Part shown: positions 1-64,000 of the stretch, in pieces
Numbering within the stretch: position 1 is the stretch's first letter
Layout of the letters: the number at the start of each line of letters is the position of its first letter
Origin: Patescibacteria group bacterium
Lineage (GTDB): Bacteria > Patescibacteriota > Minisyncoccia > Phycocordibacterales > Phycocordibacteraceae
NCBI GenBank assembly: GCA_029260935.1
Contig: JAJDCJ010000012.1
Location: 33,315-97,314, forward strand
DNA length: 64,000 nucleotides
Reading direction: 5' to 3'
Position numbers and translations under genes: made by a program
The notes under the pieces: generated by a model
The model's input: only the letters and a program-made list of their open reading frames with translations
Told to the model about the DNA's origin: nothing
Database searches by the model: none

Positions 1-583
1 AACAGGACACGGCAACAGTGGAGAGCTCGTATGGATGCGCGAGCAGGTAAAACCAAACTTCACAATGCCCGCCTATGGCTTTCACTCAATGCTTCGCTCA
101 CATGCACATGCTCATATTGAAAGCGGGTACCCCAAAGAGAATATTGTTCTTACCGACAACGGTATGGTTGTTGAAATTAAAAACGGCACCGAGATGAAAA
201 TCCTAAAAGAGCGCGTACCATCAGGGCCTATGATGGTTGACGGTTTTTCAATTGGCGATATGCAAGAGGTGGTGATACGCGACCGACAGTCGCTTGCCAA
301 AGATGGTATGTTTGTCATCATCGCAACAGTTAATATCCGCACTGGCCAATTAAAAAAATCACCTGATATTATCTCACGCGGATTCGTGTACCTACGAGAG
401 TCGCAAGGACTCCTATCTGAAACACGTTTACTGATCAAAAAATCAATTGAAGATATGACCCAAGGTATGAATCCTATTGATCTTGAGTATGTAAAATCAA
501 ACCTCACCGATACAGTGGAGAGATACCTACTTCAAAAAACGAGTAAGCGCCCGATGGTTATTCCCGTCCTCATTGGGGTCTGA
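1..583 (+). CDS. rnj: Ribonuclease J, C-terminal portion (5' end cut by window edge)
   Basis: Translation ...VVIRDRQSLAKDGMFVIIATVNIRTGQLKKSPDIISRGFVYLRES... matches the conserved C-terminal domain of RNase J; frame is open to position 1. Confidence 0.75.
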   Translation, partial: TGHGNSGELVWMREQVKPNFTMPAYGFHSMLRSHAHAHIESGYPKENIVLTDNGMVVEIKNGTEMKILKERVPSGPMMVDGFSIGDMQEVVIRDRQSLAKDGMFVIIATVNIRTGQLKKSPDIISRGFVYLRESQGLLSETRLLIKKSIEDMTQGMNPIDLEYVKSNLTDTVERYLLQKTSKRPMVIPVLIGV

Positions 584-705
584 TAACACATTCCCGAACA
601 AGTTGAGAAGTATTTCATACCACGTCTCGTCCGTGCACAAAAATACACATCTTAAAGATGTGTATTTTTGTGAGAGTTTGACACGGTATACTAGTATAGA
701 AATAT

Positions 706-1896
706 ATGCAGATAAATCATGTTGCACGGCACCCAAGGAAGTTTCTAAGCGCCTTTACGACACTTCTTTTATTGAACTTCATCCTCGCACTTCACCACGC
801 CTCAATTACCTACACCAACTCATCCCTTCTTGGACAATTTATGTCTCCTGAAGGAGTCAGTCTCCTCTATGTCATTGCATCCATAATTGTAGTTGGAGTA
901 TTGGCGCTCGGACCTCAGCTGGTGCACACCGTCGGAGTGTTACGGCTTTTTATTCTGAGTATCATCATTTTACAGATCTCTATATTTTTCCTTGGTTTTT
1001 CAAAAAATATCTGGAGCGCTGCAGCATTTTTTATACTCCAGGCAGTATTCATGTTTATTTTACGCTACCTCCTTGACCTCTACCTAGAGTCACTTTCAAA
1101 AGATGAGTCAAAAACTGGCAACACCAGAAGCCTCTTTATCACCGGGGGAAGTTTAGGGTGGCTTTTGGGTCCCGTTATTGCCTCTGTCCTTATCGTCGGT
1201 AGTTTTTTTGGTCCTCTCTATGCATTTTCAGCTTTGATCCTTACTCCGGCATTTTTAATCGCCATGACCACTCTAAAGCGGTTTACTCCTTCTATTCCAA
1301 AAACACCACGTATTATTGACGGATTCAAAAAGATTCTCTACTACAGGAAAAACGTGCGTGCAGTCATGTTTGTACATCTTCTTATGCACTTGTTTAATGT
1401 AATTATTATCATTTATGCACCACTCTATCTTTTTGAAGTGGGCGGTTACTCGTGGCAAGCAATTGGAAGTTTAATAGCGCTTGCGATGTTGCCCTATTTA
1501 ATAATAGAGATCCCCCTTGGTTTTTTTGCAGACCACTCAATAGGAGAAAAAGAAATTATGGTAGGAGGACTTGCTATATTAGGCATAACGACCGCACTCC
1601 TGTCATTCGTGCCACTCACACTCTTTTTCACATGGAGTCTACTATTTATCGCAACACGTATTGGTGGGGCAATGTTAGAAATTGGTACTGAAAGTTATTT
1701 CTTTAAACAAGTCAACGAACAGGATACTGAGATTATTAGTATCTTTCGTATACTGTGGCCCTTAGGTGGTGTCATAGCGCCATTAATTGCACTTTTAGTG
1801 CTTCCTCTAGTGGGGCTTGGAAATATCTTTGCGGTCTTCGGTGTAATTTTCCTTATGGGGATTCCTGTTGCACTCAAAATTGTGGACACCCGTTAG
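706..1896 (+). CDS. polytopic membrane transporter-like protein (MFS-like, about 12 predicted TM segments)
   Basis: 396-aa ORF, hydrophobic throughout with repeated TM-length segments; no recognisable catalytic motif. Confidence 0.45.
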   Translation: MQINHVARHPRKFLSAFTTLLLLNFILALHHASITYTNSSLLGQFMSPEGVSLLYVIASIIVVGVLALGPQLVHTVGVLRLFILSIIILQISIFFLGFSKNIWSAAAFFILQAVFMFILRYLLDLYLESLSKDESKTGNTRSLFITGGSLGWLLGPVIASVLIVGSFFGPLYAFSALILTPAFLIAMTTLKRFTPSIPKTPRIIDGFKKILYYRKNVRAVMFVHLLMHLFNVIIIIYAPLYLFEVGGYSWQAIGSLIALAMLPYLIIEIPLGFFADHSIGEKEIMVGGLAILGITTALLSFVPLTLFFTWSLLFIATRIGGAMLEIGTESYFFKQVNEQDTEIISIFRILWPLGGVIAPLIALLVLPLVGLGNIFAVFGVIFLMGIPVALKIVDTR

Positions 1897-1950
1897 ACTC
1901 CTCCGTCTACTGGATGATGTTAGGTCCTATGTTTTGGTATACTAAAACAT

Positions 1951-2463
1951 ATGTTAGAGGCCTGGATGAATTTTGCAATTGTTGTTTTTGTGCAGCTTCT
2001 CCTTTTCATTATCCATGCATATTATGAAAAAAAACTTTCTGAGGTACCTCGCATTCTCGGATATGGTGTTCTCAGCGGGATAGCGCTTGGCCTTCTCTTT
2101 GACCTTGTATTAGGAAAATTCTTTGGCTTATGGTCGTATACGCTTGGATTTGGTGCGTTCTTCTTAACCCTCAACGCTGCCCTTTTGTATGGACTCTTTG
2201 CAGCGAATACATTACTCATGAAACAGGTGCGTTTACTACACTTTTTTATCTGGACTATGGTAGTGGCATTAGTATTTGAAATCACCAATCTTCTCTTTCA
2301 TTCGTGGACATGGGAATTTGCATTGTCACCCACCAAACTCTTGTTCGTACTTTCAGCTGGTAATTTTGGAGGTGCAGTTCTTGTGGCAGTAGTCTGGCAC
2401 ATGTTTGGACATCGATTTTTGTTTATTGATAATTTGCTCAAAAATAATCAACTACTGGACTGA
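1951..2463 (+). CDS. small integral membrane protein, unknown function
   Basis: 170 aa with four or more hydrophobic helices. Confidence 0.4.
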   Translation: MLEAWMNFAIVVFVQLLLFIIHAYYEKKLSEVPRILGYGVLSGIALGLLFDLVLGKFFGLWSYTLGFGAFFLTLNAALLYGLFAANTLLMKQVRLLHFFIWTMVVALVFEITNLLFHSWTWEFALSPTKLLFVLSAGNFGGAVLVAVVWHMFGHRFLFIDNLLKNNQLLD

Positions 2464-2547
2464 GGTGCGGTAGTTTTGGTTCGTCCGATGAGGACGAACG
2501 ATTTGCTCACGGTGTGTACTTAAACCTCTTTGTGGTTATAACTTTTT

Positions 2548-2590
2548 CCACCATTACGGATGTCTGACATCCGTAATGGTGGGGCTTTTT
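2548..2590. terminator. perfect hairpin CCACCATTACGGATGTCTGACATCCGTAATGGTGG followed by a T-run
   Basis: Inverted repeat read directly; sits between convergent genes. Confidence 0.6.
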
Positions 2591-2618
2591 TGCTAAAAAT
2601 CTCACAGAATATTAAAGG

Positions 2619-3437
2619 TTACGGCAACCTATACCATCTTCCTTTCTTTTCTAACAAGCCCTCCTTAAGTAAAGCGTTGACTTGAGTTTTGGTCCGTTCT
2701 TTCTCAAACGGGAGTTTTTGAAGTTGGAGGATAGTTTGCGGATTGTCACTCACTGCGCGTAGTAGTGCCCCGCGGATTTCTCTATCTGAACCTTTGAACG
2801 ACTTTTGTTTTATGTGGTGGGTGCTTTTTCTTGATGGGTTAGGATGAGTTTTCTTGAGGTAAGAACCATAGTCCATCAAGGATGCATACCACGCACGTGG
2901 TTCAGTATTTTTAGGAATACCCGACTGTATCATATATGATACAATTTCTTTGTCAGAAATATTCTCTTTTTTTGTAAAAAAGTGATGAAGGAATACCGCG
3001 CGGATGTTGGTTTCAATCATCACTTCTGGTTTGTTATAGGCAAACACTCGTATTGCACGTGCGGTATATTCACCCACCCCCGACAGAGCAACCAATGCAT
3101 CATACTCTCGTGGCATCCGACCACTATGATTAATCATAGTGGTCTTTACTGCCTCATGAAGCATTTTTGCACGACGATTATACCCAAGGCCCTGCCACAC
3201 ACGGAGCACATCCCCCAGTGAAGCTTCAGCAAGCGCCTGTATAGTAGGAAACTTTTTAAGAAATGCTTTGTAATACGGAATGACTCTCTCAACTTGTGTT
3301 TGCTGCAACATCACCTCAGAAACTAAAATACGGTATGGGTTTTTAGTGGTCCGCCACGGCAGTGTGTGCCTTCCCTCTTTTCGGTAAAAAGTAAGTACCG
3401 TTTTTTGAAACTCCATTATTTTTTGGTGCGGGGCCAT
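2619..3437 (-). CDS. HhH-GPD superfamily DNA glycosylase (MutY/Nth-like, no 4-Cys Fe-S motif seen)
   Basis: LSGVGEYTARAI helix-hairpin-helix motif followed by a Gly/Pro-rich loop and Asp. Confidence 0.6.
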   Translation of the reverse strand: MAPHQKIMEFQKTVLTFYRKEGRHTLPWRTTKNPYRILVSEVMLQQTQVERVIPYYKAFLKKFPTIQALAEASLGDVLRVWQGLGYNRRAKMLHEAVKTTMINHSGRMPREYDALVALSGVGEYTARAIRVFAYNKPEVMIETNIRAVFLHHFFTKKENISDKEIVSYMIQSGIPKNTEPRAWYASLMDYGSYLKKTHPNPSRKSTHHIKQKSFKGSDREIRGALLRAVSDNPQTILQLQKLPFEKERTKTQVNALLKEGLLEKKGRWYRLP

Positions 3438-4153
3438 ATATTCACTGCCTTTGGGTATATTTTTGTTAATGCGTGTTCTTTACAATCGTGTGGACGAGCC
3501 GAACATACATAACGTCCATACAAAACGAGCCCATTATTTACGTACTGCCAGTCTTTTTTAGGAACCAGTGCCTCAAGTTCTTTTGAAATCTTCGTTAAAT
3601 CATTACTATCTGCTAAATCAAACCGCTTTGCAAAACGCTTCACATGAGTGTCAGTAGGAATACCCTCCCATATATTAAACAGCTCACCCAAAATAACATT
3701 CGCTGTCTTGTAGGCTACCCCAGGGAGACGTTCAAGCTCCTCTTTACTGCGCGGTATACGTCCACCAAAATCATCTATAATCATTTTTGCAGATCCAATA
3801 ATTGCCTTTGTTTTATTCCTATAAAACGGAATAGATGAAAGTTCCCGCTCCAGGACACTCGGTGTTGCTCCAGCAAAGTCTTTGGCTGTACGATATTTTT
3901 TAAAAAGAGTTTTCGTTGTGTTATTTACTGCTTTGTCAGTGCATTGCGCGCTCAACATCACCGCCACCGCAAACTGGAACTGCGTACGGTACCGAAGCTC
4001 GCTCTTGGGGCGAGGGTACATCTTTTTTAGTGCACCTACTATCGCCCGAGCGCGAGTACTTCTTTTATTCCGCGCCGAACTCCTTGAGGTCGTTGAGGAC
4101 TTCTTCTGCGTGGATTTCCGGTTTAACTTTTTCATAGATTTTGGCAACCTCAC
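3416..4153 (-). CDS. nth: endonuclease III-like HhH-GPD glycosylase; probable true start near 4021 (MYPRPKSEL)
   Basis: LPGVAYKTANVILGELF HhH motif. The annotated N-terminal basic extension overlaps bcp by 89 bp, so an internal start is likely. Confidence 0.65.
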   Translation of the reverse strand: MRLPKSMKKLNRKSTQKKSSTTSRSSARNKRSTRARAIVGALKKMYPRPKSELRYRTQFQFAVAVMLSAQCTDKAVNNTTKTLFKKYRTAKDFAGATPSVLERELSSIPFYRNKTKAIIGSAKMIIDDFGGRIPRSKEELERLPGVAYKTANVILGELFNIWEGIPTDTHVKRFAKRFDLADSNDLTKISKELEALVPKKDWQYVNNGLVLYGRYVCSARPHDCKEHALTKIYPKAVNIWPRTKK

Positions 4154-4535
4154 CTTCAGGGTTTATTAAAAATGACGTACGCACAATACCCATATACGCT
4201 TTACCCATCATCTTTTTTTCCTGCCATACGCCGTACTTGGTAACTGTCTCACCCGACTCATCGGCAAGTAAAGGGAATGGCAAACTATATTTTTCGGCAA
4301 AGCGTTTGTGGCTTGCCACTGAATCTTTAGAAATACCCAGCACGTCAGCGTGCATGTTCTCAAACTGCGGAAACGTGTCACGGAGCATGCATGCCTCTTT
4401 TGTGCACCCCGGAGTGTCGTCTTTTGGATAAAAATAGAGTAACGTCCAGCGCCCGCGGTACTTGGAAAGCGTATGAGACTTCCCCGCTTGGTCAGGCAGG
4501 GTAAAATCGGGAGCACTCTTCCCAACAGCAATCAT
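4065..4535 (-). CDS. bcp: thiol peroxidase / peroxiredoxin Bcp
   Basis: FYPKDDTPGCTKEAC peroxidatic Cys motif; 156 aa. Confidence 0.8.
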   Translation of the reverse strand: MIAVGKSAPDFTLPDQAGKSHTLSKYRGRWTLLYFYPKDDTPGCTKEACMLRDTFPQFENMHADVLGISKDSVASHKRFAEKYSLPFPLLADESGETVTKYGVWQEKKMMGKAYMGIVRTSFLINPEGEVAKIYEKVKPEIHAEEVLNDLKEFGAE

Positions 4536-4548
4536 ATCCTTGAGTATA

Positions 4549-5298
4549 TCACGAACCCTTTTCTTCTTTTTTGTTTTCTTTTTCTTTTTCGCTTATTTCT
4601 TTTATTTTTTCTGCTTCTTTTTCAACTTGTTTATCTGCGGTTCGTGCCGTTTTTTCAGCAATATTTCGTTTGACATAAAGGTTCATCAGTGAAAATACCA
4701 CCATACTGGCAAAAACAACACCAACAATGTTTACAAAAAGAAACACAGAAGCGCCAATTACTACATCCCAATTAAGTGCAGCAAGTCCTACACCCATTGA
4801 AGCAACCGGCGGAATAATAGCCACAGCAACGGCAATACCCGGCAATGTCGCACTCAACTCAGGTTTAATCAGTGTGTAGGCAACGGCAAAACCTGCAACT
4901 ATAGCGATTGCAACCGATACAAGTGTTGTGTGTGTGCGCAATAACACTTCGGGGGTAATAGTGTCACCAATTCCGAAAAATAGCGCCGCTAAAAATGAAG
5001 CGAGTAATCCAAGAATAAGCGCCTTTGCAAGTGTCCTGGTTGCGCGAGCAATAAGAACATAATCACTCATTACGACCGAAAGTGAGAGTGAGAGTATAGG
5101 AAATAAAATGGGAGCAATCAGCATACTGCCGATGACTACCGCGGGGCTATTTTCAAGCACACCGAATGTTGCCATAAGCACTGATAAAATAACAAGGAAA
5201 AAGAAATCAAAGTTCGGTGTTGATGCTTCAATTAACTTTTTTACTGCAACTGATTTGTCATGCTCTGATATTGCGCGAATGTGATTAAGAAAACCCAT
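4549..5298 (-). CDS. DUF389-like integral membrane protein with K/E-rich C-terminal tail
   Basis: Multiple TM helices and a charged tail EKEAEKIKEISEKEKENKKEEKGS. Confidence 0.4.
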   Translation of the reverse strand: MGFLNHIRAISEHDKSVAVKKLIEASTPNFDFFFLVILSVLMATFGVLENSPAVVIGSMLIAPILFPILSLSLSVVMSDYVLIARATRTLAKALILGLLASFLAALFFGIGDTITPEVLLRTHTTLVSVAIAIVAGFAVAYTLIKPELSATLPGIAVAVAIIPPVASMGVGLAALNWDVVIGASVFLFVNIVGVVFASMVVFSLMNLYVKRNIAEKTARTADKQVEKEAEKIKEISEKEKENKKEEKGS

Positions 5299-5328
5299 GT
5301 ATATCTGTAGTTATTTTAAAAAACTTTT

Positions 5329-5796
5329 CTATAGAGCATGATTTTCAACAACATCTTGGATACGGGTATTTTTTGTGCGCTCAAGGTAGAAAAGCCCTAT
5401 TGATAATAAGAATAGCATAGTTGAGAAAAGCAGTGAGAGGAGGCAATATTGACAGTACGCGTTGATAATAAATGCCTGAAGATAGAGGAAATATAGTGAG
5501 AGTATGAAGCCCGGAATGGTGAAAAAAAGGAAAAGTTGTGCCAGGTGAAGTTTTTTGTCTGAAAAACCCCATAGAGCAAAACCAAATATCGCTGAATAGA
5601 AAAAGACACCAAAAATGGCAAGAGGAATTCCAAAAACGCGCGAATAAGAACTTGCAGCAACCAAGTCGCATCCCTGAACAAAGTTACACACTGGAGAAAT
5701 ACCCGCAAGTGCGGTGTAGGCAAGGTACCCCGCGTCTATAATCCCAAGAAAACTAAAAAGGGTAAGGCCTGAGAAAATCCATATACGCGTATTCAT
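5329..5796 (-). CDS. vitamin K epoxide reductase (VKOR)-family membrane thiol oxidoreductase
   Basis: 4-TM protein with CNFVQGC and CQYC motif pairs typical of VKOR/DsbB-type proteins. Confidence 0.55.
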   Translation of the reverse strand: MNTRIWIFSGLTLFSFLGIIDAGYLAYTALAGISPVCNFVQGCDLVAASSYSRVFGIPLAIFGVFFYSAIFGFALWGFSDKKLHLAQLFLFFTIPGFILSLYFLYLQAFIINAYCQYCLLSLLFSTMLFLLSIGLFYLERTKNTRIQDVVENHAL

Positions 5797-5841
5797 GGGT
5801 TCAAGTATACTGTAAAAAAAATTTTATAAACTCCCCTTTTA

Positions 5842-6258
5842 ATGTTTTGTAGGTATACTATATGTATGGACAAAAAACCACCTAACGAAGAAGAATTAAA
5901 GGCAAAACTCACTGAGGAAGAGTATGCAGTACTTCGCGGTGGAGGAACAGAAGCGCCGTTTAGCGGAGCGCATCTTAATGTAGAAGGAGACGGTATTTTT
6001 CAGTGTAAAGTGTGCGACAACCAACTGTTTGCAACTGGTACAAAATTTGACTCCGGTACAGGGTGGCCAAGTTTTGATAGTGCTATTCCTGGCGCTGTTA
6101 CCATACTGAGAGATACGTCCCATGGCATGGAGCGCTCTGAGGTAGTATGTGCACAATGTAATTCACACCTCGGTCATGTGTTTGATGACGGCCCAACCAC
6201 GACCGGAAAACGTTATTGTATAAACTCAGTCTGTCTCAATGTAGAAGAGAAAAAATAA
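5842..6258 (+). CDS. msrB: peptide-methionine (R)-S-oxide reductase MsrB
   Basis: CxxC...CxxC zinc motif plus GTGWPSF and RYCINS catalytic-region motifs. Confidence 0.85.
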   Translation: MFCRYTICMDKKPPNEEELKAKLTEEEYAVLRGGGTEAPFSGAHLNVEGDGIFQCKVCDNQLFATGTKFDSGTGWPSFDSAIPGAVTILRDTSHGMERSEVVCAQCNSHLGHVFDDGPTTTGKRYCINSVCLNVEEKK

Positions 6259-6287
6259 CTTCTTTAGTTACGGTCTTTATATAGAGA

Positions 6288-8066
6288 TTATTTTCCTTTT
6301 GCACGTGATGATTCGTTGAGAACCTTTTTACGTAACCTAACGTTGTGTGGAGTAATTTCCAAATACTCATCTTCACTCATTATTTCCATACCACGCTCAA
6401 TGGTAAGTTCCCACGCAGGAGTCAGTTGTATAGCGTCATCATTTCCTGAGGATCGTACGTTGGTGAGGTTTTTTCCTTTAGTAGGATTGGCAACCATTTC
6501 TTCTCCTTTTGAAGTGTTCCCAATTACCTGACCTTCATACACTTCAGTTGCTGGAGGAATATAGATTACACCGCGGTCTTGTAAGTTCCACAAAGCATAG
6601 CCAAGTGCTTTTCCTGTTGCCATTGAGGTCATTGATCCCACTTGGCGCTTTTTAATTTCGCCCACAAACGGCTTAAATCCAATAACGCGACTTGAGAGTA
6701 TTCCATCTCCTTTCGTATCCACCACAAACTGGTTTTTATATCCTAAAAGACCTCGTGTTGGGCCTTCTAGCGTAATACGTACAGCATTGGTTCCTTCAGT
6801 GCGCATATCTTTCATTTGAAAACCACGTCTTCCTAATTTTTCAATAACCGTTCCCTGAAACTCAGCAGGCGTATCAATAATAACCTCTTCAAATGGCTCA
6901 GTTTTCTTTCCATCCTCTTCTCGTATAATCACGCGCGGTTGAGAAATCTGCATTTCATACCCTTCTCGGCGCATATTCTCCAAAAGTACTGCAATATGTA
7001 ATTCTCCACGACCTGAAACGTCAAACATATCGGGGCTTGTGAAATTAATTTTAAGTCCCACGTTTACTTCAAGTTCTTTCTCCAAACGCTCGCGTAGCTG
7101 GCGACTCGTTACAAATTTTCCATCACGCCCGGCAAGAGGAGAATTATTTACTAAAAAGTTTAATGTAATGGTAGGCTCATCAACGGCAATTGCAGGAAGC
7201 GCCTCTGTTGCCTGGTTAACACTCACCGTCTCACCAATAAAAATATCAGGGAGCCCTGCCAGCATGACAATGTCACCAGCTACTACTTCCTCAACTTCTA
7301 CTTTTTCAAGCCCTTTAAAGTTAAACATTTTTGTAACTTTTCCCTGTCTAATTTTTCCATCCATATCTTTTATAAAAACAGTAGATTGTGGAGAGAGCGT
7401 TCCGTCGTACACCCTACCAACTGCTAACCTACCAAGGAAATTGTCGTACCCGAGGTTAAACGGCTGGAAACGAAATGTCTTATCAACTGAACCAGACGCA
7501 GGAGGCACTTTTTCCAAAATCATATCCAAAAGAGGTGTGAGGTCTTTTGAGTCATCGCTCAAGTTTTTCTTTGCAACACCATCTCTCCCTATTGCATAGA
7601 TGACTGGAAAACTAGACTGCTCATTAGTCGCACCTAATTCCAAAAAGAGCTCTAGCACCTGTTCTTCTGCACGGTCAGGATCAGCAGCCGGTTTGTCAAT
7701 TTTATTTAAAATAACAATCGGTTTGAGCCCAAGCTCCAGTGATTTTTTTAATACAAAACGAGTCTGTGGCATCGGACCTTCTTGGGCATCAACAACGAGC
7801 AATACTGAGTCAATTGAACGTAAGACCCGCTCCACTTCACTACCAAAGTCGGCGTGCCCTGGTGTGTCAACGATATTGATCTTTGCGTCCTTATAGTTAA
7901 GTGAGCCGTTTTTTGCATAGATAGTAATACCGCGCTCTTTTTCAATAGAATCGGTGTCCATGGAAAAACCTTCTGCAACCATGCCGGTCTGGCGCATCAA
8001 AGCATCGGTAATAGTTGTTTTACCATGGTCAACGTGAGCAATAATTGCGATATTATACGTTTTCAT
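6288..8066 (-). CDS. typA: translational GTPase TypA/BipA
   Basis: NIAIIAHVDHGKTT G1 motif, DTPGHADF G3 motif, length 592 aa. Confidence 0.9.
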   Translation of the reverse strand: MKTYNIAIIAHVDHGKTTITDALMRQTGMVAEGFSMDTDSIEKERGITIYAKNGSLNYKDAKINIVDTPGHADFGSEVERVLRSIDSVLLVVDAQEGPMPQTRFVLKKSLELGLKPIVILNKIDKPAADPDRAEEQVLELFLELGATNEQSSFPVIYAIGRDGVAKKNLSDDSKDLTPLLDMILEKVPPASGSVDKTFRFQPFNLGYDNFLGRLAVGRVYDGTLSPQSTVFIKDMDGKIRQGKVTKMFNFKGLEKVEVEEVVAGDIVMLAGLPDIFIGETVSVNQATEALPAIAVDEPTITLNFLVNNSPLAGRDGKFVTSRQLRERLEKELEVNVGLKINFTSPDMFDVSGRGELHIAVLLENMRREGYEMQISQPRVIIREEDGKKTEPFEEVIIDTPAEFQGTVIEKLGRRGFQMKDMRTEGTNAVRITLEGPTRGLLGYKNQFVVDTKGDGILSSRVIGFKPFVGEIKKRQVGSMTSMATGKALGYALWNLQDRGVIYIPPATEVYEGQVIGNTSKGEEMVANPTKGKNLTNVRSSGNDDAIQLTPAWELTIERGMEIMSEDEYLEITPHNVRLRKKVLNESSRAKGK

Positions 8067-8155
8067 ATAAAAAGCGGCCTCGGGCCGTCAAGGCCATAAT
8101 AATAGCGCGTCTGAACCTTTTTTCCTAACTTATTCCTACAAACTAGTTCTTTTAT

Positions 8156-8443
8156 CTATTTATCTATTGTCCCACCGATAAAGTTTGCAATTTTAAATGC
8201 TGGCTTCGCCATCAAAGACGCAACCAACACAGGAATAAAGAGACGAGACGCACCTGCTAAAAGTTCATCCCAATCTTCTTCAGGAACAATCGGTGGTTGT
8301 ATCGTTTCAATGTCTGTGAGATAATCACCAGCTTCCCATACGCCCCATAAAGCCAATAAAGTGGGAATAAGCAAAGTTATTGCGCCAATTCCAAGTGCAA
8401 ATTTATCTCTAGCTTTTAGTTTTTCCGTATAATTTTCTGCCAT
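8156..8443 (-). CDS. small membrane protein, unknown
   Basis: 95 aa, one central TM segment. Confidence 0.3.
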   Translation of the reverse strand: MAENYTEKLKARDKFALGIGAITLLIPTLLALWGVWEAGDYLTDIETIQPPIVPEEDWDELLAGASRLFIPVLVASLMAKPAFKIANFIGGTIDK

Positions 8444-8755
8444 ATAAATTTAATAGTTAATTTAAAATAAATTATTAATCAAAGTATATCTACCAATGAC
8501 AGTATCTTACCACGATAAACGACTATTTGTCAAGTATTAAAATCGTGACTACCAGACCCAAAATAAGGGTAATGGGTTAAGTCGCTTACCTCCTTCTAGT
8601 ACTCTGCACACCGGAAACCTGGAGTAAACCATCCATATATTGCTAAACATCAGCAATATAGACAACCGCTTCTTTTTCAACCGTCCGAAACTCGCTCCAC
8701 ACATTCAGTATAGTCGCAAAAAGTGACAGACTGACAAAAACAAATAAGAATATCT

Positions 8756-8959
8756 CTAACCTTTACGCCTATGTTTTGCAAACTGAAAACCGCGAACTGC
8801 CAAGTATCCGGCAATCAATACTGCAACCCAGCTCACCCACACCGGAATAGCCACACCCGCAACAACCGCCTCCCATTGGTAGATACCGCGTACCGCGTGC
8901 AGTACCGCAATAATGCTAAAAATAACCGCAACGAGCTGATAGTATGTTTTTGTATTCAT
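8756..8959 (-). CDS. small 2-TM protein, unknown
   Basis: 67 aa, two hydrophobic helices. Confidence 0.3.
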   Translation of the reverse strand: MNTKTYYQLVAVIFSIIAVLHAVRGIYQWEAVVAGVAIPVWVSWVAVLIAGYLAVRGFQFAKHRRKG

Positions 8960-8987
8960 ATGAAAAAAGTATACCCCACCTTACTGT

Positions 8988-9776
8988 CTACCTGGCATTC
9001 AGCTGTGTATACTCCACAACACCCTCATTGGAAAAGTCTGGCCGGCTGTCGGGGATGACGGCGTCGTAAAATAGAGCCGGAATACCGATGTCTGCCACAT
9101 AGACCGTGCCGGACAGTGCTTTGCCCGCTTCGGTTTCAAAGAGCTTTTTTGGAACGGCAAGGGTGAGTGTTGCATCTGCATGCACACATACTCCGGTGCA
9201 CTCACCTGTGGTAGCGTCCGCACCCGACGGAAGGTCGTAGGAAATGACGCGGGCCTTGCTTTTTTGTATTACCTCAATGAGTGTTACAAAAACTCCGCGC
9301 GGAGCACCGAGAAGATGGTACCCAATAAGCGAGTCAATAATAACGTCCGCACCGGTTATTTTTTTCTGCATCTTTTCTTTCTCCTGTTCTTTGTAAACAG
9401 AAATTGGGATATTCATTTTTGTAAGGAGCGCACAGTGGTGTGCGGGGTCCGGTTTTATGTTTTCATCCGCAAGCACCACTGAAATGTTTTTCCATCCGTG
9501 GTTAAAGAGGTGTCGCACAGCGGAAAGCCCGTCGCCTCCTTTATTCCCCTTTCCGCACACCACCACAACCGCATCTTTTTTTGAGATTTTTTCTTTTTCA
9601 AACACACTCACCATATGGAACCCCGCCAGCTCCATCATTTGCCGTATCTCAAGACCGCCCGCAACCGCAACGCGGTCAAGCTCTTCTATTTCTTTTGTCG
9701 TGTAGTGCATAGTTTTAGCGTTTACTAGCCCCATTATACCCATCAAATCCACCCTATGATGGACGCCCAACGTCAA
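8988..9776 (-). CDS. NAD(P)H-hydrate epimerase (YjeF N-terminal domain)
   Basis: VVVCGKGNKGGDGLSAVRHL motif; likely start at the internal MGLVNAKT. Confidence 0.65.
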   Translation of the reverse strand: MTLGVHHRVDLMGIMGLVNAKTMHYTTKEIEELDRVAVAGGLEIRQMMELAGFHMVSVFEKEKISKKDAVVVVCGKGNKGGDGLSAVRHLFNHGWKNISVVLADENIKPDPAHHCALLTKMNIPISVYKEQEKEKMQKKITGADVIIDSLIGYHLLGAPRGVFVTLIEVIQKSKARVISYDLPSGADATTGECTGVCVHADATLTLAVPKKLFETEAGKALSGTVYVADIGIPALFYDAVIPDSRPDFSNEGVVEYTQLNAR

Positions 9777-9780
9777 TCAT

Positions 9781-10473
9781 TTATTGAGTGAGGGAAAAAC
9801 TCTGCGTGGCAAAGTGGCTCACCCACCCGTCAAAGTCAACCAAAAGGAGCTTCGCTGTGTATTTTTTCCCTGACTGTAATTCTGGCGTGCGCGCCGGTGG
9901 ACCAACAGAAAGAGACGCGCGTTGTGTATGCGGATAGGTCCACTGTGTCTCGCGAGTATAGAGCGCCGCGCAGGTCTCTCCCTCCTCATCTTCAACGGCT
10001 AGAAAATAAATAAGTGCGTCAAATTTTTGCGCGTCTTTCCATTTGAACGTTACCGTGCCGTTTGTATGCGGCAAAACACTGAGCACAGTGCGGTCATACA
10101 CGGTGCGTTCTTTAATCGTAATTTCGGGCGAAGCGAGTAGGCGCCCGTGGTGGTTTTTTGCGGTTATTTTGTAGTGCTCTCCAACCTGCGCGTCAGGTAC
10201 AGTAGCCCGTAGAACCACACTCCCTGAAAAATTCTGGGCAGGTATGGGTGTTCTAGGTTCCCATTGAGCGCTTCTTCGTGCCACGACCTGATACTCACTC
10301 CGCCCGGGCCACGGGGTATAAATCAGAGAAACACTGCCGTCTGTTTCCCTTAACCCGCAGGCAATGACTTCCTGATTGGCGTAGAGGCGGACAATAGGGC
10401 GAGCTAGAAAACCCACATACCGCGTCATCCAGCGCATGTTCCATACTAAAAAACGCAGAGCGACGCGCTTCAT
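9781..10473 (-). CDS. hypothetical protein
   Basis: 230-aa ORF tightly packed with its neighbours; no recognisable motif. Confidence 0.4.
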   Translation of the reverse strand: MKRVALRFLVWNMRWMTRYVGFLARPIVRLYANQEVIACGLRETDGSVSLIYTPWPGRSEYQVVARRSAQWEPRTPIPAQNFSGSVVLRATVPDAQVGEHYKITAKNHHGRLLASPEITIKERTVYDRTVLSVLPHTNGTVTFKWKDAQKFDALIYFLAVEDEEGETCAALYTRETQWTYPHTQRASLSVGPPARTPELQSGKKYTAKLLLVDFDGWVSHFATQSFSLTQ

Positions 10474-10474
10474 A

Positions 10475-10858
10475 TTATGTGGGGTTGTTTTCTAATTTTT
10501 CCAGAAGTATTTTTTTTAATCCTTCCATATCGCTTACTCCCTCAATCTCTTCCGCATTCACCAAAATGTTTAACCCGTCTTCAGATTCGGTCAAAATAAC
10601 CGGCAGAGCAGTGTCCGTATGGTGTGGATATTTTTTATGAAACTCATCTCGGTGGAGAAATGTCTTTTCATTCGGCAGTGAATCAAGAAAGTCCCGCCAC
10701 GGCGACTTCATAGCCACCGCACCATACGTCACCATACAGAGGTTGCAGGCATACTTGCTCGGTGTCACGATACGCGTAATAAAATCTTCTGCCGCAGCTT
10801 TCAGCGTTGCATCGGAATTATAAACAAAAATTATCTGAGGATTTTCTTTGTCACTCAT
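10475..10858 (-). CDS. hypothetical protein with a CNLC motif
   Basis: 127-aa ORF whose stop and start are adjacent to the neighbouring genes. Confidence 0.4.
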   Translation of the reverse strand: MSDKENPQIIFVYNSDATLKAAAEDFITRIVTPSKYACNLCMVTYGAVAMKSPWRDFLDSLPNEKTFLHRDEFHKKYPHHTDTALPVILTESEDGLNILVNAEEIEGVSDMEGLKKILLEKLENNPT

Positions 10859-11556
10859 CCGATAAGCATATCAGACTTTATATTCGGGATATCAAAAAAA
10901 TGTAATAATTCCTCAGGTGTATCAACTACTGCAACCGGGTTTCCTTGCTCTAAACGGGCGCGAGAGTGAAAGCCCCACGTTACAGCAACACTTTGTATAC
11001 CGGCACTATGCGCTTCGTGTATATCCCCAAGTGTATCCGTAATAAACCAGTAGTTTTCTTTTGGTAGCGCATACAGGGTAATCAATTCTTCTAGTTTTTC
11101 AATCTTACTGGTGCTTTTTTCCATCCCCCATACATGTTTGAAAAGTGAATGTATATTATTTTGCCGTAGGTACCCACAGAGCGCATCATCAAGACTAGAC
11201 GAAACAATAGAAAATGCAGAGTTTTTATGTAGTGTAGTAAGTGCTCGTTTCAAGGGTTTGCCGATAGACATTCTCTGTAGCCCTTCTGTATATTTTTTAT
11301 AAAAAATATACTTATCTACTGTGCTGATTTCCTTGGTGTGTATGGCGTTGTGAACATTACCATCAAACCAGCTACGATATTCTTCGCGAGTAAGCGTAGG
11401 TAACGGGTCCTTAAAAAGGTTAAAGGTTAACTCAAACGTGTCTTCAATAACCCCGTCAAAATCAAAAATAAGAAGCTTCTTCATAGTACAGTTTTGTTCA
11501 CGCTCTGAAATTATATATGCTTTATGAACGGCTCCTGCCGGTGGTGTGGCAGGCAT
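10855..11556 (-). CDS. HAD-superfamily hydrolase/phosphatase
   Basis: LLIFDFDGVIEDT motif I of the HAD fold. Confidence 0.7.
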   Translation of the reverse strand: MPATPPAGAVHKAYIISEREQNCTMKKLLIFDFDGVIEDTFELTFNLFKDPLPTLTREEYRSWFDGNVHNAIHTKEISTVDKYIFYKKYTEGLQRMSIGKPLKRALTTLHKNSAFSIVSSSLDDALCGYLRQNNIHSLFKHVWGMEKSTSKIEKLEELITLYALPKENYWFITDTLGDIHEAHSAGIQSVAVTWGFHSRARLEQGNPVAVVDTPEELLHFFDIPNIKSDMLIG

Positions 11557-11983
11557 GCAGGCGGTGCATATACCTGTTCACCACGAACACCGAAAGTGGG
11601 AGCAGGAGCGCCATTTGAAGCACGGGAGAGAGCCCGACATTCAGCCCCGGAATAATAGGCATGGTGTTCAGGTAAAACCAACGATCAAAAACAAAAGCTT
11701 TGTATTCCACAAACACGGCAATGAAGATACCTAAAATAAAGAGCCCTGCATAGTCGGTAATGCGAACGCTTTGAAACCACACCAAGCTCTTTTTAAACAA
11801 GGCAACAAGGAGCACCGCGCCGAACGTGTAGCGCACATCACCAAGGGTGGCCCATAGGGTAATAGGAACGCTCCCTGAAAGTCCCTCATATCCTCCGTAT
11901 AAAGAGAGGTGTGAAGATTCCCACACAAAGTGAAACACAAAAGAAACCACGGCAAGCAGACCATAAATATAGAGTGTTTTCAT
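11522..11983 (-). CDS. integral membrane protein, unknown
   Basis: 153 aa, four hydrophobic helices. Confidence 0.4.
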   Translation of the reverse strand: MKTLYIYGLLAVVSFVFHFVWESSHLSLYGGYEGLSGSVPITLWATLGDVRYTFGAVLLVALFKKSLVWFQSVRITDYAGLFILGIFIAVFVEYKAFVFDRWFYLNTMPIIPGLNVGLSPVLQMALLLPLSVFVVNRYMHRLHACHTTGRSRS

Positions 11984-12017
11984 GCACCTTCATAATACCT
12001 GAATTACTACAAAAAGC

Positions 12018-12269
12018 TCACAGTGATATTATTTTGAGTAAGTCTAACTTTTTATTACGAGACAACTTCTTGATTTGAGCTTCGCGTTTTTGTGCGGTGC
12101 CACGGCTAGGATGTTTCTCACTGTATACAATTTTCCGAGCGCCGTGTGAGCGAGTATAGTGCCCACCGTCGCCCTGTATATGTTCTTGTAAGCGTCGTGC
12201 TACGTCTGTAGTAATCCCCGTATAAAAAGAGTCGTCAGCGCATTCCAGTATATAGACGTAATAGTGCAT
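12018..12269 (-). CDS. GIY-YIG domain protein
   Basis: YVYILECADDSFYTGITTDVARRLQEH matches the GIY-YIG signature. Confidence 0.75.
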   Translation of the reverse strand: MHYYVYILECADDSFYTGITTDVARRLQEHIQGDGGHYTRSHGARKIVYSEKHPSRGTAQKREAQIKKLSRNKKLDLLKIISL

Positions 12270-12284
12270 TTCTTTAACTTTACA

Positions 12285-12827
12285 CTATCGCATCAAAGTA
12301 GACTTAAAAAGTTTTTCTTGTGTTGCTTTCTTTAAAACATCATCAAGTGAATGCCGAAACCAATATGTATAGTGCTCTTTGTGATTGTGTATATCTTCTT
12401 GTAGTGCTTTGAGTTCAATCCATTTCCAATCATCCGCCTCTTCAGGGTGTAGCACTGGAGGTTGGTCGGATATTCCAACAAGGACGTGGTCATATTCGTG
12501 TTCAATAAGACCATTAGGAAATTCTGTCTTATACACAAATGAATGCACCTCAGTAAGGTCGCAATCAAAGCCCATTTCCTCTTGAAGTCTGCGGTGGGCG
12601 GCATCTAAAGTACGTTCATTGGGCCGTGGGTGACTACAGCATGTATTTGTCCATAACCCACCTGAGTGGTATTTATCTTGCGCCCTTTTCTGAAGTAGCA
12701 TTCGCCCGTCAGGATGAAAAATAAATACTGAAATTGCGCGGTGCAGTTTCCCCTGCCTGTGAGCTGCAAGTTTTTCCATCGTTCCAATGTGTTCGTCGTT
12801 TTCGTTTACAAGAATGACCTCTTCCAT
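12285..12827 (-). CDS. idi: isopentenyl-diphosphate delta-isomerase, type 1 (Nudix)
   Basis: HRAISVFIF and WTNTCCSHP motifs plus a glutamate cluster. Confidence 0.85.
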   Translation of the reverse strand: MEEVILVNENDEHIGTMEKLAAHRQGKLHRAISVFIFHPDGRMLLQKRAQDKYHSGGLWTNTCCSHPRPNERTLDAAHRRLQEEMGFDCDLTEVHSFVYKTEFPNGLIEHEYDHVLVGISDQPPVLHPEEADDWKWIELKALQEDIHNHKEHYTYWFRHSLDDVLKKATQEKLFKSTLMR

Positions 12828-12966
12828 GCGTGTATTGTATCAAAATAGATATATAACCGAATTAACGACTGAACTAACGACAGAGTTATCTAAAGAGAAA
12901 GATTATCTTGAATAATCTGTTCATTTGGAAAACCGAGTAAATCATTTTTCCTATACCATTCTTGCC

Positions 12967-12995
12967 GACGCGATTTTTACGCTTCTGACTTCTTG
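12967..12995. repeat. 29-bp direct repeat GACGCGATTTTTACGCTTCTGACTTCTTG (copy 1)
   Basis: Exact match to the copy at 13657-13685; the two copies bracket the P-loop kinase gene. Confidence 0.9.
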
Positions 12996-13064
12996 ACGTA
13001 TGTGGTTTTACCAGATCCCGGCAAGCCACAGATGAGGTACGTGGTTGATTTTTCGTGCATATAT

Positions 13065-13613
13065 CTATAGTCCAGTGTCTTTTTTTATTAACGCTACAGT
13101 AGCTTCAAGCGTAAAATCGTCGGTGATGATTTTCTCGCCAGGAAAGCCGATTATGTCGTTTTCTTTGTACCATCGTGCCATTTGCTCCCCTGTAAACTCA
13201 TCTCGTTTTGGTTTTGTTTGATGGCGTTTTATTGTTTCCTCAAGAGAAATATTGAAGTAGTAATAGAACGTATTATTGGGGTGTTGCTTGTTTAATTTCA
13301 GGAAAAAGTCTTTATAGACATCAAACACAAAATTTCCCTCAAGAATTACATGAAAACCTCTTTCTAAGCAAAACATCACTGTTTGATAGATAAGGTCTGC
13401 GTTGTGTGTCCGGGGACGCCCTCTGCATTCTCGCAAGACTTCTCGACGAAGATAGTCTTGTTCAATAATCGCGATGTTTTCTTCTGACTGTTCGCGCAGC
13501 TTTTTGGCAACAGTACTTTTCCCACTCCCAGAACTGCCACGCAGGATGATAAGTTTGGTATCCATTGCTTTATCATAACAAAGGTTAATGGATGCAAACA
13601 TATCTAGTACCAC
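13065..13613 (-). CDS. P-loop nucleotide/nucleoside kinase-like protein
   Basis: LIILRGSSGSGKSTVAKKL Walker A motif; likely start at the internal MDTKL; size about 165-180 aa. Confidence 0.6.
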   Translation of the reverse strand: MVLDMFASINLCYDKAMDTKLIILRGSSGSGKSTVAKKLREQSEENIAIIEQDYLRREVLRECRGRPRTHNADLIYQTVMFCLERGFHVILEGNFVFDVYKDFFLKLNKQHPNNTFYYYFNISLEETIKRHQTKPKRDEFTGEQMARWYKENDIIGFPGEKIITDDFTLEATVALIKKDTGL

Positions 13614-13656
13614 ACTCAGCGGGTATGCAATTTCAGAATAGTCTTCGGAGGGTTTT

Positions 13657-13685
13657 GACGCGATTTTTACGCTTCTGACTTCTTG
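13657..13685. repeat. 29-bp direct repeat (copy 2)
   Basis: Identical to 12967-12995. Confidence 0.9.
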
Positions 13686-13707
13686 TGCCTAGGACGGCAC
13701 TGCGAAG

Positions 13708-13761
13708 CGAATTCGAGCTTTTTTAAAATCGAGCGTTTCACTTGTAAAAAACTCGAATTCG
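13708..13761. repeat. long inverted repeat with 21-nt loop
   Basis: Arms CGAATTCGAGCTTTTTT and AAAAAACTCGAATTCG give about 16 bp of pairing. Confidence 0.7.
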
Positions 13762-13770
13762 GCTGGCCGT

Positions 13771-13838
13771 CTCGAGCTAGAACCGCGGTCGGTTAAGCCC
13801 CACAAGGTTATTTTTAACTATTTTATTTTACCAATTCG
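13771..13838. repeat. conserved 3' flank of cassette locus A (about 80% identical to 42631-42700)
   Basis: CTCGAGCTAGAACCGCGGTCGGTTAAGCCCCACAAGGTTATTTTTAACTATT against CTCGGGCTGGAACTGTGGTCGGCTAAGCCCAGTAAGGTTATTTTTAACTATT. Confidence 0.8.
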
Positions 13839-13868
13839 ACGGGTCTCGAGCACCTTAATCTCATATAT

Positions 13869-15176
13869 TCAAAAAGATAAAACACTCAGCATGCTCTCAA
13901 TTGATTCTCGTAAGTCGCTTTCATTAAAATCAGGTCTAGCTGTTTCATCTGCATGATGAATTTTATTTCTTATGGATACAGGAAGAGACTCAATAACAAC
14001 ATCTCCGACTTTACATGTTGAGTGAGAAATAGTCGCAGTAAACTGACTTGCTTTTCTTACGTTCGAATCTCCATCTAATTTCCTTTTTAGTTGACTGTAG
14101 CCCCCTTCTTTTACCTCCAAAGCAGCGAAAAGCTCGATATGTAATAGTTCATCGACGATATCATAAACTTTATAGTTTATTAAATTTAAACTGGGACCGC
14201 CTCCAATCATGTTTTTATAAAACCCAATCTTTTCACCTATCTGCTCCTTATTTCTGTCAATCTTGTAACACACGCTTTTCCCGTCCCTCAATCCTTGCAG
14301 GATGTACGGAGAATGAGTTGCTATCACAAATTGAATATCTAAACCCGTAAACACATCCGTTAGAAACTGAATATATTTCTTCTGCCACTTAGGATGCAAA
14401 CTTGTCTCTGGTTCATCAATTAGTATTAAAGAACCGTCTAAATTTTCTAACTCTTTTAAAAGGTGACCGACTCTATAAATTATTTGTTTCTCTCCTGTGC
14501 TAAATGTACCCAAACCAACTTCGTTACTGTTTTCGTCTGTGAAGACAATCTTCAGTTCACCATCTTGAGGCTTAACAGTTTTGAATGTTTTTGTCCCATT
14601 AAACATTTTTTCAAATGCATTTGTAAATCTTTCAATTTTACGAGTATGTTGCTCTGGAATTTTTCCATGCTCTGCAATGTAGTCATCGATAAAAGTCGCA
14701 TCCTGGGTCTTAAGATTAACTAACAGTTGAGGAATTACCTCAGATAAATCCTCAGACTCTTCTCTTGGGTTCCTTTTCTCATCTATGGTTATTGCGGTTG
14801 CAGAAGTAACTTTAGGATTTTTAAAACCAACAGCAACCCTATCGTAAATAACTTTTAAATCTTTTGGGTGATTATCACTGCTAATTCGACTGTCCTCTAC
14901 ATTGATTTTCATTTCGGTGTACTCTTCGCCATCCAGGAGAGAAAGTACGGCTTTTATTTCATTACTGTCCACGTGTATTAAGTAACCCTCTTCTGTCTTT
15001 CCCAAGCTGTTATAAATCAAATCAAGAATGGACGTCTTTCCATATCCATTCTCACCAGCCAAAAAGAAGAAAGAGGGTATATTCTTTTTATCCTCAGACT
15101 TTTCAAAAAGTGTTAAAACTGAATCCCCTTTGAACGCAGGATGTGAAGTAAATTTGATTTGTTGAAGTTTTTTCAT
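13869..15176 (-). CDS. ABC/SMC-type P-loop ATPase (AAA_21/AAA_15-like), second gene of a two-gene operon
   Basis: Walker A LAGENGYGKTS, signature-like FSTGEKQ, Walker B LILIDEPETSLHP, H-loop ATHSP, and a 120-aa C-terminal extension with no TOPRIM or HNH motif. Confidence 0.75.
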   Translation of the reverse strand: MKKLQQIKFTSHPAFKGDSVLTLFEKSEDKKNIPSFFFLAGENGYGKTSILDLIYNSLGKTEEGYLIHVDSNEIKAVLSLLDGEEYTEMKINVEDSRISSDNHPKDLKVIYDRVAVGFKNPKVTSATAITIDEKRNPREESEDLSEVIPQLLVNLKTQDATFIDDYIAEHGKIPEQHTRKIERFTNAFEKMFNGTKTFKTVKPQDGELKIVFTDENSNEVGLGTFSTGEKQIIYRVGHLLKELENLDGSLILIDEPETSLHPKWQKKYIQFLTDVFTGLDIQFVIATHSPYILQGLRDGKSVCYKIDRNKEQIGEKIGFYKNMIGGGPSLNLINYKVYDIVDELLHIELFAALEVKEGGYSQLKRKLDGDSNVRKASQFTATISHSTCKVGDVVIESLPVSIRNKIHHADETARPDFNESDLRESIESMLSVLSF

Positions 15177-15679
15177 TTTTTATCATCAGTATTCCAAAAT
15201 CTCTCAACCTCTTCCTGTTTCTTTTTCCTTTCTGAATCCAACTCATTCCTAAATGACTGCCCCAATTCATTTGCAAATCTATTTTCAATTTCTTCAACTC
15301 TTAGGTATGCTTCACGACCTTCATTTTGGTGTTCTTTACTGCTTTCGTCATCTTCACTTTCTAATGATAGATAATGTGAAGAATTTTGTCTGCTGAGATT
15401 GTACGCGTAATCTTTCCAATCTTCAGCTAAACGAACCAATTTAGATTGATCATGTTTATGTTTTTCTTTCAATCGAATGTACCAGTCTTTCATTCTTACT
15501 ACTTCTGGTTCATCTTCTTCCAACCCATAGGCAACCTTAGCTGTTGTTCTGTATGAATTAAGCATTAAGTCTGCAAATTCCTCGTATTTTTCTATCTTTT
15601 TTGCAGGTGTCGAATCAAGCACTAGTTTTGCTATGTACCAAATTGCCACGATTATTAAAATTGTATAAATAAAACTCAT
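15173..15679 (-). CDS. membrane-anchored coiled-coil protein, first gene of the operon (start corrected to MSFIYTIL)
   Basis: N-terminal TM helix IYTILIIVAIWYIAKLVL followed by a highly charged E/K/D-rich region; overlaps the ATPase gene by 4 bp (ATGA). Confidence 0.55.
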   Translation of the reverse strand: MSFIYTILIIVAIWYIAKLVLDSTPAKKIEKYEEFADLMLNSYRTTAKVAYGLEEDEPEVVRMKDWYIRLKEKHKHDQSKLVRLAEDWKDYAYNLSRQNSSHYLSLESEDDESSKEHQNEGREAYLRVEEIENRFANELGQSFRNELDSERKKKQEEVERFWNTDDKK

Positions 15680-15780
15680 ATCTTTTATTCTATCGCAACC
15701 ACCATATTTATATAGTAAGTTGCCTGCAACGCTCTTCGAGCGCACGAGATCGCTATATTCCTCGAGCTAGCTCGATTTGG
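15680..15780 (-). promoter_or_regulatory. conserved 5' flank/promoter of cassette locus A (homologous to 43350-43447)
   Basis: Shares TTGCGATAG(A/T)ATAAAA(G/A)AT immediately before the ATG, plus CTCGTGCGCTCGA and GAGCTAGC blocks, with locus B. Confidence 0.7.
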
Positions 15781-15935
15781 CTGGGGGACAGGGACTCGAA
15801 CCCCGATTGATGGCACCAGAAACCATAGTCCTACCGACAAGCGAGTGAGGGTCACAGGAAAGTTTACTTTCATATGACCGAACGAGCGCAGTCGGAAAGC
15901 TTTGCTTACCACTGGACGATCCCCCAAGGCGTTAG
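15781..15935 (-). tRNA. tRNA-Gln(CUG) interrupted in the D-loop by an 81-nt insertion
   Basis: The exons fold into a canonical 74-nt tRNA with U1-A72, G73, D-arm GUCC/GGAC, anticodon loop UUCUGGU and T-loop UUCGAGU. The insert starts AGCAAAGCUU. Confidence 0.6.
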
Positions 15936-16044
15936 CAATACCTAACACTGGGCACACAATAGCCAAAAATGGGTATACTTTCAAGAGCGACGGTGCAGTG
16001 CGCTATACTGAATACATAAAAAATCTAATCCGTAATAAGAATAT

Positions 16045-16524
16045 ATGAAAGATGTAATTGTAATTGTAATCGTCCTTTTATTAGTGGCCGCTGGATATTA
16101 TTTCTTTTTCCAAAACCCACGACCAAACACGAGCGCTACAGAGCAACAATCAACCATACCTGAAGTGAGTTCACAAACCGCTGGAAATATTGACAGTGCC
16201 GAAGGTGAAGTTATAGACGATGGAGACGGACCGGTGAAAACCTTTACCATTGAAGGTCAGAACTTTTCTTTCTCTCCTTCTGTTATGAGCGTTGATCAGG
16301 GTGATACTGTACGCGTGGTATTTAAAAACGTTGGTGGTTTCCACGACTTCACACTGGACGAGTTTGGCGCAAAAACAAAACGCATCAACACTGGGGAAGA
16401 AGCCGTGGTTGAGTTTGTTGCCGACAAAACTGGTTCTTTTGAGTATTACTGTTCAGTGGGCACCCACCGACAATTCGGCATGAAAGGCACTATTACAGTA
16501 AATGAATTACCTGAAGAAAATTAA
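16045..16524 (+). CDS. membrane-anchored cupredoxin (plastocyanin/amicyanin-like type-1 copper protein)
   Basis: N-terminal TM anchor, then GGFHDF...YYCSVGTHRQFGM, which supplies His, Cys, His, Met copper ligands. Confidence 0.65.
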   Translation: MKDVIVIVIVLLLVAAGYYFFFQNPRPNTSATEQQSTIPEVSSQTAGNIDSAEGEVIDDGDGPVKTFTIEGQNFSFSPSVMSVDQGDTVRVVFKNVGGFHDFTLDEFGAKTKRINTGEEAVVEFVADKTGSFEYYCSVGTHRQFGMKGTITVNELPEEN

Positions 16525-16541
16525 ACCTTGTCACCATAACA

Positions 16542-18272
16542 CTACGATGTTCTTTTTCTTTTTCTTTTAAGGGACGCTTCTACGAAACCCGTAAACAGTG
16601 GGTGTGGATCAAGAGGGCGTGCTAAAAATTCAGGATGAAATTGTGTTGCTATAAAAAATGGATGATCGTTTTTAGGCAACTCTGCAATTTCCATCAACAC
16701 CCCGTCAGGTGATCTCCCTGAAAACACGAGACCCGCTGATTCAAGCTGTTCTACATACTCTGGATTTACTTCATAGCGGTGTCGGTGACGTTCCTGTATC
16801 GCATGTCTTTTATAAAGCGAGTGAGTATGACTTCCCTTTTTTAGTTTTGCAGGATAACTTCCCAGACGCATAGTGCCACCATATTGAGCCCTAGCAATTT
16901 TATCTTTCTGGTCATGCATAACATCAATAACCAAATGCTTCCCTTTCGGGTTTATTTCTCGTGTGGTTGCATCTTTTATTTTCAATACATTGCGTGCATA
17001 CTCAATCACCATCAACTGCATACCATAGCAAAGCCCCAAGTAAGGGATGTTATGTGTACGTAGATATTTAATAACATTGATCTTTCCTTCAATACCTGTT
17101 GAGCCAAAACCACCGGGTACAATAATTCCATCGTATGTTGCGAGTTTTTTAAGAGTTCCGGGTTTCTCAAAATCGCGAGCACTCAAATAGACGATCTCAG
17201 GTTGAGCGCCGTGGTGGTACGCAGAAAACTTAATCGCTTCAATAACAGAAATGTATACATCCGAGAGAACAAACTCGCCTGAGTTGAAATATTTTCCAAC
17301 TACACCGATAGTCACTTTCTTTTTTGAGGTTTTCCCTCTTTTTGCAAACGCTTCAAATTGAGAAAGATCTGTTTTTTGTCCATTTTTAAGATGGAGAACA
17401 TGTGAGAGAATTGACCCAAGATTATCTCTTTCAAAGTTAGTGGGAACGTCATAGATACTATGTACATTTGGAGCAGAAATAACGTGTTCTTTTTTTACAT
17501 TACAAAATGTTGCAATCTTTTCTTTTCTTTTATCATCAAGTGGAACCGAGGATCGCGCTAAAATTATATCGGCAAACACACCGGCACTGTTGAGTGTACG
17601 TGCCGCATGCTGTGTGGGTTTTGTTTTCATCTCACCGACTGAACTTGGCACTGGAAGATAGGACACCAGTACCACGGCAACATCGTCTGGATATTTTGTT
17701 TTCATCATGCGCGCTGCTTCTAAAAAGAGAATGTTTTGATACTCACCTACCGTACCTCCAATTTCAATAATAGTAATATCAGCGTCAGCATCTTCTGACG
17801 CCTGTTCAATGTTACGAATTGCTTCAAGTGGGATGTCGGGAACCACTTCAACATTTTTTCCTTTGTACTCTAAGTTGCGCTCCTTCTGAATTACGGAAAG
17901 ATACACACTGCCGGTGGTCATATAGTTTTTTCCTGAAAGTGTCGTGTTTAAAAAACGTTCATAGTTACCCATGTCCTGGTCGGTCTCAAGTCCACTGTCA
18001 AGAACAAACACCTCCCCATGCTCGGTTGGGTTCATCGTGCCCGCGTCTACGTTAATGTACGGGTCAATTTTAATGGCAGTGACTTTAAAACCGCGTGCTT
18101 TTAAAATAAGACCAATGGATGAGGAGGCAACACCTTTTCCAACACCGCTCATAACACCACCAACGACAAAAATATATTTGTGGTTGCGTACTTTTTTTTC
18201 TGTGGTCTTCTTTTTATTTTTTTGAGGGGTCTTTTTCTCGGGTTTGTTTTTAGTACCACGAGAATTATTCAT
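16542..18272 (-). CDS. pyrG: CTP synthase with Lys-rich N-terminal extension
   Basis: YIFVVGGVMSGVGKG and LCYGMQ glutamine amidotransferase motifs. Confidence 0.9.
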   Translation of the reverse strand: MNNSRGTKNKPEKKTPQKNKKKTTEKKVRNHKYIFVVGGVMSGVGKGVASSSIGLILKARGFKVTAIKIDPYINVDAGTMNPTEHGEVFVLDSGLETDQDMGNYERFLNTTLSGKNYMTTGSVYLSVIQKERNLEYKGKNVEVVPDIPLEAIRNIEQASEDADADITIIEIGGTVGEYQNILFLEAARMMKTKYPDDVAVVLVSYLPVPSSVGEMKTKPTQHAARTLNSAGVFADIILARSSVPLDDKRKEKIATFCNVKKEHVISAPNVHSIYDVPTNFERDNLGSILSHVLHLKNGQKTDLSQFEAFAKRGKTSKKKVTIGVVGKYFNSGEFVLSDVYISVIEAIKFSAYHHGAQPEIVYLSARDFEKPGTLKKLATYDGIIVPGGFGSTGIEGKINVIKYLRTHNIPYLGLCYGMQLMVIEYARNVLKIKDATTREINPKGKHLVIDVMHDQKDKIARAQYGGTMRLGSYPAKLKKGSHTHSLYKRHAIQERHRHRYEVNPEYVEQLESAGLVFSGRSPDGVLMEIAELPKNDHPFFIATQFHPEFLARPLDPHPLFTGFVEASLKRKRKRTS

Positions 18273-18324
18273 ACTGGTCTCTATTATACCTTAAACCTCA
18301 TCATACCCAAGGGTATTGTGTTTT

Positions 18325-19341
18325 CTAAACCGATAGATATTTCCTTACCGCAAGAAAGCTAGAAACAGCACCTAATAAAGCGCCCACCACTAACAGGGTG
18401 AGAAGAAATATGAAAAATTGACTGATATAAAACTCAAAGATATCCACATTAAATGCTGCCGATGTTGCCCCCTTCAGGAAATACGTTATTGGGAAAAAGA
18501 GAGTGAGTGCTATAACACCTGAGAAAAGGCCATAGAGTGTGCCCGCAACGATAAATGGCCCGCGAATATACCCATTTGATGCACCCACTAGGCGCATTAC
18601 CTTAATCTCCTCACGAGACGTATAAATAGCTAATCTGAGTGTATTAAAGGTAATAAGTATTGAAGCGAGCGCAAAAAGAATAATAATTGCGTAGCCAAAA
18701 CGCTTAACGTATGACGTTAGCGTTTGTAGTTGATCAATGACGGTTTTGTTTTGTGTGTAATTTACCGAGTCAATAAACGAACCACCCGAGTTATCAAATT
18801 GTTTATCCTGTAGGTACTGTGCAATACCTTCGTACTGCGAAGGTTCTTTTGCTTTTATTGAAAGTGTGGCGCCAAATGGATTTTCCGCAAGCTCATCAAG
18901 TGCTTGGAGTGTAAGTTGGTCATCTTGGTGACGGATGCGAAACTGAGAAAGCACTGTCTCTCGTGAATCAAGTTCAACGTAGGAAACTTCCGGAAAACTT
19001 TTAATCTCGTTTACAAAACTTTCAATTTCACTTTCGTCAGCACTGGGAACAAAATATACATTGACGTCCACTTTGTCCTGCACATACAAAACAAAGTCAC
19101 CAACAATGCCATTTAAGAACATGAGCGATCCTATAATAGTCAGTGTCATAGTCATTACAAACACCGCAGCAAGCGACACAAAGCTGTTTCTAAAGAAACT
19201 CATGAACCCGGAACGGAATATTCGTTTAATATTTACCCAAAACATAGTGTCATTATAATACGTATCTTCCCTCTTTATCGTCACGCACCACACGTCCATT
19301 ATCCATGGTGATAACACGCTTTCCAAGTGAATCAACCACAC
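18325..19341 (-). CDS. ftsX: cell division permease FtsX-like (likely start near 19240, MFWVNIK)
   Basis: 4-TM topology with a large periplasmic loop; directly downstream of ftsE. Confidence 0.7.
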   Translation of the reverse strand: MWLIHLESVLSPWIMDVWCVTIKREDTYYNDTMFWVNIKRIFRSGFMSFFRNSFVSLAAVFVMTMTLTIIGSLMFLNGIVGDFVLYVQDKVDVNVYFVPSADESEIESFVNEIKSFPEVSYVELDSRETVLSQFRIRHQDDQLTLQALDELAENPFGATLSIKAKEPSQYEGIAQYLQDKQFDNSGGSFIDSVNYTQNKTVIDQLQTLTSYVKRFGYAIIILFALASILITFNTLRLAIYTSREEIKVMRLVGASNGYIRGPFIVAGTLYGLFSGVIALTLFFPITYFLKGATSAAFNVDIFEFYISQFFIFLLTLLVVGALLGAVSSFLAVRKYLSV

Positions 19342-19933
19342 CTTTGTTGTGGCTCGTGAGCACTACCATGGTACCTAACTCATTAATGCGTTTTAAGATC
19401 TCAACAACTTGGTGTGTATTGATAGGGTCAAGGTTACCTGTTGGCTCGTCGGCTAACAGCACATCAGGCTGGTTCACGATGGCGCGGCCGATGGCGACCC
19501 GCTGACGCTCACCACCTGAAAGTTCTCGTGGAAAATTCCACGCTTTTTCAGTGAGATCAACTAACTCAAGAACGTGCGGCACGTCGGCTGCGATTTCCTC
19601 GTCGGTTCGCCCTGAAGCTTCCATTGCAAAGGCGATGTTTTCATACGCAGTCATGTTAGGAATAAGTCTAAAGTCTTGAAAAACCGTTCCTATTTTCCTA
19701 CGGAGCGTGTGCAACTGCGAGCGGGGTATTTTCTGAATTTCAGCGGACTCAAAATAGATTGCACCTGATGTTGGTTTCTCTTCAGCAAGAATCATTTTAA
19801 GGAGCGTGGTCTTACCAGCACCAGCATGTCCCACAACTGAAATAAACTCCTGTGGATCAATAGAAAGCGTCACTTTATCAAGCGCAATTGAATTGTCCGA
19901 ATATATTTTTGAAACATCGTCAAAGTAGATCAT
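19253..19933 (-). CDS. ftsE: cell division ATP-binding protein FtsE
   Basis: GHAGAGKTT Walker A, LSGGERQR signature, LLADEPT Walker B. Confidence 0.85.
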   Translation of the reverse strand: MIYFDDVSKIYSDNSIALDKVTLSIDPQEFISVVGHAGAGKTTLLKMILAEEKPTSGAIYFESAEIQKIPRSQLHTLRRKIGTVFQDFRLIPNMTAYENIAFAMEASGRTDEEIAADVPHVLELVDLTEKAWNFPRELSGGERQRVAIGRAIVNQPDVLLADEPTGNLDPINTHQVVEILKRINELGTMVVLTSHNKGVVDSLGKRVITMDNGRVVRDDKEGRYVL

Positions 19934-20019
19934 GACTGTGTTGAATACTAGGTGTTAGGTGCTGGGTGTTAGGTATGGGATGAAATATAAAATTTCATTT
20001 CTCTCTCGCGCAAACCTTT

Positions 20020-20931
20020 TTATTCTACCGCACTTTCTTTCATTGCGTCTATAAAGCTATCCAGAACCCCTTCAAAGACAGCATCAACATCGCTTTCTTC
20101 AACGCCGGTACGGTGATCTTTCACCATTTTATAGGGATGCTGGACATAGGAGCGTATTTGGCTCCCCCATTCAATTGGTGTGTGTGCGGCGATTGAAAGT
20201 CCTTGGCGTTCTTTTTCCTTCCGTTCCTCTTCTTTTTTAAAGAGCTTTGACTTTAAAAGCGCCAATGCTCGTTCGCGGTTTGCCTGCTGACTTCGCTCGT
20301 TTGACACATGCACTGAAAGTCCTGACGGCGTATGAGTAATACGCACCGCTGTTTCTCTTTTGTTTACATTCTGTCCGCCAGCGCCTCCTGATTTTGTAAA
20401 TTGAATTTCCAAATCATCTTCGTCCATTTCAATTTTATTTTGTGCACCAAGGTCAGGGAGGACTTCAACCAGCGCAAAAGAAGTCTGCCTCTTATCGTTT
20501 GCATTAAAAGGCGAGAGTCGCACCAGGCGATGCACCCCTGCTTCATGCTTTAAATTACCATATACACCCTTACCTTTAATTTCAAAAGTAACGTTTCGGT
20601 ACCCACCGTGATTATTTTCGTGGTCATGTAGAAAAGTGACGGTATAGCCCTTTTTGTCAGCATATCCTTGATACATTCTAAAAAGCATTCCTACGAAGTC
20701 CTCAGCATCATCACCTCCTGCGCCAGCTAAAATTGCAAGAGTAGCGGAACCTGCATCATGAGGCGAAACTCCTTCGGCTACAGAAGCAAGGTCTTTCATT
20801 TCTTTTATCAAAGACTGTGCCTTGTCTTTATCTACCCAAAAATCAGGTTGCCCCATAGCCGCTTCAATTTCAGCAATACGCATTTTTGCTTCTTTTTTGT
20901 CCATACACAGTACGCTACCATATTTTGGCAA
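20020..20931 (-). CDS. prfB: peptide chain release factor 2
   Basis: SPF tripeptide (RLSPFNAN) and GGQ motif (SGGAGGQNVN). Confidence 0.85.
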   Translation of the reverse strand: MPKYGSVLCMDKKEAKMRIAEIEAAMGQPDFWVDKDKAQSLIKEMKDLASVAEGVSPHDAGSATLAILAGAGGDDAEDFVGMLFRMYQGYADKKGYTVTFLHDHENNHGGYRNVTFEIKGKGVYGNLKHEAGVHRLVRLSPFNANDKRQTSFALVEVLPDLGAQNKIEMDEDDLEIQFTKSGGAGGQNVNKRETAVRITHTPSGLSVHVSNERSQQANRERALALLKSKLFKKEEERKEKERQGLSIAAHTPIEWGSQIRSYVQHPYKMVKDHRTGVEESDVDAVFEGVLDSFIDAMKESAVE

Positions 20932-21022
20932 AACAGACTTTTTTGGGTAAGATACTGAGGTGTTGGGGTACGTAAAACTTTCCTTGGCACTACTCAGACA
21001 AAGTCAGTAGTGTGCCGTTGTA

Positions 21023-21157
21023 AGCAAAGCTTGCACCGGCGGCGTTCTAACAAAATATACTCACGGGCGGTTTTGTTCTTTCAGAAAAATGTAAACGAGC
21101 TTTCATTTTTCTTCTATCACAAAACCACGCGCTTCGCGCAATTTCCGTGAGCAACTT
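21023..21157 (+). mobile_element. about 135-nt inserted element beginning AGCAAAGCTT, flanked by a 9-bp duplication of the tRNA-Thr 5' end
   Basis: GCCGTTGTA occurs at 21014-21022 and again as the first 9 nt of the tRNA at 21158-21166. Confidence 0.5.
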
Positions 21158-21233
21158 GCCGTTGTAGCTCAGCTGGTAGAGCGCATCCATGGTAAGGATG
21201 AGGTCCCCGGTTCAAACCCGGGCAACGGCTCCA
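21158..21233 (+). tRNA. tRNA-Thr(GGU)
   Basis: Cloverleaf with anticodon loop AUGGUAA, T-loop UUCAAAC, encoded CCA. Confidence 0.85.
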
Positions 21234-21272
21234 GACTAGTACTCTTGGCATTAGTGCCTAAAGTACTAGTGT

Positions 21273-21347
21273 GCCACCTTAGCTCAGTTGGTAGAGCATT
21301 TCACTCGTAACGAAAAGGTCCGCGGTTCAATCCCGCGAGGTGGCTCA
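21273..21347 (+). tRNA. tRNA-Thr(CGU)
   Basis: Acceptor GCCACCU/AGGUGGC, anticodon loop CUCGUAA, T-loop UUCAAUC. Confidence 0.8.
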
Positions 21348-21358
21348 TAAAACTAGAA

Positions 21359-21386
21359 AATAGTGACTTCGTAAGTCACTATTTTG
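21359..21386 (+). terminator. hairpin ATAGTGACTTCGTAAGTCACTAT followed by a T-run
   Basis: Immediately downstream of the tRNA pair. Confidence 0.6.
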
Positions 21387-21387
21387 C

Positions 21388-21762
21388 TCATATCTTTTTA
21401 GTGAAAAATTGTAATATCAATAATACAGCGAAAAAAAACGGTACAGTAACTAAAAATTGCTGGGCGTTATATTGCCTTTGCAAGACAGGCGAGTCCAATA
21501 TAACTTGAGCATGCTCCAGGTAATTATTTTTAATAATAAAATAACCGGAGTAAATACTCAAAGGTAAGTAATTAATACCTATCCCAATAAGCCAGAAGCC
21601 CATTGCGGTGGTTAGTAAGTGTGAATTCCCAAGAAGAAAATAACTTAATGCAAAAGAACCAAAACTCCCTACTAAAAACTCAGTGAAAATTAACCACTTA
21701 TTATTGACACTCATGTCGAAAGCAACGAGTTTACTTATGTTAAGTGAAGACATTAACATCAA
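21388..21762 (-). CDS. integral membrane protein, unknown
   Basis: 124 aa, three or four hydrophobic helices. Confidence 0.35.
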   Translation of the reverse strand: MMLMSSLNISKLVAFDMSVNNKWLIFTEFLVGSFGSFALSYFLLGNSHLLTTAMGFWLIGIGINYLPLSIYSGYFIIKNNYLEHAQVILDSPVLQRQYNAQQFLVTVPFFFAVLLILQFFTKKI

Positions 21763-21878
21763 CTATACCAATTCTACCGTCCCCCAGTATGTCCTATCGG
21801 GGGGGTGCTTTTTATTCTTATTTTCCACAATCATCTGTTACCCCCCCCTATAGACACTGGATGTCCATGGGGGATTCA

Positions 21879-21931
21879 GCCACGTAAAAGTAAATATGGA
21901 CACGCCGTGTCCATATTTACTTTTACGTGGC
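21879..21931. repeat. 53-bp perfect palindrome
   Basis: GCCACGTAAAAGTAAATATGGACACG / CGTGTCCATATTTACTTTTACGTGGC; its 27-bp core recurs at 44164-44196. Confidence 0.9.
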
Positions 21932-21932
21932 T

Positions 21933-22090
21933 CTCCGGCGAAGCCGGACCCAGCTCCGCCGGGCGGTCCGCATATGTAAGCAAAGCTTCCTCTCATCGAT
22001 CACTCGGAAGAGTAACCGCATTCACTCTTCCCTCGCTTCTCTCGATAGTAAAGAAAAACAGTACGCAGGTACTGTTTGTTCTTTCATATG
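21933..22090. repeat. repeat-family copy: GCTCCGCCGGGC motif, GTAAGCAAAGCTT, internal hairpins, ending at the tRNA-Asp 3' end
   Basis: Shares GCTCCGCCGGGC and GTAAGCAAAGC with the 48786-49225 array, and TTTGTTCTTTCA with 21023-21157. Confidence 0.6.
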
Positions 22091-22165
22091 CGCGGCCGAC
22101 CGGACTCGAACCGGCAACCTCCCGCGTGACAGGCGGGTGCTACTAACCAATTGAGCTACGGCCGC
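22091..22165 (-). tRNA. tRNA-Asp(GUC)
   Basis: Anticodon loop CUGUCAC, T-loop UUCGAGU, acceptor GCGGCCG/CGGCCGC. Confidence 0.8.
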
Positions 22166-22850
22166 ATTTCGGATACAGAGTATGTATTGCCTTCGAAAAT
22201 AGCTCGTATTTCCTTGGTAAATACAGTTCTGTATTAGGGCTAGTATGATACATCAGCTTGTAAAGTGCAAGACTATCGCGATGACTAAAAACAAGTTCAA
22301 AGCCTCGCTTCTTGTACTTTTCTAAAACAAATCCCCTATTCAGACCATTTTCTCTAAGAGTACTAAAGAGTGTTAGAAGAAATTTTTGAGATCCTGACGT
22401 GAATCTGCTTGTAAATACCCAACGTTTTTTGTTTCGATCTTTAGCAAAATATTTTTTAAAATGAACGCTGCCGTCGCCATCAAAATATCCCCTGACGAAA
22501 TGATGTAAATATCCTTGAGGGACTTTTGGGAAACAGATTGTTTTGCTTTTGTTTTGAGTGAAACCAAGTTTTATCAAATCAGAGAACCATTCTCTACTTC
22601 CAAACTGCACGCGATACTGTTGCTTCCATTTTTCGTTCCTTTGAGGACGTTCCGAAATTTTCTGAGTTCCTCCGACAATCTTCCGTAATTTTTGAAGCAA
22701 AATTTTGTCTGTAGATGTAAATTCAATATAGTGTCCTCCTCTTTTATTCTCAATCATTGAACCGTCTGCGGCAAAATACCCCAATACATACGCCATGTCT
22801 GATGTCCACGTTTTGAAAAAGTCTTGGTTTAGCTTCTTTTTTATTGGCAC
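22143..22850 (-). CDS. double-motif LAGLIDADG homing-endonuclease-family protein, free-standing, directly 5' of tRNA-Asp
   Basis: Two motifs, VLGYFAADGSM and VRGYFDGDGSV, spaced about 100 aa apart; the 3' end overlaps the tRNA 5' region by about 23 nt. Confidence 0.7.
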   Translation of the reverse strand: MPIKKKLNQDFFKTWTSDMAYVLGYFAADGSMIENKRGGHYIEFTSTDKILLQKLRKIVGGTQKISERPQRNEKWKQQYRVQFGSREWFSDLIKLGFTQNKSKTICFPKVPQGYLHHFVRGYFDGDGSVHFKKYFAKDRNKKRWVFTSRFTSGSQKFLLTLFSTLRENGLNRGFVLEKYKKRGFELVFSHRDSLALYKLMYHTSPNTELYLPRKYELFSKAIHTLYPKCGRSSIG

Positions 22851-22888
22851 TTTATAAGTATACCGTGACAGGATATCTATCTAACCAC

Positions 22889-23833
22889 TTATACCAACCC
22901 AAACAACTTGGCGCTGAACAAAAGATAGGCAAGCAGGTAGAAGGCGCCTTCCCAGGTATGAATTTTCTTTGATATGCCGGAAATTATGAAAAAGAATGTA
23001 GTTGCAAGAAGCATAGGAAGCGCTATTGTCACCGTTGCGGTGTCTAGTGTTTGAGTGCCAAACAAACCAGAAATTCCAACAACCAAAAGAAGGTTGAAAA
23101 TGTTTGAGCCAAATATGTTACCGATGGCAACTTCTGCATTATGATTCAGTGCGGCTTTTACCGAAACAATCAACTCCGGAAGTGACGTACCGACTGCAAC
23201 TGCAAGAATAGTCATCACACCCACTGAAATACCAACCATTGCCGAAAGCCCAAGTACTGAATCAATCAAATAATTAGCACCTCCAATGAGTGCAATAAAC
23301 CCAACGATAAGTATTGCCCAATCCAAGAGAGCCACTTTAGGCCGTTTTTCTAGTGGTTCAAGCGCTTTAGTACTTCCTTCTCTATGAAAGAGCGAGTAGA
23401 GAACATAGACAACAACACCTGCCAAAAGAAAGAACGACTCAGGGGTGGTAATAACACCGTCATATGCGGTGCCAAAAAAATAGAGCGTTGCCAGTGTCAA
23501 CAGTGGAAGCTCTAAGTCAATGAGGTTCCGTGTTACAGCCAGCGTTCCTTTTGCAACAATCGCGGCAATACCGATAACTAGCAAGATGTTGGCGATGTTT
23601 GAACCAATAGCGTTTGCCGCAGGAATTTCGGTGACTCCCTGCAACATACCAACAATTGACGACGCCAACTCCGGCGCACTGGTGCCGAGTCCGACAATTA
23701 AAACACCGACTACAAACGGTGACATGCCGAGCGAAAGCCCTATTTTCTCTGCACTATCAAGCACCCAGTCAGCACCCTTAACGAGAGCTACGAGTGAGAA
23801 CACGAAAATACCTACCAGAATCAAAAGTTCCAT
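22889..23833 (-). CDS. Ca2+/cation antiporter (CaCA family, YrbG-like)
   Basis: Two alpha-repeat motifs, GLGTSAPELASS and GTSLPELIVS. Confidence 0.8.
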   Translation of the reverse strand: MELLILVGIFVFSLVALVKGADWVLDSAEKIGLSLGMSPFVVGVLIVGLGTSAPELASSIVGMLQGVTEIPAANAIGSNIANILLVIGIAAIVAKGTLAVTRNLIDLELPLLTLATLYFFGTAYDGVITTPESFFLLAGVVVYVLYSLFHREGSTKALEPLEKRPKVALLDWAILIVGFIALIGGANYLIDSVLGLSAMVGISVGVMTILAVAVGTSLPELIVSVKAALNHNAEVAIGNIFGSNIFNLLLVVGISGLFGTQTLDTATVTIALPMLLATTFFFIISGISKKIHTWEGAFYLLAYLLFSAKLFGLV

Positions 23834-23853
23834 ATGAAGACCAGTTTAACATG

Positions 23854-24123
23854 CTAACCGGAACGTTTTGAAAAATAGATAATGACATCTCTGAAGGAAA
23901 AGAGGAACCATATGGCGTTGAGGATGAGGAACGGGACACTATCCAAAAGATACGCGTAAACAATAAGCACTCCGCTTCCGAGGGCATTTCCCGAGTCATA
24001 CCAAATGTTATCAATGGAAACCACCTTAAATTGGTTGAGCAGGAAAAAAATCAAAATAATCGCTGCGCCTAAAGTGCCGATTATTGTTATGATGTCCATA
24101 TAACCGTTAGTATACCCCCACAC
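23854..24123 (-). CDS. small membrane protein, unknown
   Basis: 89 aa, two TM helices. Confidence 0.3.
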   Translation of the reverse strand: MWGYTNGYMDIITIIGTLGAAIILIFFLLNQFKVVSIDNIWYDSGNALGSGVLIVYAYLLDSVPFLILNAIWFLFSFRDVIIYFSKRSG

Positions 24124-24161
24124 TCACTTTTTAATAAAAATGGGTGTGGGTGGTCTAGCAT

Positions 24162-24401
24162 TTATTTGGTAGGTCCCTTGGTACTGCCATGCCCACGACA
24201 CCCTTCGCATTTTTTAAATAGGTCTTCTACGAACCAACCGCCACGATTTCCGCAATGTTGACACCCTCCACCTTCACACTTCCTACATATATGCCACGAT
24301 TTTCCATACCCAGACCCCTTACATTTTGTACAAATAGTAGGATCAAAATCTTTTTTGTATTGAGTTTCAAACATATGGTGCCGACGGCAGGAATTGGTCA
24401 C
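24162..24401 (-). CDS. small DnaJ-type zinc-finger protein (four CxxCxGxG repeats); likely start MFETQYKK
   Basis: CTKCKGSG, CRKCEGGG, CQHCGNRG, CEGCRGHG; the annotated N-terminus overlaps the tRNA-Met-derived repeat. Confidence 0.55.
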   Translation of the reverse strand: MTNSCRRHHMFETQYKKDFDPTICTKCKGSGYGKSWHICRKCEGGGCQHCGNRGGWFVEDLFKKCEGCRGHGSTKGPTK

Positions 24402-24768
24402 CCGTCGCTAACCATTTTACTTCATAAACTCGTAAAATGCTAATCGCGCTCCACCCCGACTCGGCAACGTGTGCTCCGCCACGGCTTCGCACCCTCTGTC
24501 TTTCAATTCCTTCCGTCTTGTTCAAATTGTAAAAAATACTATGCATGCGCATAGTATTTAACAATTTGTGCCGACGGCAGGAATTGGTCAGGAGTCCATG
24601 AAAATTAGAGTCACTGCCGTTCCTTAATTTTCTATGGCTCACGACCCTGGCTCGGCGACAAGCACTCGTCGTACCTCCTCGTCTTGTATACCGCCTCCGC
24701 CTTTCAATTCCTGTCAATCAGGCACATTGTAAAAAACACCATACTCAAACGTATGATGTTTTACAATG
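24367..24768. repeat. two tandem about-200-bp units, each ending with a copy of the tRNA-Met 3' end (GTGCCGACGGCAGGAATTG)
   Basis: The 19-mer occurs at 24367, 24568 and 24768 (the last is the tRNA itself). The units share CTCGGC, CTTTCAATTCCT and TTGTAAAAAA blocks. Confidence 0.8.
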
Positions 24769-24844
24769 TGTGCCGACGGCAGGAATTGAACCTGCGACCT
24801 TAGCTTTATGAGTGCTACGCTCTAACCAACTGAGCTACGCCGGC
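24769..24844 (-). tRNA. tRNA-Met(CAU) elongator-type (could be the k2C Ile2 species)
   Basis: Acceptor GCCGGCG/CGUCGGC, anticodon loop CUCAUAA, T-loop UUCAAUU. Confidence 0.75.
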
Positions 24845-24896
24845 AAACGAGGAAGATAATGGAAGTGCGGAGCAATTACATTATTTCCGAGTGCAG

Positions 24897-25070
24897 CCGA
24901 CGCAAGCTCCGCTTACGCCGGCAAACTGCTTACGAGGATAGCGCGAAGCGCGTGTTTTTGCGAGTGAAGAAAAACAGAAGCTTGTTTATGTTTTTCTGAG
25001 AGAGCAAAAAAACTCGAAAGCGTATTCTGTCAGAGTGGGCCCGACGCAAGCTCCGCTTACGCCGGCAAAC
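24897..25070. repeat. two copies of a 30-nt acceptor-stem minihelix repeat CCGACGCAAGCTCCGCTTACGCCGGCAAAC
   Basis: Copies at 24897-24926 and 25041-25070. Read on the minus strand they give GCCGGCG-UAAGCGGAGCUUG-CGUCGGC, reproducing the tRNA-Met acceptor stem. Confidence 0.75.
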
Positions 25071-25121
25071 TCTTTCAGTTCTCAAAAAATACCATTTTTT
25101 GATGGAAAAAGAAATAAAAAA

Positions 25122-25450
25122 TGTTGCGGGGCCCAGAATCGAACTGGGGTCTGGAGGTTCTTTTACACTCAATGTTTCCAAAGAGAATGGACTATACCAT
25201 GGTCCACGTGGGACCCTCCCATTATAGTCTCTGAACCTTCCGAGCTATATCAAACGATATGGCTTGGCTTGGCTGCTGATTACCGAATCAACTTGCTTTT
25301 TAAACCATCGCACTCACCCTCTCAGGTCATGCTGTGGTGCAAGAAGCTCTAACGGCTTTCCAGCAATTTAGAGAGTTTTCCACCGTCTGTTGCCAAACGG
25401 GGTCACGTTCTTCACATGAGCCTCCCGAGGTACCTCTCCTCTACCCCGCG
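25122..25450 (-). ncRNA. about 330-nt structured RNA with tRNA-like T-arm and acceptor end; possible tmRNA (ssrA), unconfirmed
   Basis: 3' end CCCAGUUCGAUUCUGGG-CCCCGCA-A-CA pairs with 5' CGCGGGG. The region has no ORF and smpB is present in the window. There is no G3-U70 pair and no classic tag. Confidence 0.35.
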
Positions 25451-25537
25451 CTATCAGCATATGACATTAAGCTCTACTCGTCAACAAAGTAGCGAGATTA
25501 ACGTGACGCGCTCGTATTCTTGAGTCAATAACCACTA

Positions 25538-26233
25538 TTAAATATACTGATGTTCTTCAAACACCTGCTCGTAAAGCTTCATAGTGCGAAATGCTTCACG
25601 CTGGGTCAAAATAAAATCTGATTTACCATCTGAAATAATATTACGCACACGATGTGCCTCCCACGCCTGAGGCACCGTTAAAAATGCTTCTTCAGGGAGC
25701 GCCTTCATTCTGTCACTGGTCGTCGTACCTGAAACACCTAACAGTTCTAACAAATCACCCAACATTCTGTCTGCTGCCAATACACTTTCCTTCCACTGCT
25801 TAGGGTCTGACGAAAGAGCGCTTTCAAGCAACTCGTCCCACCGGTGACGCATGACAAGTTCTTCCTCTGTTTTTGCCGGCAACGTGCCGTAGGTCTTAAG
25901 CTCGCGAAGTCGTATAAACAAAAGAAGCCCGAGTGAGGTAAGAATAGTGAGGAATAGAAAGCTGGAAACACTCCAGGCAACTGCGCTATATACTCCCCAT
26001 AAAAAGGACACAACTCCAGAAATCGTATCCCCTACAACGCTCCATACACTGATAAAAAAATCTAGGAACTGTTCAAAAATACCTCCATTAGTAGGTAGAG
26101 TACCTGGTACTTCCGTTGGTACTTCAGGAAGAACGGGGTTACCCGCCTTATCAACAAACCTACACGACCCGCCAAAAGCAGAGAAGAAGAGGCAGTACCA
26201 GTATTGGAGATTTAAAAAATGGAGGAAATCCAT
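25538..26233 (-). CDS. membrane protein, unknown
   Basis: 231 aa with hydrophobic segments in the N-terminal half. Confidence 0.4.
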   Translation of the reverse strand: MDFLHFLNLQYWYCLFFSAFGGSCRFVDKAGNPVLPEVPTEVPGTLPTNGGIFEQFLDFFISVWSVVGDTISGVVSFLWGVYSAVAWSVSSFLFLTILTSLGLLLFIRLRELKTYGTLPAKTEEELVMRHRWDELLESALSSDPKQWKESVLAADRMLGDLLELLGVSGTTTSDRMKALPEEAFLTVPQAWEAHRVRNIISDGKSDFILTQREAFRTMKLYEQVFEEHQYI

Positions 26234-26255
26234 TGTCTATATAGTAACAAAGAAA

Positions 26256-27674
26256 TTAGTTCTTATTTTCATTCATAAGGTCGCGCGCAATGGCAAACAG
26301 TGCTTTTTCTGAGTTTTTTGGAGACATAAACTGAATACCAACGGGAAGTAATACTCCGTCTTTTTCTACGGTGCCATACGGCACTGAGAGCGCTGGATCA
26401 CCAGTGAGGTTTGCAGATACCGTAAAAATATCTTCTAAGTAAAGCGAGAGTGGGTCTAATTTCTCTCCTAGTTTGAACGCGGGACCAGGCGCAGTGGGAG
26501 TTGCGACAAAAGAGACGTTTTCAAACACTGCATCAAATTCCTTAACAAGTGCAGCACGAAGTGCGATAGCTCGTTTATAATAGGCATCGGCATATCCTGA
26601 GGAGAGTACATGTGTACCCAAAACAACCCTTCGTCTTGTTTCTGCACCGAAACCTTTGGTTCGCGAAAGCGTGTAGTCCTGAAGAAGAGACTCTCCTTCA
26701 ACGTGAAGTCCGTAACGCATACCATCATACCTGGCAAGATTCGTTGAAACTTCAGCCGGCATAATAATATAGTAGGCAGCAAGCGCATGTGGTGCAGTAG
26801 GAAGGTCAATATCAACAATGTCATACCCCTGTGACGCCATCGTATTGAGCGCTCGCTCAAACTCAGCAACCGCATCAGGTTGTGCATCTTTTACAAAACT
26901 TCTTGGTACACCAATGCGTTTGTGTGTGTTCGGTGCTGGCCTCGCGGGTAATGTCGTACTATCGTTTTTATCAAGCCCACGTACAGTATCAAAAACAGTC
27001 TCAATATCATCTACCTTTCTAGCTAAAACACCGAGCTGGTCTAAAGAGGAACCCATTGCAACGAGTCCATAGCGCGAAATACCTCCATAGGTTGGTTTGA
27101 AACCATACACACCACATATGCTTGCCGGCTGACGTACTGAGCCCCCTGTGTCCGTACCAAGGGCAATAGGAGCAAGGTGTGCAGCAACTGAAGCGGCTGA
27201 ACCACCGGAAGAACCACCGGGTGAGCGCGTCGGATCAATTGGATGTTTAGTGGGTCCGAACGCTGAATTTTCAGTACTTGAGCCCATTGCAAACTCGTCC
27301 ATATTGGTGCGCCCTAAGAAAACTGCATTCGCGCCCTTGAGACGCTCAACAACAGTAGCGTCATACGTTGCCGTATGATTCTCTAAAATTTTTGATGCAG
27401 CACTCGCGGTTTTTCCTTTAATTAAAATGTTATCCTTGGTGGCGATAGGAACGCCGGTGAGTGGATGGGTGCTTTCAGGAGATGTTTGAAACAGTTCATC
27501 TGCTTTTTTTGCAGAAGCAACAGCGTCCGAAAATGCTTCTAAATAAATATTGAGCGCGCTGTTTTCTTTGTCTATTTTTTTTAAATAAGCTTCAGTCACT
27601 TCAACTGCAGAAAATTTCTTTTCCCTATATCCACGTGCAAGCTCTCCTGCTGAATATGTAGTCAACTCATCCAT
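26256..27674 (-). CDS. gatA: Glu-tRNA(Gln)/Asp-tRNA(Asn) amidotransferase subunit A
   Basis: Amidase signature GGSSGGSAASVAA; adjacent to gatC. Confidence 0.9.
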   Translation of the reverse strand: MDELTTYSAGELARGYREKKFSAVEVTEAYLKKIDKENSALNIYLEAFSDAVASAKKADELFQTSPESTHPLTGVPIATKDNILIKGKTASAASKILENHTATYDATVVERLKGANAVFLGRTNMDEFAMGSSTENSAFGPTKHPIDPTRSPGGSSGGSAASVAAHLAPIALGTDTGGSVRQPASICGVYGFKPTYGGISRYGLVAMGSSLDQLGVLARKVDDIETVFDTVRGLDKNDSTTLPARPAPNTHKRIGVPRSFVKDAQPDAVAEFERALNTMASQGYDIVDIDLPTAPHALAAYYIIMPAEVSTNLARYDGMRYGLHVEGESLLQDYTLSRTKGFGAETRRRVVLGTHVLSSGYADAYYKRAIALRAALVKEFDAVFENVSFVATPTAPGPAFKLGEKLDPLSLYLEDIFTVSANLTGDPALSVPYGTVEKDGVLLPVGIQFMSPKNSEKALFAIARDLMNENKN

Positions 27675-27676
27675 AC

Positions 27677-27970
27677 TTATCCAAGAATTTTTTTAACCGT
27701 TACAAAACGACCGTCGCGAGATGGCGCTTGCGCAAGTAACTCATCGGTAAAAGCGTCTGCCTCATAAGGATCTTCGTCTTCCCGAAAGACATTCACAACG
27801 TCCAGGTGCGGTGACTGATTGTCAGAATCGCTCAACTCAATTTTCTGTACCACATCAACGTAGGCGAGAATATTCTCAATATCCTCCTGCATTTTCTCAA
27901 GCTCAGTTTCAGTAAGCTCAATCCGAGAAAGTTCCGCGAGTTTTTTTACGTGATCTTTAGAAACGGCCAT
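27677..27970 (-). CDS. gatC: amidotransferase subunit C
   Basis: 97 aa, VKKLAELSRIELTETELEK. Confidence 0.8.
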   Translation of the reverse strand: MAVSKDHVKKLAELSRIELTETELEKMQEDIENILAYVDVVQKIELSDSDNQSPHLDVVNVFREDEDPYEADAFTDELLAQAPSRDGRFVTVKKILG

Positions 27971-28005
27971 ATAGAAGGCATCATAGCAAGATTAGACGAT
28001 TGGTT

Positions 28006-30054
<2,049 letters not shown>

Positions 30055-30089
30055 TCAAAGTCAAACATCACCGAGCCCCGAGGGAACTC

Positions 30090-30680
30090 TTAAAACTGTA
30101 CACGAATGGCACGCTCAATACGGCGGGGGTTTGTGGTAACACATGTATTATGACCTGAGGAAACTACAGTGGTGCGTGTTGGATTTTCAGTTCTCTTCAC
30201 TTCAACATTTGAACACGCCTCTGATATAGCGTTCCCGAGTGAAAAAGAGAACGTAGTGGTATACGTTTGTGAAACCGGTTCAAATACACGAGTCAAAGGA
30301 ACAGTACTGCTTGGTAAGTCTCCGGTGCCACACGCTATTTCGGTTAACGGTGATGAGGTAGAGAAAGCATCTTGTTTACTATCCCAATAAAGGGCGCACT
30401 CTATTCCTGAGTCGGCTGCATAAAATGCAAACTGCGACTCCCTTCCTGATGAGGAAAGAATGACGTCTTTCACCGCGATATTAAAAATTGCGAAGCCAAG
30501 CGCCAGCAGTACGCTGGAAATCAAAACCGAGAGTAATAATGTGAACCCACGCAGTGGTTTTGTAGTGTGAGCGCTCAGTAGTAATGAGCGGTCAGTTTTT
30601 TCCTGACTGCTGAGCGCTGGATACTGATTGCTCATTGCTGATTGCTCATTGCTGATTGTTAGTTTTTTTATCATAGCCAA
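30090..30680 (-). CDS. pseudopilin / minor type IV pilin with long N-terminal leader
   Basis: Prepilin motif RG|FTLLLSVLISS; the leader contains SNEQSAMSNQ...KTDRSLL. Confidence 0.6.
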   Translation of the reverse strand: MAMIKKLTISNEQSAMSNQYPALSSQEKTDRSLLLSAHTTKPLRGFTLLLSVLISSVLLALGFAIFNIAVKDVILSSSGRESQFAFYAADSGIECALYWDSKQDAFSTSSPLTEIACGTGDLPSSTVPLTRVFEPVSQTYTTTFSFSLGNAISEACSNVEVKRTENPTRTTVVSSGHNTCVTTNPRRIERAIRVQF

Positions 30681-31270
30681 TCAAAAAGTTGTTCTCTTAC
30701 TTCAAACGAGCGCTCTAGACGTCCACTTTGCCAAGAGACCGTAACGCTCACCGTCACTTCGTCAGGGTTCAATGTAGACGGATCAACACGAAGGGTACGG
30801 GTATATATACTTGGAATGCCGGCAACTAAATTAAAAAACCCTGTAGTTTCTCCTATTAAGACAGTTGGACATTGTCCCGAACATGATTGATGAGAGAAGT
30901 TTGGAAAATCAATAGCACAATCCAAGCCAACACACTCTGAAAGTCCATTGAGCCACCCACTTCCTACAAGATAATTTTGATCACGGACTGCACGCACATA
31001 CTCCACTGCTTCTTGCGCAAGATAAAATGCTGTAATTTGATCGCGTGCATAGAACGCAGACTGAAGTGATTGCGATGCAATTGAAAGTGGGCCTGCAAGT
31101 GAGACAAGAAGCACTGAAATTGCAACGAGAGTTTCAATCAACGTAAAACCACCTCGCAACTTCACACGATGAATAGTGAACAGCGAGCGGTCAGTTTTCT
31201 GCTGATTGCTGAGCGCTGATTGCTCATTGCTGTTTACTGTTTGCTGGATGCTGGATGCTATTTTCATCAT
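30671..31270 (-). CDS. pseudopilin / minor type IV pilin
   Basis: GG|FTLIETLVAISV; same conserved leader; possible GTG or TTG start just before KLRGG. Confidence 0.6.
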   Translation of the reverse strand: MMKIASSIQQTVNSNEQSALSNQQKTDRSLFTIHRVKLRGGFTLIETLVAISVLLVSLAGPLSIASQSLQSAFYARDQITAFYLAQEAVEYVRAVRDQNYLVGSGWLNGLSECVGLDCAIDFPNFSHQSCSGQCPTVLIGETTGFFNLVAGIPSIYTRTLRVDPSTLNPDEVTVSVTVSWQSGRLERSFEVREQLFDWL

Positions 31271-31929
31271 ATATCAATTATACGTTGCGTAACGGATGCC
31301 TGAACAGAGAAATTTGTAGTTCCTCCAGGAACAGGGGCCGACCCTTGTATTTTCATTAACACGCGCGGTTGAATAGAATCGCCTTTCACTGCACCCACCA
31401 CAAAAAACTCAAAAGAATCAATAGAGACTTCGGGTGCCGTGAGTGCAACCCACGAACCGTTAATGCCTGCCTGTACGGAGCGCTCAAGTTGTGTACCGTT
31501 AATGCGATAAACGATCTGATCATTGACGTCTGCAGTCTCTCCATTTGCCGCTTCAAAGGCAAATAACTGTCCACCACCAACCGGACAGTCCTGTGGGGTG
31601 CTGAGCTGGCCAGGGAAAGGTGCGGCTGATGAGATACGGCAATGATACGTAGTCCCGACGCGAATAGACCGCGACATACCTTCAAGCGCTGCATTCATAT
31701 TATTTACCACTGAGTTGATGGCCTGCGCCCGGCGGTTTGCGTCAATAAGTGACAAAAGTGCGCCTACCCCAATAAGCATAACCACTGAGAACAGCGTCAC
31801 CGCAACCATCATTTCAATCAATGTGAAGCCGGCTCTGGGCTTCATGCGGTGAGCAGTGAGCAGTGAGCGATCAGTTTTCTGCTGATTGCTGATTGCTGGA
31901 TGCTGGATGCTGATTGCTGTTTTACTCAT
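31267..31929 (-). CDS. pseudopilin / minor type IV pilin
   Basis: AG|FTLIEMMVAVTLF; an internal MKPRAG would give a conventional short leader. Confidence 0.6.
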   Translation of the reverse strand: MSKTAISIQHPAISNQQKTDRSLLTAHRMKPRAGFTLIEMMVAVTLFSVVMLIGVGALLSLIDANRRAQAINSVVNNMNAALEGMSRSIRVGTTYHCRISSAAPFPGQLSTPQDCPVGGGQLFAFEAANGETADVNDQIVYRINGTQLERSVQAGINGSWVALTAPEVSIDSFEFFVVGAVKGDSIQPRVLMKIQGSAPVPGGTTNFSVQASVTQRIIDI

Positions 31930-32516
31930 AGGTTTTGTACGGAAATCTGCCCTGTTGAAGCAATGTTAATAGTGCGTGTTTCTCCTCCCTGGGAAGCAAC
32001 AGTGATAATGCCACGCGAGTAAATACCTGGTTCATTTGAACTTATAAGAGCATCAGGGTTTGGACGAAGGAACACTACATCAAGGTGACTAATAGGAGTG
32101 CTTGAGTTAGAGCATCGCTCAGTGCCACCTACGGTGACTCCACAGAAGCTCTGTATGGTATGTCCACGACTTAAAGAGAACGTATCTATGACCGCATCAG
32201 TGCCAACATCATATGTTTGGTTTGTATTAGTGTCCACGAAAAAAAGGTATGTACTGTTTGGAAGAAAACGCACCCCATAGCCGACTTGAAAATTATCTGA
32301 GAATTGCCGTACCGAAAGACCAAACACCTGTGCCTCACGAACCGAGAGTGCAATATCGTAGGCGAGCGAACCAAGGAGCACTGAGCTATTAAATTTATTA
32401 TTGTTCGCCAAAACAACCGTTGATATAAATGCAAAAATACTTACCGCAACGATAAGCTCTATAAGAGAAAAACCTCGTGACTGTTTAGTTAAGACATTCA
32501 TATGGCGAGCGCCCAC
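31926..32516 (-). CDS. pseudopilin / minor type IV pilin
   Basis: RG|FSLIELIVAVSIFAF. Confidence 0.6.
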   Translation of the reverse strand: MGARHMNVLTKQSRGFSLIELIVAVSIFAFISTVVLANNNKFNSSVLLGSLAYDIALSVREAQVFGLSVRQFSDNFQVGYGVRFLPNSTYLFFVDTNTNQTYDVGTDAVIDTFSLSRGHTIQSFCGVTVGGTERCSNSSTPISHLDVVFLRPNPDALISSNEPGIYSRGIITVASQGGETRTINIASTGQISVQNL

Positions 32517-33409
32517 TGCGCAATAATAAAAGGAGAAATAGTGGTAAACATGCCGACTAAGGCTGCTATAAACAGAAAGGGCACGAATGCTATTTCACTC
32601 TTCATCTTAAACCAGAAATTGCCTTCTGTTTGAGAAACACCTCGCCTGTGTGGTGATAAAGAAAATACCATTTTTCTAATGAAAAACGCTATCCGCGGTG
32701 CAAGGATAAGAGACACTCCAATAAGTGCCCCTATCCAAAAAGCAATTGTTATCACTTCAATACCGCGCCCCACTCCAAACAACACACCGAGGGCACTTGC
32801 GATATAAATATCCCCCACTCCCATTCCTTTTCCATGGGAAAGAAACACAATTGCAGTAAAAAACCCACCCAACACAAGCGCGCCCAAAAATGCATCAAGA
32901 AGTGGTGTAACACTGTTCATTGAAAAAGCTTCAAACACACGGACCAGAATAACTGAACCCAACACTACCCACGCAAACAAAGACGGCACCAATGTGTGGC
33001 GTATGTCGTACACCACTAATACAAGAAAACTTGACCAAAACACCAGGAGTACAACAAAAGAAAAGAGATGCCATATCGAGATAAAAGGAAACGCACCATA
33101 TGCAACACCAAGGAACAGTAATCCTGTTGCGAGTTCAACTAATGGGTACTGCAAGGAAAGTCGGCTCCCGCAGTAACGACATGTCCCCAAAAGGAAAAAG
33201 TACGAAAGTAGCGGAATGAGTTCATACCACACAAGCGTGTGCTGACATGACTGACACTGCGAGCGGGGTCTTTTTGACTCATAAAATCCAAAGCGAAAAA
33301 TAACAACATTGAGAAAACTCCCTACAATGAGACCTAACAAAAACATGCTTATTAAAAATATATCCATAACGGTTTCTCCATTGAGTATGCCATATAAAAA
33401 AACCGACAT
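32498..33409 (-). CDS. pilD: prepilin peptidase PilD (likely start at MDIFLIS, about 33367)
   Basis: Zinc-finger cysteines CQSC...CRYC, DIRHTLVP and multiple TM segments. Confidence 0.8.
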   Translation of the reverse strand: MSVFLYGILNGETVMDIFLISMFLLGLIVGSFLNVVIFRFGFYESKRPRSQCQSCQHTLVWYELIPLLSYFFLLGTCRYCGSRLSLQYPLVELATGLLFLGVAYGAFPFISIWHLFSFVVLLVFWSSFLVLVVYDIRHTLVPSLFAWVVLGSVILVRVFEAFSMNSVTPLLDAFLGALVLGGFFTAIVFLSHGKGMGVGDIYIASALGVLFGVGRGIEVITIAFWIGALIGVSLILAPRIAFFIRKMVFSLSPHRRGVSQTEGNFWFKMKSEIAFVPFLFIAALVGMFTTISPFIIAQWALAI

Positions 33410-33424
33410 GTGTCGGTTTTTTTA
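33396..33424 (-). terminator. hairpin AAAAAAACCGACATGTGTCGGTTTTTTT 25 nt after the pilA stop
   Basis: Perfect stem with flanking A and T runs; overlaps the first candidate pilD ATG. Confidence 0.65.
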
Positions 33425-33448
33425 TTAACTAAAATATCTTTAGTTATA

Positions 33449-33916
33449 CTACGGAGAAATGTCGTAGATTGCATCAGTACTTACACTGGTGAAATCAGCG
33501 GCGCTACCGGTACAAATGTTAAGAGTAGCAGCATCGTCATTGTCAGCACCAAGTGCTTGATGAGTTGTGTTCTCGAGCGTTGCACCAATGTGGTAGCTCG
33601 TACATACTGTAGCTCCAACTGAAGTGCCAATACCTGCATATGAGTAGGTCTCACCAGATAACGGTCCTGTGGGAACAACAGCAAGGAACCCTCCAGTTGA
33701 AAGAGGAGTGAGTGTTGGCGGGTAAGACCCGTTTGAATCAAAGTACAACTCTAGTGCTAACTGAACCTGACGAATATCTGCAATTCGTTTCGCGTCACGT
33801 GATTTCTGACGAGCATCGTTTAGAGACGCAAGCACCACTGACGAAAGAATACCGATGATCGCAATAACGACGAGAAGTTCAATCAACGTAAAGCCTCGCA
33901 TTGAGCGTTTGAACAT
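33449..33916 (-). CDS. pilA: major type IV pilin PilA
   Basis: MFKRSMRG|FTLIELLVVIAIIGIL class III signal plus N-methyl-Phe motif. Confidence 0.85.
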   Translation of the reverse strand: MFKRSMRGFTLIELLVVIAIIGILSSVVLASLNDARQKSRDAKRIADIRQVQLALELYFDSNGSYPPTLTPLSTGGFLAVVPTGPLSGETYSYAGIGTSVGATVCTSYHIGATLENTTHQALGADNDDAATLNICTGSAADFTSVSTDAIYDISP

Positions 33917-34018
33917 AAATGTTACTTGTTGTAATCAGTTAATAAAGACCGTTTTCTAAATTCAAGGTCCTCTCCATTGTAACGAGAGTATTTGCCTATC
34001 GCCAAGGGTGATGTGGAT

Positions 34019-34255
34019 AAGAGACGCTCCGTAATACGGGTATTTTGGAGAGCGCTCCGGGCCGCGAGATTAAGTCTTACTCTCCAAAATACCCGTATTA
34101 CTTCGCTGAGGTTGAGGAACCGAACGCTTACCCAAGTCTTACGCTCTCAAATACTCATTTTGCTCCGCTAAAGTATAAGAACCAGGGCCGCGAGATTAAG
34201 TCTTACGCTCCAAAATACCCGTATTACTTCGCTGAGGTTGAGGAACCGAACGCTA
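34019..34255. repeat. pilA upstream region: 22-nt inverted repeat plus two copies of a 72-nt direct repeat (period 132)
   Basis: GGCCGCGAGATTAAGTCTTAC...GAACCGAACGCT at 34052-34124 and 34184-34255; GTAATACGGGTATTTTGGAGAG is inverted against CTCTCCAAAATACCCGTATTAC. Confidence 0.8.
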
Positions 34256-34300
34256 GGCAAAGTCTAAGTCTGCAACAGTACCGTTTTACTGAGCGACCTT

Positions 34301-35503
34301 TTAAATTGCCGAGGAAATATTATAAATAGGAATCAACACTGAAGCCAGAAGCACACCAACCCCTAAACCAAGCGACACAATCATAAGCGGTTCAATCAGG
34401 TCAACGAGAGTATCAACTGCGTTATTCACTTCGCGACTATAGAAACGAGAGAGAGTCTTTAAAATACTACCGAGCTCTCCTGTTTCCTCTCCTACCTTTA
34501 TCATCGCAGTAACTATGCCAGGTATCTCTTCATATTTACTCAACGCTTCTGAAATAGATCCACCACCCTTAACGGCAGTTGATGTTTCGTTCAAGATTTT
34601 TGCGTATACCTCGTTTCCCACAACGGTTGCCGTTATTTCAGTTGCCTGAAGCACTGAGATACCACTGCCAAGCATAGTTGATAGGTTGTCAGAAATTCGT
34701 GAGAGATATAGTTTTTTATATAACGACCCGACATAGGGAATAGAGAGTTGTATCCTATCAAATTGCGCCTTTCCTTTTCCAGTAAGCGCGTACTGAACAA
34801 GAAAATATCCACCGACGACAATTAAAATAAGCAGGAAGACTCCGTAGTTAACGAAAAAAGCAGATAAGCTCACCACAATTTGAGTATAAAAAGGAATCTC
34901 CTGCCCTGAATCAATCAAAATAGTTGAAATGCGAGGAATGACCATCGTCATCATTAAAATCATAACGATAACAAATGTGGAGATAACGAACGCAGGATAA
35001 ATCAAAGCATTCCGTGCTTTTGAAACAATGTCATAGGTTCTGTCCAAGTAGTCAGCAAGGAACAAAAAAGTCTCATCAAGTTTTCCTGACTCCTCACCGG
35101 CGCGCACCATATTGACATAAAACGTAGAAAAGACTTTTGGATGTTTTGAAAGTGACTTGGAAATAGGGCTTCCGGCCTGTAGCTCGTCGGCGACTTCAGT
35201 GAGCACTCTTTGTAACATAGGACCTTCCGACTCTGATGCCAGTAGTCTGAAAATACGAAGCGCTGAAACTTGTGCTTCAAACAATGTCGCAATTTGTCGA
35301 CTGAGAAGCACCACGTCTTTGTTTGACACTGATTCAAACAACGTAATGTTGAGTCCTCCCCTTTTTGTTTGCGTTGGCTCAACGTTCGTTATTGAAAAAC
35401 CTCGGCGCTGTAATGAACTGATGGCAACGTCACGCGACACTGCATCAATAGTGCCTGATTGTTTTGCGCCATTTTCATCAAGTGCTTCGTAGGAAAATAA
35501 CAT
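34301..35503 (-). CDS. pilC: type IV pilus platform protein PilC (GspF family)
   Basis: Two GspF-type repeats, three TM segments, 400 aa. Confidence 0.85.
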   Translation of the reverse strand: MLFSYEALDENGAKQSGTIDAVSRDVAISSLQRRGFSITNVEPTQTKRGGLNITLFESVSNKDVVLLSRQIATLFEAQVSALRIFRLLASESEGPMLQRVLTEVADELQAGSPISKSLSKHPKVFSTFYVNMVRAGEESGKLDETFLFLADYLDRTYDIVSKARNALIYPAFVISTFVIVMILMMTMVIPRISTILIDSGQEIPFYTQIVVSLSAFFVNYGVFLLILIVVGGYFLVQYALTGKGKAQFDRIQLSIPYVGSLYKKLYLSRISDNLSTMLGSGISVLQATEITATVVGNEVYAKILNETSTAVKGGGSISEALSKYEEIPGIVTAMIKVGEETGELGSILKTLSRFYSREVNNAVDTLVDLIEPLMIVSLGLGVGVLLASVLIPIYNISSAI

Positions 35504-35506
35504 ACG

Positions 35507-36589
35507 CTAAATAAGACGAGAAAATGATTTTGGATTAAGTGAACGGGATAAGCCCATTTCAGGAGTAATATCACCTTTACGAACCAACTCGGCAAGAGAT
35601 CGGTTCATGTCAATCATACCGCTTTCCATTCCGGTCTCAATAACCGCATTAATTTCGTGCGTCCTTTTTTCACGGATGAGGTTTGCAATCGCTTCATTAT
35701 TTATAAGAAGCTCATACGCGGGAATGAGTCCACCTGAAATGCGCGGTATGAGTCGTTGCGAAAAGATACCCGCAAGAGACGCTGCTAATTGCAGGCGGAT
35801 TTGATCTTGCTGACCCGCTGGAAATGAGTCAATAATACGGTCAATGGTTTGTGCAGCGTTGTTGGTGTGTAGTGTTGAAAGAACCAAATGACCAGTTTCA
35901 GCGGCCGTCACCGCCGCACTCATGGTGTCAGGGCCACGCATCTCACCAACCATAATGACGTCAATGTCTTGCCTGAACGAAGACTTCAAGGCACTATGGA
36001 AACTTTTGGTATCAACGCGCACTTCACGCTGATTGATAATTGACTTCTTTGGGGTAAATAAATACTCAATAGGATCCTCAATAGTGACAATATGTTCAGT
36101 ACGGCTCTGATTAATACGCTCAATCATTGAAGCAAGTGTGGTTGATTTCCCCTGTCCCACCGGGCCTACGACGAGAAAGAACCCTTGCTCAAGATTAGCG
36201 AAAGTATCAAGAATACTGGGAAGATTAAGCTCCTCAAACGATTTAATGACACTCGGGATAGCGCGGAGCGCAATTGATATTGACCCCTTTTCAAAAAATG
36301 CGTTACCGCGAAAACGAGCTTGGTCTTTATACTGGAATGAAAAATCTAATTCCTGTGTATCTACAAAACTCTGCTTCTCCCCTGGAGTTACCAGCACCTC
36401 CAAAAGACCCATGATATCTTCGGCTGAATATTCTTGGCGCTTCACCAAAGGAATAAGAGAGCCCGATACACGGATAATAGGGTGTAGTTTGTCCGTGAGG
36501 TGTAAATCAGAGGCACCTTCTGCGATAACCGTTTCTATAAGAGAGTTTAATTCGTCAGAGTAATTCATAATTAAAAATTTGTGCCACAC
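35507..36589 (-). CDS. pilT: twitching-motility retraction ATPase PilT
   Basis: GPVGQGKSTT Walker A and the histidine-box region. Confidence 0.8.
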   Translation of the reverse strand: MWHKFLIMNYSDELNSLIETVIAEGASDLHLTDKLHPIIRVSGSLIPLVKRQEYSAEDIMGLLEVLVTPGEKQSFVDTQELDFSFQYKDQARFRGNAFFEKGSISIALRAIPSVIKSFEELNLPSILDTFANLEQGFFLVVGPVGQGKSTTLASMIERINQSRTEHIVTIEDPIEYLFTPKKSIINQREVRVDTKSFHSALKSSFRQDIDVIMVGEMRGPDTMSAAVTAAETGHLVLSTLHTNNAAQTIDRIIDSFPAGQQDQIRLQLAASLAGIFSQRLIPRISGGLIPAYELLINNEAIANLIREKRTHEINAVIETGMESGMIDMNRSLAELVRKGDITPEMGLSRSLNPKSFSRLI

Positions 36590-36679
36590 AGAACGTGTGC
36601 TACTAATTGTAAGTATACCCTCAAAAACAATCAGCAGTTGACCTCTGTGTGTATTACAAAATACCCGACACTCATTTTA

Positions 36680-37078
36680 TTATTTTTTAGCGGCAAGCTC
36701 AATTGTTTTTTCCAGAACCTCAGAAGGTATGGCACTTGCTTTTATGATGTAGCCAACAGCGCCAAGATCCATTGCTTTTTTTAAGTCCTCATCCTGTCCT
36801 TGGTTTGAAAGCACAATAAGTGTTGTTTTTTTTGCTAACTTTTCTTTTTTAATAGCCTCCATGAAATCAAACCCATCAAGGGTGGGCATAATGATATCCA
36901 AAAGGATAATGTCAGGATTAAAATCTTCGCGAAGTAGGCCAAGTGCTTTTGTAGAATCTGCCTCAGCGGTAATGTTAAAACCACGTTCCCTGAATTTTAG
37001 AGAGTAGATATCAAGAAGAAATCTATCATCATCAACGAGGAGTACGGAACGACCATCTTTTTGTTTTGAATCTGCCAT
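36680..37078 (-). CDS. single-domain response regulator (CheY/PilH-like)
   Basis: LLVDDD...D(54-like)...K receiver motifs, 132 aa. Confidence 0.75.
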   Translation of the reverse strand: MADSKQKDGRSVLLVDDDRFLLDIYSLKFRERGFNITAEADSTKALGLLREDFNPDIILLDIIMPTLDGFDFMEAIKKEKLAKKTTLIVLSNQGQDEDLKKAMDLGAVGYIIKASAIPSEVLEKTIELAAKK

Positions 37079-37091
37079 ACGTCTTTATATA

Positions 37092-38849
37092 TTAGTTTTG
37101 AGGCGCTACATCTATTCCTAGAGTGGTCACCTCTTCAAAGGGGATTGCGCCCTCAAGCATTTTAATAATAGCATCCTCCTTCATGGTCACCATTCCCTGT
37201 TCTCGAGCAACTTTAAATATAGAGTCTTCAACAGGGTTATTTAGAATTTCCCGCTCTAGCTCTTTTGAGGTAGGGAGTAGTTCAAAAACACCAATACGTC
37301 CACGTGTTCCGTTAGGACACTCAGGTGTCGGCTCAATACTATATACTTCTTTCGGAAGAACAATATCTTTTCGCACAACCTGAGGCAACTCTGCGAACTC
37401 TTTATGCACCATTGCCTCTACACTTCCTTCAAAGGGAATCTTTTTTCCAGCGTCAGGACAGCGTTTCCTTACAAGACGCTGTGCCACAGACAAAATAAGT
37501 GTTGGTGCAATCAGGTATGGGTCAACACCCATATCAACAAGACGTGGTACCACGCCAATGGCGTTGTTGGTGTGTAGTGTTGAAAGAACCAAGTGGCCAG
37601 TAAGCGCTGCCTGAATGGCAAGTTGTGCTGTTTCCTTATCGCGAATTTCTCCCACCATAATAATGTCTGGATCCTGACGCAAAATTGAACGGAGACCACT
37701 TGCAAACGTATAGCCAATTTCCGGACGAACCTGAGACTGTGCAACTCCAGGAATGTCATACTCAACTGGATCCTCAAGTGACACGACGTTGACCGAGTCA
37801 CGGTCAAGTTCCTGCAACATGCCGTACAGTGTTGTTGACTTACCACTTCCTGTAGGTCCTGAAATAACCACCAAACCAAATGGGCGTTTTATTGCACGTA
37901 GGATTGTTTCCATATTCCTTTGCGATAACCCTAAACTTTCCAATGTTAGTTTTTCTTGCTCGCGGTCCAAAATACGCATCACTACTTTCTCACCATGCGA
38001 CGTTGGGAATGAAGATACACGAAAATCAATCCGTTTATTATCAATAGTTGCAGAGAATCTGCCGTCTTGTGGTTTTCTCTTTTCATCAAGTTTAAGGGAT
38101 GCGAGCACTTTAATACGCGCTACAACCGCACGCTCAACATTTTTAGGAAGCACGAGTGACTGATGCATAATACCGTCAACACGGAACCTGACCTTGAGTT
38201 CAGTGCGTGTTGGCTCCACATGGATGTCGGATGCTTTGCCGTCAACTGCATAACGCAACATTGTCGCTACAATTTTTGTTACTGGTGCATCTTCTTTAAT
38301 AGGTCCGGGAGCACCACCGGGAATACTTTTTTCAACGGCGTCCACTGCTCCGGCACTGTCCTCTGGTATGTCGTCTGTACTAATGGTTGTCTGCAGTTCA
38401 GTCAATGCCTTCCCCACCTCACCTGAGAGACCTTTGTATGTTGCGATAACTTCGTTAAAATCTTCATCTGAAATAAGAAACAACTTATACGGAATGTTAG
38501 TTCGCGCGGTTATGAAATTAAGCGCCTCAACGGCCTCTAGGTTGTCCGGGTCCGTTGTCCCCACCTCAAGTACGCCATCAATAATACTGATCGGCACAAA
38601 ATGGTAGTGACGCGCAGACTCTTCAGGAATATATTTTAAAACCTCATACGCTACCTTTTGCCCTTCAAGGCTTTTAGTAGGTGTTTGAAAGTACTCACCC
38701 CTTGCATTTAAAATATCTTCAGATGAAACACCGCGGTCAAGAAGTGCCTGCTCAAGTGTGACAGAACCGCCACTGGTGTGCTCTTTAATTGAAGCAACGG
38801 CGCTCTCGTCAATGAGGTTTTTGTCTTTTAATAAACTAAGTACGTCCAT
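37092..38849 (-). CDS. pilB: type IV pilus assembly ATPase PilB (GspE family)
   Basis: GPTGSGKSTT Walker A with an N-terminal GSPII domain, 585 aa. Confidence 0.85.
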   Translation of the reverse strand: MDVLSLLKDKNLIDESAVASIKEHTSGGSVTLEQALLDRGVSSEDILNARGEYFQTPTKSLEGQKVAYEVLKYIPEESARHYHFVPISIIDGVLEVGTTDPDNLEAVEALNFITARTNIPYKLFLISDEDFNEVIATYKGLSGEVGKALTELQTTISTDDIPEDSAGAVDAVEKSIPGGAPGPIKEDAPVTKIVATMLRYAVDGKASDIHVEPTRTELKVRFRVDGIMHQSLVLPKNVERAVVARIKVLASLKLDEKRKPQDGRFSATIDNKRIDFRVSSFPTSHGEKVVMRILDREQEKLTLESLGLSQRNMETILRAIKRPFGLVVISGPTGSGKSTTLYGMLQELDRDSVNVVSLEDPVEYDIPGVAQSQVRPEIGYTFASGLRSILRQDPDIIMVGEIRDKETAQLAIQAALTGHLVLSTLHTNNAIGVVPRLVDMGVDPYLIAPTLILSVAQRLVRKRCPDAGKKIPFEGSVEAMVHKEFAELPQVVRKDIVLPKEVYSIEPTPECPNGTRGRIGVFELLPTSKELEREILNNPVEDSIFKVAREQGMVTMKEDAIIKMLEGAIPFEEVTTLGIDVAPQN

Positions 38850-38885
38850 GGTTTTTATGAGCTGTTGGCTCAGTTTTGAGTATTC

Positions 38886-39206
38886 CTACTGGCCAATAGG
38901 TGCAAAGGGGTTTTCTCGTCCTACTGGTTCTGCAACAATTTGCTGACTGAAGTCCTCTAAGCTTCTGAAACGCGCGTCGTCAAACACATCAGTATCAAGA
39001 GTTATTGAGCGAAGCTCAAGAAGAAGCCCAATTAATTCCTGCTCTACTGCCGACTGACCTGCACGTACCGTTCTTTCTACAGTGAGTGGATTTGAACGGT
39101 CAGGAGTGAAGAAAATTCCATATACTACAAACGCTACAAGTACCACTGCGACAACTATAAGACTATTTTTATATCGTTTAATAATGTTTATCATGGTTTT
39201 AGCCAA
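38886..39206 (-). CDS. pilus-cluster-associated small membrane protein (PilP-like position)
   Basis: Single TM helix; located between pilO and pilB. Confidence 0.35.
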   Translation of the reverse strand: MAKTMINIIKRYKNSLIVVAVVLVAFVVYGIFFTPDRSNPLTVERTVRAGQSAVEQELIGLLLELRSITLDTDVFDDARFRSLEDFSQQIVAEPVGRENPFAPIGQ

Positions 39207-39736
39207 TACGTTTTAAGGGCAATTGAGTAATCGTAAATACCGCTTTGGTTTGAAGTGAATGAAACTGACATAACGTCAACGAGACGCAGACTTCGCTCCA
39301 GGTCAGTAAGAAATGAAAGGAACGAAGCATACGAACCACTAACACTAAAAGAAACAATAAGTGAGTCGTATTTATTTTCATCCGATATTCCAACTTGACC
39401 ACGTTGAGTGCGCGACTCATCTTTTAGAAGCGCTACATTTCTGATACGCATTCCATACCGTGAGGCAGTAGAGTCAAGGTCTAAAATAAGACGGACGTTA
39501 TCTACATTGTCTGGTATTAACTTTTCTAACCGGTCAACATCACCCTGTGGAAATGTGTTGTACTTGCTCAACAGCTGGTCACGCACCTGCTGTAATTCTT
39601 TTGAACGGTTAAGTGCTTCATCAAATTTTGCTTGTTCTGCACGCAGTTCTTTTACTTGTGCGAGCGTTGGGTCAATAAAGCCAAGGAAGATACCGCCGGC
39701 AATGAGAATAAAAAGGATAGGGAGTAGAATTCTCAT
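39191..39736 (-). CDS. PilO-like protein
   Basis: N-terminal TM helix plus coiled-coil, in the pilMNO gene order. Confidence 0.55.
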   Translation of the reverse strand: MRILLPILFILIAGGIFLGFIDPTLAQVKELRAEQAKFDEALNRSKELQQVRDQLLSKYNTFPQGDVDRLEKLIPDNVDNVRLILDLDSTASRYGMRIRNVALLKDESRTQRGQVGISDENKYDSLIVSFSVSGSYASFLSFLTDLERSLRLVDVMSVSFTSNQSGIYDYSIALKTYWLKP

Positions 39737-40353
39737 AGATCCACTTCATTGGTGACTTCACTCTGCACACCAGCGTTGGTGCGATAGCGAATACTATTTT
39801 CAGTAACTATCCCCGTAAAACTGAATACTACATTTCCAGATTCATTAATATTTAAATTATCAAAAATTGGTTCGCTGAAAAAGTCGCTGTCGCCAAATGC
39901 GTCTGACTGAAGCGCGAGTGCATTAAAGCTGAGTGCCTCGCCACTCATTGCAACCACAAGAACCCCTGGTGCTGACTCTGAAATAGAGAAGTTTTCAAAC
40001 CTCACAGAGTCAAGAGTTATTTTTTCTATTTCCGAGAAGAGTTGCGACTGGGAAACATGAATACCGAGAAGCGACTCAGCTGCAACAAGGCGCGTGTTAA
40101 GACGAGATAATTCCTTGATGGTTGCCGGTTCAAATGCAGCACGTGCACGGTCAAGCGAGACACGTTTTCTCTCAATGTTTTGGATAGTAAATTTTTCAAA
40201 CAAAAAGAGACCTCCTGCACCAACTATTGCCAATAGCAAAATGAGGCTTGCAATGACATTTACAATACCAATAGATCCTTTTGATACGGCTGTATGACGC
40301 TCAACTTTAAGCGACTGCTTAGGTATAAATGATGTTTTTACTCTGTCCGGCAT
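39733..40353 (-). CDS. PilN-like protein
   Basis: TM anchor plus periplasmic domain; follows pilM. Confidence 0.55.
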   Translation of the reverse strand: MPDRVKTSFIPKQSLKVERHTAVSKGSIGIVNVIASLILLLAIVGAGGLFLFEKFTIQNIERKRVSLDRARAAFEPATIKELSRLNTRLVAAESLLGIHVSQSQLFSEIEKITLDSVRFENFSISESAPGVLVVAMSGEALSFNALALQSDAFGDSDFFSEPIFDNLNINESGNVVFSFTGIVTENSIRYRTNAGVQSEVTNEVDL

Positions 40354-40454
40354 GTGTATAAAAAGTGTACCTTACCCGAAGCGTTTGTATAGTGCTTTTG
40401 CAAGACCGCTGTGTATTTTGCAAAAAATACACACAACACACTCATTCTGCATTT

Positions 40455-41561
40455 TTATTTGAGCGCACGGAGTGCCAAACCAATTGCCGTTGAAAAAGAA
40501 GGACCAGCCGATTGCAATACGTCGTCAATAAACGCAGGTGTGTGCACTCGCCCAAACGCAGAACTGAATATAATTGGCGCGTCAAAATATTGACCTGCAA
40601 TATTTTCTAGCCCCGTAAGCTGTGCCCCACCACCGACAAGCACTACTTTTGAAATAATCTTTCCTTCTTGTCTTTGGTAGGTGAGGAAAATACGCCGTGC
40701 CTCGGAAAAAATATAATCAAGCGCTGATTTTCCTACCTCGGTATTTTCTAGTCCCTCTGTTCGTTTTAGTTTCTCGGCTTCGGTAAACGTAAGCCCCTGT
40801 GAGCGAGAAATAGCATGGGTGATTTCTTGCCCTCCACGGTTTATGGTGTGCGACACATCAATGATTCCGAATTCAATAACATACACACGGGTACCTGAGG
40901 CACCTAAATCAATCACCATGACTGGCGCCGTGTCATGTTCATAGGCGGCACGGCTCATACTGAATGGTTCAATTTCATAGAAACGTGGAGTTACCGATGC
41001 GGTATTTACTATCGTATTCAATCTATTCAGCGTGGCATTATGGATTGCAACAAGAAGAACATCAGTTGAGTTTGGTTTTTTTGTTCTGCCGGCGGCACTG
41101 AGAAATTCTGATTCCGATTCAGGAATGACAAACCAATCCAGAGTGACTTCTCCAACAGGAACAGGAATATATTTTCGTGCCTCAATAGGTATCATGGCAG
41201 CTAAGTCGTTTTCATCTTTTGTGGGGAGTGTGATCAAATTGATAAGACTTGCCGAGAGTGACACTGCAATTCCCCCAACACGGCTCGTCACGTTTGCCTC
41301 GCGCATCAGGTCGCCGAGCGCTTCGGCAACTTTTTCAGGAGGTGGGTTTACTGCCTGCCCCACCTCAGCATCGCCATAAGGACCCAGGGCAATTTCCCCA
41401 TACGTTTCCAAAACTGCGGCACCTTTTTTTTCAGCAAGTTGTACGATTTTTATTGACGACGTACCGATATCAATGCCCACCACGCTTTCACCGTCCCTTT
41501 TTTGAAAAGAGTCAATAAGAGTACTGAACGTTTTTGAAAAATCCTTCAGGGAAAATGCCAT
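40455..41561 (-). CDS. pilM: PilM (actin-like ATPase fold)
   Basis: VVGIDIGTSSIKIV phosphate-1 motif and VLVGGGAQL adenosine motif. Confidence 0.75.
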   Translation of the reverse strand: MAFSLKDFSKTFSTLIDSFQKRDGESVVGIDIGTSSIKIVQLAEKKGAAVLETYGEIALGPYGDAEVGQAVNPPPEKVAEALGDLMREANVTSRVGGIAVSLSASLINLITLPTKDENDLAAMIPIEARKYIPVPVGEVTLDWFVIPESESEFLSAAGRTKKPNSTDVLLVAIHNATLNRLNTIVNTASVTPRFYEIEPFSMSRAAYEHDTAPVMVIDLGASGTRVYVIEFGIIDVSHTINRGGQEITHAISRSQGLTFTEAEKLKRTEGLENTEVGKSALDYIFSEARRIFLTYQRQEGKIISKVVLVGGGAQLTGLENIAGQYFDAPIIFSSAFGRVHTPAFIDDVLQSAGPSFSTAIGLALRALK

Positions 41562-41589
41562 ATTCGTACTAGAATAATAGCAGAGTATT

Positions 41590-42234
41590 ATGGCACACGA
41601 CCTTTTTAAGAGAATACTGGATATACTGTTTCCTCCTCACCCGGATAGCCAAAGTGTGGCGACACTTTCCTTGGAAGAGCTTTTTTCTGTAGTATCTCTC
41701 AACTATAGGACCCCGTTCAAGACCTATACCGTGCTTCCTTATAAAGATATACGTGTCCGCGCGCTTATGCGCGCCAATAAATACCATCACGACACCTATG
41801 CGGCGTCGCTTTTAGGAGCGGTGCTTGCCGAAGCACTTATTGATATTTCAGAAGAGTACGCGCTTGATTCCGGATGGAAACACCCTCTTTTGGTACCCAC
41901 ACCAACCAGCCCGAGCCGTGTGCGAGAACGTGGCTACCATCAGGTAAAGCAGATTATAGAGCGCCTTCCCTCTCACCTGTACAGCGCATATACGTATGCC
42001 GATGTATTGGCGCGTAAAAATAGAGAAAGCCAGGCGCGCATTGGGAACAATGACCGCATACAAAACATCGCTGGTGCGTTTTACGTACCGGAAAAACACC
42101 AAAAAGACGTTCTTGGAAAAAGGATTCTGCTCGTTGACGACGTTATTGAAAGTGGCGCTACCATGGGCGATATGCACCGTGCACTCTATGAAGCTGGCGC
42201 CGAATCAGTAATCGGAATAGCCCTGGCAACGTAG
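41590..42234 (+). CDS. comF: ComF-family phosphoribosyltransferase-domain protein
   Basis: PRTase motif ILLVDDVIESGATM. Confidence 0.7.
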   Translation: MAHDLFKRILDILFPPHPDSQSVATLSLEELFSVVSLNYRTPFKTYTVLPYKDIRVRALMRANKYHHDTYAASLLGAVLAEALIDISEEYALDSGWKHPLLVPTPTSPSRVRERGYHQVKQIIERLPSHLYSAYTYADVLARKNRESQARIGNNDRIQNIAGAFYVPEKHQKDVLGKRILLVDDVIESGATMGDMHRALYEAGAESVIGIALAT

Positions 42235-42236
42235 TG

Positions 42237-42545
42237 TTATTCCTTGATGCGCGTAACTTTAGAAATCGCATCCACGGGAATTCTTTGTTCGGTATTAAGA
42301 TTTACATAAGTTCTCCAACTGCACCCTTCGCACTCCGTCTGACGATAGACACTGACGATTTTTCCTTTAAATATTTGTTTCGGAATCGTGTCGGTTGGAC
42401 TATCAGGAAGTACTATACGTACCTTTTCATGGATTTTGTACGTTGAGAAGCCCTTTTTAAAGGAATCCAATTGAATAGTTTTAGGATATGTTTCTTGAGA
42501 ACCTGCATCTCCCTCAAACTTTTGTGAAATATCTTCTCCAGCCAT
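42237..42545 (-). CDS. hypothetical protein
   Basis: 102-aa ORF; no recognisable motifs. Confidence 0.35.
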   Translation of the reverse strand: MAGEDISQKFEGDAGSQETYPKTIQLDSFKKGFSTYKIHEKVRIVLPDSPTDTIPKQIFKGKIVSVYRQTECEGCSWRTYVNLNTEQRIPVDAISKVTRIKE

Positions 42546-42630
42546 AATATTTTTGATTAGTTATTACCTGGTTTCAAAGTAGTCTTTCTATTTTGGTCTG
42601 TCAACCGTTTCAGGTAAAAGTGAAAATTGG

Positions 42631-42700
42631 CGGGCTACCTCGGGCTGGAACTGTGGTCGGCTAAGCCCAGTAAGGTTATTTTTAACTATTTCAGTTTATC
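42631..42700. repeat. conserved 3' flank of cassette locus B (homologous to 13771-13838)
   Basis: See the 13771-13838 entry. Confidence 0.8.
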
Positions 42701-42728
42701 AACATTAAGGTCCTCAAGCTCTTTTGTA

Positions 42729-43349
42729 TTATTTGTCTAAATTTGAAAGTTTTTTTAACTTAATACCAGCACTTGACGTTGTGATTTTTTCAATCTTTTG
42801 TAAAAGGATCTTAATTCTATCGACAGTAACCTTTGGAGAGTAGGGGGTATTATACAGATCCATACCATTTCCATACTCAGTTAACCTATCTTTTACATAC
42901 TTATTAGGGTCGGCATTCTCAAACGAACCAGTCACAAATTTTGCTATTGTTTGTACTGTAGTTCTTGCTCGCTCTTCTGTTGTGATCCAAAAATAATTAG
43001 CATTTCTTCTCGCAAAATTCTCTATTAATTCTCCATGATCATAAAAAGAGTTGATGAGCTTTAGTTCATCTTGATCAAAATCGCTTATAAATAAATGTGC
43101 GTATTTTTTCCAATTACCTGACTTAATAACTGATGTTGGTAAGTCGCTCAGATTTCCACTAGAAATTTTGTCGTCGATAATCGCAATTTGTTCTTCAGCG
43201 GTCCTAATTTCTGTGAGCAGAACTCTTGCCGCTTGTATTTTGTTACTCTTCTTTTGCGAGAAATAAGTAAGAATAGCAACACTCCCTGTCAAAATGGTGG
43301 CGAATCCAGCAAATCCATTTGAATTAAGAATTGAAATTAAAATTTCCAT
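42729..43349 (-). CDS. cargo gene of cassette locus B: membrane-anchored protein of unknown function
   Basis: N-terminal TM helix GFAGFATILTGSVAILTYF followed by a 180-aa soluble domain. Its ATG is preceded by TTGCGATAGTATAAAAAT, the same element found upstream of the locus A operon. Confidence 0.55.
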   Translation of the reverse strand: MEILISILNSNGFAGFATILTGSVAILTYFSQKKSNKIQAARVLLTEIRTAEEQIAIIDDKISSGNLSDLPTSVIKSGNWKKYAHLFISDFDQDELKLINSFYDHGELIENFARRNANYFWITTEERARTTVQTIAKFVTGSFENADPNKYVKDRLTEYGNGMDLYNTPYSPKVTVDRIKILLQKIEKITTSSAGIKLKKLSNLDK

Positions 43350-43447
43350 ATTTTTATACTATCGCAATTAATAAATTTGTATAGCGAACTGCCTACAAAC
43401 TGCCTCGAGCGCACGAGGAATATAGCTTCTTCGTGCTAGCTCTAAAC
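43350..43447 (-). promoter_or_regulatory. conserved 5' flank/promoter of cassette locus B
   Basis: Homologous to 15680-15780; the overlapping ORF 43368-43622 is probably spurious. Confidence 0.65.
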
Positions 43448-43468
43448 GGCGGAGACGCAGGGATTCGG
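43448..43468. repeat. partial copy of the tRNA-Ser 3' end (GCGGAGACGCAGGGATTCGG)
   Basis: Matches 43641-43661, the tRNA T-arm and acceptor, at 20 of 21 positions. Confidence 0.75.
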
Positions 43469-43639
43469 TCACCTTTACTAAGTATTTTACTCCTCTCGTT
43501 CGTAAAACACTAAGTGACGCGACCCCGTCGGCTACTACTGCGTATTCTCGCAGGCTTCGCAGTAGCCTCTTTTCGAATCCCTCATCGTCCGTAGAATGTA
43601 CAAGCCAAAATGCTATTCGCATCAGGGCTTACCATTTTA

Positions 43640-43728
43640 TGCGGAGACGGAGGGATTCGAACCCTCGAGGGGTATTACCCCCTGGCACATTAGCAGCGTG
43701 CTGGTTTCAACCACTCACCCACGTCTCC
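43640..43728 (-). tRNA. tRNA-Ser(GCU), class II with long variable arm
   Basis: Acceptor GGAGACG/CGUCUCC, D-arm GGU/ACC with loop GAGUGGUUGAA, anticodon loop CUGCUAA, variable arm CAGGGGGUAAUACCCCUCG, T-loop UUCGAAU. Confidence 0.8.
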
Positions 43729-43772
43729 AATCAGTTCACTAGTTTTACATCGTTACGGATGAGAGACGAAGG

Positions 43773-43791
43773 ACCACTCACCCACGTCTCC
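43773..43791. repeat. partial copy of the tRNA-Ser 5' end (CCACTCACCCACGTCTCC)
   Basis: Duplicates 43711-43728, about 45 nt beyond the tRNA 5' end. Confidence 0.75.
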
Positions 43792-43895
43792 TCAACAAGT
43801 AGTATAGTGCCTTATTGTGTGTATCTTTTCAAATTCTTTGAGAAAAAGGTATCTAACACCATTTAATCCCTAAATATTAAGATATACAAGGACCT

Positions 43896-44075
43896 TTATT
43901 TCTCCCAGTCCTCAATAATCAGTTTCTTCCCTGACTTCCGTATGACAAGTTTCTGATGTTCTTGCCACCTCAGTGCCCGCACATACTCAATAGGGAGCGT
44001 AACGCCATAGCTGGTACCTCCTGCCATTTTGCTGAGTTTGCGAATGTTATGATCTTCAATTCTATTTCTAGACAT
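43896..44075 (-). CDS. unannotated 59-aa AbrB/MazE (swapped-hairpin) family DNA-binding protein
   Basis: Translation MSRNRIEDHNIRKLSKMAGGTSYGVTLPIEYVRALRWQEHQKLVIRKSGKKLIIEDWEK is not in the ORF track because it is under 60 aa. It matches the AbrB/MazE pattern (S.gvtiPke....lg...gd.l.i...g..i.i.p). Confidence 0.55.
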   Translation of the reverse strand: MSRNRIEDHNIRKLSKMAGGTSYGVTLPIEYVRALRWQEHQKLVIRKSGKKLIIEDWEK

Positions 44076-44085
44076 AACGGTATAG

Positions 44086-44196
44086 TAGCACAGTACCTAC
44101 GTATATAAATACGTATTTATATACGTAGGTGTTGTAAGAAACAAAAACCCTTTCACACACTAGTTGAAATATGGACACGGCGTGTCCATATTTCAA
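44086..44196. promoter_or_regulatory. divergent intergenic region with two perfect palindromes
   Basis: Palindrome 1 (44086-44119): CCTACGTATATAAATACG/CGTATTTATATACGTAGG. Palindrome 2 (44164-44196): TTGAAATATGGACACG/CGTGTCCATATTTCAA. Both lie between the AbrB-like gene and zwf. Confidence 0.7.
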
Positions 44197-44281
44197 CATA
44201 AGTGAACCGTGCGTGTGTATTGTGTGAATATAATCTTGTGTAGAATAAACGCCGTTCACTCGTCTGCTACTATGGAAAGAT

Positions 44282-45628
44282 ATGTCTTCTATTCCAAAAG
44301 CAAAAAACCCCACCACTTTTATTGTGTTCGGCGCAACGGGTGACCTTTTTTCGCGAAAAATTATCCCCTCGCTCTATTTTCTGTACTGTTCAAAAAAATT
44401 ACCTGATGTATTCCTTGTTGTTGGGTTTGCCCGAAAAAAACACTCAACTGAAAGTTACCGCGCTTTTGTTTTTGAAAACCTAAAGAACGTTGCACCAACC
44501 ATTTCTGAAAAAGAAGCTACGCCATTTTTAGAACTTTTTGAATATCAGCAAGGCGACTTTGATGACCAAGATACCTTTACTGCACTGGGTGACACACTTC
44601 GCGCGCGCGACGCAACCTGTGGATGCGAGACTATTAAAAGTTTTTACTTAGCAGTACCACCCGCGCTCGTACCCGCGCTCGTCTCATGCATTTCAAAAGC
44701 AATACCGAGAGACGAAAGCCCTCGCCGACTTATCGTTGAAAAACCGTTTGGCAGTGATGAGTCAAGCGCGCGCGAACTTAACGAGCATATACACGCGTAC
44801 TTTAAAGAGGAAGAAGTCTATCGCGTAGACCACTACCTCACCAAGCCTGCGCTTGATACGCTTCTGAATGCCCGCACACAGCACGATGTATATGAGGCAC
44901 TGATAGCGAAAGAAACCATACGAGGCATTGAAGTCACGTTGTTTGAAACACTCGGCGTTGAAAAACGTGGTGCCTTCTACGACAGTGTGGGCACCTTAAA
45001 GGACGTCGGGCAGAACCACCTTCTTGAAATGCTCGCGCTTGCCATTATGAATATACCGGAGCCAACGCCAGCACAAATCTGCCGTGCACGCGCTGAGTTT
45101 ATCGGCGCACTTCCACAACTGAGCCCTGCACACATTACAAAACACACTATTCGTGCGCAGTACGAAGGATACCGAGACATTAAAGGGGTTACACCAACCT
45201 CCCACACAGAAACATATTTCCGCGTGCCGTTTACCTTAACTACAGGAAAACATAAAGACGTTGCAGTGGTCATTCAGTCAGGAAAAAGAATGCATATGGT
45301 ACAGAAAGATATTGTTATTTACTTTAACTGCGACCACACCGACTCGCTCCATATTGAACTTGAGCCAAATCCACGCATCTATACCAAAAAAGGAGAGACT
45401 CTCACTGAAATTGCAAAATATGAAGACCCGGAGCCAACAATTCAGTATGCAAACGAATATGCCTCACTGTTTGCGCACGCATGGGACGGCAATCCAACGC
45501 ACTTCCCTACCGCAAAAGAAGTGGAGCACGCCTGGCGGTTTATTGATCCGGTTATTGCCACATGGAAAGGGGGCACCCCCGAGTTAAAAACATACACACC
45601 TGACGTGGTGGTACCATGGAGTATATGA
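44282..45628 (+). CDS. zwf: glucose-6-phosphate 1-dehydrogenase
   Basis: FIVFGATGDLFSRKIIPSLY NADP-binding motif; 448 aa. Confidence 0.8.
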   Translation: MSSIPKAKNPTTFIVFGATGDLFSRKIIPSLYFLYCSKKLPDVFLVVGFARKKHSTESYRAFVFENLKNVAPTISEKEATPFLELFEYQQGDFDDQDTFTALGDTLRARDATCGCETIKSFYLAVPPALVPALVSCISKAIPRDESPRRLIVEKPFGSDESSARELNEHIHAYFKEEEVYRVDHYLTKPALDTLLNARTQHDVYEALIAKETIRGIEVTLFETLGVEKRGAFYDSVGTLKDVGQNHLLEMLALAIMNIPEPTPAQICRARAEFIGALPQLSPAHITKHTIRAQYEGYRDIKGVTPTSHTETYFRVPFTLTTGKHKDVAVVIQSGKRMHMVQKDIVIYFNCDHTDSLHIELEPNPRIYTKKGETLTEIAKYEDPEPTIQYANEYASLFAHAWDGNPTHFPTAKEVEHAWRFIDPVIATWKGGTPELKTYTPDVVVPWSI

Positions 45629-46533
45629 ACAAAGAGATTGCAGTAATCGGATTAGGGAAAATGGGTATGGGTATTGCACTTTCCGCGCGCGAACACGGCT
45701 GGCGTGTCGTTGGGTACGATATTGGAGAGGAAGCACGCACGCAATTTGAAAAAGAAGGCGGTGAAGTAGCGTCTTCCATTGATGACCTGCTGAATACAGT
45801 CACGGCACCAAGAGTGGTGTGGGCTATGTTGCCGTCGGGTGACATTAGTGAAAATCTTTTTCTCACAGGCGAAGGTCTTTTTTCTAAACTTTCAGAAGGC
45901 GACACTATAATTGACGCGGCAAACGCATTTTATGAAGATACAACTCGTAGAAATACCATTGCTCAAGAAAAAGGTATCCATTTTATAGACGTAGGGTACT
46001 CAGGTGGTCCCAGTGGGGCGCGAAATGGTGGCAGTATTATGGTGGGCGGTGAAAAAGAGCATGTGAACGCTCTTGCCCCTCTTTTTGATGCGCTCTCAGC
46101 AAAAGATGCATGGATACACACAGGGCCCAGTGGCTCGGGACACTTTGTAAAAATGGTACACAACGGCATTGAGTACGGCATGATGCAATCGCTCGCCGAA
46201 GGTTTTGCTGTGTTGAAAAAAGCACCGTTTCCACTTGATTTAAAAAACGTCGCGCATGTGTATAACCACAGTAGCGTTATTGAGTCACGCCTTGTCGGCT
46301 GGCTTCAGAGTGGTATTGAAAAACACGGCGCTGAACTAGAGGAAATTTCAGGAACAGTGGCGCACACTGGTGAAGGAAAGTGGACGGTAGACACCGCAAA
46401 AAAACTACAAGTACCCACGCCGTCAATTGAGCTTGCCTACAATTTTCGCGTAGACTCAGAAAAGAACCCTTCCTACACTGGCAAGATACTTTCAATGCTT
46501 CGCAACCAGTTTGGCGGGCACAGCGCACAATAA
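45616..46533 (+). CDS. gnd: 6-phosphogluconate dehydrogenase, short (about 300 aa) decarboxylating form
   Basis: IAVIGLGKMGMGIAL Rossmann motif; translationally coupled to zwf. Confidence 0.8.
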   Translation: MEYMNKEIAVIGLGKMGMGIALSAREHGWRVVGYDIGEEARTQFEKEGGEVASSIDDLLNTVTAPRVVWAMLPSGDISENLFLTGEGLFSKLSEGDTIIDAANAFYEDTTRRNTIAQEKGIHFIDVGYSGGPSGARNGGSIMVGGEKEHVNALAPLFDALSAKDAWIHTGPSGSGHFVKMVHNGIEYGMMQSLAEGFAVLKKAPFPLDLKNVAHVYNHSSVIESRLVGWLQSGIEKHGAELEEISGTVAHTGEGKWTVDTAKKLQVPTPSIELAYNFRVDSEKNPSYTGKILSMLRNQFGGHSAQ

Positions 46534-46568
46534 CCACGCTTCCATTTTTCGGTATACTGAAGGGGTCT

Positions 46569-48713
46569 ATGGTACTTGACGACCTTTTGGGCACCCATAC
46601 CCGTCTTACAAAACACCACACCCCCGGGCTTGAAAAGCTCGGGATTACAACGGTGCGCGACCTCCTCTATCACCTGCCAAGCCGGTATGAATCTTCAGCT
46701 GATATTAGACAAGTTAAAAATGTTACCTCAGGAGAAACGGTAGTGCTGTATGGACAATTTTCAAAACTAGAAACAAAGCGTTCATTTAAAACGCGCGTGC
46801 CTATAGCGGAAGGAACATTCAGCGACGATACTGGCTCAGTAAAAGTAACGTGGTTTCATCAGCCATACCTTGCAAAAATGATTCCTACGGGACAGTTAGT
46901 GCGACTCCGCGGTAAAGTAACGGAACGCTCGGGAAGAAAATATATCGCAAACCCCACTGTTGAAAAAACAGACGGCATTCCTTTACTGGAGGGACGTGAC
47001 GGGCTCTTTCCGGTCTACCCCGAGTCGCTTGGACTTTCGTCCCTGTGGGTGTATCACACGGTGCAGAAGTTATTGCGCGACATTGACTGGGACACTGTTG
47101 TTGATCCTCTTCCTGAGGCAATCCGCAAAAAATACCATTTACCCGATATTAAATCAGCGCTCATCTTTGCACACGAGCCAAAAAAAGAAAAAGACGCTGA
47201 GGCCGCGCGCAAGCGTTTTGCGTTTGAAGAAGTGTTCCTTATCCAAATAGCACGCGCGCTTCAAAGAGAAGCACACACCCAGGAACACTCCTATGAGGTT
47301 TCGGTTGAACCTGACCTCATTCAAGAGTTTATTGACTCGTTCCCTTTTACACCGACTTTAGGACAAACAACATCTATTAATGAAATCCTTGAGGACTTTA
47401 AAAAACCGGCACCTATGTATCGCCTTCTTGAGGGCGATGTCGGCAGTGGAAAAACAGCAGTTGCTGCGGCAACCGCATACGCAGTTGCCACGAGCAGGCC
47501 AAAAAACTCAAACGGGGAAAAGCAGTCTTTCGGACGATTGCAGGTTGCCTACATGGTACCGACTGAAATACTTGCCAAACAACACTTTAAAACATTCACT
47601 GATTTTTTTATTGACCACCCATTGAACATTGGGTTGATTACCGGTAGCGGATGTTACAAGTTTCCCTCTAAAGTAAAACCAACAGAGGCAACACCGCTTT
47701 CACGTGCGCAGTTTTTAAAGCTGGTTAAAAACGGCGAGATACCTATTGTTATCGGCACTCATGCACTCATTCAAAAAACAATTGAATTTAAACACCTCGC
47801 CTACGCCATTATTGATGAACAACATCGCTTTGGAACAGTACAGAGAAAGAAAATTACTACGAAAAACGATACGCAACCACACCTGCTTTCAATGACCGCA
47901 ACCCCCATTCCCCGCACACTAGCGCTCACCCTGTATGGCGACCTGGATTTAACAGTACTTGAACACATGCCGCAAGGTAGAAAAGAAATACAAACCGAAA
48001 TAATAACTCCCGCACACCGCGCTCGCGCATATGAGCACATACGAGCCCTTATAAAAGAAGGTCGGCAAGCGTATGTTATTTGCCCCCGCATTGATGAACC
48101 GGACCCCACCAAACACATGGCGCTCCAGACACGTTCAGTTGCAAGTGAAGTAAAAAAATTGTGCACTGACGTGTTTCCTGAATACTCAATTGGAAAACTT
48201 CACAGCCGCATGACACCGAAGGAAAAAACAGAAGCTATGGAAGCTTTTGAAAAAGGAGAAACTGATATTTTGGTTTCAACAAGTGTGGTTGAAGTGGGGG
48301 TGAATGTGCCGAATGCAACGGTTATTATGATTGAAGGAGCAGAGCGTTTTGGGCTGGCACAACTTCATCAACTCCGCGGTCGGGTGATGCGTTCCAGTCA
48401 CCAGCCCTACTCATATTTAATGGTTGAATCAAATGCAAAAGCAGAATCAGCACGCCTCAAGGCAATTGTAAAAGCAAAAAACGGCTTTGAGTTAGCAGAG
48501 AAAGATTTAGAAATACGTGGCGCCGGCGAGCTGTACGGAGCGCGACAGTCCGGCCTCTCCGACATCGGCATGGAGGCGCTGAAAAACTTGAAACTGGTAG
48601 AAGCGGCGCGAAGCGAAGCCAGCCTCCTAGTAAAAAAAGACCCGACCCTTAAAAAACATCCAGTTCTTTTGGAACGGGCCCAAAAAACCGTGAAGGCGTT
48701 GCATTTTGAATAA
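46569..48713 (+). CDS. recG: ATP-dependent DNA helicase RecG
   Basis: Wedge domain followed by a DEQH helicase core with GDVGSGKT Walker A; 714 aa. Confidence 0.85.
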   Translation: MVLDDLLGTHTRLTKHHTPGLEKLGITTVRDLLYHLPSRYESSADIRQVKNVTSGETVVLYGQFSKLETKRSFKTRVPIAEGTFSDDTGSVKVTWFHQPYLAKMIPTGQLVRLRGKVTERSGRKYIANPTVEKTDGIPLLEGRDGLFPVYPESLGLSSLWVYHTVQKLLRDIDWDTVVDPLPEAIRKKYHLPDIKSALIFAHEPKKEKDAEAARKRFAFEEVFLIQIARALQREAHTQEHSYEVSVEPDLIQEFIDSFPFTPTLGQTTSINEILEDFKKPAPMYRLLEGDVGSGKTAVAAATAYAVATSRPKNSNGEKQSFGRLQVAYMVPTEILAKQHFKTFTDFFIDHPLNIGLITGSGCYKFPSKVKPTEATPLSRAQFLKLVKNGEIPIVIGTHALIQKTIEFKHLAYAIIDEQHRFGTVQRKKITTKNDTQPHLLSMTATPIPRTLALTLYGDLDLTVLEHMPQGRKEIQTEIITPAHRARAYEHIRALIKEGRQAYVICPRIDEPDPTKHMALQTRSVASEVKKLCTDVFPEYSIGKLHSRMTPKEKTEAMEAFEKGETDILVSTSVVEVGVNVPNATVIMIEGAERFGLAQLHQLRGRVMRSSHQPYSYLMVESNAKAESARLKAIVKAKNGFELAEKDLEIRGAGELYGARQSGLSDIGMEALKNLKLVEAARSEASLLVKKDPTLKKHPVLLERAQKTVKALHFE

Positions 48714-48742
48714 ACGGCTCAACCTTGATTGAGCCGTTTATT
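48712..48742 (+). terminator. hairpin AAACGGCTCAACCTTGATTGAGCCGTTT after recG
   Basis: Inverted repeat followed by a T-rich tail. Confidence 0.6.
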
Positions 48743-48785
48743 CATACCAACTGACCCTTCTGCAAGATGGCAGTGTGTAGGCTTG

Positions 48786-49225
48786 TTTGTCGTCACAAGT
48801 AATTTTCCTGACGGAAAATTTTCGCGCGACCAATTTCTCTTATGAGTCAGACGAATTAGAGAAATGGAAGTACTCCTGTGGTGACCCCGGCTCGCCCGGC
48901 TCCGCCGGGCTGCGCCTCTCGGACATGTACGCGAAAACGCCAAGCAGTTGGCTTACGTGTCGTCACAGATAATCCTTCGTCGCCACTCAGGATTTCCGCG
49001 ACCCCGGCTCGTGGTTTTTCCTGCTGGAAAAACATCACTGCGCCTCGGACAAACGCACAAAAACCTGCCGCAGGGCAGGTCTTTGTGTACTTGTCGTCAC
49101 AAGTTGCTAAGTATTTTAGAGCGCTTCGCTTCTAGAATACTAAGCACTCGCGACCCCGGCTCGCCCGGCTCCGCCGGGCTGCGCCTCTCGAACCAGCGCC
49201 GTAAGCAAAGCAGTTTGCTTACTAA
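48786..49225. repeat. tandem array of three composite repeat units (130-170 nt each)
   Basis: Each unit is TGTCGTCACARRT, a unit-specific palindromic hairpin, CGCGACCCCGGCTCG, a second hairpin (CCCGGCTCCGCCGGG in units 1 and 3), CTGCGCCTC(T)CG, then a variable tail. Unit 3 ends with GTAAGCAAAGCAGTTTGCTTAC. Confidence 0.8.
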
Positions 49226-49260
49226 TAAAAAACATCCCTCTATAACTGGGGATGTTTTTT
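49226..49260. terminator. hairpin AAAAAACATCCC...GGGGATGTTTTTT, bidirectional
   Basis: Perfect stem flanked by A and T runs, immediately 3' of tRNA-Ile. Confidence 0.6.
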
Positions 49261-49267
49261 ATTACGC

Positions 49268-49345
49268 TGGTCCGCCCTCTTGGACTCGAACCAAGAAACC
49301 TTCTAGGTATAAGCTAGATGCTCTAACCAATTGAGCTAAGGGCGG
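49268..49345 (-). tRNA. tRNA-Ile(UAU)
   Basis: Acceptor CCGCCCU/AGGGCGG, D-arm GCUC/GAGC, anticodon stem UCUAG/CUAGA with loop CUUAUAC, T-loop UUCGAGU, encoded CCA. Confidence 0.75.
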
Positions 49346-49352
49346 ACTTAAA

Positions 49353-50063
49353 CTATAGCGCTTTTGTGGGGTCAAACGCAACACCACCATACACCTCTCT
49401 CAATCTCGCAATACCTGCCGCAATTTTCTCGCGCAGATCTCTGTTCCTGAAATATATATTGCATGTTCCGTAACCAAAGCGTCCTTTATAGTTTTTCTGC
49501 TTCTTCGTGGTCGTTTTTTTGATATATGGTTTTCTAAAGGAAGATTTTGCAATACCCAACTCCTCTGACCAAAAAGAAATCGCTGAAGCAATGTTCATAT
49601 CTTCGTAAAGGTGTAAATAAACTTTTAGTTCGTCTTTTTTAACACCCAAAAATTCAATCCATTTAATAAAACTTTTTATCATAGCTGGGTCAGTGTTGGT
49701 GAACATGACCGTATACGGATCTGCTTTAAGCCCTTCACCCCAATAGAGGAAAAAGCCAGCGATGTATAATTCGCGCTTTGAGATTCTCCCAATATCTCTC
49801 ACTGCTAATGTATAAACATTTTGCAAGCGGGCAAGTTTTTTCTTCCGTTTTGTCTCTCTTGTTTTCTCTATGCGCTTTTCTGAATGATCACGAAGCTCTC
49901 TGATGCGTTTTTCTGACAATGGCATATCACGAAGCCATAGACTCAATGTACTTTTACTCACATTAAGTTTTTCTTTAATCTGACCATAACTCATCCCCTT
50001 TTTACGTAAGGATACTGCCTGTTCTCTGTCTTTATGTCGCGCCATAATCAAACCTTTAAACAA
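49353..50063 (-). CDS. HTH-domain protein with a single degenerate LAGLIDADG-like motif, directly 5' of tRNA-Ile
   Basis: N-terminal HTH (MSYGQIKEKLNVSKSTLSLWLRD) and LAGLIDADG-like IAGFFLYWGEGL with Glu in place of Asp. Confidence 0.45.
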   Translation of the reverse strand: MFKGLIMARHKDREQAVSLRKKGMSYGQIKEKLNVSKSTLSLWLRDMPLSEKRIRELRDHSEKRIEKTRETKRKKKLARLQNVYTLAVRDIGRISKRELYIAGFFLYWGEGLKADPYTVMFTNTDPAMIKSFIKWIEFLGVKKDELKVYLHLYEDMNIASAISFWSEELGIAKSSFRKPYIKKTTTKKQKNYKGRFGYGTCNIYFRNRDLREKIAAGIARLREVYGGVAFDPTKAL

Positions 50064-50167
50064 AAATATCGGTATTATAGTTCACAGGTACATAATAACA
50101 CCTTTATATTTCTAACACTAAAACAAACCCACACACCTTTAGGTGTGTGGGTTTGTGTACGAGAAGT

Positions 50168-50659
50168 TTAGACTGATGGCATTTCACTTGGGCCAGACAT
50201 AGAATGCGCAGACCCTTCTTCTTTTACGAAGTAGCCAATGTAAAGAATTACAAGAGCAGACAGAAGATGGAAGTAATTGTCAGCGGTGTTTACGTCCACA
50301 AGTCCAAGTATTGTGTCACCTTGAGCAAAGCCAATTACAGCAACAATTGCCGCAATAATTCCTACCACTTTAAATGTCAGTACTGCAATCTTTTCTGATG
50401 CGTATGCGGCATAGACAAATATAAGTCCTGTTACTAAGTGAATAATGTTGTGTACAGTATCAACTTCAAGAAAACCGAAAAGTTGTCCATTCGGAGCTAC
50501 TGCTGGAATAAATCCCAGAACGCCAACCAGCAATAAAATGATCGCAATGATCCATGCTAATTTTTTAATCATACTTTTATAATTAGGGGTTTGATAAGTG
50601 TGTGCGCTTTTATTGTACAAAGCGCATCTGTAAGCTGCCCTATTAAGTAAGGGAAGCAA
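50168..50659 (-). CDS. integral membrane protein, unknown
   Basis: 163 aa, four TM helices. Confidence 0.35.
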   Translation of the reverse strand: MLPLLNRAAYRCALYNKSAHTYQTPNYKSMIKKLAWIIAIILLLVGVLGFIPAVAPNGQLFGFLEVDTVHNIIHLVTGLIFVYAAYASEKIAVLTFKVVGIIAAIVAVIGFAQGDTILGLVDVNTADNYFHLLSALVILYIGYFVKEEGSAHSMSGPSEMPSV

Positions 50660-50766
50660 CCAACCTACAATAATAAGTGTAGAACACCCTGCCTCTAGTC
50701 AAACACCCCCTGTGTAAAACCCCCACGTTTTGGCGTGAGGGTTTTGTTTTTTCAGTCTTCAAGTGT

Positions 50767-52767
50767 TTAGTCTTGGTGCTCTATGTCTGCTTTCTTTTTT
50801 AAAGCAATACCGTGCGCAGTAAGGAGTTTTTCAAGTTCATCACGTTCAATTGTTTCCTCCTCAACAAGTTTCAACGCAATAGCGTCAAGCGCTTTTCGGT
50901 GTGTGGTTAATACTTCCTCTGCTTGTGCACGCGCTTCTTCAATAATTTTCTTCACTTCCTTGTCAATTTGTGCCGATACATCGTTTGAGTACTCTTTATC
51001 ATTCACCCCTCTTCCAAACATGGCGCGACCACCGGCACCTTCAAGTGCAATAGGACCCAGCGGGCTCATACCATATTTGGTAACCATATCGCGGGCAAGC
51101 GCCGTTAACACCTGCAAGTCATTTGATGGACCGGTCGTAAGGTCGTCAAAGATCATCTGCTCTGCCAAGTATCCACCGAGTGAAACTGAAATATCATCAA
51201 CAAACTCTTTCTTGGATTGCATTTTTTTATCATCAAGAGGTAATTTCAAAGTGTAGCCAGCGGCACGTCCACGTGAGATCACTGAAATTTTATGTACCGG
51301 GTCTGAGTAGGGCAAGACACTGGCAATAAGCGCGTGCCCTGCTTCGTGGTACGCAGTTATTTCTTTTTCTTTTTTGTTCAATAGGTGTGACTTTCGCTCA
51401 GGGCCTAGCATTACTTTTTCAATAGAACGAATGAGATCAAACTGTGCAATTTTCTTTCTGTCTTCGCGGGCTGCCAAAATTGCACCTTCGTTCATCAAGC
51501 TCTGCAAGTCAGCTCCTGAAAAACCAGGGGTACGCTCGGCAATAACGCGCAAGTCTACGTCTTCTCCAAAAGGTTTTTTACGTGAGTGTATTATTAGAAT
51601 TTCCTCGCGGCCGTCACGGTCAGGAAGGTCAATGGTTACTCTACGATCAAAGCGTCCGGGGCGCAAAAGTGCAGGGTCCAACACGTCAGGGCGGTTGGTT
51701 GCGGCCATTACGATAACTTTTTGGGAGGGTTCAAACCCATCCATTTCAACTAGAATTTGATTCAGGGTTTGTTCACGCTCATCATTCCCCCCACCAACAC
51801 CAGTACCACGTACACGTCCTACTGCATCAATTTCATCAACAAAAATAATAGCTGGCGCTGTGTTTTTTGCTATTTTAAATAAGTCACGTACACGACTAGC
51901 ACCAACACCAACAAACATTTCAACAAACTCACTTCCTGAAATTGAGAAAAATGGTACCCCTGCCTCACCTGCAACGGCACGCGCAAGCAGTGTCTTTCCA
52001 GTTCCGGGTGAGCCCATTAGTAGAACACCTTTTGGAATCTGCGCACCAATGTCTAGAAACTTTTTAGGGTTCTTAAGAAAATCAACAATTTCAGTGAGTT
52101 CCTCTTTTGCTTCTTTTGCTCCTGCAACATCAGAAAACGTGATACGAGTTACTTTATCTTTCGGGTCAGTCATGCGCGCCTTTGACTGTCCAAACGTAAA
52201 CGCTTGCATACCAGCACCTTTTACTTGGCGTGAAAAATACCAGATAAGCAAAAGAATAAGAAGGAGCGGTACAAAAATCGGAGCGAGTGCAAAGAACCAA
52301 AATCGTAAACCACCTTCATTTTCAACCTCAATTGAAACAGCAGCTATTTCGTCGGCGGTCAGTCCATAGTTCACCAGCGTCTCTGAAAACGCAGCGTCTA
52401 CTTCTTTTCGTCCGCGACGCTCTGTTTCATCTGTATACGTAACCGTGAGACGGTCACCGGCAACGACAATACCTTCAACTTCACCCGAGCGAATACTGGT
52501 AGCAATATCAGAAAGTGAAACCTGTTCGGGGGTATTTCCGCCTGAAATTAAAGAATATGTAGCGCTCACCAGAAGCAAAATGATAAGGAATGTAGTGATG
52601 CTGTTCCATGGATTATTCTTTGGTATCCCTGTTTTGGCTAACTGGTGGAGTTGCTTTGGTAATACTGGTTTTTTCCCACGACCTACCCCTTTTCCTTTTG
52701 GGGTATCTTTTGCCGTTTTCTTTTTTGAGCCTTTGTCCATGCAGGGTATTATACAGGTATATGGCAT
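50767..52767 (-). CDS. ftsH: ATP-dependent zinc metalloprotease FtsH
   Basis: AAA module [11 protein letters not shown] region, HEAGHAL zinc site. Confidence 0.9.
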
Positions 52768-53204
52768 ATATAGAAAATAAAAAGGCCCGATTTGATTTTG
52801 AAATCCTTACAACACTGGAAGCAGGTGTTGAGTTGTTTGGTTTTGAGGTTAAAGCAGTACAAAAAAACGCCGGCTCACTTGAAGGCGCACGCGTCGTAGT
52901 GCGAGGAGGTGAAGCGTTTCTTATTGGCGCCACTATTTCCCCCTACCAAGTTAAAAACACACCGAAGTCGTACGATCGTGAACGATCTCGGCGGTTGCTT
53001 CTCAATAAAAAAGAACTCTTTGAACTTGCGGAAAATGAGAGCCAGAAGGGATTGACAATTATCCCACTAAAGTGGTATAATAAGGGTCGGAAAGTAAAGC
53101 TAGAAATTGCTGTCGCTCGTCGAAAAAAGAAGTATGATAAAAGGGCAACGCTTAAAGAGCGTGACAGTAAAAGACAGATAGACCGTACCTTGAAAAATCA
53201 ATAA
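52761..53204 (+). CDS. smpB: SsrA-binding protein SmpB (start corrected to MAYIENKK)
   Basis: ARFDFEIL...GFEVKA...LLLNKKE core plus a basic C-terminal tail; the upstream part of the annotated ORF overlaps ftsH. Confidence 0.8.
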   Translation: MAYIENKKARFDFEILTTLEAGVELFGFEVKAVQKNAGSLEGARVVVRGGEAFLIGATISPYQVKNTPKSYDRERSRRLLLNKKELFELAENESQKGLTIIPLKWYNKGRKVKLEIAVARRKKKYDKRATLKERDSKRQIDRTLKNQ

Positions 53205-53240
53205 ATATCGGAACAAACTATAATGTTCTGGCTGGTGATT

Positions 53241-53293
53241 CCCCGAAATTGTCCGAATTGTCCGAAGTCTAGACTTCGGACAATTTCGGGGGG
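53241..53293 (+). terminator. nested palindrome CCCCGAAATTGTCCGAA[TTGTCCGAAGTCTAGACTTCGGACAA]TTTCGGGG after smpB
   Basis: 26-nt perfect inner palindrome inside an outer 8-bp stem. Confidence 0.55.
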
Positions 53294-54120
53294 TGATCGG
53301 CTTCGACAATAAGTTTTTGTTTTCTACGTGCAAAACGGTGAATGCTGGAGAACACCTTAAACCTCGAGTAAATACAACGTGCAAACGCTGTAAAGAGTCC
53401 GTACCAAGCCCTTTTGGGTCTTGGTCAACTCGTTCCTGTTCGCGCGTAAGCGTAGAACGGCATCACATTCTCTGACTCCTGATATGGGAGTGCTGGTGTA
53501 ATACCATCAGGATAAGGAAGCGACGTGCTCGTTCGCTTCTCAAAAATTAAGAGCTCGATACCACATGCTTTTGTTTACTTTTTATATGTGTTATTTAAAA
53601 CCCTAAAGTAAACTACGTTTTGTAGAATCGTCTTAAACTTTCTTGTTGCATCCGGGTTCGATTCCCGGCATCTCCACAGCTGAACGAACCGCCTTTCGAG
53701 GCGGTTTTCGTTTTGCTGAGAGATGGAGCGAGTGAACTGCTTCACTCGCGTTGGGAATTGAAAGCCGGAATGCCACACCTCGCGAGGTGTGGCATGCGTC
53801 GGGTCGCGGAATTTCCGAGTGGCTGACGAGGAAATATCTGTGACCGATGCGTGCGAGCGCCAGCGAAGACACTTCTCGGCATCTCCACCAGTGAAATAAA
53901 ATACCGCCCAGCTCGGGTGGTATTTATTTTTCCTTACAAACTACAAAAACAAGTTATCTCCCCTTTCCAATTATGAGAACACGCGTAGCACCCACCCGAT
54001 TTTCCTTTACATCTATTGCAGAGCACCGTCCCCGTACCACAACAAGCGCTACACCACTTCGTCTCTTTTAGAGCTCTTTTCTCAGACATACCTACTTACT
54101 ATTAATAGTATACTAGCCAT
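53294..54120. other. about 830-bp ORF-poor region with two tRNA-3'-end-like fragments, palindromes and two hairpin-plus-T-run terminators
   Basis: T-arm plus acceptor-like TTGCATCCGGGTTCGATTCCCGGCATCTCCACA at 53646-53678 and a CGGCATCTCCACCA copy at 53887-53900. Perfect palindrome GCCACACCTCGCGAGGTGTGGC. Only short overlapping ORFs. Confidence 0.5.
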
Positions 54121-54435
54121 ATGGAAACACAAAATAATCACCCTGTGCAAGTTGTTGCACCCCACCTTGAAAGGCCGTCACGGTGGCTCGCTCTGGGAAC
54201 ATTACTCTTTATGGTGCCGAAATTAATTCTTCTTGTACCACACATAATACTCCTCTATTTCTTAGGTATTGTTGCTATCGTGGTCGCTGCGATTGCCCAA
54301 ATAGTGGTGCTCTTTACTGGGAAATACCCCCATAATCTATTTGATATGGTCAGAGGGGTTTTCCAGTTACAACTACGGGTTAATTTCTATCTCCTCGGCC
54401 TGACGGACACCTACCCACCATTTTCACTCAAATAA
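54121..54435 (+). CDS. small integral membrane protein, unknown
   Basis: 104 aa, two long hydrophobic helices. Confidence 0.35.
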   Translation: METQNNHPVQVVAPHLERPSRWLALGTLLFMVPKLILLVPHIILLYFLGIVAIVVAAIAQIVVLFTGKYPHNLFDMVRGVFQLQLRVNFYLLGLTDTYPPFSLK

Positions 54436-54489
54436 CCGCAAATACGCAGAGGGTGCTTGCTAAAAACGTATAAAGCCGTAGAATAGTGA

Positions 54490-55155
54490 GATATAGCTAT
54501 CCGATCTAAAAAAAAGAATAGAAAAGCTTTCGTACAGAAAGACCGAACACGTATTAATTCGCAGATTCGGGCTCCAGAGCTACGAATTCTTGATCAAGAG
54601 GGAGAGAACCTTGGTGTTAAAACGCTTGAGGAGGCCCTGAAGGCAGCCAAAGAAGCAGAGCTGGATCTCATTGAAATATCGCCAAATGCCAAGCCACCGA
54701 TTGCAAAAATCATGGATTATGGTAAATTTCAATACGACCAGCAAAAAAAGGCGCGGGAGGCAAAAACCAAGGCGCACGTCACTGAAACCAAGTCTATACA
54801 GGTTGAAGTGGTTACCGGAGAGCATGACCTTACCCGGAAAGCTCGACAGGCGGCCAGCTGGCTGAGAGAAGGTCATCGGGTAAAAATAGAGCTGTTTTTA
54901 AAAGGGCGCTACAAGTACATGGAACCCTCCTTTCTTAAGGAGAAACTCCACCGTTTCGTCCTCCTCGTCCCCGAAGAGTACAAGATAGCCGCAGACGTAG
55001 TGCGTGGACCAAAAGGATTCTTTATAATCCTGGAGCGCGTGTCGTCAAAGAAAAAGAAAGACCCAACAGAGACAGAGGACACAACTCTTCCGTCTAATAT
55101 CCCTGAAGAAAAAAGTAAACCTGAGGCGGAGGAGAAGAAACAAACAAGCACATGA
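54490..55155 (+). CDS. infC: translation initiation factor IF-3 with non-AUG start (AUA at 54490 or AUC at 54496)
   Basis: The in-frame upstream extension DRTRINSQIRAPELRILDQEGENLGV is the IF3 N-domain. It begins right after a TAG stop with no ATG, the classic infC arrangement. Confidence 0.75.
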   Translation, partial: DIAIRSKKKNRKAFVQKDRTRINSQIRAPELRILDQEGENLGVKTLEEALKAAKEAELDLIEISPNAKPPIAKIMDYGKFQYDQQKKAREAKTKAHVTETKSIQVEVVTGEHDLTRKARQAASWLREGHRVKIELFLKGRYKYMEPSFLKEKLHRFVLLVPEEYKIAADVVRGPKGFFIILERVSSKKKKDPTETEDTTLPSNIPEEKSKPEAEEKKQTST

Positions 55156-55343
55156 AAACTAACAAATCATTTACCAAAAGAATACGCGTAACCAAAAACG
55201 GTAAGCTTGTTGCACGAAAAGTCGGACAAAACCACTTTAATGCAAAAGAAAATGCAAGCACCAAGGGCAGGAAACGCCGAACGGTAACTATACAGCTTAG
55301 CAACAAAGTAAAAGCGCGCTTCCTCCCAGGAAGTGGTGCATAA
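55152..55343 (+). CDS. rpmI: 50S ribosomal protein L35
   Basis: 63 aa, basic; infC-rpmI-rplT gene order. Confidence 0.8.
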   Translation: MKTNKSFTKRIRVTKNGKLVARKVGQNHFNAKENASTKGRKRRTVTIQLSNKVKARFLPGSGA

Positions 55344-55393
55344 ATATTATTTCAATTTTTTTCTAGCGCCTAGTAACCTAGAACCTACATTAT

Positions 55394-55744
55394 ATGTCAC
55401 GAGTAAAAAGAGGAACCATTAAGAACAAAACCAGAAGGAACGTCCTGAAGGCGGTCAAGGGTTTTCGTTTTGCACGGAGTAAGAAAAAGAAGGCGGCTAA
55501 GGAAGCGCTTCTTCACGCAGGAACATATGCGTTCCGTGACCGAAAAAACAAGAAACGAACCATGCGTGCACTTTCCATCACTAAAGTAAATGCCGGCGTT
55601 CGTGCATTAGGATTTAAAAGCTACAGCACCTTTATAGCGCTCATGAAAAAAAGAGGTGTAGAACTCAATCGTACCGTCTTAGGGCAACTTGCCGAAAATG
55701 AACCAAAGGTGTTTGAGAGAACTCTCGCAGAAATCACCAAGTAA
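55394..55744 (+). CDS. rplT: 50S ribosomal protein L20
   Basis: MSRVKRGTIKNKTRRNVLKAVKGFRF N-terminus. Confidence 0.9.
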   Translation: MSRVKRGTIKNKTRRNVLKAVKGFRFARSKKKKAAKEALLHAGTYAFRDRKNKKRTMRALSITKVNAGVRALGFKSYSTFIALMKKRGVELNRTVLGQLAENEPKVFERTLAEITK

Positions 55745-55765
55745 GCTACGTGGCTCTAGATAATA

Positions 55766-55797
55766 AAGAAACCCCCGCGTTCGCGGGGGTTTCTTTA
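55766..55797 (+). terminator. hairpin AAAGAAACCCCCGCG-TTCG-CGGGGGTTTCTTT
   Basis: GC-rich stem with a T-run, after rplT. Confidence 0.75.
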
Positions 55798-56078
55798 TTT
55801 ACAAACCAATTTAAACTTTCCACCTTCATTGCTATATCTCCATTTTCCAAGAGTCCCATCGGACATAATACAAGACTCGCCTTCCCTTTTAATAAAACAT
55901 CTAATATATTCCCTACCTCCAGAGCCGAAGCCACTAGATGAACCCATAAAAAAAATTAAATTAAATAATAACGCCTTAAAGTATATAGGAAAATATCTTT
56001 TTGTTGAACACAGAAGTGAACAGTCTCTAGTTGGAGAGACTAAGACTAGGACACGCGCCCCGAAGGGGTCTTTTCAAC

Positions 56079-57551
56079 TTAAGACATAAGTGGTAATTCA
56101 AACCGTTCTCCTTTCTGGGGCACAGTGGTTTTAATACCCAAAAAACCACTAATGCGCTGTGCTAGAAATGCCGACGCTTCAGTTTCACCAAGCGCTACAA
56201 AAACTTCCAAAGGATTTTCCCCAGAGTGTGCTCTGCCTTTAGTGGCGACCTCTTCTGCAAAAGCAACGAGGTCATCACGGTCAGCGTGTGCCGAAAAGCC
56301 TCCCGTTTTTGAAATAGTGGCACGCACTTTCACTTTCTTTCTATCAATAACTACAGTCTTGTTTCCGTCTTGTAAGCGCCTTCCTAAACTCCCTGGCACC
56401 TGATAGCCGACAAGCAGTAATGAGGCGTTGGGATCAGGAAGATAGGTTTTTTCGTGGCTTCTAATTCTTCCACCGTGGCTCATACCGGCGCCGGCAATAA
56501 TTATTTTTGTACCAACCGTTTCATCTATTTCTTTTGAATCTTCTCTGGTATAGGTAACCTTAAGGCGGGGGAAAGAAAAAGGATCGTCGCCACGTGCAAA
56601 CTGTTCTTTCAGGTTCTCTCTCATGTAGTGTGTGTTGAGCTTGTATATTTCAGTGACTTTGGTGGCAAGAGGTGAATCAAGGAAGACCGGTACTGGTTCA
56701 ATAAGACCCTCTCTAATGAAGCGATCAAATGCTTCCAAAATTATTTGGGTGCGCTCCAGCGAAAATGATGGGATAAGGAGCGTGCCTTTTCTTTCCGTCG
56801 TGTGCCTGACACTTTTGAGTAACGCTTCTTCGCTTTCGCTTACCTCTTCATGTTTTCGGTTGCCATACACGCTTTCAGTGATAAGGTAGTCAATACCACC
56901 TTCAACTTCAGGAACTTCAGGATCAGGTAATAAAATTGCCGGGGTGCGTCCTAAGTCGCCAGTAAACAGAATTTTAGTTCCCCACACCTCAACTAACACC
57001 AGCGCTGAGCCCAAAATATGCCCCGCGTTATAGAATGTCACCGAAAAAGTGTCATGTACGACTACTGTTTTTTTATATTCAAGTGGCTGGAGTAGTGCCA
57101 TTGCCTGCTCAATATGTTCGCGTGTATACGGTGGCTCTTGGGAGCATTTAGCTGCCTCTCTCCCGATAATTGAAACGGAGTCGGCAAGCATAACCGGAAT
57201 AAGGGCACTAGTCGGTGGAGTGGCGTAGGCGGTACCGGTAAAACCTTCTTTTGCTAGTTTTGGAAACAGTCCGATGTGGTCGGCGTGCGCATGGGTGAAG
57301 AATACTGCGTCAACGGTATGTGCGTCATAAGTAAACGGTTTGTTATTTGAAGACTCACAAAACTGCTGTCCTTGCTTGAGTCCTACGTCTATTAAAATCC
57401 GCACCACTTTTTCTTTTTTGCCCGTTGTATCGGTTGCCTCCAAAAGAAAATTTGCCCCGGTTACCGAGCGGGCACCTTCTGCGAAAGTAAGCGAGAGTGA
57501 TTTACCTTTGACTTCATTGGTTGGCGGTGTTGATTCTGTTCTGTTGTTCAT
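56079..57551 (-). CDS. beta-CASP family MBL-fold RNA-metabolising hydrolase (RNase J / CPSF73-like)
   Basis: THAHADHIG zinc motif and TESVYG beta-CASP motifs; 490 aa. Confidence 0.6.
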   Translation of the reverse strand: MNNRTESTPPTNEVKGKSLSLTFAEGARSVTGANFLLEATDTTGKKEKVVRILIDVGLKQGQQFCESSNNKPFTYDAHTVDAVFFTHAHADHIGLFPKLAKEGFTGTAYATPPTSALIPVMLADSVSIIGREAAKCSQEPPYTREHIEQAMALLQPLEYKKTVVVHDTFSVTFYNAGHILGSALVLVEVWGTKILFTGDLGRTPAILLPDPEVPEVEGGIDYLITESVYGNRKHEEVSESEEALLKSVRHTTERKGTLLIPSFSLERTQIILEAFDRFIREGLIEPVPVFLDSPLATKVTEIYKLNTHYMRENLKEQFARGDDPFSFPRLKVTYTREDSKEIDETVGTKIIIAGAGMSHGGRIRSHEKTYLPDPNASLLLVGYQVPGSLGRRLQDGNKTVVIDRKKVKVRATISKTGGFSAHADRDDLVAFAEEVATKGRAHSGENPLEVFVALGETEASAFLAQRISGFLGIKTTVPQKGERFELPLMS

Positions 57552-57597
57552 ACAATAGCTTTATAGTATCTCTCTAGTATACAGCCATCAAGAATGC

Positions 57598-58029
57598 CTA
57601 TTGTTTAGTATTCGTAGTGTGTTTTGTAAACCGGCTGAATAGTACATAGGCACTGAGTGCCCCCACTATGTCCATTGCAAGATCAAATACAGTATCTCGT
57701 GTGTAGTTAAGTGCTGTGTGCAGGCCAGTAAGGTATTCAAAAAGTTCCCATACGAGACCTACAAAAAACACACCAAGCACCACCGTTAAAAACTGCGGAA
57801 TAAAAGGCCTGATACCAATGGGAACCTCGTAGGCAACCAACCATAATATACTCAGTCCAACAAAGAGCCCTCCTAAAAAATGCATGAAAATATCAAACCA
57901 CCACCATGCCCAATAGAGAAAAAACATGTTTGCCAAAAAATGAAGAAGTGCAATGAGTAGCCCAAGCACGGCAATTGCTATTCCTGACTGTGACCTGGGG
58001 TGCATATAGGACCTATTGTACCTCACCAA
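57598..58029 (-). CDS. integral membrane protein, unknown
   Basis: 143 aa, four TM helices. Confidence 0.35.
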   Translation of the reverse strand: MVRYNRSYMHPRSQSGIAIAVLGLLIALLHFLANMFFLYWAWWWFDIFMHFLGGLFVGLSILWLVAYEVPIGIRPFIPQFLTVVLGVFFVGLVWELFEYLTGLHTALNYTRDTVFDLAMDIVGALSAYVLFSRFTKHTTNTKQ

Positions 58030-58037
58030 TAAAAACC

Positions 58038-58072
58038 CGATGCAAGAAATTGCATCGGGTTTTTATTGAGGG
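58038..58072. terminator. hairpin AAAAACCCGATGCAAGAAATTGCATCGGGTTTTT
   Basis: Perfect stem flanked by A and T runs; bidirectional. Confidence 0.7.
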
Positions 58073-58239
58073 TCATCGGAATCCACATTAACCTAAAAAA
58101 TATAGGTGGGTGCTCGCAACAATCATCTGTCGGTAACGTTCCCCAAAATGAAGTGATATAAAGCTCCCGAGGATTTTCAATTCAGTGGTTAATGTTCAAC
58201 CAATAACCCTACTTTTAGTATACACCCAAGAAAATCCCA

Positions 58240-58839
58240 CTACTCTAAAATACCGTCCAAATTTACATCATAAAGAATTTGTTCAGTGACTAAACGATAG
58301 TCAATAATCTCATCAGGTGAGAACCACACCCCAATTTCCCGCTGTGCTTCGCTTACTTCGTCAGAACAGTGCACTAAGTTACGTACTGCACGCCCCGTAA
58401 AACCGGCAAGTTCATATGAGTCAACGGTGTAGTCGCCACGTAGTGTGCCCACGTCAGACGTGGTTGGTTCGGTACTGCCCACGAGTTTTTTCACAATAGG
58501 AACGACATCATTGCCCTGCACAACCATCGCTACCACGGGCCCCGACGTCATAAACGCCACATTCTGGCGCATAATGTCTTTACCGTACTCAATAGGTTCT
58601 TTTTCAATCGGAAGATCATTTTTTTCACGTGTCTCAACAATGTTTTTTCCTTTCTTTAGAAACCAGTCGTCATCTTTATTGTAGTGTGTAATGATTTGAT
58701 CCTCATTCGGAATAACCATCTTCATGGCAACTATTTTAAAACCAGCTCGTTCAACACGTGAGATAACATCACCGATGAACGACCGTTGGACTCCGTCAGG
58801 TTTCACTATTAAAAGTGTGCGTTGTTTATCAAATTTCAT
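58240..58839 (-). CDS. ndk: nucleoside diphosphate kinase (long form with insertions)
   Basis: LLIVKPDGVQRSFIGDVISRVERAGFKIVAMK and the catalytic-His region NLVHCSD. Confidence 0.75.
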   Translation of the reverse strand: MKFDKQRTLLIVKPDGVQRSFIGDVISRVERAGFKIVAMKMVIPNEDQIITHYNKDDDWFLKKGKNIVETREKNDLPIEKEPIEYGKDIMRQNVAFMTSGPVVAMVVQGNDVVPIVKKLVGSTEPTTSDVGTLRGDYTVDSYELAGFTGRAVRNLVHCSDEVSEAQREIGVWFSPDEIIDYRLVTEQILYDVNLDGILE

Positions 58840-59025
58840 ATAGCGAGTGTACCCCGTTATCAGACTTTTGTCATTATGGGTTTCGTGCGTTTTTATGTAC
58901 GTGTTTCAAAATGTACGCAGGAAGTATGGTTTAGGTTTGGCGCGTACCCAATGACTTTACAATGACAAAAGCTCGATACGGGGTGTATCATGAATACACT
59001 AAAAAAGCGAGTCAATAAGCCATAT

Positions 59026-61881
59026 CTAGACACTGCGCATTCCTTTATACTTTTCTTTAATTTCATCTTCAATGGCAGCACGTTCTTTTCCGTAACGCTG
59101 ATATGACATTTGTTTTAATGCTTCAATTTGTGCGGGATCACCGGAACGGAATGCGATTGTTTCCATTGAAAACGGCGTAAGTGGTTTTCCATGGGCAAGC
59201 ATTTTGATATATGCATTGTAGTTATCAATATGAAGCATATCTTTTGAATTAAATGTAGGGACAAACTGTTTTTCCAAAAATGATGCGTCATCTGATCCAA
59301 CACGGAAGATAGCCATTGACCCAACGTTACCGAACACTGCGTCTGAGATTGATGGCTGTAGTTGTTTGATAAACTGGTGCGCCATAGTGAGTGACAGTTT
59401 GTATTTACGAGCCTCAGAAAGAATTGTGGCAATGGTGTTGGTGGTGATGTTTTGGAACTCATCCATATAAAGGAAAAACGGTGGAGGGTTAAGGTGTAAC
59501 GAATCACTTCTACTGAGTGCCGACATTAAAATCTTTCCAACGATGATAAGACCGAGAAGGTTTGCATTAACATCTCCCAAGCGCCCCTTTGAAAGATTCA
59601 CTAAGAGGATCTTCTTGTTATTCATAATGTCTTGGAAGTTGAATGCACTCCTTTGTTGCCCAATAATCGGGCGCATAATTTCGTTTGCAATAAAGATATC
59701 AAACTTACTGGTGATGTATGGCACCACATTGCGTAGGTCACCTTCTCCACGCACCTGTTCTGCAACTTCCTCCCAGAAGTGATTGACGATTGGGTTTCTT
59801 GAACGTGAGAGCTTAAGATGTCTGAAGTCTTCATCTGAGAGCACACGTGAAATATCCATCAACGTAGAGCCGGTTTCCGGATCTTCCAACACGAGCAAGG
59901 TGGCATTTCTAAAGTACTGCTCAAAGATAGGACCGAACGCTTCAGGAGTATCACCATACAACTTTTTAAATATCTGAAACATTTCATCCACCACGAACGT
60001 CTTCTGCTCTGGGAAGCGTGGGTCATATTCCAACATATTGAGACCCATAGGGCGGTCAGTATGGGCCGGGTCAAAATAAATGAGGTCATCATAACGCTCC
60101 GGTGGAATACGTCCCAAAATATCCTGAACATCAACGCCATGCGGGTCAATAAAAGCGACACCTTCACCCCGCTCAATATCCTGGATAATCATTTGCTTTA
60201 GGAAGTTTGTTTTACCGGTACCGGTTTGCCCCACAGTGTAAAAGTGGCGCATACGGTCTTCGTTTGAGAAATGAATATCCGTTTCGACATTGGCGTGGCG
60301 ATTTTTGCCCAAAAGAATACCTTCAGTGGGCATGCCCGTCGGTGCCGGAGCAAATCTTGCATTTGAACTCTTTACTTCACGTGAGCTTGTTCCTCCACAA
60401 ATAGTTAAGTGAAAAAGCGTTGCAAGTTCAGTGAGGTTCATAGGCATGGCGGGAGTTGAATACACAAGAAGTGATTTTACCTTGAACCCACTAAACTCAA
60501 ACCTGAAAGCACGCCAAAAAGACTCAATAGGCCCTTTATCAAAGGTTCGGAAAATAAAGGAACGCAACAGAGCTTGTTTTGCTTTTTTATCTTTCGGGCG
60601 CCTGAATTTAAAGCGGTTACCGTCTGCTTCTTCATATTGTCCGAATGCCAACTCTAATTCTTCAAGCATGGCGTCTGCCCTATCGCCAGTACGTGCTGAC
60701 GTTACAATTCTGATATTCACCCCAGAAAGAATGCTTTTCATTTTCGCAATTAATTTTTCAGTTCTCTGTCCGTCAACAGTTTTTTCTCCTTCTTTTTTTT
60801 CTGAAGTATTAAAAATATTTTTAGTTCCTTTGACAAGCGAGGGAAAGAGACGACGCATAAAAGAGTACCGAGGTAAATATTTATGATCTTGAAAAATTTT
60901 TCCCGACTTTGCAGTACCAAGTTTATTTATTTCATCAAGAACACTACGGAAGCGTTTTATATGATACTCGCCGGCTCCGGCAACAGAAATCTGGATAGCG
61001 GCACCTTCTCCTTCTTTGGTGATCTTTGAAAGTGCTGACAGAAGAAGGTTCAGTGGGTCGTAAGCAAACCCCTGTGCAGTCCTAATAGGTAATAATGCTG
61101 GACGAAACAGTGTTCCATACGCAATAGAGGATTCGCCAAATTGGTTAAAGATATTATAATCATCTTTCTTTTCAACAATTCTCGTGCGGGGGAAATTTGC
61201 GAAAATTTGTTTTTCAAAAATGTCGCGACGCATACGTGGCATTGCTATATAAAAGACAGCTTCTTCACTTTCCTGTGACACCGCAATTTCCATTGAAAAA
61301 TGTTCATTATGGATTCCTTTTCTTCTTCTCCAATCTTTCAAGAAAATAGGGTCGGGAACACTCACAAACGGAATTACGCTCTGATACAGCTGTTCCATTT
61401 TTGTTACAACGTCTGCAAGCGAACTACCCTCTGCTCCAGACTCTGCCACAGGCACCGCAATTTCAAGGAGAACAAAATCAAGTGCGCGCACCAGAGGATC
61501 ATCTTTTTCCGCGCCAACAATAGCGTGTCCTCCACCCTTAAACTGCACCAATAATCTATGAAAGTCATCTTCTATATGCGGATTATCAATCTTATCAAGC
61601 TCTGCGAGTACCGCCTTAAGCCCTTTTTGATTAAGAATACCGAGCAACTCTTCCATATCCTTATCGTTATGGTCGGGACGCAACTCAAGTGAAATTTCTG
61701 GTTCATCAAGTACTGGCTGTGGCGCTGGTTGTCCTATTGGTTCAAACTCAAGCGACGGTGCCTCATCAGTGCCCCCAAAATTTGAACTTCCACCACCGGC
61801 ACCACCCGTACGCGTTTGTTCACGTAATTTAACCATTTGGTGCTCTGGTGATTGGTTTGTTTCTCCTCCGGGAGTTTTCAT
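59026..61881 (-). CDS. large HerA/FtsK/TraG-superfamily P-loop ATPase with a 570-aa N-terminal domain of unknown function
   Basis: C-terminal Walker A GQTGTGKT followed by FIDPHGVD (HerA/DUF87-like DPHGE motif), FDPAHTDRPMGLNML, Walker B FFLYMDEFQ, then AHQ. Confidence 0.55.
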   Translation of the reverse strand: MKTPGGETNQSPEHQMVKLREQTRTGGAGGGSSNFGGTDEAPSLEFEPIGQPAPQPVLDEPEISLELRPDHNDKDMEELLGILNQKGLKAVLAELDKIDNPHIEDDFHRLLVQFKGGGHAIVGAEKDDPLVRALDFVLLEIAVPVAESGAEGSSLADVVTKMEQLYQSVIPFVSVPDPIFLKDWRRRKGIHNEHFSMEIAVSQESEEAVFYIAMPRMRRDIFEKQIFANFPRTRIVEKKDDYNIFNQFGESSIAYGTLFRPALLPIRTAQGFAYDPLNLLLSALSKITKEGEGAAIQISVAGAGEYHIKRFRSVLDEINKLGTAKSGKIFQDHKYLPRYSFMRRLFPSLVKGTKNIFNTSEKKEGEKTVDGQRTEKLIAKMKSILSGVNIRIVTSARTGDRADAMLEELELAFGQYEEADGNRFKFRRPKDKKAKQALLRSFIFRTFDKGPIESFWRAFRFEFSGFKVKSLLVYSTPAMPMNLTELATLFHLTICGGTSSREVKSSNARFAPAPTGMPTEGILLGKNRHANVETDIHFSNEDRMRHFYTVGQTGTGKTNFLKQMIIQDIERGEGVAFIDPHGVDVQDILGRIPPERYDDLIYFDPAHTDRPMGLNMLEYDPRFPEQKTFVVDEMFQIFKKLYGDTPEAFGPIFEQYFRNATLLVLEDPETGSTLMDISRVLSDEDFRHLKLSRSRNPIVNHFWEEVAEQVRGEGDLRNVVPYITSKFDIFIANEIMRPIIGQQRSAFNFQDIMNNKKILLVNLSKGRLGDVNANLLGLIIVGKILMSALSRSDSLHLNPPPFFLYMDEFQNITTNTIATILSEARKYKLSLTMAHQFIKQLQPSISDAVFGNVGSMAIFRVGSDDASFLEKQFVPTFNSKDMLHIDNYNAYIKMLAHGKPLTPFSMETIAFRSGDPAQIEALKQMSYQRYGKERAAIEDEIKEKYKGMRSV

Positions 61882-61981
61882 AGTTAATAGCCGTACCTTG
61901 ATAGTATAGCAATAATCATGCCTATAGTGGCGCGCCTATTATATTCTGGTCTGAAAATTAGTAGGACGTTCCCTTAAAAAA

Positions 61982-62758
61982 CTACGGTAATTTTGTCAAA
62001 ATTTCGGGAGCTCCGTCAGTAATAAGAATAGTATGTTCAAAATGTGCAGAGCGTGAACTGTCACGTGTCACGTACGTGTAGTCGTCAGGGAGGAGTCTTA
62101 TATGTGCAGTGCCTTCAGTTAACATCGGCTCAATGGCAATCACCATACCGGGTACTAACTCTTCGCCCTCGCCCTTTTCTCCTTCGTTCATAATGTATGG
62201 TTCCTCGTGAACGACGTACCCCACACCGTGACCACCAAGATCAATAACATTGCCGTAGTTGTACGAACGTGCAACCTTTGAAATAGCATCACCGATGTCG
62301 CCAACGTGGTTACCGCCACGAGAGGCCCTTATACCTGCCTCCAACGCTTCTTTTGTAGCACGTAGAAGTCTATCTGTTTCAGGATTAGAAGCACCCGCCA
62401 CCACACTGACCGCGTGGTCTGTGATAAGCCCTTGGTGAGTGAGCCCACAGTCAAGAGAGACAATATCCCCTTCTTTAACATCATGAGGACTTTCATTGGG
62501 GATACCATGCACTATCTCGTCGTTTACTGAAATACAAATACTCGCTGGATATTCACGGTGTGCACCTTCTGGTTTGTATCCTAAGAAAGATGGTATGTCT
62601 CCTGTTTCGCGTATAAGATCATCTGCTTTTTGGTTCAACGCCAGAAGAGAAACACCAGGGACTACTAAAGCGGCAGTTGTAGCCACTACGCGCGCCAAAC
62701 GTTCTCCTCCGATACGGAGTAGTATAATATCTTCTGGTTTTTTTATAGAAGGACTCAT
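61982..62758 (-). CDS. map: methionine aminopeptidase type I
   Basis: Conserved metal ligands: D in SLDCG, then HGVGY and IEPM. Confidence 0.85.
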   Translation of the reverse strand: MSPSIKKPEDIILLRIGGERLARVVATTAALVVPGVSLLALNQKADDLIRETGDIPSFLGYKPEGAHREYPASICISVNDEIVHGIPNESPHDVKEGDIVSLDCGLTHQGLITDHAVSVVAGASNPETDRLLRATKEALEAGIRASRGGNHVGDIGDAISKVARSYNYGNVIDLGGHGVGYVVHEEPYIMNEGEKGEGEELVPGMVIAIEPMLTEGTAHIRLLPDDYTYVTRDSSRSAHFEHTILITDGAPEILTKLP

Positions 62759-62767
62759 AAAAACAGT

Positions 62768-63361
62768 TTAGAGAACATGCTCTGCTACTATACGCTCTAT
62801 TTCCTCAACTGGTAGTTGTCCATCAACATCAACAACCTTGCCCAGCGAACGGAAGTAGTCAATAGCAGGAACAGTATTTTTTTGATATTCGGCAAGACGT
62901 GTCTTTACCGACTCTGCTTTGTCTGCGCCATCACGCGCACGACCGAGAGAGCGTTCCATAACAGTTTCTTCAGAAACCTCTAAATTAAACACTGTATATG
63001 GTCTCCCAAGCCATTGAGTTACTTTTTCAAACGTTTCAGCTTCTTCTTTCGCGCGGCCAGTCCCCTCAAATACCGCGTGCTGGTCGTCAGGTAATTCAAA
63101 AAGAAAATCTTGAAAAAGATACACCGCAACCCATGCGGGCATCAAAAGCCCAGTGCCGTATTCTTTCTCAATACGCTTACCTAAATAGGAGCCAGAAGCA
63201 ATAATTTCGCGGAACCGCGCACCCGTCATAAAAAGAGGAGCACCAAGTTTTTCCGCAAGTAATTTGCCCTGCGTCTCCTTACCTGAGGCAGGTCTTCCTA
63301 CAAAAAGAAAAAGTTGTGTTGATGTGGACATACTAGGAGGTAAGAATAACAAAAAAACCAC
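62768..63361 (-). CDS. adk: adenylate kinase-like nucleoside monophosphate kinase (likely start MSTSTQ)
   Basis: P-loop FVGRPASGKETQG and an NMP-binding region. Confidence 0.55.
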   Translation of the reverse strand: MVFLLFLPPSMSTSTQLFLFVGRPASGKETQGKLLAEKLGAPLFMTGARFREIIASGSYLGKRIEKEYGTGLLMPAWVAVYLFQDFLFELPDDQHAVFEGTGRAKEEAETFEKVTQWLGRPYTVFNLEVSEETVMERSLGRARDGADKAESVKTRLAEYQKNTVPAIDYFRSLGKVVDVDGQLPVEEIERIVAEHVL

Positions 63362-63394
63362 TAAAAACCTAACGCTCTCAGAATATGATTCTAT

Positions 63395-63438
63395 CCCCTA
63401 CACTAACCCTGACCGTACGGTCAGGGTTAGTGTAGGGG
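63395..63438. terminator. 44-nt perfect palindrome CCCCTACACTAACCCTGACCGTACGGTCAGGGTTAGTGTAGGGG
   Basis: Between convergent adk and cmk; bidirectional. Confidence 0.7.
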
Positions 63439-63521
63439 AAGATTGGAATGAGGTGCTTCAAGGAAATTGTCCATACAATGCCCGGTGGCACGCTAGTATC
63501 ATTACGTATATAATACCTCGT

Positions 63522-64000
63522 ATGAGAAAGAAAATAATCACCATCACAGGAATGCCGGGGAGCGGAAAGTCATCAACAGCAAAACTTGTTGCTCCTTCGT
63601 TGGGATTTTCCCATTTTTCTTCTGGAGACTTTATGCGGGAAATTGCAGAACAACGAGGGGTTTCTATAGATGAACTAAACACCACAATGGAGCGGGAACC
63701 GATGCTTGATTATGAGGTTGACGCTGTCGTGCGTAGTAAAGAGACTGAGCATGATATTGTACTTGACTCGCGCCTTGCATGGCACTGGATACCCGACTCT
63801 TTTAAGGTGTTCCTTCGTCTTGATCAGAAAATGGCAGCGCAGAGAATTTTCAAACAAATACAAGAAGAGGGGCGTACGAGTGAAAAATTTGATACCGAGG
63901 AAGAAGTGCTTACATCAATCACTGGTCGTCTCACAAGTGAGCAGTCGCGTTACCAAGAGCTGTACGGTATCAACTACCTTGATGAGTCCCACTACGACAT
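63522..64000 (+). CDS. cmk: cytidylate kinase (3' end beyond the window)
   Basis: Translation MRKKIITITGMPGSGKSSTAKLVAPSLGFSHFSSGDFMREIA; open to the window end and not in the ORF track. Confidence 0.75.
   Translation, partial: MRKKIITITGMPGSGKSSTAKLVAPSLGFSHFSSGDFMREIAEQRGVSIDELNTTMEREPMLDYEVDAVVRSKETEHDIVLDSRLAWHWIPDSFKVFLRLDQKMAAQRIFKQIQEEGRTSEKFDTEEEVLTSITGRLTSEQSRYQELYGINYLDESHYD

What the first reader, a model, noticed from the sequence alone, without database searches (positions are those of the whole stretch)
42590..43470. Cassette locus B: single TM-anchored 206-aa cargo protein between the shared ends, next to a partial tRNA-Ser 3' copy
The cargo ORF (42729-43349) starts right after the conserved TTGCGATAGTATAAAAAT element. 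Its 5' flank abuts a 21-nt duplicate of the tRNA-Ser(GCU) 3' end at 43448-43468, so locus B, like locus A, sits next to tRNA-derived sequence; the intact tRNA-Ser lies about 170 bp further on (43640-43728). The product has no recognisable domain. The annotated 84-aa ORF 43368-43622 is probably a translation artefact of the conserved flank.
Basis: seen in the sequence. Interest (0 to 1): 0.55.

Follow-up and report, generated by a model that had tools for sequence, protein, structure and literature searches.

The report
Mobile gene cassette beside tRNA-Ser
This is a small one-gene cassette with its own promoter, from a family found so far only in ultra-small (CPR) bacteria that sits just after tRNA genes and forms integron-like rows of swappable genes; the enzyme that moves them and the job of the 206-aa membrane protein are unknown.

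Summary
ORF 42729-43349(-) lies between two ends shared with a second locus (13722-15776). It starts right after TTGCGATAGTATAAAAAT and abuts an 18/19 copy of the tRNA-Ser(GCU) 3' end.

Related metagenome loci add three points:
- The distal end (L) and proximal end (R) are two halves of one ~240-nt junction. In other Patescibacteria contigs L is followed within 3-6 nt by R, between consecutive co-oriented cassettes. One 3-kb stretch holds four cassettes, and one contig holds an empty cassette.
- R follows a real tRNA exactly as it follows the L core. The last 5-7 nt of the core match the host tRNA: Gln-type CAGCCA, Ser-type CCGC(C)A.
- The same cassette (67% aa cargo, ends 75-78% identical against 56% at third codon positions) sits at tRNA-Ser(GGA) in another genome.

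The partial tRNA-Ser copy is best read as the original 3' end, displaced by a separate ~190-nt element that entered the T-loop.

The cargo belongs to a large uncharacterised family (777 clusters). It is membrane-anchored and all-helical (pLDDT 93), with no fold match, and often sits beside restriction-modification genes.

Best reading: a non-autonomous, att-site-bearing cassette moved in trans. No recombinase was found, so that step is inferred.

The parts
42594..42728 (-). Distal end (L) of cassette B. Read on the - strand after the stop codon it holds a box GAGCTTGAGGACC (42709-42721), an A+T-rich stretch (TTGATAAACTGAAATAGTTAAAAATAACC) and the core.
   Evidence: blastn to 13729-13873. nhmmer E 8e-35. 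Same element after the cargo homologs in L004 and L001.
42628..42669 (-). L core: TGGGCTTAGCCGACCACAGTTCCAGCCCGAGGTAGCCCGCCA. It resembles a tRNA 3' end (GGTTC...CCA), and its last bases CCGCC(A) match the 3' end of tRNA-Ser. In arrays it takes the place a real tRNA 3' end takes before R.
   Evidence: Alignment of 11 cores. Only a weak consensus fold, -2.9 kcal/mol. Not recognised as tRNA by Rfam. Positional equivalence shown.
42729..43349 (-). Cargo gene: 206 aa, with an N-terminal transmembrane helix and an all-helical domain predicted to be cytoplasmic. Uncharacterised family.
43350..43447 (-). Proximal end (R) of cassette B, read on the - strand: linker TTTAGA, GCTAGC, an inverted repeat GCACGAA-N12-CTCGTGC (43411-43436), a third box GCTCGAG (43404-43410), then a promoter-like stretch TATACA-N16-TAGTAT-N6-ATG that includes TTGCGATAGTATAAAAAT (43350-43367).
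   Evidence: (I11).
43449..43467 (-). 19-nt copy (18/19) of the tRNA-Ser(GCU) 3' end. Read as the original 3' end of the tRNA, still attached to cassette B and displaced by the U unit.
43468..43640 (-). U unit: a 173-nt structured spacer homologous to the two units between the tRNA-Met 3'-end copies. It contains an inverted, diverged copy of the tRNA-Ser 3' end (43572-43596). The 84-aa ORF 43368-43622 runs through it.
   Evidence: I19; fold z = -6.9.
43641..43728 (-). Intact tRNA-Ser(GCU).
13722..13860 (-). Distal end (L) of cassette A, with a Gln-type core ending GGCCAGCC.
13869..15679 (-). Cargo of cassette A: a 168-aa membrane-anchored protein (15173-15679) followed by a PtuA/AAA_21-like ATPase (13869-15176).
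15673..15776 (-). Proximal end (R) of cassette A, directly after the ...CCCCCAGCCA 3' end of the tRNA-Gln gene.
15778..15932 (-). tRNA-Gln(CUG)-like gene with a ~73-nt insertion in the D-loop. It is the anchor of cassette A.
   Evidence: Read by eye. Partial Rfam tRNA hit at 15789-15838. Fold. Missed by ARAGORN.

Best explanation
Locus B is one member of a family of small, non-autonomous integrative gene cassettes of Patescibacteria.

Anatomy. Reading away from the tRNA, a cassette consists of:
- a short linker;
- GCTAGC plus a 7-12-7 inverted repeat (GCWCGAG-N12-CTCGTGC) and a third GCTCGAG box;
- a promoter-like stretch whose -10-like hexamer lies 6-7 nt before the ATG, which implies a leaderless mRNA;
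- the cargo;
- another GCNCGAG box and an A+T-rich stretch;
- a ~26-42-nt core that resembles a tRNA 3' end and finishes with the same 5-7 nt as the tRNA it sits behind.

Joined head to tail, the distal and proximal ends form a ~240-nt unit with the layout of an attP site: arm, core, arm.

Proposed mechanism (inferred). A site-specific recombinase supplied in trans recombines this unit with the extreme 3' end of a tRNA gene, or with the core of a cassette already there. The tRNA stays intact, R lies next to the tRNA, and the core lies at the far end. Repeated events build co-oriented arrays.

History at locus B. Cassette B integrated behind tRNA-Ser(GCU). Later a different ~190-nt element (U) integrated into the T-loop. 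It brought a fresh 3' end and pushed the original 3' end, with the cassette attached, 192 nt away.

Cargo. The cargo is an accessory membrane-anchored protein. Its genomic company suggests a role in phage or foreign-DNA defence, but that is unproven.

Shown: the anatomy, the shared ends, the arrays, the empty cassette, the different tRNA hosts and purifying selection on the ends.
Inferred: recombinase-mediated movement, the crossover point, promoter activity and the cargo's function.
For: 1. The ends are shared by unrelated cargo in one genome.

2. L is followed within 3-6 nt by R in L132, L133/L135, L134 and L136. L136 carries four single-gene cassettes in 3 kb, all co-oriented.

3. R follows real tRNAs the way it follows the L core. 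In L133, tRNA-Gln ...GGCAGCCA|AGTCGT|GCTAGTACGAG uses the same linker as the L134 junction ...GGCCAGCCA|AGTCGT|GCTAGCTCGAG. The window tRNA-Gln and the L005 tRNA-Ser(GGA) show the same arrangement.

4. The core 3' end matches the host tRNA in 6 of 6 cases where the tRNA is known (approximate in L001 and L132). Gln-type cores lie at tRNA-Gln in locus A, L133, L001 and L132. Ser-type cores lie at tRNA-Ser in locus B and L004.

5. L134 holds an empty cassette (core, linker, box, L remainder, core) and terminal cores that run straight into host sequence.

6. The same cassette sits at tRNA-Ser(GGA) in GCA_022563755. R is 78% and L 75% identical, against 56% at third codon positions of the cargo, so the ends are under selection.

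7. GCNCGAG boxes cluster in the ends: 7 of the window's 27 matches fall in about 500 nt.

8. The inverted repeat is conserved as sequence, not as structure. The inner three pairs are unpaired in 3, 4 and 6 of 9 sequences, and covariation is no better than shuffles (370 of 500 shuffles reach it). This fits a protein-binding DNA site.

9. Cargo elsewhere is typical accessory or defence material: GmrSD_C, PtuA-like ATPase, NucS-like nuclease, GNAT, HAD, a thioredoxin-fold protein and membrane proteins.

10. In L141, which keeps the pil-comF...tRNA-Ser(GCU) synteny, the slot behind the tRNA holds an unrelated gene.
Against: - No recombinase was found in the 64-kb window or in any fetched related locus. 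This rests on motif scans only and on the Pfam labels of called genes.
- No autonomous relative, circular junction or precise empty site at tRNA-Ser was observed.
- No close relative of the genome exists in the collections: the best ComF match is 53% identical.
- The core is not recognised as tRNA by Rfam, and its identity to the tRNA is limited to 5-7 terminal bases plus the GGTTC motif.
- Only about a dozen cassettes from about six organisms were seen.
- The promoter is below the scan tool's threshold.
- Most homologs of the cargo lack these ends, so the cargo family spreads by other routes as well.
Confidence: 0.6

Rival explanations
1. Fossil islands. The cassettes are decayed leftovers of larger integrase-carrying islands that once integrated in tandem at tRNA genes, as in Prochlorococcus islands built from tycheposon remnants. 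L and R are the surviving attR and attL arms, and nothing moves any more.
For: There is tRNA adjacency, tandem arrangement and tRNA-like fragments, but no recombinase anywhere. The tycheposon paper describes partial tRNAs and degenerate elements scattered through islands.
Against: The ends are better conserved than synonymous sites across genomes. They are regular in four consecutive single-gene cassettes. An empty cassette and recombinant junction variants exist. Random decay would not leave uniformly minimal units of promoter, one gene and ends.
Confidence: 0.2
2. Exchange by homologous recombination. The conserved ends serve as portable homology arms, and cassettes are swapped after natural DNA uptake, like the minimal mobile elements of Neisseria (comparison from my own knowledge). 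No dedicated recombinase is needed.
For: No recombinase was found. The window encodes type IV pilus and ComF-type competence functions next to the locus.
Against: The ends are only 59-78% identical between cassettes, which is poor substrate for homologous recombination. Junction variants break at short GCNCGAG boxes. Homologous exchange does not explain why the core end matches the particular tRNA, nor how the same cassette reached two different tRNA-Ser genes.
Confidence: 0.12
3. RNA-level signals. L is a tRNA-like 3' processing or stabilising element for the cargo mRNA, and R is an operator plus promoter. The units are conserved because they regulate expression, and they spread by ordinary duplication.
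For: L ends in ...CCA and resembles a tRNA 3' end. R carries a promoter-like stretch directly before the ATG in most cassettes. The tRNA-Ser/U region folds very stably, z = -6.9.
Against: The consensus fold of the core is weak, -2.9 kcal/mol with little covariation. The inverted repeat shows no covariation. Rfam sees no tRNA-like element in L. A regulatory role does not explain the arrays, the empty cassette or the presence of the ends in distant genomes with unrelated cargo.
Confidence: 0.06
4. A classical integron cassette array without an integrase (CALIN).
For: Arrays of co-oriented single-gene cassettes are separated by a repeated site.
Against: There is no IntI. The boundaries lack the GTTRRRY / RYYYAAC core of attC (read). 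The cassettes carry their own promoter-like stretch. The array is anchored on a tRNA gene rather than on attI.
Confidence: 0.02

Closest known systems
Integron gene cassettes and cassette arrays
   Same: Small, mostly single-gene units, all in one orientation, separated by a repeated site. The cargo is diverse accessory and defence material, and empty cassettes occur.
   Different: No IntI and no attC signature. Each cassette has its own promoter-like stretch abutting the ATG. The array starts at the 3' end of a tRNA gene. The repeated site is an imitation of a tRNA 3' end plus a 7-12-7 inverted repeat.
Tycheposons and other tRNA-targeting integrative islands (bioRxiv 10.1101/2020.12.28.424599)
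   Same: Integration at tRNA genes, tandem accumulation with newer elements next to the tRNA, tRNA fragments inside the island, cargo as plug-in modules, and a host with a tiny streamlined genome.
   Different: Tycheposons carry their own tyrosine recombinase and often replication genes, span several kb, and are flanked by true partial tRNAs. Here the units are 0.65-4.4 kb (single-gene ones 0.65-0.9 kb) with no recombinase, and identity to the tRNA is only 5-7 terminal bases.
Cis-mobilizable elements (CIMEs) and accretion at att sites (reviewed in PMC5704250; ICEberg 2.0, PMC6323972; both only listed and not read, so the description is from my own knowledge)
   Same: Bounded by att sites, lacking any recombination or transfer gene, thought to depend on an autonomous relative, and arranged in tandem.
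   Different: CIMEs are known from Firmicutes ICE families and are defined relative to an identified ICE. No autonomous partner is known here, and the elements are far smaller.
ssrA-specific genomic islands of Dehalococcoides (PMC3146451; only listed and not read, so the description is from my own knowledge)
   Same: Tandem islands behind a small RNA gene, marked by repeated copies of its 3' end.
   Different: Those islands carry serine recombinases and use ~20-nt direct repeats. That pattern resembles the U units here more than the cassettes.
pdif modules of Acinetobacter plasmids
   Same: Gene modules with no recombinase of their own, bounded by short inverted-repeat sites used by a host recombinase.
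   Different: pdif sites are 11-6-11 XerC/XerD sites in alternating orientation on plasmids. Here there is one 7-12-7 repeat per junction, the locus is chromosomal and it is linked to a tRNA.
DUF4760 / putative AbiC proteins (for the cargo)
   Same: About 200 aa with an N-terminal membrane anchor. 3 of 55 family members hit DUF4760 and 1 hits putAbiC at E around 1e-3. UniRef labels P0004 'DUF4760 domain-containing protein'.
   Different: The window protein and P0004 itself do not reach any Pfam threshold.

Membership tests
Integron cassette array | IntI-type tyrosine recombinase next to the array | tested here: not met
   No tyrosine or serine recombinase motif in the window or in 15 related loci. 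No such Pfam label on called genes. Motif scans are crude, and only the flanks that were fetched could be examined.
Integron cassette array | attC sites with RYYYAAC ... GTTRRRY cores at cassette boundaries | tested here: not met
   The boundaries read ...CCGCCG|TTTAGAGCTAGC...CCGCA|TCTTAGAGC and ...CAGCCA|AATCGAGC. None contains GTTRRRY. IntegronFinder's attC model could not be run.
Integron cassette array | Co-oriented, mostly single-gene cassettes separated by a repeated recombination site | tested here: met
   L136 has four cassettes in 3 kb. L132, L133 and L134 have L+R junctions.
Integron cassette array | Promoterless cassettes expressed from a common promoter | tested here: not met
   By reading, a -10-like hexamer TAnnAT lies 6-7 nt before the ATG in 8 of 10 cassettes. 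Promoter activity itself was not tested.
tRNA-targeting integrative element (tycheposon-like or P4-like island) | Inserted at the 3' end of a tRNA gene, leaving the tRNA intact | tested here: met
   Seen at the window tRNA-Gln and tRNA-Ser, L005 tRNA-Ser(GGA), and L133, L132 and L001 tRNA-Gln(CUG).
tRNA-targeting integrative element (tycheposon-like or P4-like island) | Flanked by a direct repeat of the tRNA 3' part (attL/attR) | tested here: inconclusive
   The distal core copies the GGTTC...CCA layout, but only its last 5-7 nt equal the tRNA. Rfam does not call it tRNA. The true 19-nt repeat at locus B belongs to the U unit.
tRNA-targeting integrative element (tycheposon-like or P4-like island) | Element-encoded integrase | tested here: not met
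   Cassette B holds one gene and cassette A two. Neither is a recombinase. None of the cassettes in L132-L136 carries one.
Cis-mobilizable element (CIME) | Bounded by att sites but without recombination or transfer genes | tested here: met
   Conserved L and R ends and no such genes.
Cis-mobilizable element (CIME) | att sites shared with an identified autonomous element that supplies the recombinase | not testable with these tools
   No autonomous relative turned up in one strict metagenome scan or four viral scans.
Xer-dependent modules (dif/pdif) | Pairs of 11-6-11 XerC/XerD binding sites bounding the module | tested here: inconclusive
   The only inverted repeat is 7-12-7 (readable as 10-6-10 in L004), once per junction. 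It does not resemble the dif consensus as I recall it. The dif site of these bacteria is unknown.
DUF4760 / putAbiC (cargo protein) | Match to the Pfam model above its gathering score | tested here: not met
   No hit for the window protein. 3 of 55 and 1 of 55 relatives hit at E 0.004 and 0.0009. A UniRef name is the only positive label.

The most novel reading that the evidence does not exclude
Patescibacteria possess their own cassette-capture platform, functionally like an integron but built differently. tRNA genes (Gln-CUG, Ser) act as the landing site. The recombination site is an imitation of the tRNA 3' end plus a 7-12-7 inverted repeat with GCNCGAG boxes. Every cassette brings a leaderless promoter. 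A so far unidentified recombinase, encoded elsewhere in the genome or by a helper element, shuffles defence and accessory genes among these tiny genomes.
Probability: 0.3. Interest if true: 0.8.

Novelty: new variant of a known kind. Interest (0 to 1): 0.62.

Why it matters
CPR/Patescibacteria have very small genomes, few recognised mobile elements and no cultured genetics, so how they acquire accessory and defence genes is poorly understood.

A compact, sequence-defined cassette system anchored on tRNA genes would offer three things:
- A searchable signature for their flexible gene pool.
- A route to finding the recombinase behind it.
- A ready-made design for gene delivery into these organisms: the att-like unit, a leaderless promoter and a one-gene payload.

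It also flags a family of 777 clusters of membrane-anchored proteins as candidates for defence-island functions.

Tried and rejected
Searches that led nowhere:
- Four scans of viral contigs with junction and core patterns found nothing.
- tblastn of the cargo against cultured phages and plasmids found nothing.
- Pfam, PHROGs and PADLOC on 55 close and 47 distant family members gave only scattered weak hits.
- Regex scans for tyrosine and serine recombinase motifs in the window and 15 loci were negative.
- Literature searches for CPR cassettes, integrons, genomic islands and DUF4760 found nothing that describes this.

Presence/absence test:
- The adjacent 102-aa gene is an ORFan.
- The only other contig is the same strain and breaks inside the cargo.
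- The nearest ComF relatives are 48-53% identical.

Readings considered and rejected:
- An RNA hairpin for the inverted repeat, because there is no covariation.
- A folded tRNA-like RNA for the core, because the consensus fold is weak and Rfam gives no hit.
- A cassette-made origin for the 19-nt tRNA copy, because the U-unit alignment explains it better.
Full report
**What is at the locus**

The window comes from a Patescibacteria (CPR) genome. Homologs of its genes are named Wolfebacteria, Nomurabacteria, Gribaldobacteria or 'Patescibacteria group'.

On the minus strand, reading away from tRNA-Ser(GCU) (43641-43728), the order is:
- a 173-nt structured spacer (43468-43640);
- a 19-nt copy of the tRNA 3' end (43449-43467, 18/19);
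- a ~100-nt conserved stretch (R, 43350-43447);
- the 206-aa ORF (42729-43349);
- a ~135-nt conserved stretch (L, 42594-42728).

Both conserved stretches recur around locus A. There, 15654-15798 and 13729-13873 match at 69-70% identity with E about 1e-15. Locus A carries unrelated cargo: a membrane-anchored 168-aa protein and a PtuA/AAA_21-like ATPase. R of locus A directly follows a tRNA-Gln(CUG)-like gene.

**The two ends are halves of one junction**

One strict pattern scan of metagenome contigs, using the inverted repeat of R, gave five Patescibacteria loci plus one chance hit. In all of them the L core is followed by R within 3-6 nt. An example is ...GGTTCTAGCTCGAGGAGGCCAGCCA|ACAAGA|GCTAGCACGAGG....

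Profile searches showed arrays:
- L136 has four consecutive single-gene cassettes in 3 kb: R, ORF, L+R, ORF, L+R, ORF, R, ORF, L. All are co-oriented.
- L133 starts at tRNA-Gln(CUG) and then runs R, five genes, L+R and more genes.
- L132 starts at tRNA-Gln(CUG) and runs a GNAT gene, L+R and a thioredoxin-fold gene.
- L134 has a GmrSD_C restriction gene, L+R, a membrane protein, a short L, an empty cassette (core, AGTCGT, GTGCCCGAGACGCC, remainder of L, core) and then host DNA.

R follows a genuine tRNA exactly as it follows an L core, down to the linker. In L133, tRNA-Gln ...GGCAGCCA|AGTCGT|GCTAG compares with the L134 junction ...GGCCAGCCA|AGTCGT|GCTAG.

**Anatomy of the junction**

- *The L core.* L begins with a GCNCGAG-type box and continues through an A+T-rich stretch to a core such as GGGCTT..CCGACCACGGTTCYAGCYCGAG..GGCCAGCCA. 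The core has the length and landmarks of a tRNA 3' end (GGTTC ... CCA). It folds weakly, at -2.9 kcal/mol with little covariation, and Rfam does not score it as tRNA.
- *Match to the host tRNA.* The last bases of the core match the tRNA in front of the array. CAGCC(A) cores lie at tRNA-Gln in locus A, L133, L001 and L132 (approximate in L001 and L132). CCGC(C)A cores lie at tRNA-Ser in locus B and L004. That is 6 of 6 cases with a known tRNA. The linker varies with the core type as well.
- *The R inverted repeat.* R holds GCTAGC, then the inverted repeat GCWCGAG-N12-CTCGTGC, then a third GCTCGAG box. On nine copies the outer seven pairs are almost invariant. The inner three pairs are unpaired in 3, 4 and 6 of 9 copies, and covariation does not exceed shuffles. 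This is sequence conservation, as expected of a protein-binding DNA site, rather than an RNA hairpin.
- *Box clustering and junction variants.* GCNCGAG boxes cluster in the ends: 7 of the window's 27 matches fall there. Junction variants lack one arm or the other, as if recombination had occurred between boxes.
- *Promoter.* By reading, a -10-like hexamer (TAGTAT, TAGAAT, TATAAT, TACAAT and similar) sits 6-7 nt before the ATG in 8 of 10 cassettes, with no Shine-Dalgarno sequence. This suggests leaderless transcripts. The generic promoter scan did not call it.

**Evidence that the unit moves, or has moved**

- The closest homolog of the cargo (P0002, 67% aa) lies in GCA_022563755 between the same ends, directly behind tRNA-Ser(GGA), with different neighbours.
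- Between the two cassettes R is 78% and L 75% identical. Third codon positions of the cargo are 56% identical. The ends are therefore under selection.
- In L141, a distant relative (ComF 50%) that keeps the pil operon-comF...tRNA-Ser(GCU) order, the slot behind the tRNA holds an unrelated 415-aa gene and no L or R.
- No closer relative exists in the collections. The adjacent 102-aa gene is an ORFan. The one other contig is the same strain. A precise empty site therefore could not be shown.

**The partial tRNA-Ser copy**

The spacer between the copy and the tRNA is homologous to two units at tRNA-Met. Each of those is bounded by exact 19-20-nt copies of the tRNA-Met 3' end (D3). All three units start in the T-loop (GGTTCG/A against GGTGAC). 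All three carry an inverted, diverged copy of their own tRNA's 3' end. The tRNA-Ser region folds very stably, z = -6.9.

The simplest reading is a second kind of mini-element (U) that integrates in the T-loop, supplies a new 3' end and displaces the old one. At locus B the displaced end is still joined to R through the linker TTTAGA, just as tRNA-Ser(GGA) is joined to R in L004 (TCTTAGA). Cassette B was therefore there first, directly behind the tRNA.

The 84-aa ORF runs through U, the tRNA copy and the inverted repeat, and it has no family hit. It is probably an artefact.

**The cargo**

- The family has 73 close relatives, all from Patescibacteria where a source names the organism. A profile search finds 777 clusters at 50% identity, nearly all about 200 aa long.
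- The AlphaFold model is confident (pLDDT 93.4, pTM 0.77). It is all-helical, with a transmembrane helix continuing into a long helix. Lys and Arg residues after the helix suggest that the domain faces the cytoplasm; this is an inference.
- Conserved motifs include QAARVLLTEIRxAE, DFDQDE, FFWITTEER and TSSxGxKLKK.
- There is no significant fold match in PDB or BFVD and no Pfam, PHROG or PADLOC family. Only a few marginal DUF4760 and putAbiC hits and a UniRef 'DUF4760' label exist.
- Four of the nine other contexts examined (ten counting the window) are beside restriction-modification or other defence genes. These are MvaI/BcnI plus methylase; Dam methylase-X-DUF6996/6997-methylase; a Gribaldobacteria island with PemK, EcoRI methylase, GmrSD-HNH, NYN and AbiEii; and Bsp6I plus methylase.
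- Other contexts are between housekeeping genes. Apart from L004/L005 and L001, the contexts fetched with DNA lack L and R.
- A defence-related role is a reasonable guess from association. I put it at about 0.3.

**Mechanism and comparison**

L plus R has the size and layout of an attP site: arm with boxes and an A+T-rich stretch, core, then arm with boxes. The integrated forms look like attL (tRNA + R) and attR (L + core). The crossover inferred from terminal cassettes lies at the last bases of the tRNA or core.

I therefore favour site-specific recombination by an enzyme supplied in trans, with confidence 0.6. No recombinase was found. This is the main weakness.

The system works like an integron array, and like tandem tRNA islands (tycheposons) or CIMEs. 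It fails defining features of each: no IntI or attC, no element-borne integrase and no identified autonomous partner. I found no description of it in the searchable literature.

I rate it a new variant of a known kind. There is a real chance, about 0.3, that it is a distinct CPR cassette-capture platform.

Noticed in passing
window 15778-15932 (-): The tRNA-Gln(CUG)-like gene that anchors cassette A has a ~73-nt insertion in its D-loop, after GTCCAGTGGTAA. ARAGORN and the Rfam gathering threshold miss it. The insert begins GTAAGCAAAGCTT, a motif also found at 21012-21032 and 21976-22007. Whether the tRNA is functional, spliced or dead is unknown.
   Followed up: partly
window 43449-43665, 24371-24586, 24568-24794; partial at 49096-49165: A family of 170-182-nt structured 'U' units is bounded by 19-20-nt copies of the 3' end of tRNA-Ser or tRNA-Met (two in tandem), with a fragment near tRNA-Ile. 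Each unit carries an inverted, diverged copy of its own tRNA's 3' end. They look like miniature elements that integrate in the T-loop.
   Followed up: partly
window 24914-24927, 25058-25071 and 21009-21166; L141 9010-9085: A mirror-image pattern occurs on the 5' side. Two partial copies of the tRNA-Met 5' end lie 144 nt apart, and the unit is homologous (inverted) to the region upstream of tRNA-Thr. In L141 a partial tRNA-Ser 5' copy with a GCAAACTGCTTTGC hairpin lies upstream of tRNA-Ser(GCU).
   Followed up: no
window 25168-25500 (-), with 25120-25150: A group I intron (Rfam, 55 bits) lies next to what reads as a tRNA 3' half. This suggests an intron-containing tRNA gene that ARAGORN does not report.
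   Followed up: no
window 22143-22850 (-): A LAGLIDADG homing-endonuclease ORF (Pfam E 1e-13) abuts or overlaps tRNA-Asp (22090-22165).
   Followed up: partly
window 12018-12269 (-); L001 4519-4818: A small GIY-YIG nuclease gene lies 1.5 kb beyond cassette A. Another lies between tRNA-Gln and the cargo homolog in the Wolfebacteria locus. The recurrence near these cassettes may be coincidence.
   Followed up: no
window 12967-12995 and 13657-13685: Exact 29-nt direct repeats flank the AAA_33/zeta-toxin-like kinase gene (13065-13613). The distal repeat ends a truncated P-loop kinase fragment, as if one kinase gene had been inserted into another.
   Followed up: no
window 42237-42545 (-): The 102-aa ORF just beyond the distal end of cassette B has no homolog in 5.8 billion proteins other than itself. 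It may be further island material or not a gene.
   Followed up: partly
window 21892-21918 and 44167-44193: The same 27-nt palindrome (AAATATGGACACGSCGTGTCCATATTT) occurs twice. One copy is about 440 nt on the other side of tRNA-Ser, and the other is downstream of tRNA-Asp.
   Followed up: no
L136 1000-1060 (- strand): A 22-nt tRNA 3'-end-like fragment (CGAATCCTGAACACGCCGCACC) sits between two tandem copies of TTAGWGCTAGCACGAG. This is another recombinant junction form.
   Followed up: no
L139 1-12600: A homolog of the cargo sits in a dense one-strand defence island of a Gribaldobacteria genome: Fic, MazG, SocA-like, PemK, EcoRI methylase, GmrSD-HNH, NYN and AbiEii. The island has no L or R ends and no tRNA.
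   Followed up: partly

Follow-up and report, generated by a model that had tools for sequence, protein, structure and literature searches.

A conserved tRNA-linked structured element of Patescibacteria: a candidate RNA family that may be mobile

Several described RNAs and DNA elements resemble the tRNA-linked element reported here. GOLLD and ROOL are orphan large and ornate bacterial RNAs that are often found near tRNA genes. Like our element, they are covariation-supported RNA classes of unknown function with a tendency to adjoin tRNA genes; however, they are 500-800 nt long and included in Rfam, whereas the tRNA-linked element is about 100-130 nt long and has no Rfam match. The RNAs mascRNA (from MALAT1) and the tRNA-like domain of YrlA/Y RNA are, like our units, small structured RNAs with tRNA-mimicking helices, whose ends imitate the acceptor and T region and for which excision from a longer precursor by tRNA-processing enzymes is plausible. 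The units differ from them by the absence of T-loop and D-loop, in place of which they have a core of their own in a conserved three-way junction, and by being physically tied to tRNA genes and arranged in tandem. Among DNA elements, direct repeats of the 3′ end of tRNA or tmRNA genes are the classic signature of integration into those genes. The att sites of tyrosine integrases share with our elements a direct repeat of the tRNA/tmRNA 3′ end (from the T-loop to the discriminator) that bounds the inserted DNA, the use of tmRNA besides tRNAs and tandem occupancy. However, our elements are only 130-200 bp long, carry no integrase and are too short to encode one, the arm beside their module is antisense to the T-loop/T-stem and forms a hairpin with the repeat, and the echo of the tRNA end in the canonical Lys/Ile units is just 4-5 nt long. 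REP/BIME, MITEs and IS200/IS605-derived elements are likewise short GC-rich structured intergenic repeats, built as mosaics of interchangeable hairpins, with a variable copy number, a strand-specific fold and a regenerated target-like end. Unlike them, the units are confined to the 3′ flanks of tRNA/tmRNA genes instead of being dispersed, and form a three-way junction instead of a simple palindrome, with a core conserved over a phylum-level radiation.

The present analysis concerns a 64-kb window (the whole stretch of DNA that was analyzed) carrying three composite units between recG, which ends at 48713, and a tRNA-Ile(UAU) gene (49268-49345, minus strand; acceptor CCGCCC.../...GGGCGG-A-CCA; identified by ARAGORN and by the Rfam tRNA model with 66.2 bits). 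The array lies directly 3′ of this tRNA and its units are read on the same, minus strand. Each unit is a three-way junction of 95-140 nt (104-148 nt by the coordinates given below) made of several conserved blocks and hairpins. The blocks TGTCGTCACA and GACCCCGGCTCG are exact in all three units and CTGCGCCTCTCG in two of them, the third copy lacking the T. Copies of these blocks are confined to 400 nt, only matches with mismatches being found elsewhere in the 64 kb, while the hairpins between the blocks change in sequence from unit to unit. On the minus strand, the order is GUCCGAG..., the P2 hairpin, CGAGNCGGGGUCGCG, the P3 hairpin and GUGACGAC. The first-pass annotation of this DNA had described a three-unit composite array with unit-specific hairpins 3′ of tRNA-Ile. 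The units, their exact blocks and their hairpins are real, but the element order that it gave is reversed, the informative strand being the minus strand, and what it called variable tails are CUGC-loop hairpins, with U-runs on those that follow the first two units after the tRNA. It had rightly set CRISPR aside: a CRISPR array needs near-identical repeats of fixed length and unique spacers of similar length, whereas these multi-block units with hairpins are unequal in length and show no repeat/spacer periodicity.

Starting from the tRNA, the array begins with a hairpin with A- and U-tracts (49223-49264, minus strand; inverted repeat with 16/16 complementary positions) that, from its sequence, resembles a bidirectional terminator. 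A CUGC-loop hairpin precedes each of the three units, all on the minus strand. The first one, GUAAGCAAA-CUGC-UUUGCUUAC (49201-49222), lies 5′ of unit Ile-3 (49087-49199; 62.7 bits and E 7.5e-18 with our covariance model R1; fold z −3.9), whose 5′ end, GGUUCGAGAGG, echoes the T-loop of tRNA-Ile. The interval between Ile-3 and Ile-2 is occupied by CCUGCC-CUGC-GGCAGG and a U-run (49057-49084, stem 49063-49080). Unit Ile-2 (48953-49056; 90.6 bits, E 1e-26; fold z −3.4) is the most canonical copy (GUCCGAGGCGCAG-P2-CGAGCCGGGGUCGCG-P3-GUGACGAC) and has an apparent counterpart in a Kaiserbacteria relative (L002, 4812-4919). It is separated by GCCAA-CUGC-UUGGC and a U-run (48932-48952) from unit Ile-1 (48783-48930; 25.3 bits, E 6e-06), which has the same core as the other units and an extra hairpin of about 60 nt inserted at the base of P3; its apparent counterpart in the same relative (L002, 4948-5115) carries the same insertion. 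No promoter is recognizable for the units, and a consensus promoter/terminator scan of the array was uninformative.

The conserved fold starts with P1, a short terminal helix UGUC/GACA that is a few pairs longer in some units, followed by a CGA linker. In P2, a helix GNC/GN′C and an internal loop GSA/GA lead to a 3-bp helix, which a WU bulge separates from a variable hairpin; a GGG linker comes next. P3 (GUCGYG...YGUGAC), which is continuous with the 3′ strand of P1, contains a near-invariant G·U pair, a bulged A and a variable hairpin. In a hand-built set of 19 units from 18 loci, 91% of the cells pair, compared to 26-47% in slid controls, and 19 of the 29 pairs show changes on both sides. 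Among 106 distinct sequences forming an independent set from metagenomes, 93.9% of cells are paired (30-47% in slid controls) and 27 of the 29 pairs show compensatory changes on both sides; on none of five measures did any of 500 shuffles match the observed value. The outer pairs of P1 are weakly supported (60-67% of cells paired versus 77-99% for the inner four), and the unpaired junction nucleotides (CGA, GSA/GA, GGG and the bulged A) hardly vary across lineages from Saccharibacteria to Kaiserbacteria. At columns 170/316, a G·U pair is kept in 98 of the 106 sequences, and another pair is of this type in 39 of them. On the opposite strand, both would read as C·A mismatches; the near-invariance of the first thus fixes the strand of the element. 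Single-stranded DNA hairpins, too, tolerate G·T pairs. The units therefore display the one-strand compensatory pairing expected of structured RNAs in general. Given this strong strand-specific covariation, tandem small-RNA genes is the best supported of the readings offered by the first-pass annotation.

None of the known families that we compared corresponds to this element. At the gathering score, Rfam identified nothing on the units in the whole window, and permissive scans with Rfam 15 of the Ile-locus units and of L085 and L087 returned only noise below gathering scores. A tRNA gene or pseudogene (RF00005) was rejected: ARAGORN called no tRNA in any unit interval, the Rfam tRNA model at permissive E-values matched neither the Ile-locus units nor the L085/L087 arrays, and the likeness to tRNA is limited to the unit ends. 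We know of no convincing likeness, by eye, between the junction and the hammerhead, twister, pistol, hatchet or HDV-like ribozyme cores, the ZTP riboswitch, SRP RNA, 5S RNA or the Ro-binding helix of Y RNA. A literature search for a tRNA-linked RNA motif in CPR found nothing relevant; it surfaced TIGR arrays, which are unrelated in size and form.

The element is present in genomes of Saccharibacteria, Paceibacteria, Kaiserbacteria and Nomurabacteria and in 83 metagenome contigs. In all 15 CPR genome loci, the unit lies behind a co-oriented tRNA-Lys or tRNA-Ile(UAU), and most units of other genomes follow tRNA-Lys. Among 87 metagenome units, 71 are located at most 400 nt (median 41 nt) downstream of a co-oriented tRNA-Lys(UUU/CUU) or tRNA-Ile(UAU), a count that includes two ARAGORN "Stop(UUA)" calls, probably tRNA-Lys; 11 further units are cut by contig ends and only one has no co-oriented tRNA upstream in its locus. 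Likewise, of 116 model hits, 94 follow a co-oriented tRNA by no more than 700 nt, most of the others being near locus ends. In Saccharibacteria and Paceibacterota alike, a unit sits between tRNA-Lys and tRNA-Leu. A CUGC-loop hairpin precedes the unit in 36 of 44 distinct tRNA-unit spacers from elsewhere, and complementarity between the spacer ends extends as far as GGAC/GUCC (4.34 of 6 pairs compared to 3.0 after shuffling). Pattern matches outside CPR reached at most 26 bits, compared to 59-100 bits for pattern-matched CPR units. A scan of viral contigs gave five pattern matches, of which the model scored only one (L135, 15.5 bits, E 0.006), in the chance range set by the non-CPR control scores.

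Our analysis also revealed weaker relatives in the window, behind tRNA-Met (two elements), tRNA-Ser and tmRNA, each of which terminates in a near-exact copy of the 3′ end of its neighbor, paired with an antisense arm. The first element 3′ of tRNA-Met (24770-24844), Met-B (24569-24713, minus strand; R1 36.9 bits), has the same P2a/GGA/GA/GGGUCG core as the array units, and its P1 forms between CAGGAAUUG and 22 nt copied exactly from the tRNA-Met 3′ end; a 26-nt repeat (96% identical) supports this, its first 19 nt being an exact copy of tRNA-Met 24770-24788. A second tandem copy, Met-A (24378-24517, minus strand; R1 22 bits, E 6.5e-05), folds with a 13-bp terminal helix and ends with the same 22-nt copy. 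The three-way-junction element 3′ of tRNA-Ser(GCU) (43641-43728) is located at 43449-43583 on the minus strand (weak R1 score of 11.2 bits; fold z −5.8); it has a long terminal helix and ends in a 19/20 copy of the tRNA-Ser 3′ end. On the plus strand, the element (53718-53890; R1 26.1 bits, E 3e-06) that follows tmRNA (53289-53679) ends in CGGCAUCUCCACCA, a copy of the tmRNA 3′ end. Together with elements of L040, L054 and L085 (in which element X has a 9-bp helix GUCCGCCCG/CGGGCGGAC), the Met, Ser and tmRNA elements carry copies of the local tRNA/tmRNA 3′ end, 12-22 nt long and with no more than one mismatch; these copies remain identical past the paired region. The elements are therefore bounded by direct repeats as in integrase-type insertions, whereas the canonical Lys/Ile units echo only GAC(A). 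We nevertheless rejected the integrase attR model for the weaker relatives, as their left arm is the reverse complement of the T-loop/T-stem. We also rejected tRNA-primed reverse transcription, which would not leave antisense arm, module and sense copy in the order that is seen.

The tRNA-Ile locus carries from zero to three units among relatives. Since units are missing from this locus in L007, L128, L129 and L130, they are dispensable. Identical tandem copies bounded by direct repeats of 8-11 nt occur in the arrays of L086, where the 11-nt GACAGCGTAAA is found at every junction, and of L153, where the repeat is 8 nt long. Some units adjoin directly, without any hairpin between them (L020, L147), and degenerate mini-units were found in L013 and L087. 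Units of tRNA-Lys(UUU), tRNA-Lys(CUU) and tRNA-Ile(UAU) are interspersed, with no clustering by tRNA type; therefore, they spread or homogenize within genomes. The BIME/REP-like mosaic invoked by the first-pass annotation is apt as a likeness, in view of the swappable hairpin tips, the variable copy number and the spread between loci. A different GC-rich element of 153 bp, located in a terminator loop, is present in one and absent from the other of the otherwise identical L005 and L006; small mobile elements therefore exist in these genomes.

The conserved structure of the element, its strand, its tRNA linkage and its distribution over the phylum are thus established, and we conclude that it constitutes a new tRNA-linked structured RNA family, which may be mobile. 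Our leading interpretation, to which we give about an even chance, is that the tRNA strand encodes here, three times in tandem, a structured RNA element that is conserved and strand-specific. The units would be co-transcribed with the tRNA; as the CUGC-loop hairpins look like terminators, this would require read-through. They would exert their effect as RNA, in the setting of the tRNA 3′ end. The 5′ strand of the unit could pair either with the tRNA 3′ terminus and trailer or with the unit's own 3′ end, which suggests a role in 3′-end processing, in stability or as a decoy. Sequence likeness suggests that the family descends from tRNA: the unit 5′ end seems to repeat the pre-tRNA 5′ end (GU+CCG), and the weaker relatives would rebuild a T-arm-like or acceptor-like helix from the exact copy of the neighboring tRNA/tmRNA 3′ end. 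Local tandem duplication would change the copy number, as would recombination among tRNA loci having the GGGCGGAC end in common. The genomes of Patescibacteria, a group that makes up a quarter of bacterial diversity, are tiny and leave little space for DNA that is not essential; many lineages of the group nevertheless keep one to several copies behind tRNA-Lys or tRNA-Ile(UAU), with relatives following tmRNA and further tRNAs. A well-defined element that Rfam lacks, it shows abundant covariation. An RNA acting on tRNA 3′ ends would imply an unrecognized step of tRNA maturation or protection, whereas a mobile element would be an unusually specific, gene-less and tRNA-targeting one. Under either reading, the covariance model is ready for the annotation of Patescibacteria genomes and accounts for irregular repeats that could otherwise be mistaken for CRISPR-like or REP-like arrays.

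Mobility is the alternative to be weighed most closely. Dispensability, the range of zero to three copies at one locus, the repeat-bounded tandem copies of L086 and L153, the interspersed tRNA types and the 3′-end copies that remain identical past pairing fit selfish or mobile DNA at least as well as an RNA function, and the direct repeats flanking the weaker relatives and the 153-bp polymorphism point the same way. The units would then be non-autonomous mobile or recombinogenic DNA elements targeting the 3′ end of tRNA/tmRNA genes, with an arm antisense to the target (GUCCG versus CGGAC, or a longer one versus the T-loop/T-stem). Insertion would restore an end resembling the target (…CGAC or a full tRNA 3′-end copy) and, when repeated, produce tandem arrays, and the conserved fold would reflect recognition of one DNA strand by a recombinase or transposase acting in trans. 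However, no integrase or transposase was seen beside the arrays, the left arm is not an attR-style copy of the T-arm, and the conservation of the junction across phylum-level lineages, with 27 of 29 pairs covarying, is unusual for MITE-like repeats. Furthermore, the 41-nt position in tRNA operons is fixed and no copies were found away from tRNAs, with the single metagenome unit mentioned above as the one lacking a co-oriented tRNA upstream. We thus consider this explanation possible but somewhat improbable. Still more tentatively, the units may be self-propagating tRNA-derived elements that home to tRNA/tmRNA 3′ ends through an antisense "guide" arm (GUCCG or a longer anti-T-arm), the junction serving as a handle for an enzyme of the host or of the element; if true, a hairpin- or RNA-guided, tRNA-specific and gene-less mobile element would have spread across Patescibacteria.

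The U-run hairpins that follow Ile-3 and Ile-2, as well as each unit in several other arrays (L002, L086), and the high conservation of the junction nucleotides would also suit a purely cis-acting aptamer with a terminator, controlling read-through downstream of the tRNA like a riboswitch. This is unlikely, since there is often nothing downstream to regulate (the array of the window faces the convergent recG terminator), the content downstream of units is not conserved and the abutting units lack the hairpin. Neutral debris, i.e. decaying tandem duplicates of tRNA genes and terminators, would explain why the unit ends resemble pre-tRNA ends, why the tRNA-Asp trailer described below looks like a decayed copy and why there are degenerate mini-units. 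However, it is contradicted by covariation, as decay would not keep 29 pairs by compensatory change in 106 distinct sequences, nor leave the unpaired junction nucleotides near-invariant, and we regard it as very improbable. The proposal of the first-pass annotation itself, a functional coupling of the array to a homing-endonuclease-type gene 5′ of the tRNA (e.g. as recognition site or mobile cassette), is hardly credible. The gene concerned, to which it had given an earlier TTG start (49353-50063), an HTH and a LAGLIDADG-like domain, encodes in our analysis a conserved 230-aa protein (49353-50045, minus strand) and ends 8 nt before tRNA-Ile. Its N-terminal HTH is retained, with matches below Pfam cut-offs, but no LAGLIDADG match was found in Pfam or NCBIfam. 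The AF2 model (mean pLDDT 88) predicts an a-b-a-b-a-b-a-b-a topology, not abbabba, and the C-terminal domain is an uncharacterized alpha/beta one; Foldseek of this model against the PDB gave no LAGLIDADG match (best E 0.03), and hhalign against the LAGLIDADG ORF of the window returned a probability of 0.6%. The only hint in its favor is one weak match of the family profile among PDB sequences, to I-DmoI (E 0.008). Identity as a LAGLIDADG homing endonuclease was therefore rejected by HMM, profile-profile and fold tests. This protein has 1725 homologues in CPR and its gene adjoins tRNA-Ile(UAU) in all eight contexts, including unit-free genomes, whereas most units elsewhere follow tRNA-Lys and the checked 8-kb CPR genome loci with tRNA-Lys units contain no homologue; it is thus not part of the repeat system.

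The pairing of a LAGLIDADG gene with a tRNA, which had been reported twice in the window, occurs there once, and this genuine case is one point that homing-endonuclease coupling has in its favor. ORF 22190-22850 is a true LAGLIDADG_3 (PF14528; E 9.2e-14, 51.9 bits for a cut-off of 22.5) located 25 nt upstream of tRNA-Asp. The segment 3′ of this tRNA (21870-21985, minus strand) contains a 55-nt palindrome and had been presented as sharing the layout of the array units. Two modules are indeed common to both, the hairpin CCCGGCGGAGCYGGG and the motif GTAAGCAAAGC (in the segment, GCUUUGCUUAC), but the junction core is absent and R1 gives no match; judging from its letters, the segment looks like a decayed tRNA-Asp copy.

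The region 48745-49268 carries the three composite units proposed in the first-pass annotation. It is flanked on one side by the plus-strand gene recG, whose 3′ end (stop codon at 48713) has its own terminator hairpin (48707-48744), and on the other by tRNA-Ile(UAU) on the minus strand (49268-49345). Blocks TGTCGTCACA and GACCCCGGCTCG are each present in three exact copies, and block CTGCGCCTCTCG in two exact copies plus one devoid of a T; the hairpins that separate these blocks are specific to each unit. On the minus strand, the units are ordered GUCCGAG-N-CG(G/C)AG, hairpin, CGAG-N′-CGGGGUCGCG, second hairpin, YGUGACGAC, showing that they are co-oriented with the tRNA. The reported variable tails are short hairpins with a CUGC loop followed by a U run, located directly after Ile-3 (the unit nearest to the tRNA) and after Ile-2. 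In Ile-1, the farthest unit, the second arm carries an extra hairpin insertion of roughly 60 nt at its base.

The fold proposed from A1, a hand-built alignment of 19 units, is a three-way junction made of: (i) P1 (NNUGUC/GACANN), followed by a CGA linker, (ii) P2, including P2a (GNC/GN′C), a GSA/GA internal loop, P2b (3 bp), a WU bulge and the variable hairpin P2c, and (iii) after a GGG linker, P3 (GUCGYG...YGUGAC, including a bulged A and capped by a variable tip), which is continuous with the 3′ strand of P1. Positions N and N′ change in concert (C-G, G-C or A-U), and the stem above them covaries too. In A1, 91% of the cells are paired, compared to 26-47% with slid partners, and 19 of the 29 pairs show both-sided changes. 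Among 106 distinct metagenome sequences, 27 of the 29 pairs are compensatory and 93.9% of the cells are paired, this alignment being fitted to the model and its pairing somewhat inflated; for each of the five measures, all 500 shuffles fell short of the real alignment, and the hand-built A1 agrees with this alignment. Two pairs occur as G·U, in 98 and in 39 of the 106 sequences, respectively. Since these would be C·A mismatches on the opposite strand, the fold is assigned to the tRNA strand. The covariance model of the unit, R1 (whose E-values are approximate), scored pattern-matched units from Patescibacteria (CPR) at 59-100 bits, compared to at most 26 bits for pattern matches outside CPR and 15.5 bits for the only viral match that it scored. 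Scans of the window and of two comparison loci (L085 and L087) found no family for this element in Rfam 15. It is thus a conserved and strand-specific three-way junction that is absent from Rfam.

This element is widespread across Patescibacteria and is not a simple duplication devoid of copies elsewhere. Close relatives of the source genome, located through homologues of the HTH protein encoded 5′ of tRNA-Ile(UAU), keep the order FtsH, HTH gene, tRNA-Ile(UAU), variable segment and recG, with zero to three units at the tRNA-Ile locus. The variable segment of L002, a Kaiserbacteria contig, includes two units that are apparent counterparts of Ile-2 and Ile-1 and the start of a third one, that of L005 has one truncated unit and that of L007 has none. 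L005 also harbors a GC-rich segment of 153 bp (5923-6075), a separate small insertion element located in the loop of the terminator hairpin adjoining recG; its lack in the otherwise identical L006 indicates that small insertions occur in these genomes. A scan for the pattern GTCCGAG..CGGGGTC..GTGACGAC in one genome per species retrieved at least 120 loci, with the full element in Saccharibacteria, Paceibacteria, Kaiserbacteria, Nomurabacteria and other Patescibacteria (genome comparisons being based on 8-kb loci). A stricter pattern retrieved 83 metagenome contigs, in which R1 found 116 matches, 106 of them distinct.

The element occupies a near-obligate position some 40 nt downstream of tRNA-Lys or tRNA-Ile(UAU), and its relatives follow other tRNAs and tmRNA. 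In all 15 CPR genome loci, the element closely follows tRNA-Lys(UUU), tRNA-Lys(CUU) or tRNA-Ile(UAU) in the same orientation; the acceptor CCGCCC.../...GGGCGG-A-C is common to all of these tRNAs. Among 87 pattern-defined metagenome units, 26, 23 and 20 have, respectively, a co-oriented tRNA-Lys(UUU), tRNA-Lys(CUU) or tRNA-Ile(UAU) at most 400 nt upstream, and two have within 400 nt an ARAGORN “Stop(UUA)” call, probably a mis-registered tRNA-Lys. Four others have a tRNA-Lys 500-1585 nt upstream, 11 lie less than 400 nt from a contig end and only one has no co-oriented tRNA upstream in its locus. The “Stop (UUA)” tRNAs (L085 7127-7200, L193 and L210) are almost identical to tRNA-Lys(UUU) of neighbouring lineages and therefore probably reflect a one-base anticodon mis-registration rather than suppressor tRNAs. 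The median gap between tRNA and unit is 41 nt (71 linked metagenome units). This spacer is a single long hairpin with A-tract and U-tract arms, and 36 of 44 distinct spacers have a CUGC loop. Its ends are complementary up to the ...GGAC of the tRNA and the GUCC... of the unit (4.34 of six positions paired, compared to 3.0 in shuffles), so that the 5′ strand of the unit, UGUCC, can pair either with the tRNA 3′ terminus and trailer or with the unit's own 3′ GACA (P1).

Elsewhere in the window, R1 matched elements located 3′ of tRNA-Met (two, in tandem), of tmRNA (one) and, weakly, of tRNA-Ser (one). These relatives keep the core P2a/GGA/GA/GGGUCG...UGAC but have a different terminal helix, whose 5′ arm is antisense to the T-loop and T-stem and pairs with a copied 3′ end of the neighbouring tRNA or tmRNA. 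Each tRNA-Met element carries a 22 nt copy (these match each other exactly over 23 nt, the first 19 nt being exactly the tRNA-Met 3′ end), the tRNA-Ser element a copy of 19/20 nt and the tmRNA element 12 nt plus CCA. The same layout, matching the local T-stem each time, recurs in L040, L054, L085 and L113, in the interval from tRNA-Lys to the canonical unit. In L085, this element forms a complete acceptor-like helix of 9 bp (GUCCGCCCG/CGGGCGGAC), of which the GUCCG of the canonical unit looks like a shortened form. From these copies, arms and helix, we infer that the family probably derives from tRNA. ARAGORN called no tRNA in any unit interval, and the Rfam tRNA model did not match the Ile-locus units or the L085 and L087 arrays at permissive E-values.

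Taken together, we would put at about even odds that the unit is an RNA-level element that would be co-transcribed with the upstream tRNA, would act around its 3′ end and would multiply through tandem duplication and recombination between loci. In L086, spacer plus unit occur in two identical copies, and the 11-nt GACAGCGTAAA is found at each junction (tRNA/unit, unit/unit and unit/flank); in L153, the repeat is 8 nt long. Such direct repeats are better explained by a mobile DNA element without genes that targets tRNA and tmRNA 3′ ends, as are the identity of the tRNA-end copies beyond the paired region, the dispensability of the units and their lack of clustering by tRNA type: in a nearest-neighbour analysis, the nearest neighbour is Ile-linked for five of the 21 Ile-linked units, which is the background frequency. 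This main rival, which we consider less likely, fits less readily with a junction conserved across the phylum and with a left arm that is antisense. The units of L002 (Ile) and L020 (Lys), both from Kaiserbacteria, are mutual close relatives, spacer hairpin included, showing that units at different tRNA loci exchange or spread within one lineage. A riboswitch-like cis element would lack a consistent downstream target, and neutral decay of tRNA duplicates is contradicted by the covariation.

The ORF 5′ of tRNA-Ile(UAU) (49353-50045), initially described as LAGLIDADG-like, codes for a protein of 230 aa, whose 1725 homologues are almost exclusively from CPR. Pfam gave only sub-threshold HTH matches and no LAGLIDADG, and transposase-type HTH domains were matched weakly in NCBIfam. 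Among PDB sequences, I-DmoI was a weak match (E 0.008) for a profile built from 50 homologues. The AF2 model is confident (pLDDT 88), with an uncharacterised C-terminal alpha/beta domain of a-b-a-b-a-b-a-b-a topology; Foldseek retrieved no LAGLIDADG structure from the PDB with it (best E-value 0.03). In hhalign, the probability of a match to the LAGLIDADG_3 endonuclease ORF of the window was 0.6%. The latter (22190-22850, minus strand, Pfam E 9.2e-14) is free-standing and ends 25 nt upstream of tRNA-Asp (22090-22165). The LAGLIDADG assignment is not supported, nor is the proposed coupling of such a gene with the array: the HTH gene is immediately upstream of tRNA-Ile(UAU) in 8/8 contexts, including the unit-less L007, L128, L129 and L130, and no homologue was found in the 8-kb CPR loci with units after tRNA-Lys nor in the two with units after tRNA-Ile. 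This conserved adjacency suggests co-transcription with, or a functional tie to, the unusual tRNA-Ile(UAU). The gene, noted in the window and in L002, L004-L007 and L128-L130, always follows SmpB and FtsH, and overlaps the tRNA in L129.

Other features were noted in the window. An initiator-type tRNA(CAU) that ARAGORN did not call (25117-25500, minus strand, 5′ CGCGGGGUAGAGG..., 3′ ...CCCCGCAACA) has an anticodon loop apparently interrupted by a group I intron (Rfam Intron_gpI, 55.1 bits, 25168-25500). Upstream of tRNA-Met, GUUUGCCGGCGUAAGCGGAGCUUGCGUCGG occurs in two identical 31-nt copies (24897-24927 and 25041-25071, minus strand) with the layout acceptor 5′ strand of tRNA-Met, small hairpin, acceptor 3′ strand, resembling a tRNA minihelix; GCCGUUGUAAGCAAAGCUUGCACCGGC is an analogous piece upstream of tRNA-Thr (21005-21035, plus strand). 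The motif GTAAGCRRAGC is found seven times in the window, compared to 0.15 expected. A near-perfect 55-nt palindrome lies 3′ of tRNA-Asp (21878-21932), with a related 27-nt palindrome at 44167-44193. Finally, a small cysteine-rich ORF with several CxxC motifs, zinc-ribbon-like (24150-24375, minus strand), starts directly after the second tRNA-Met-linked element.
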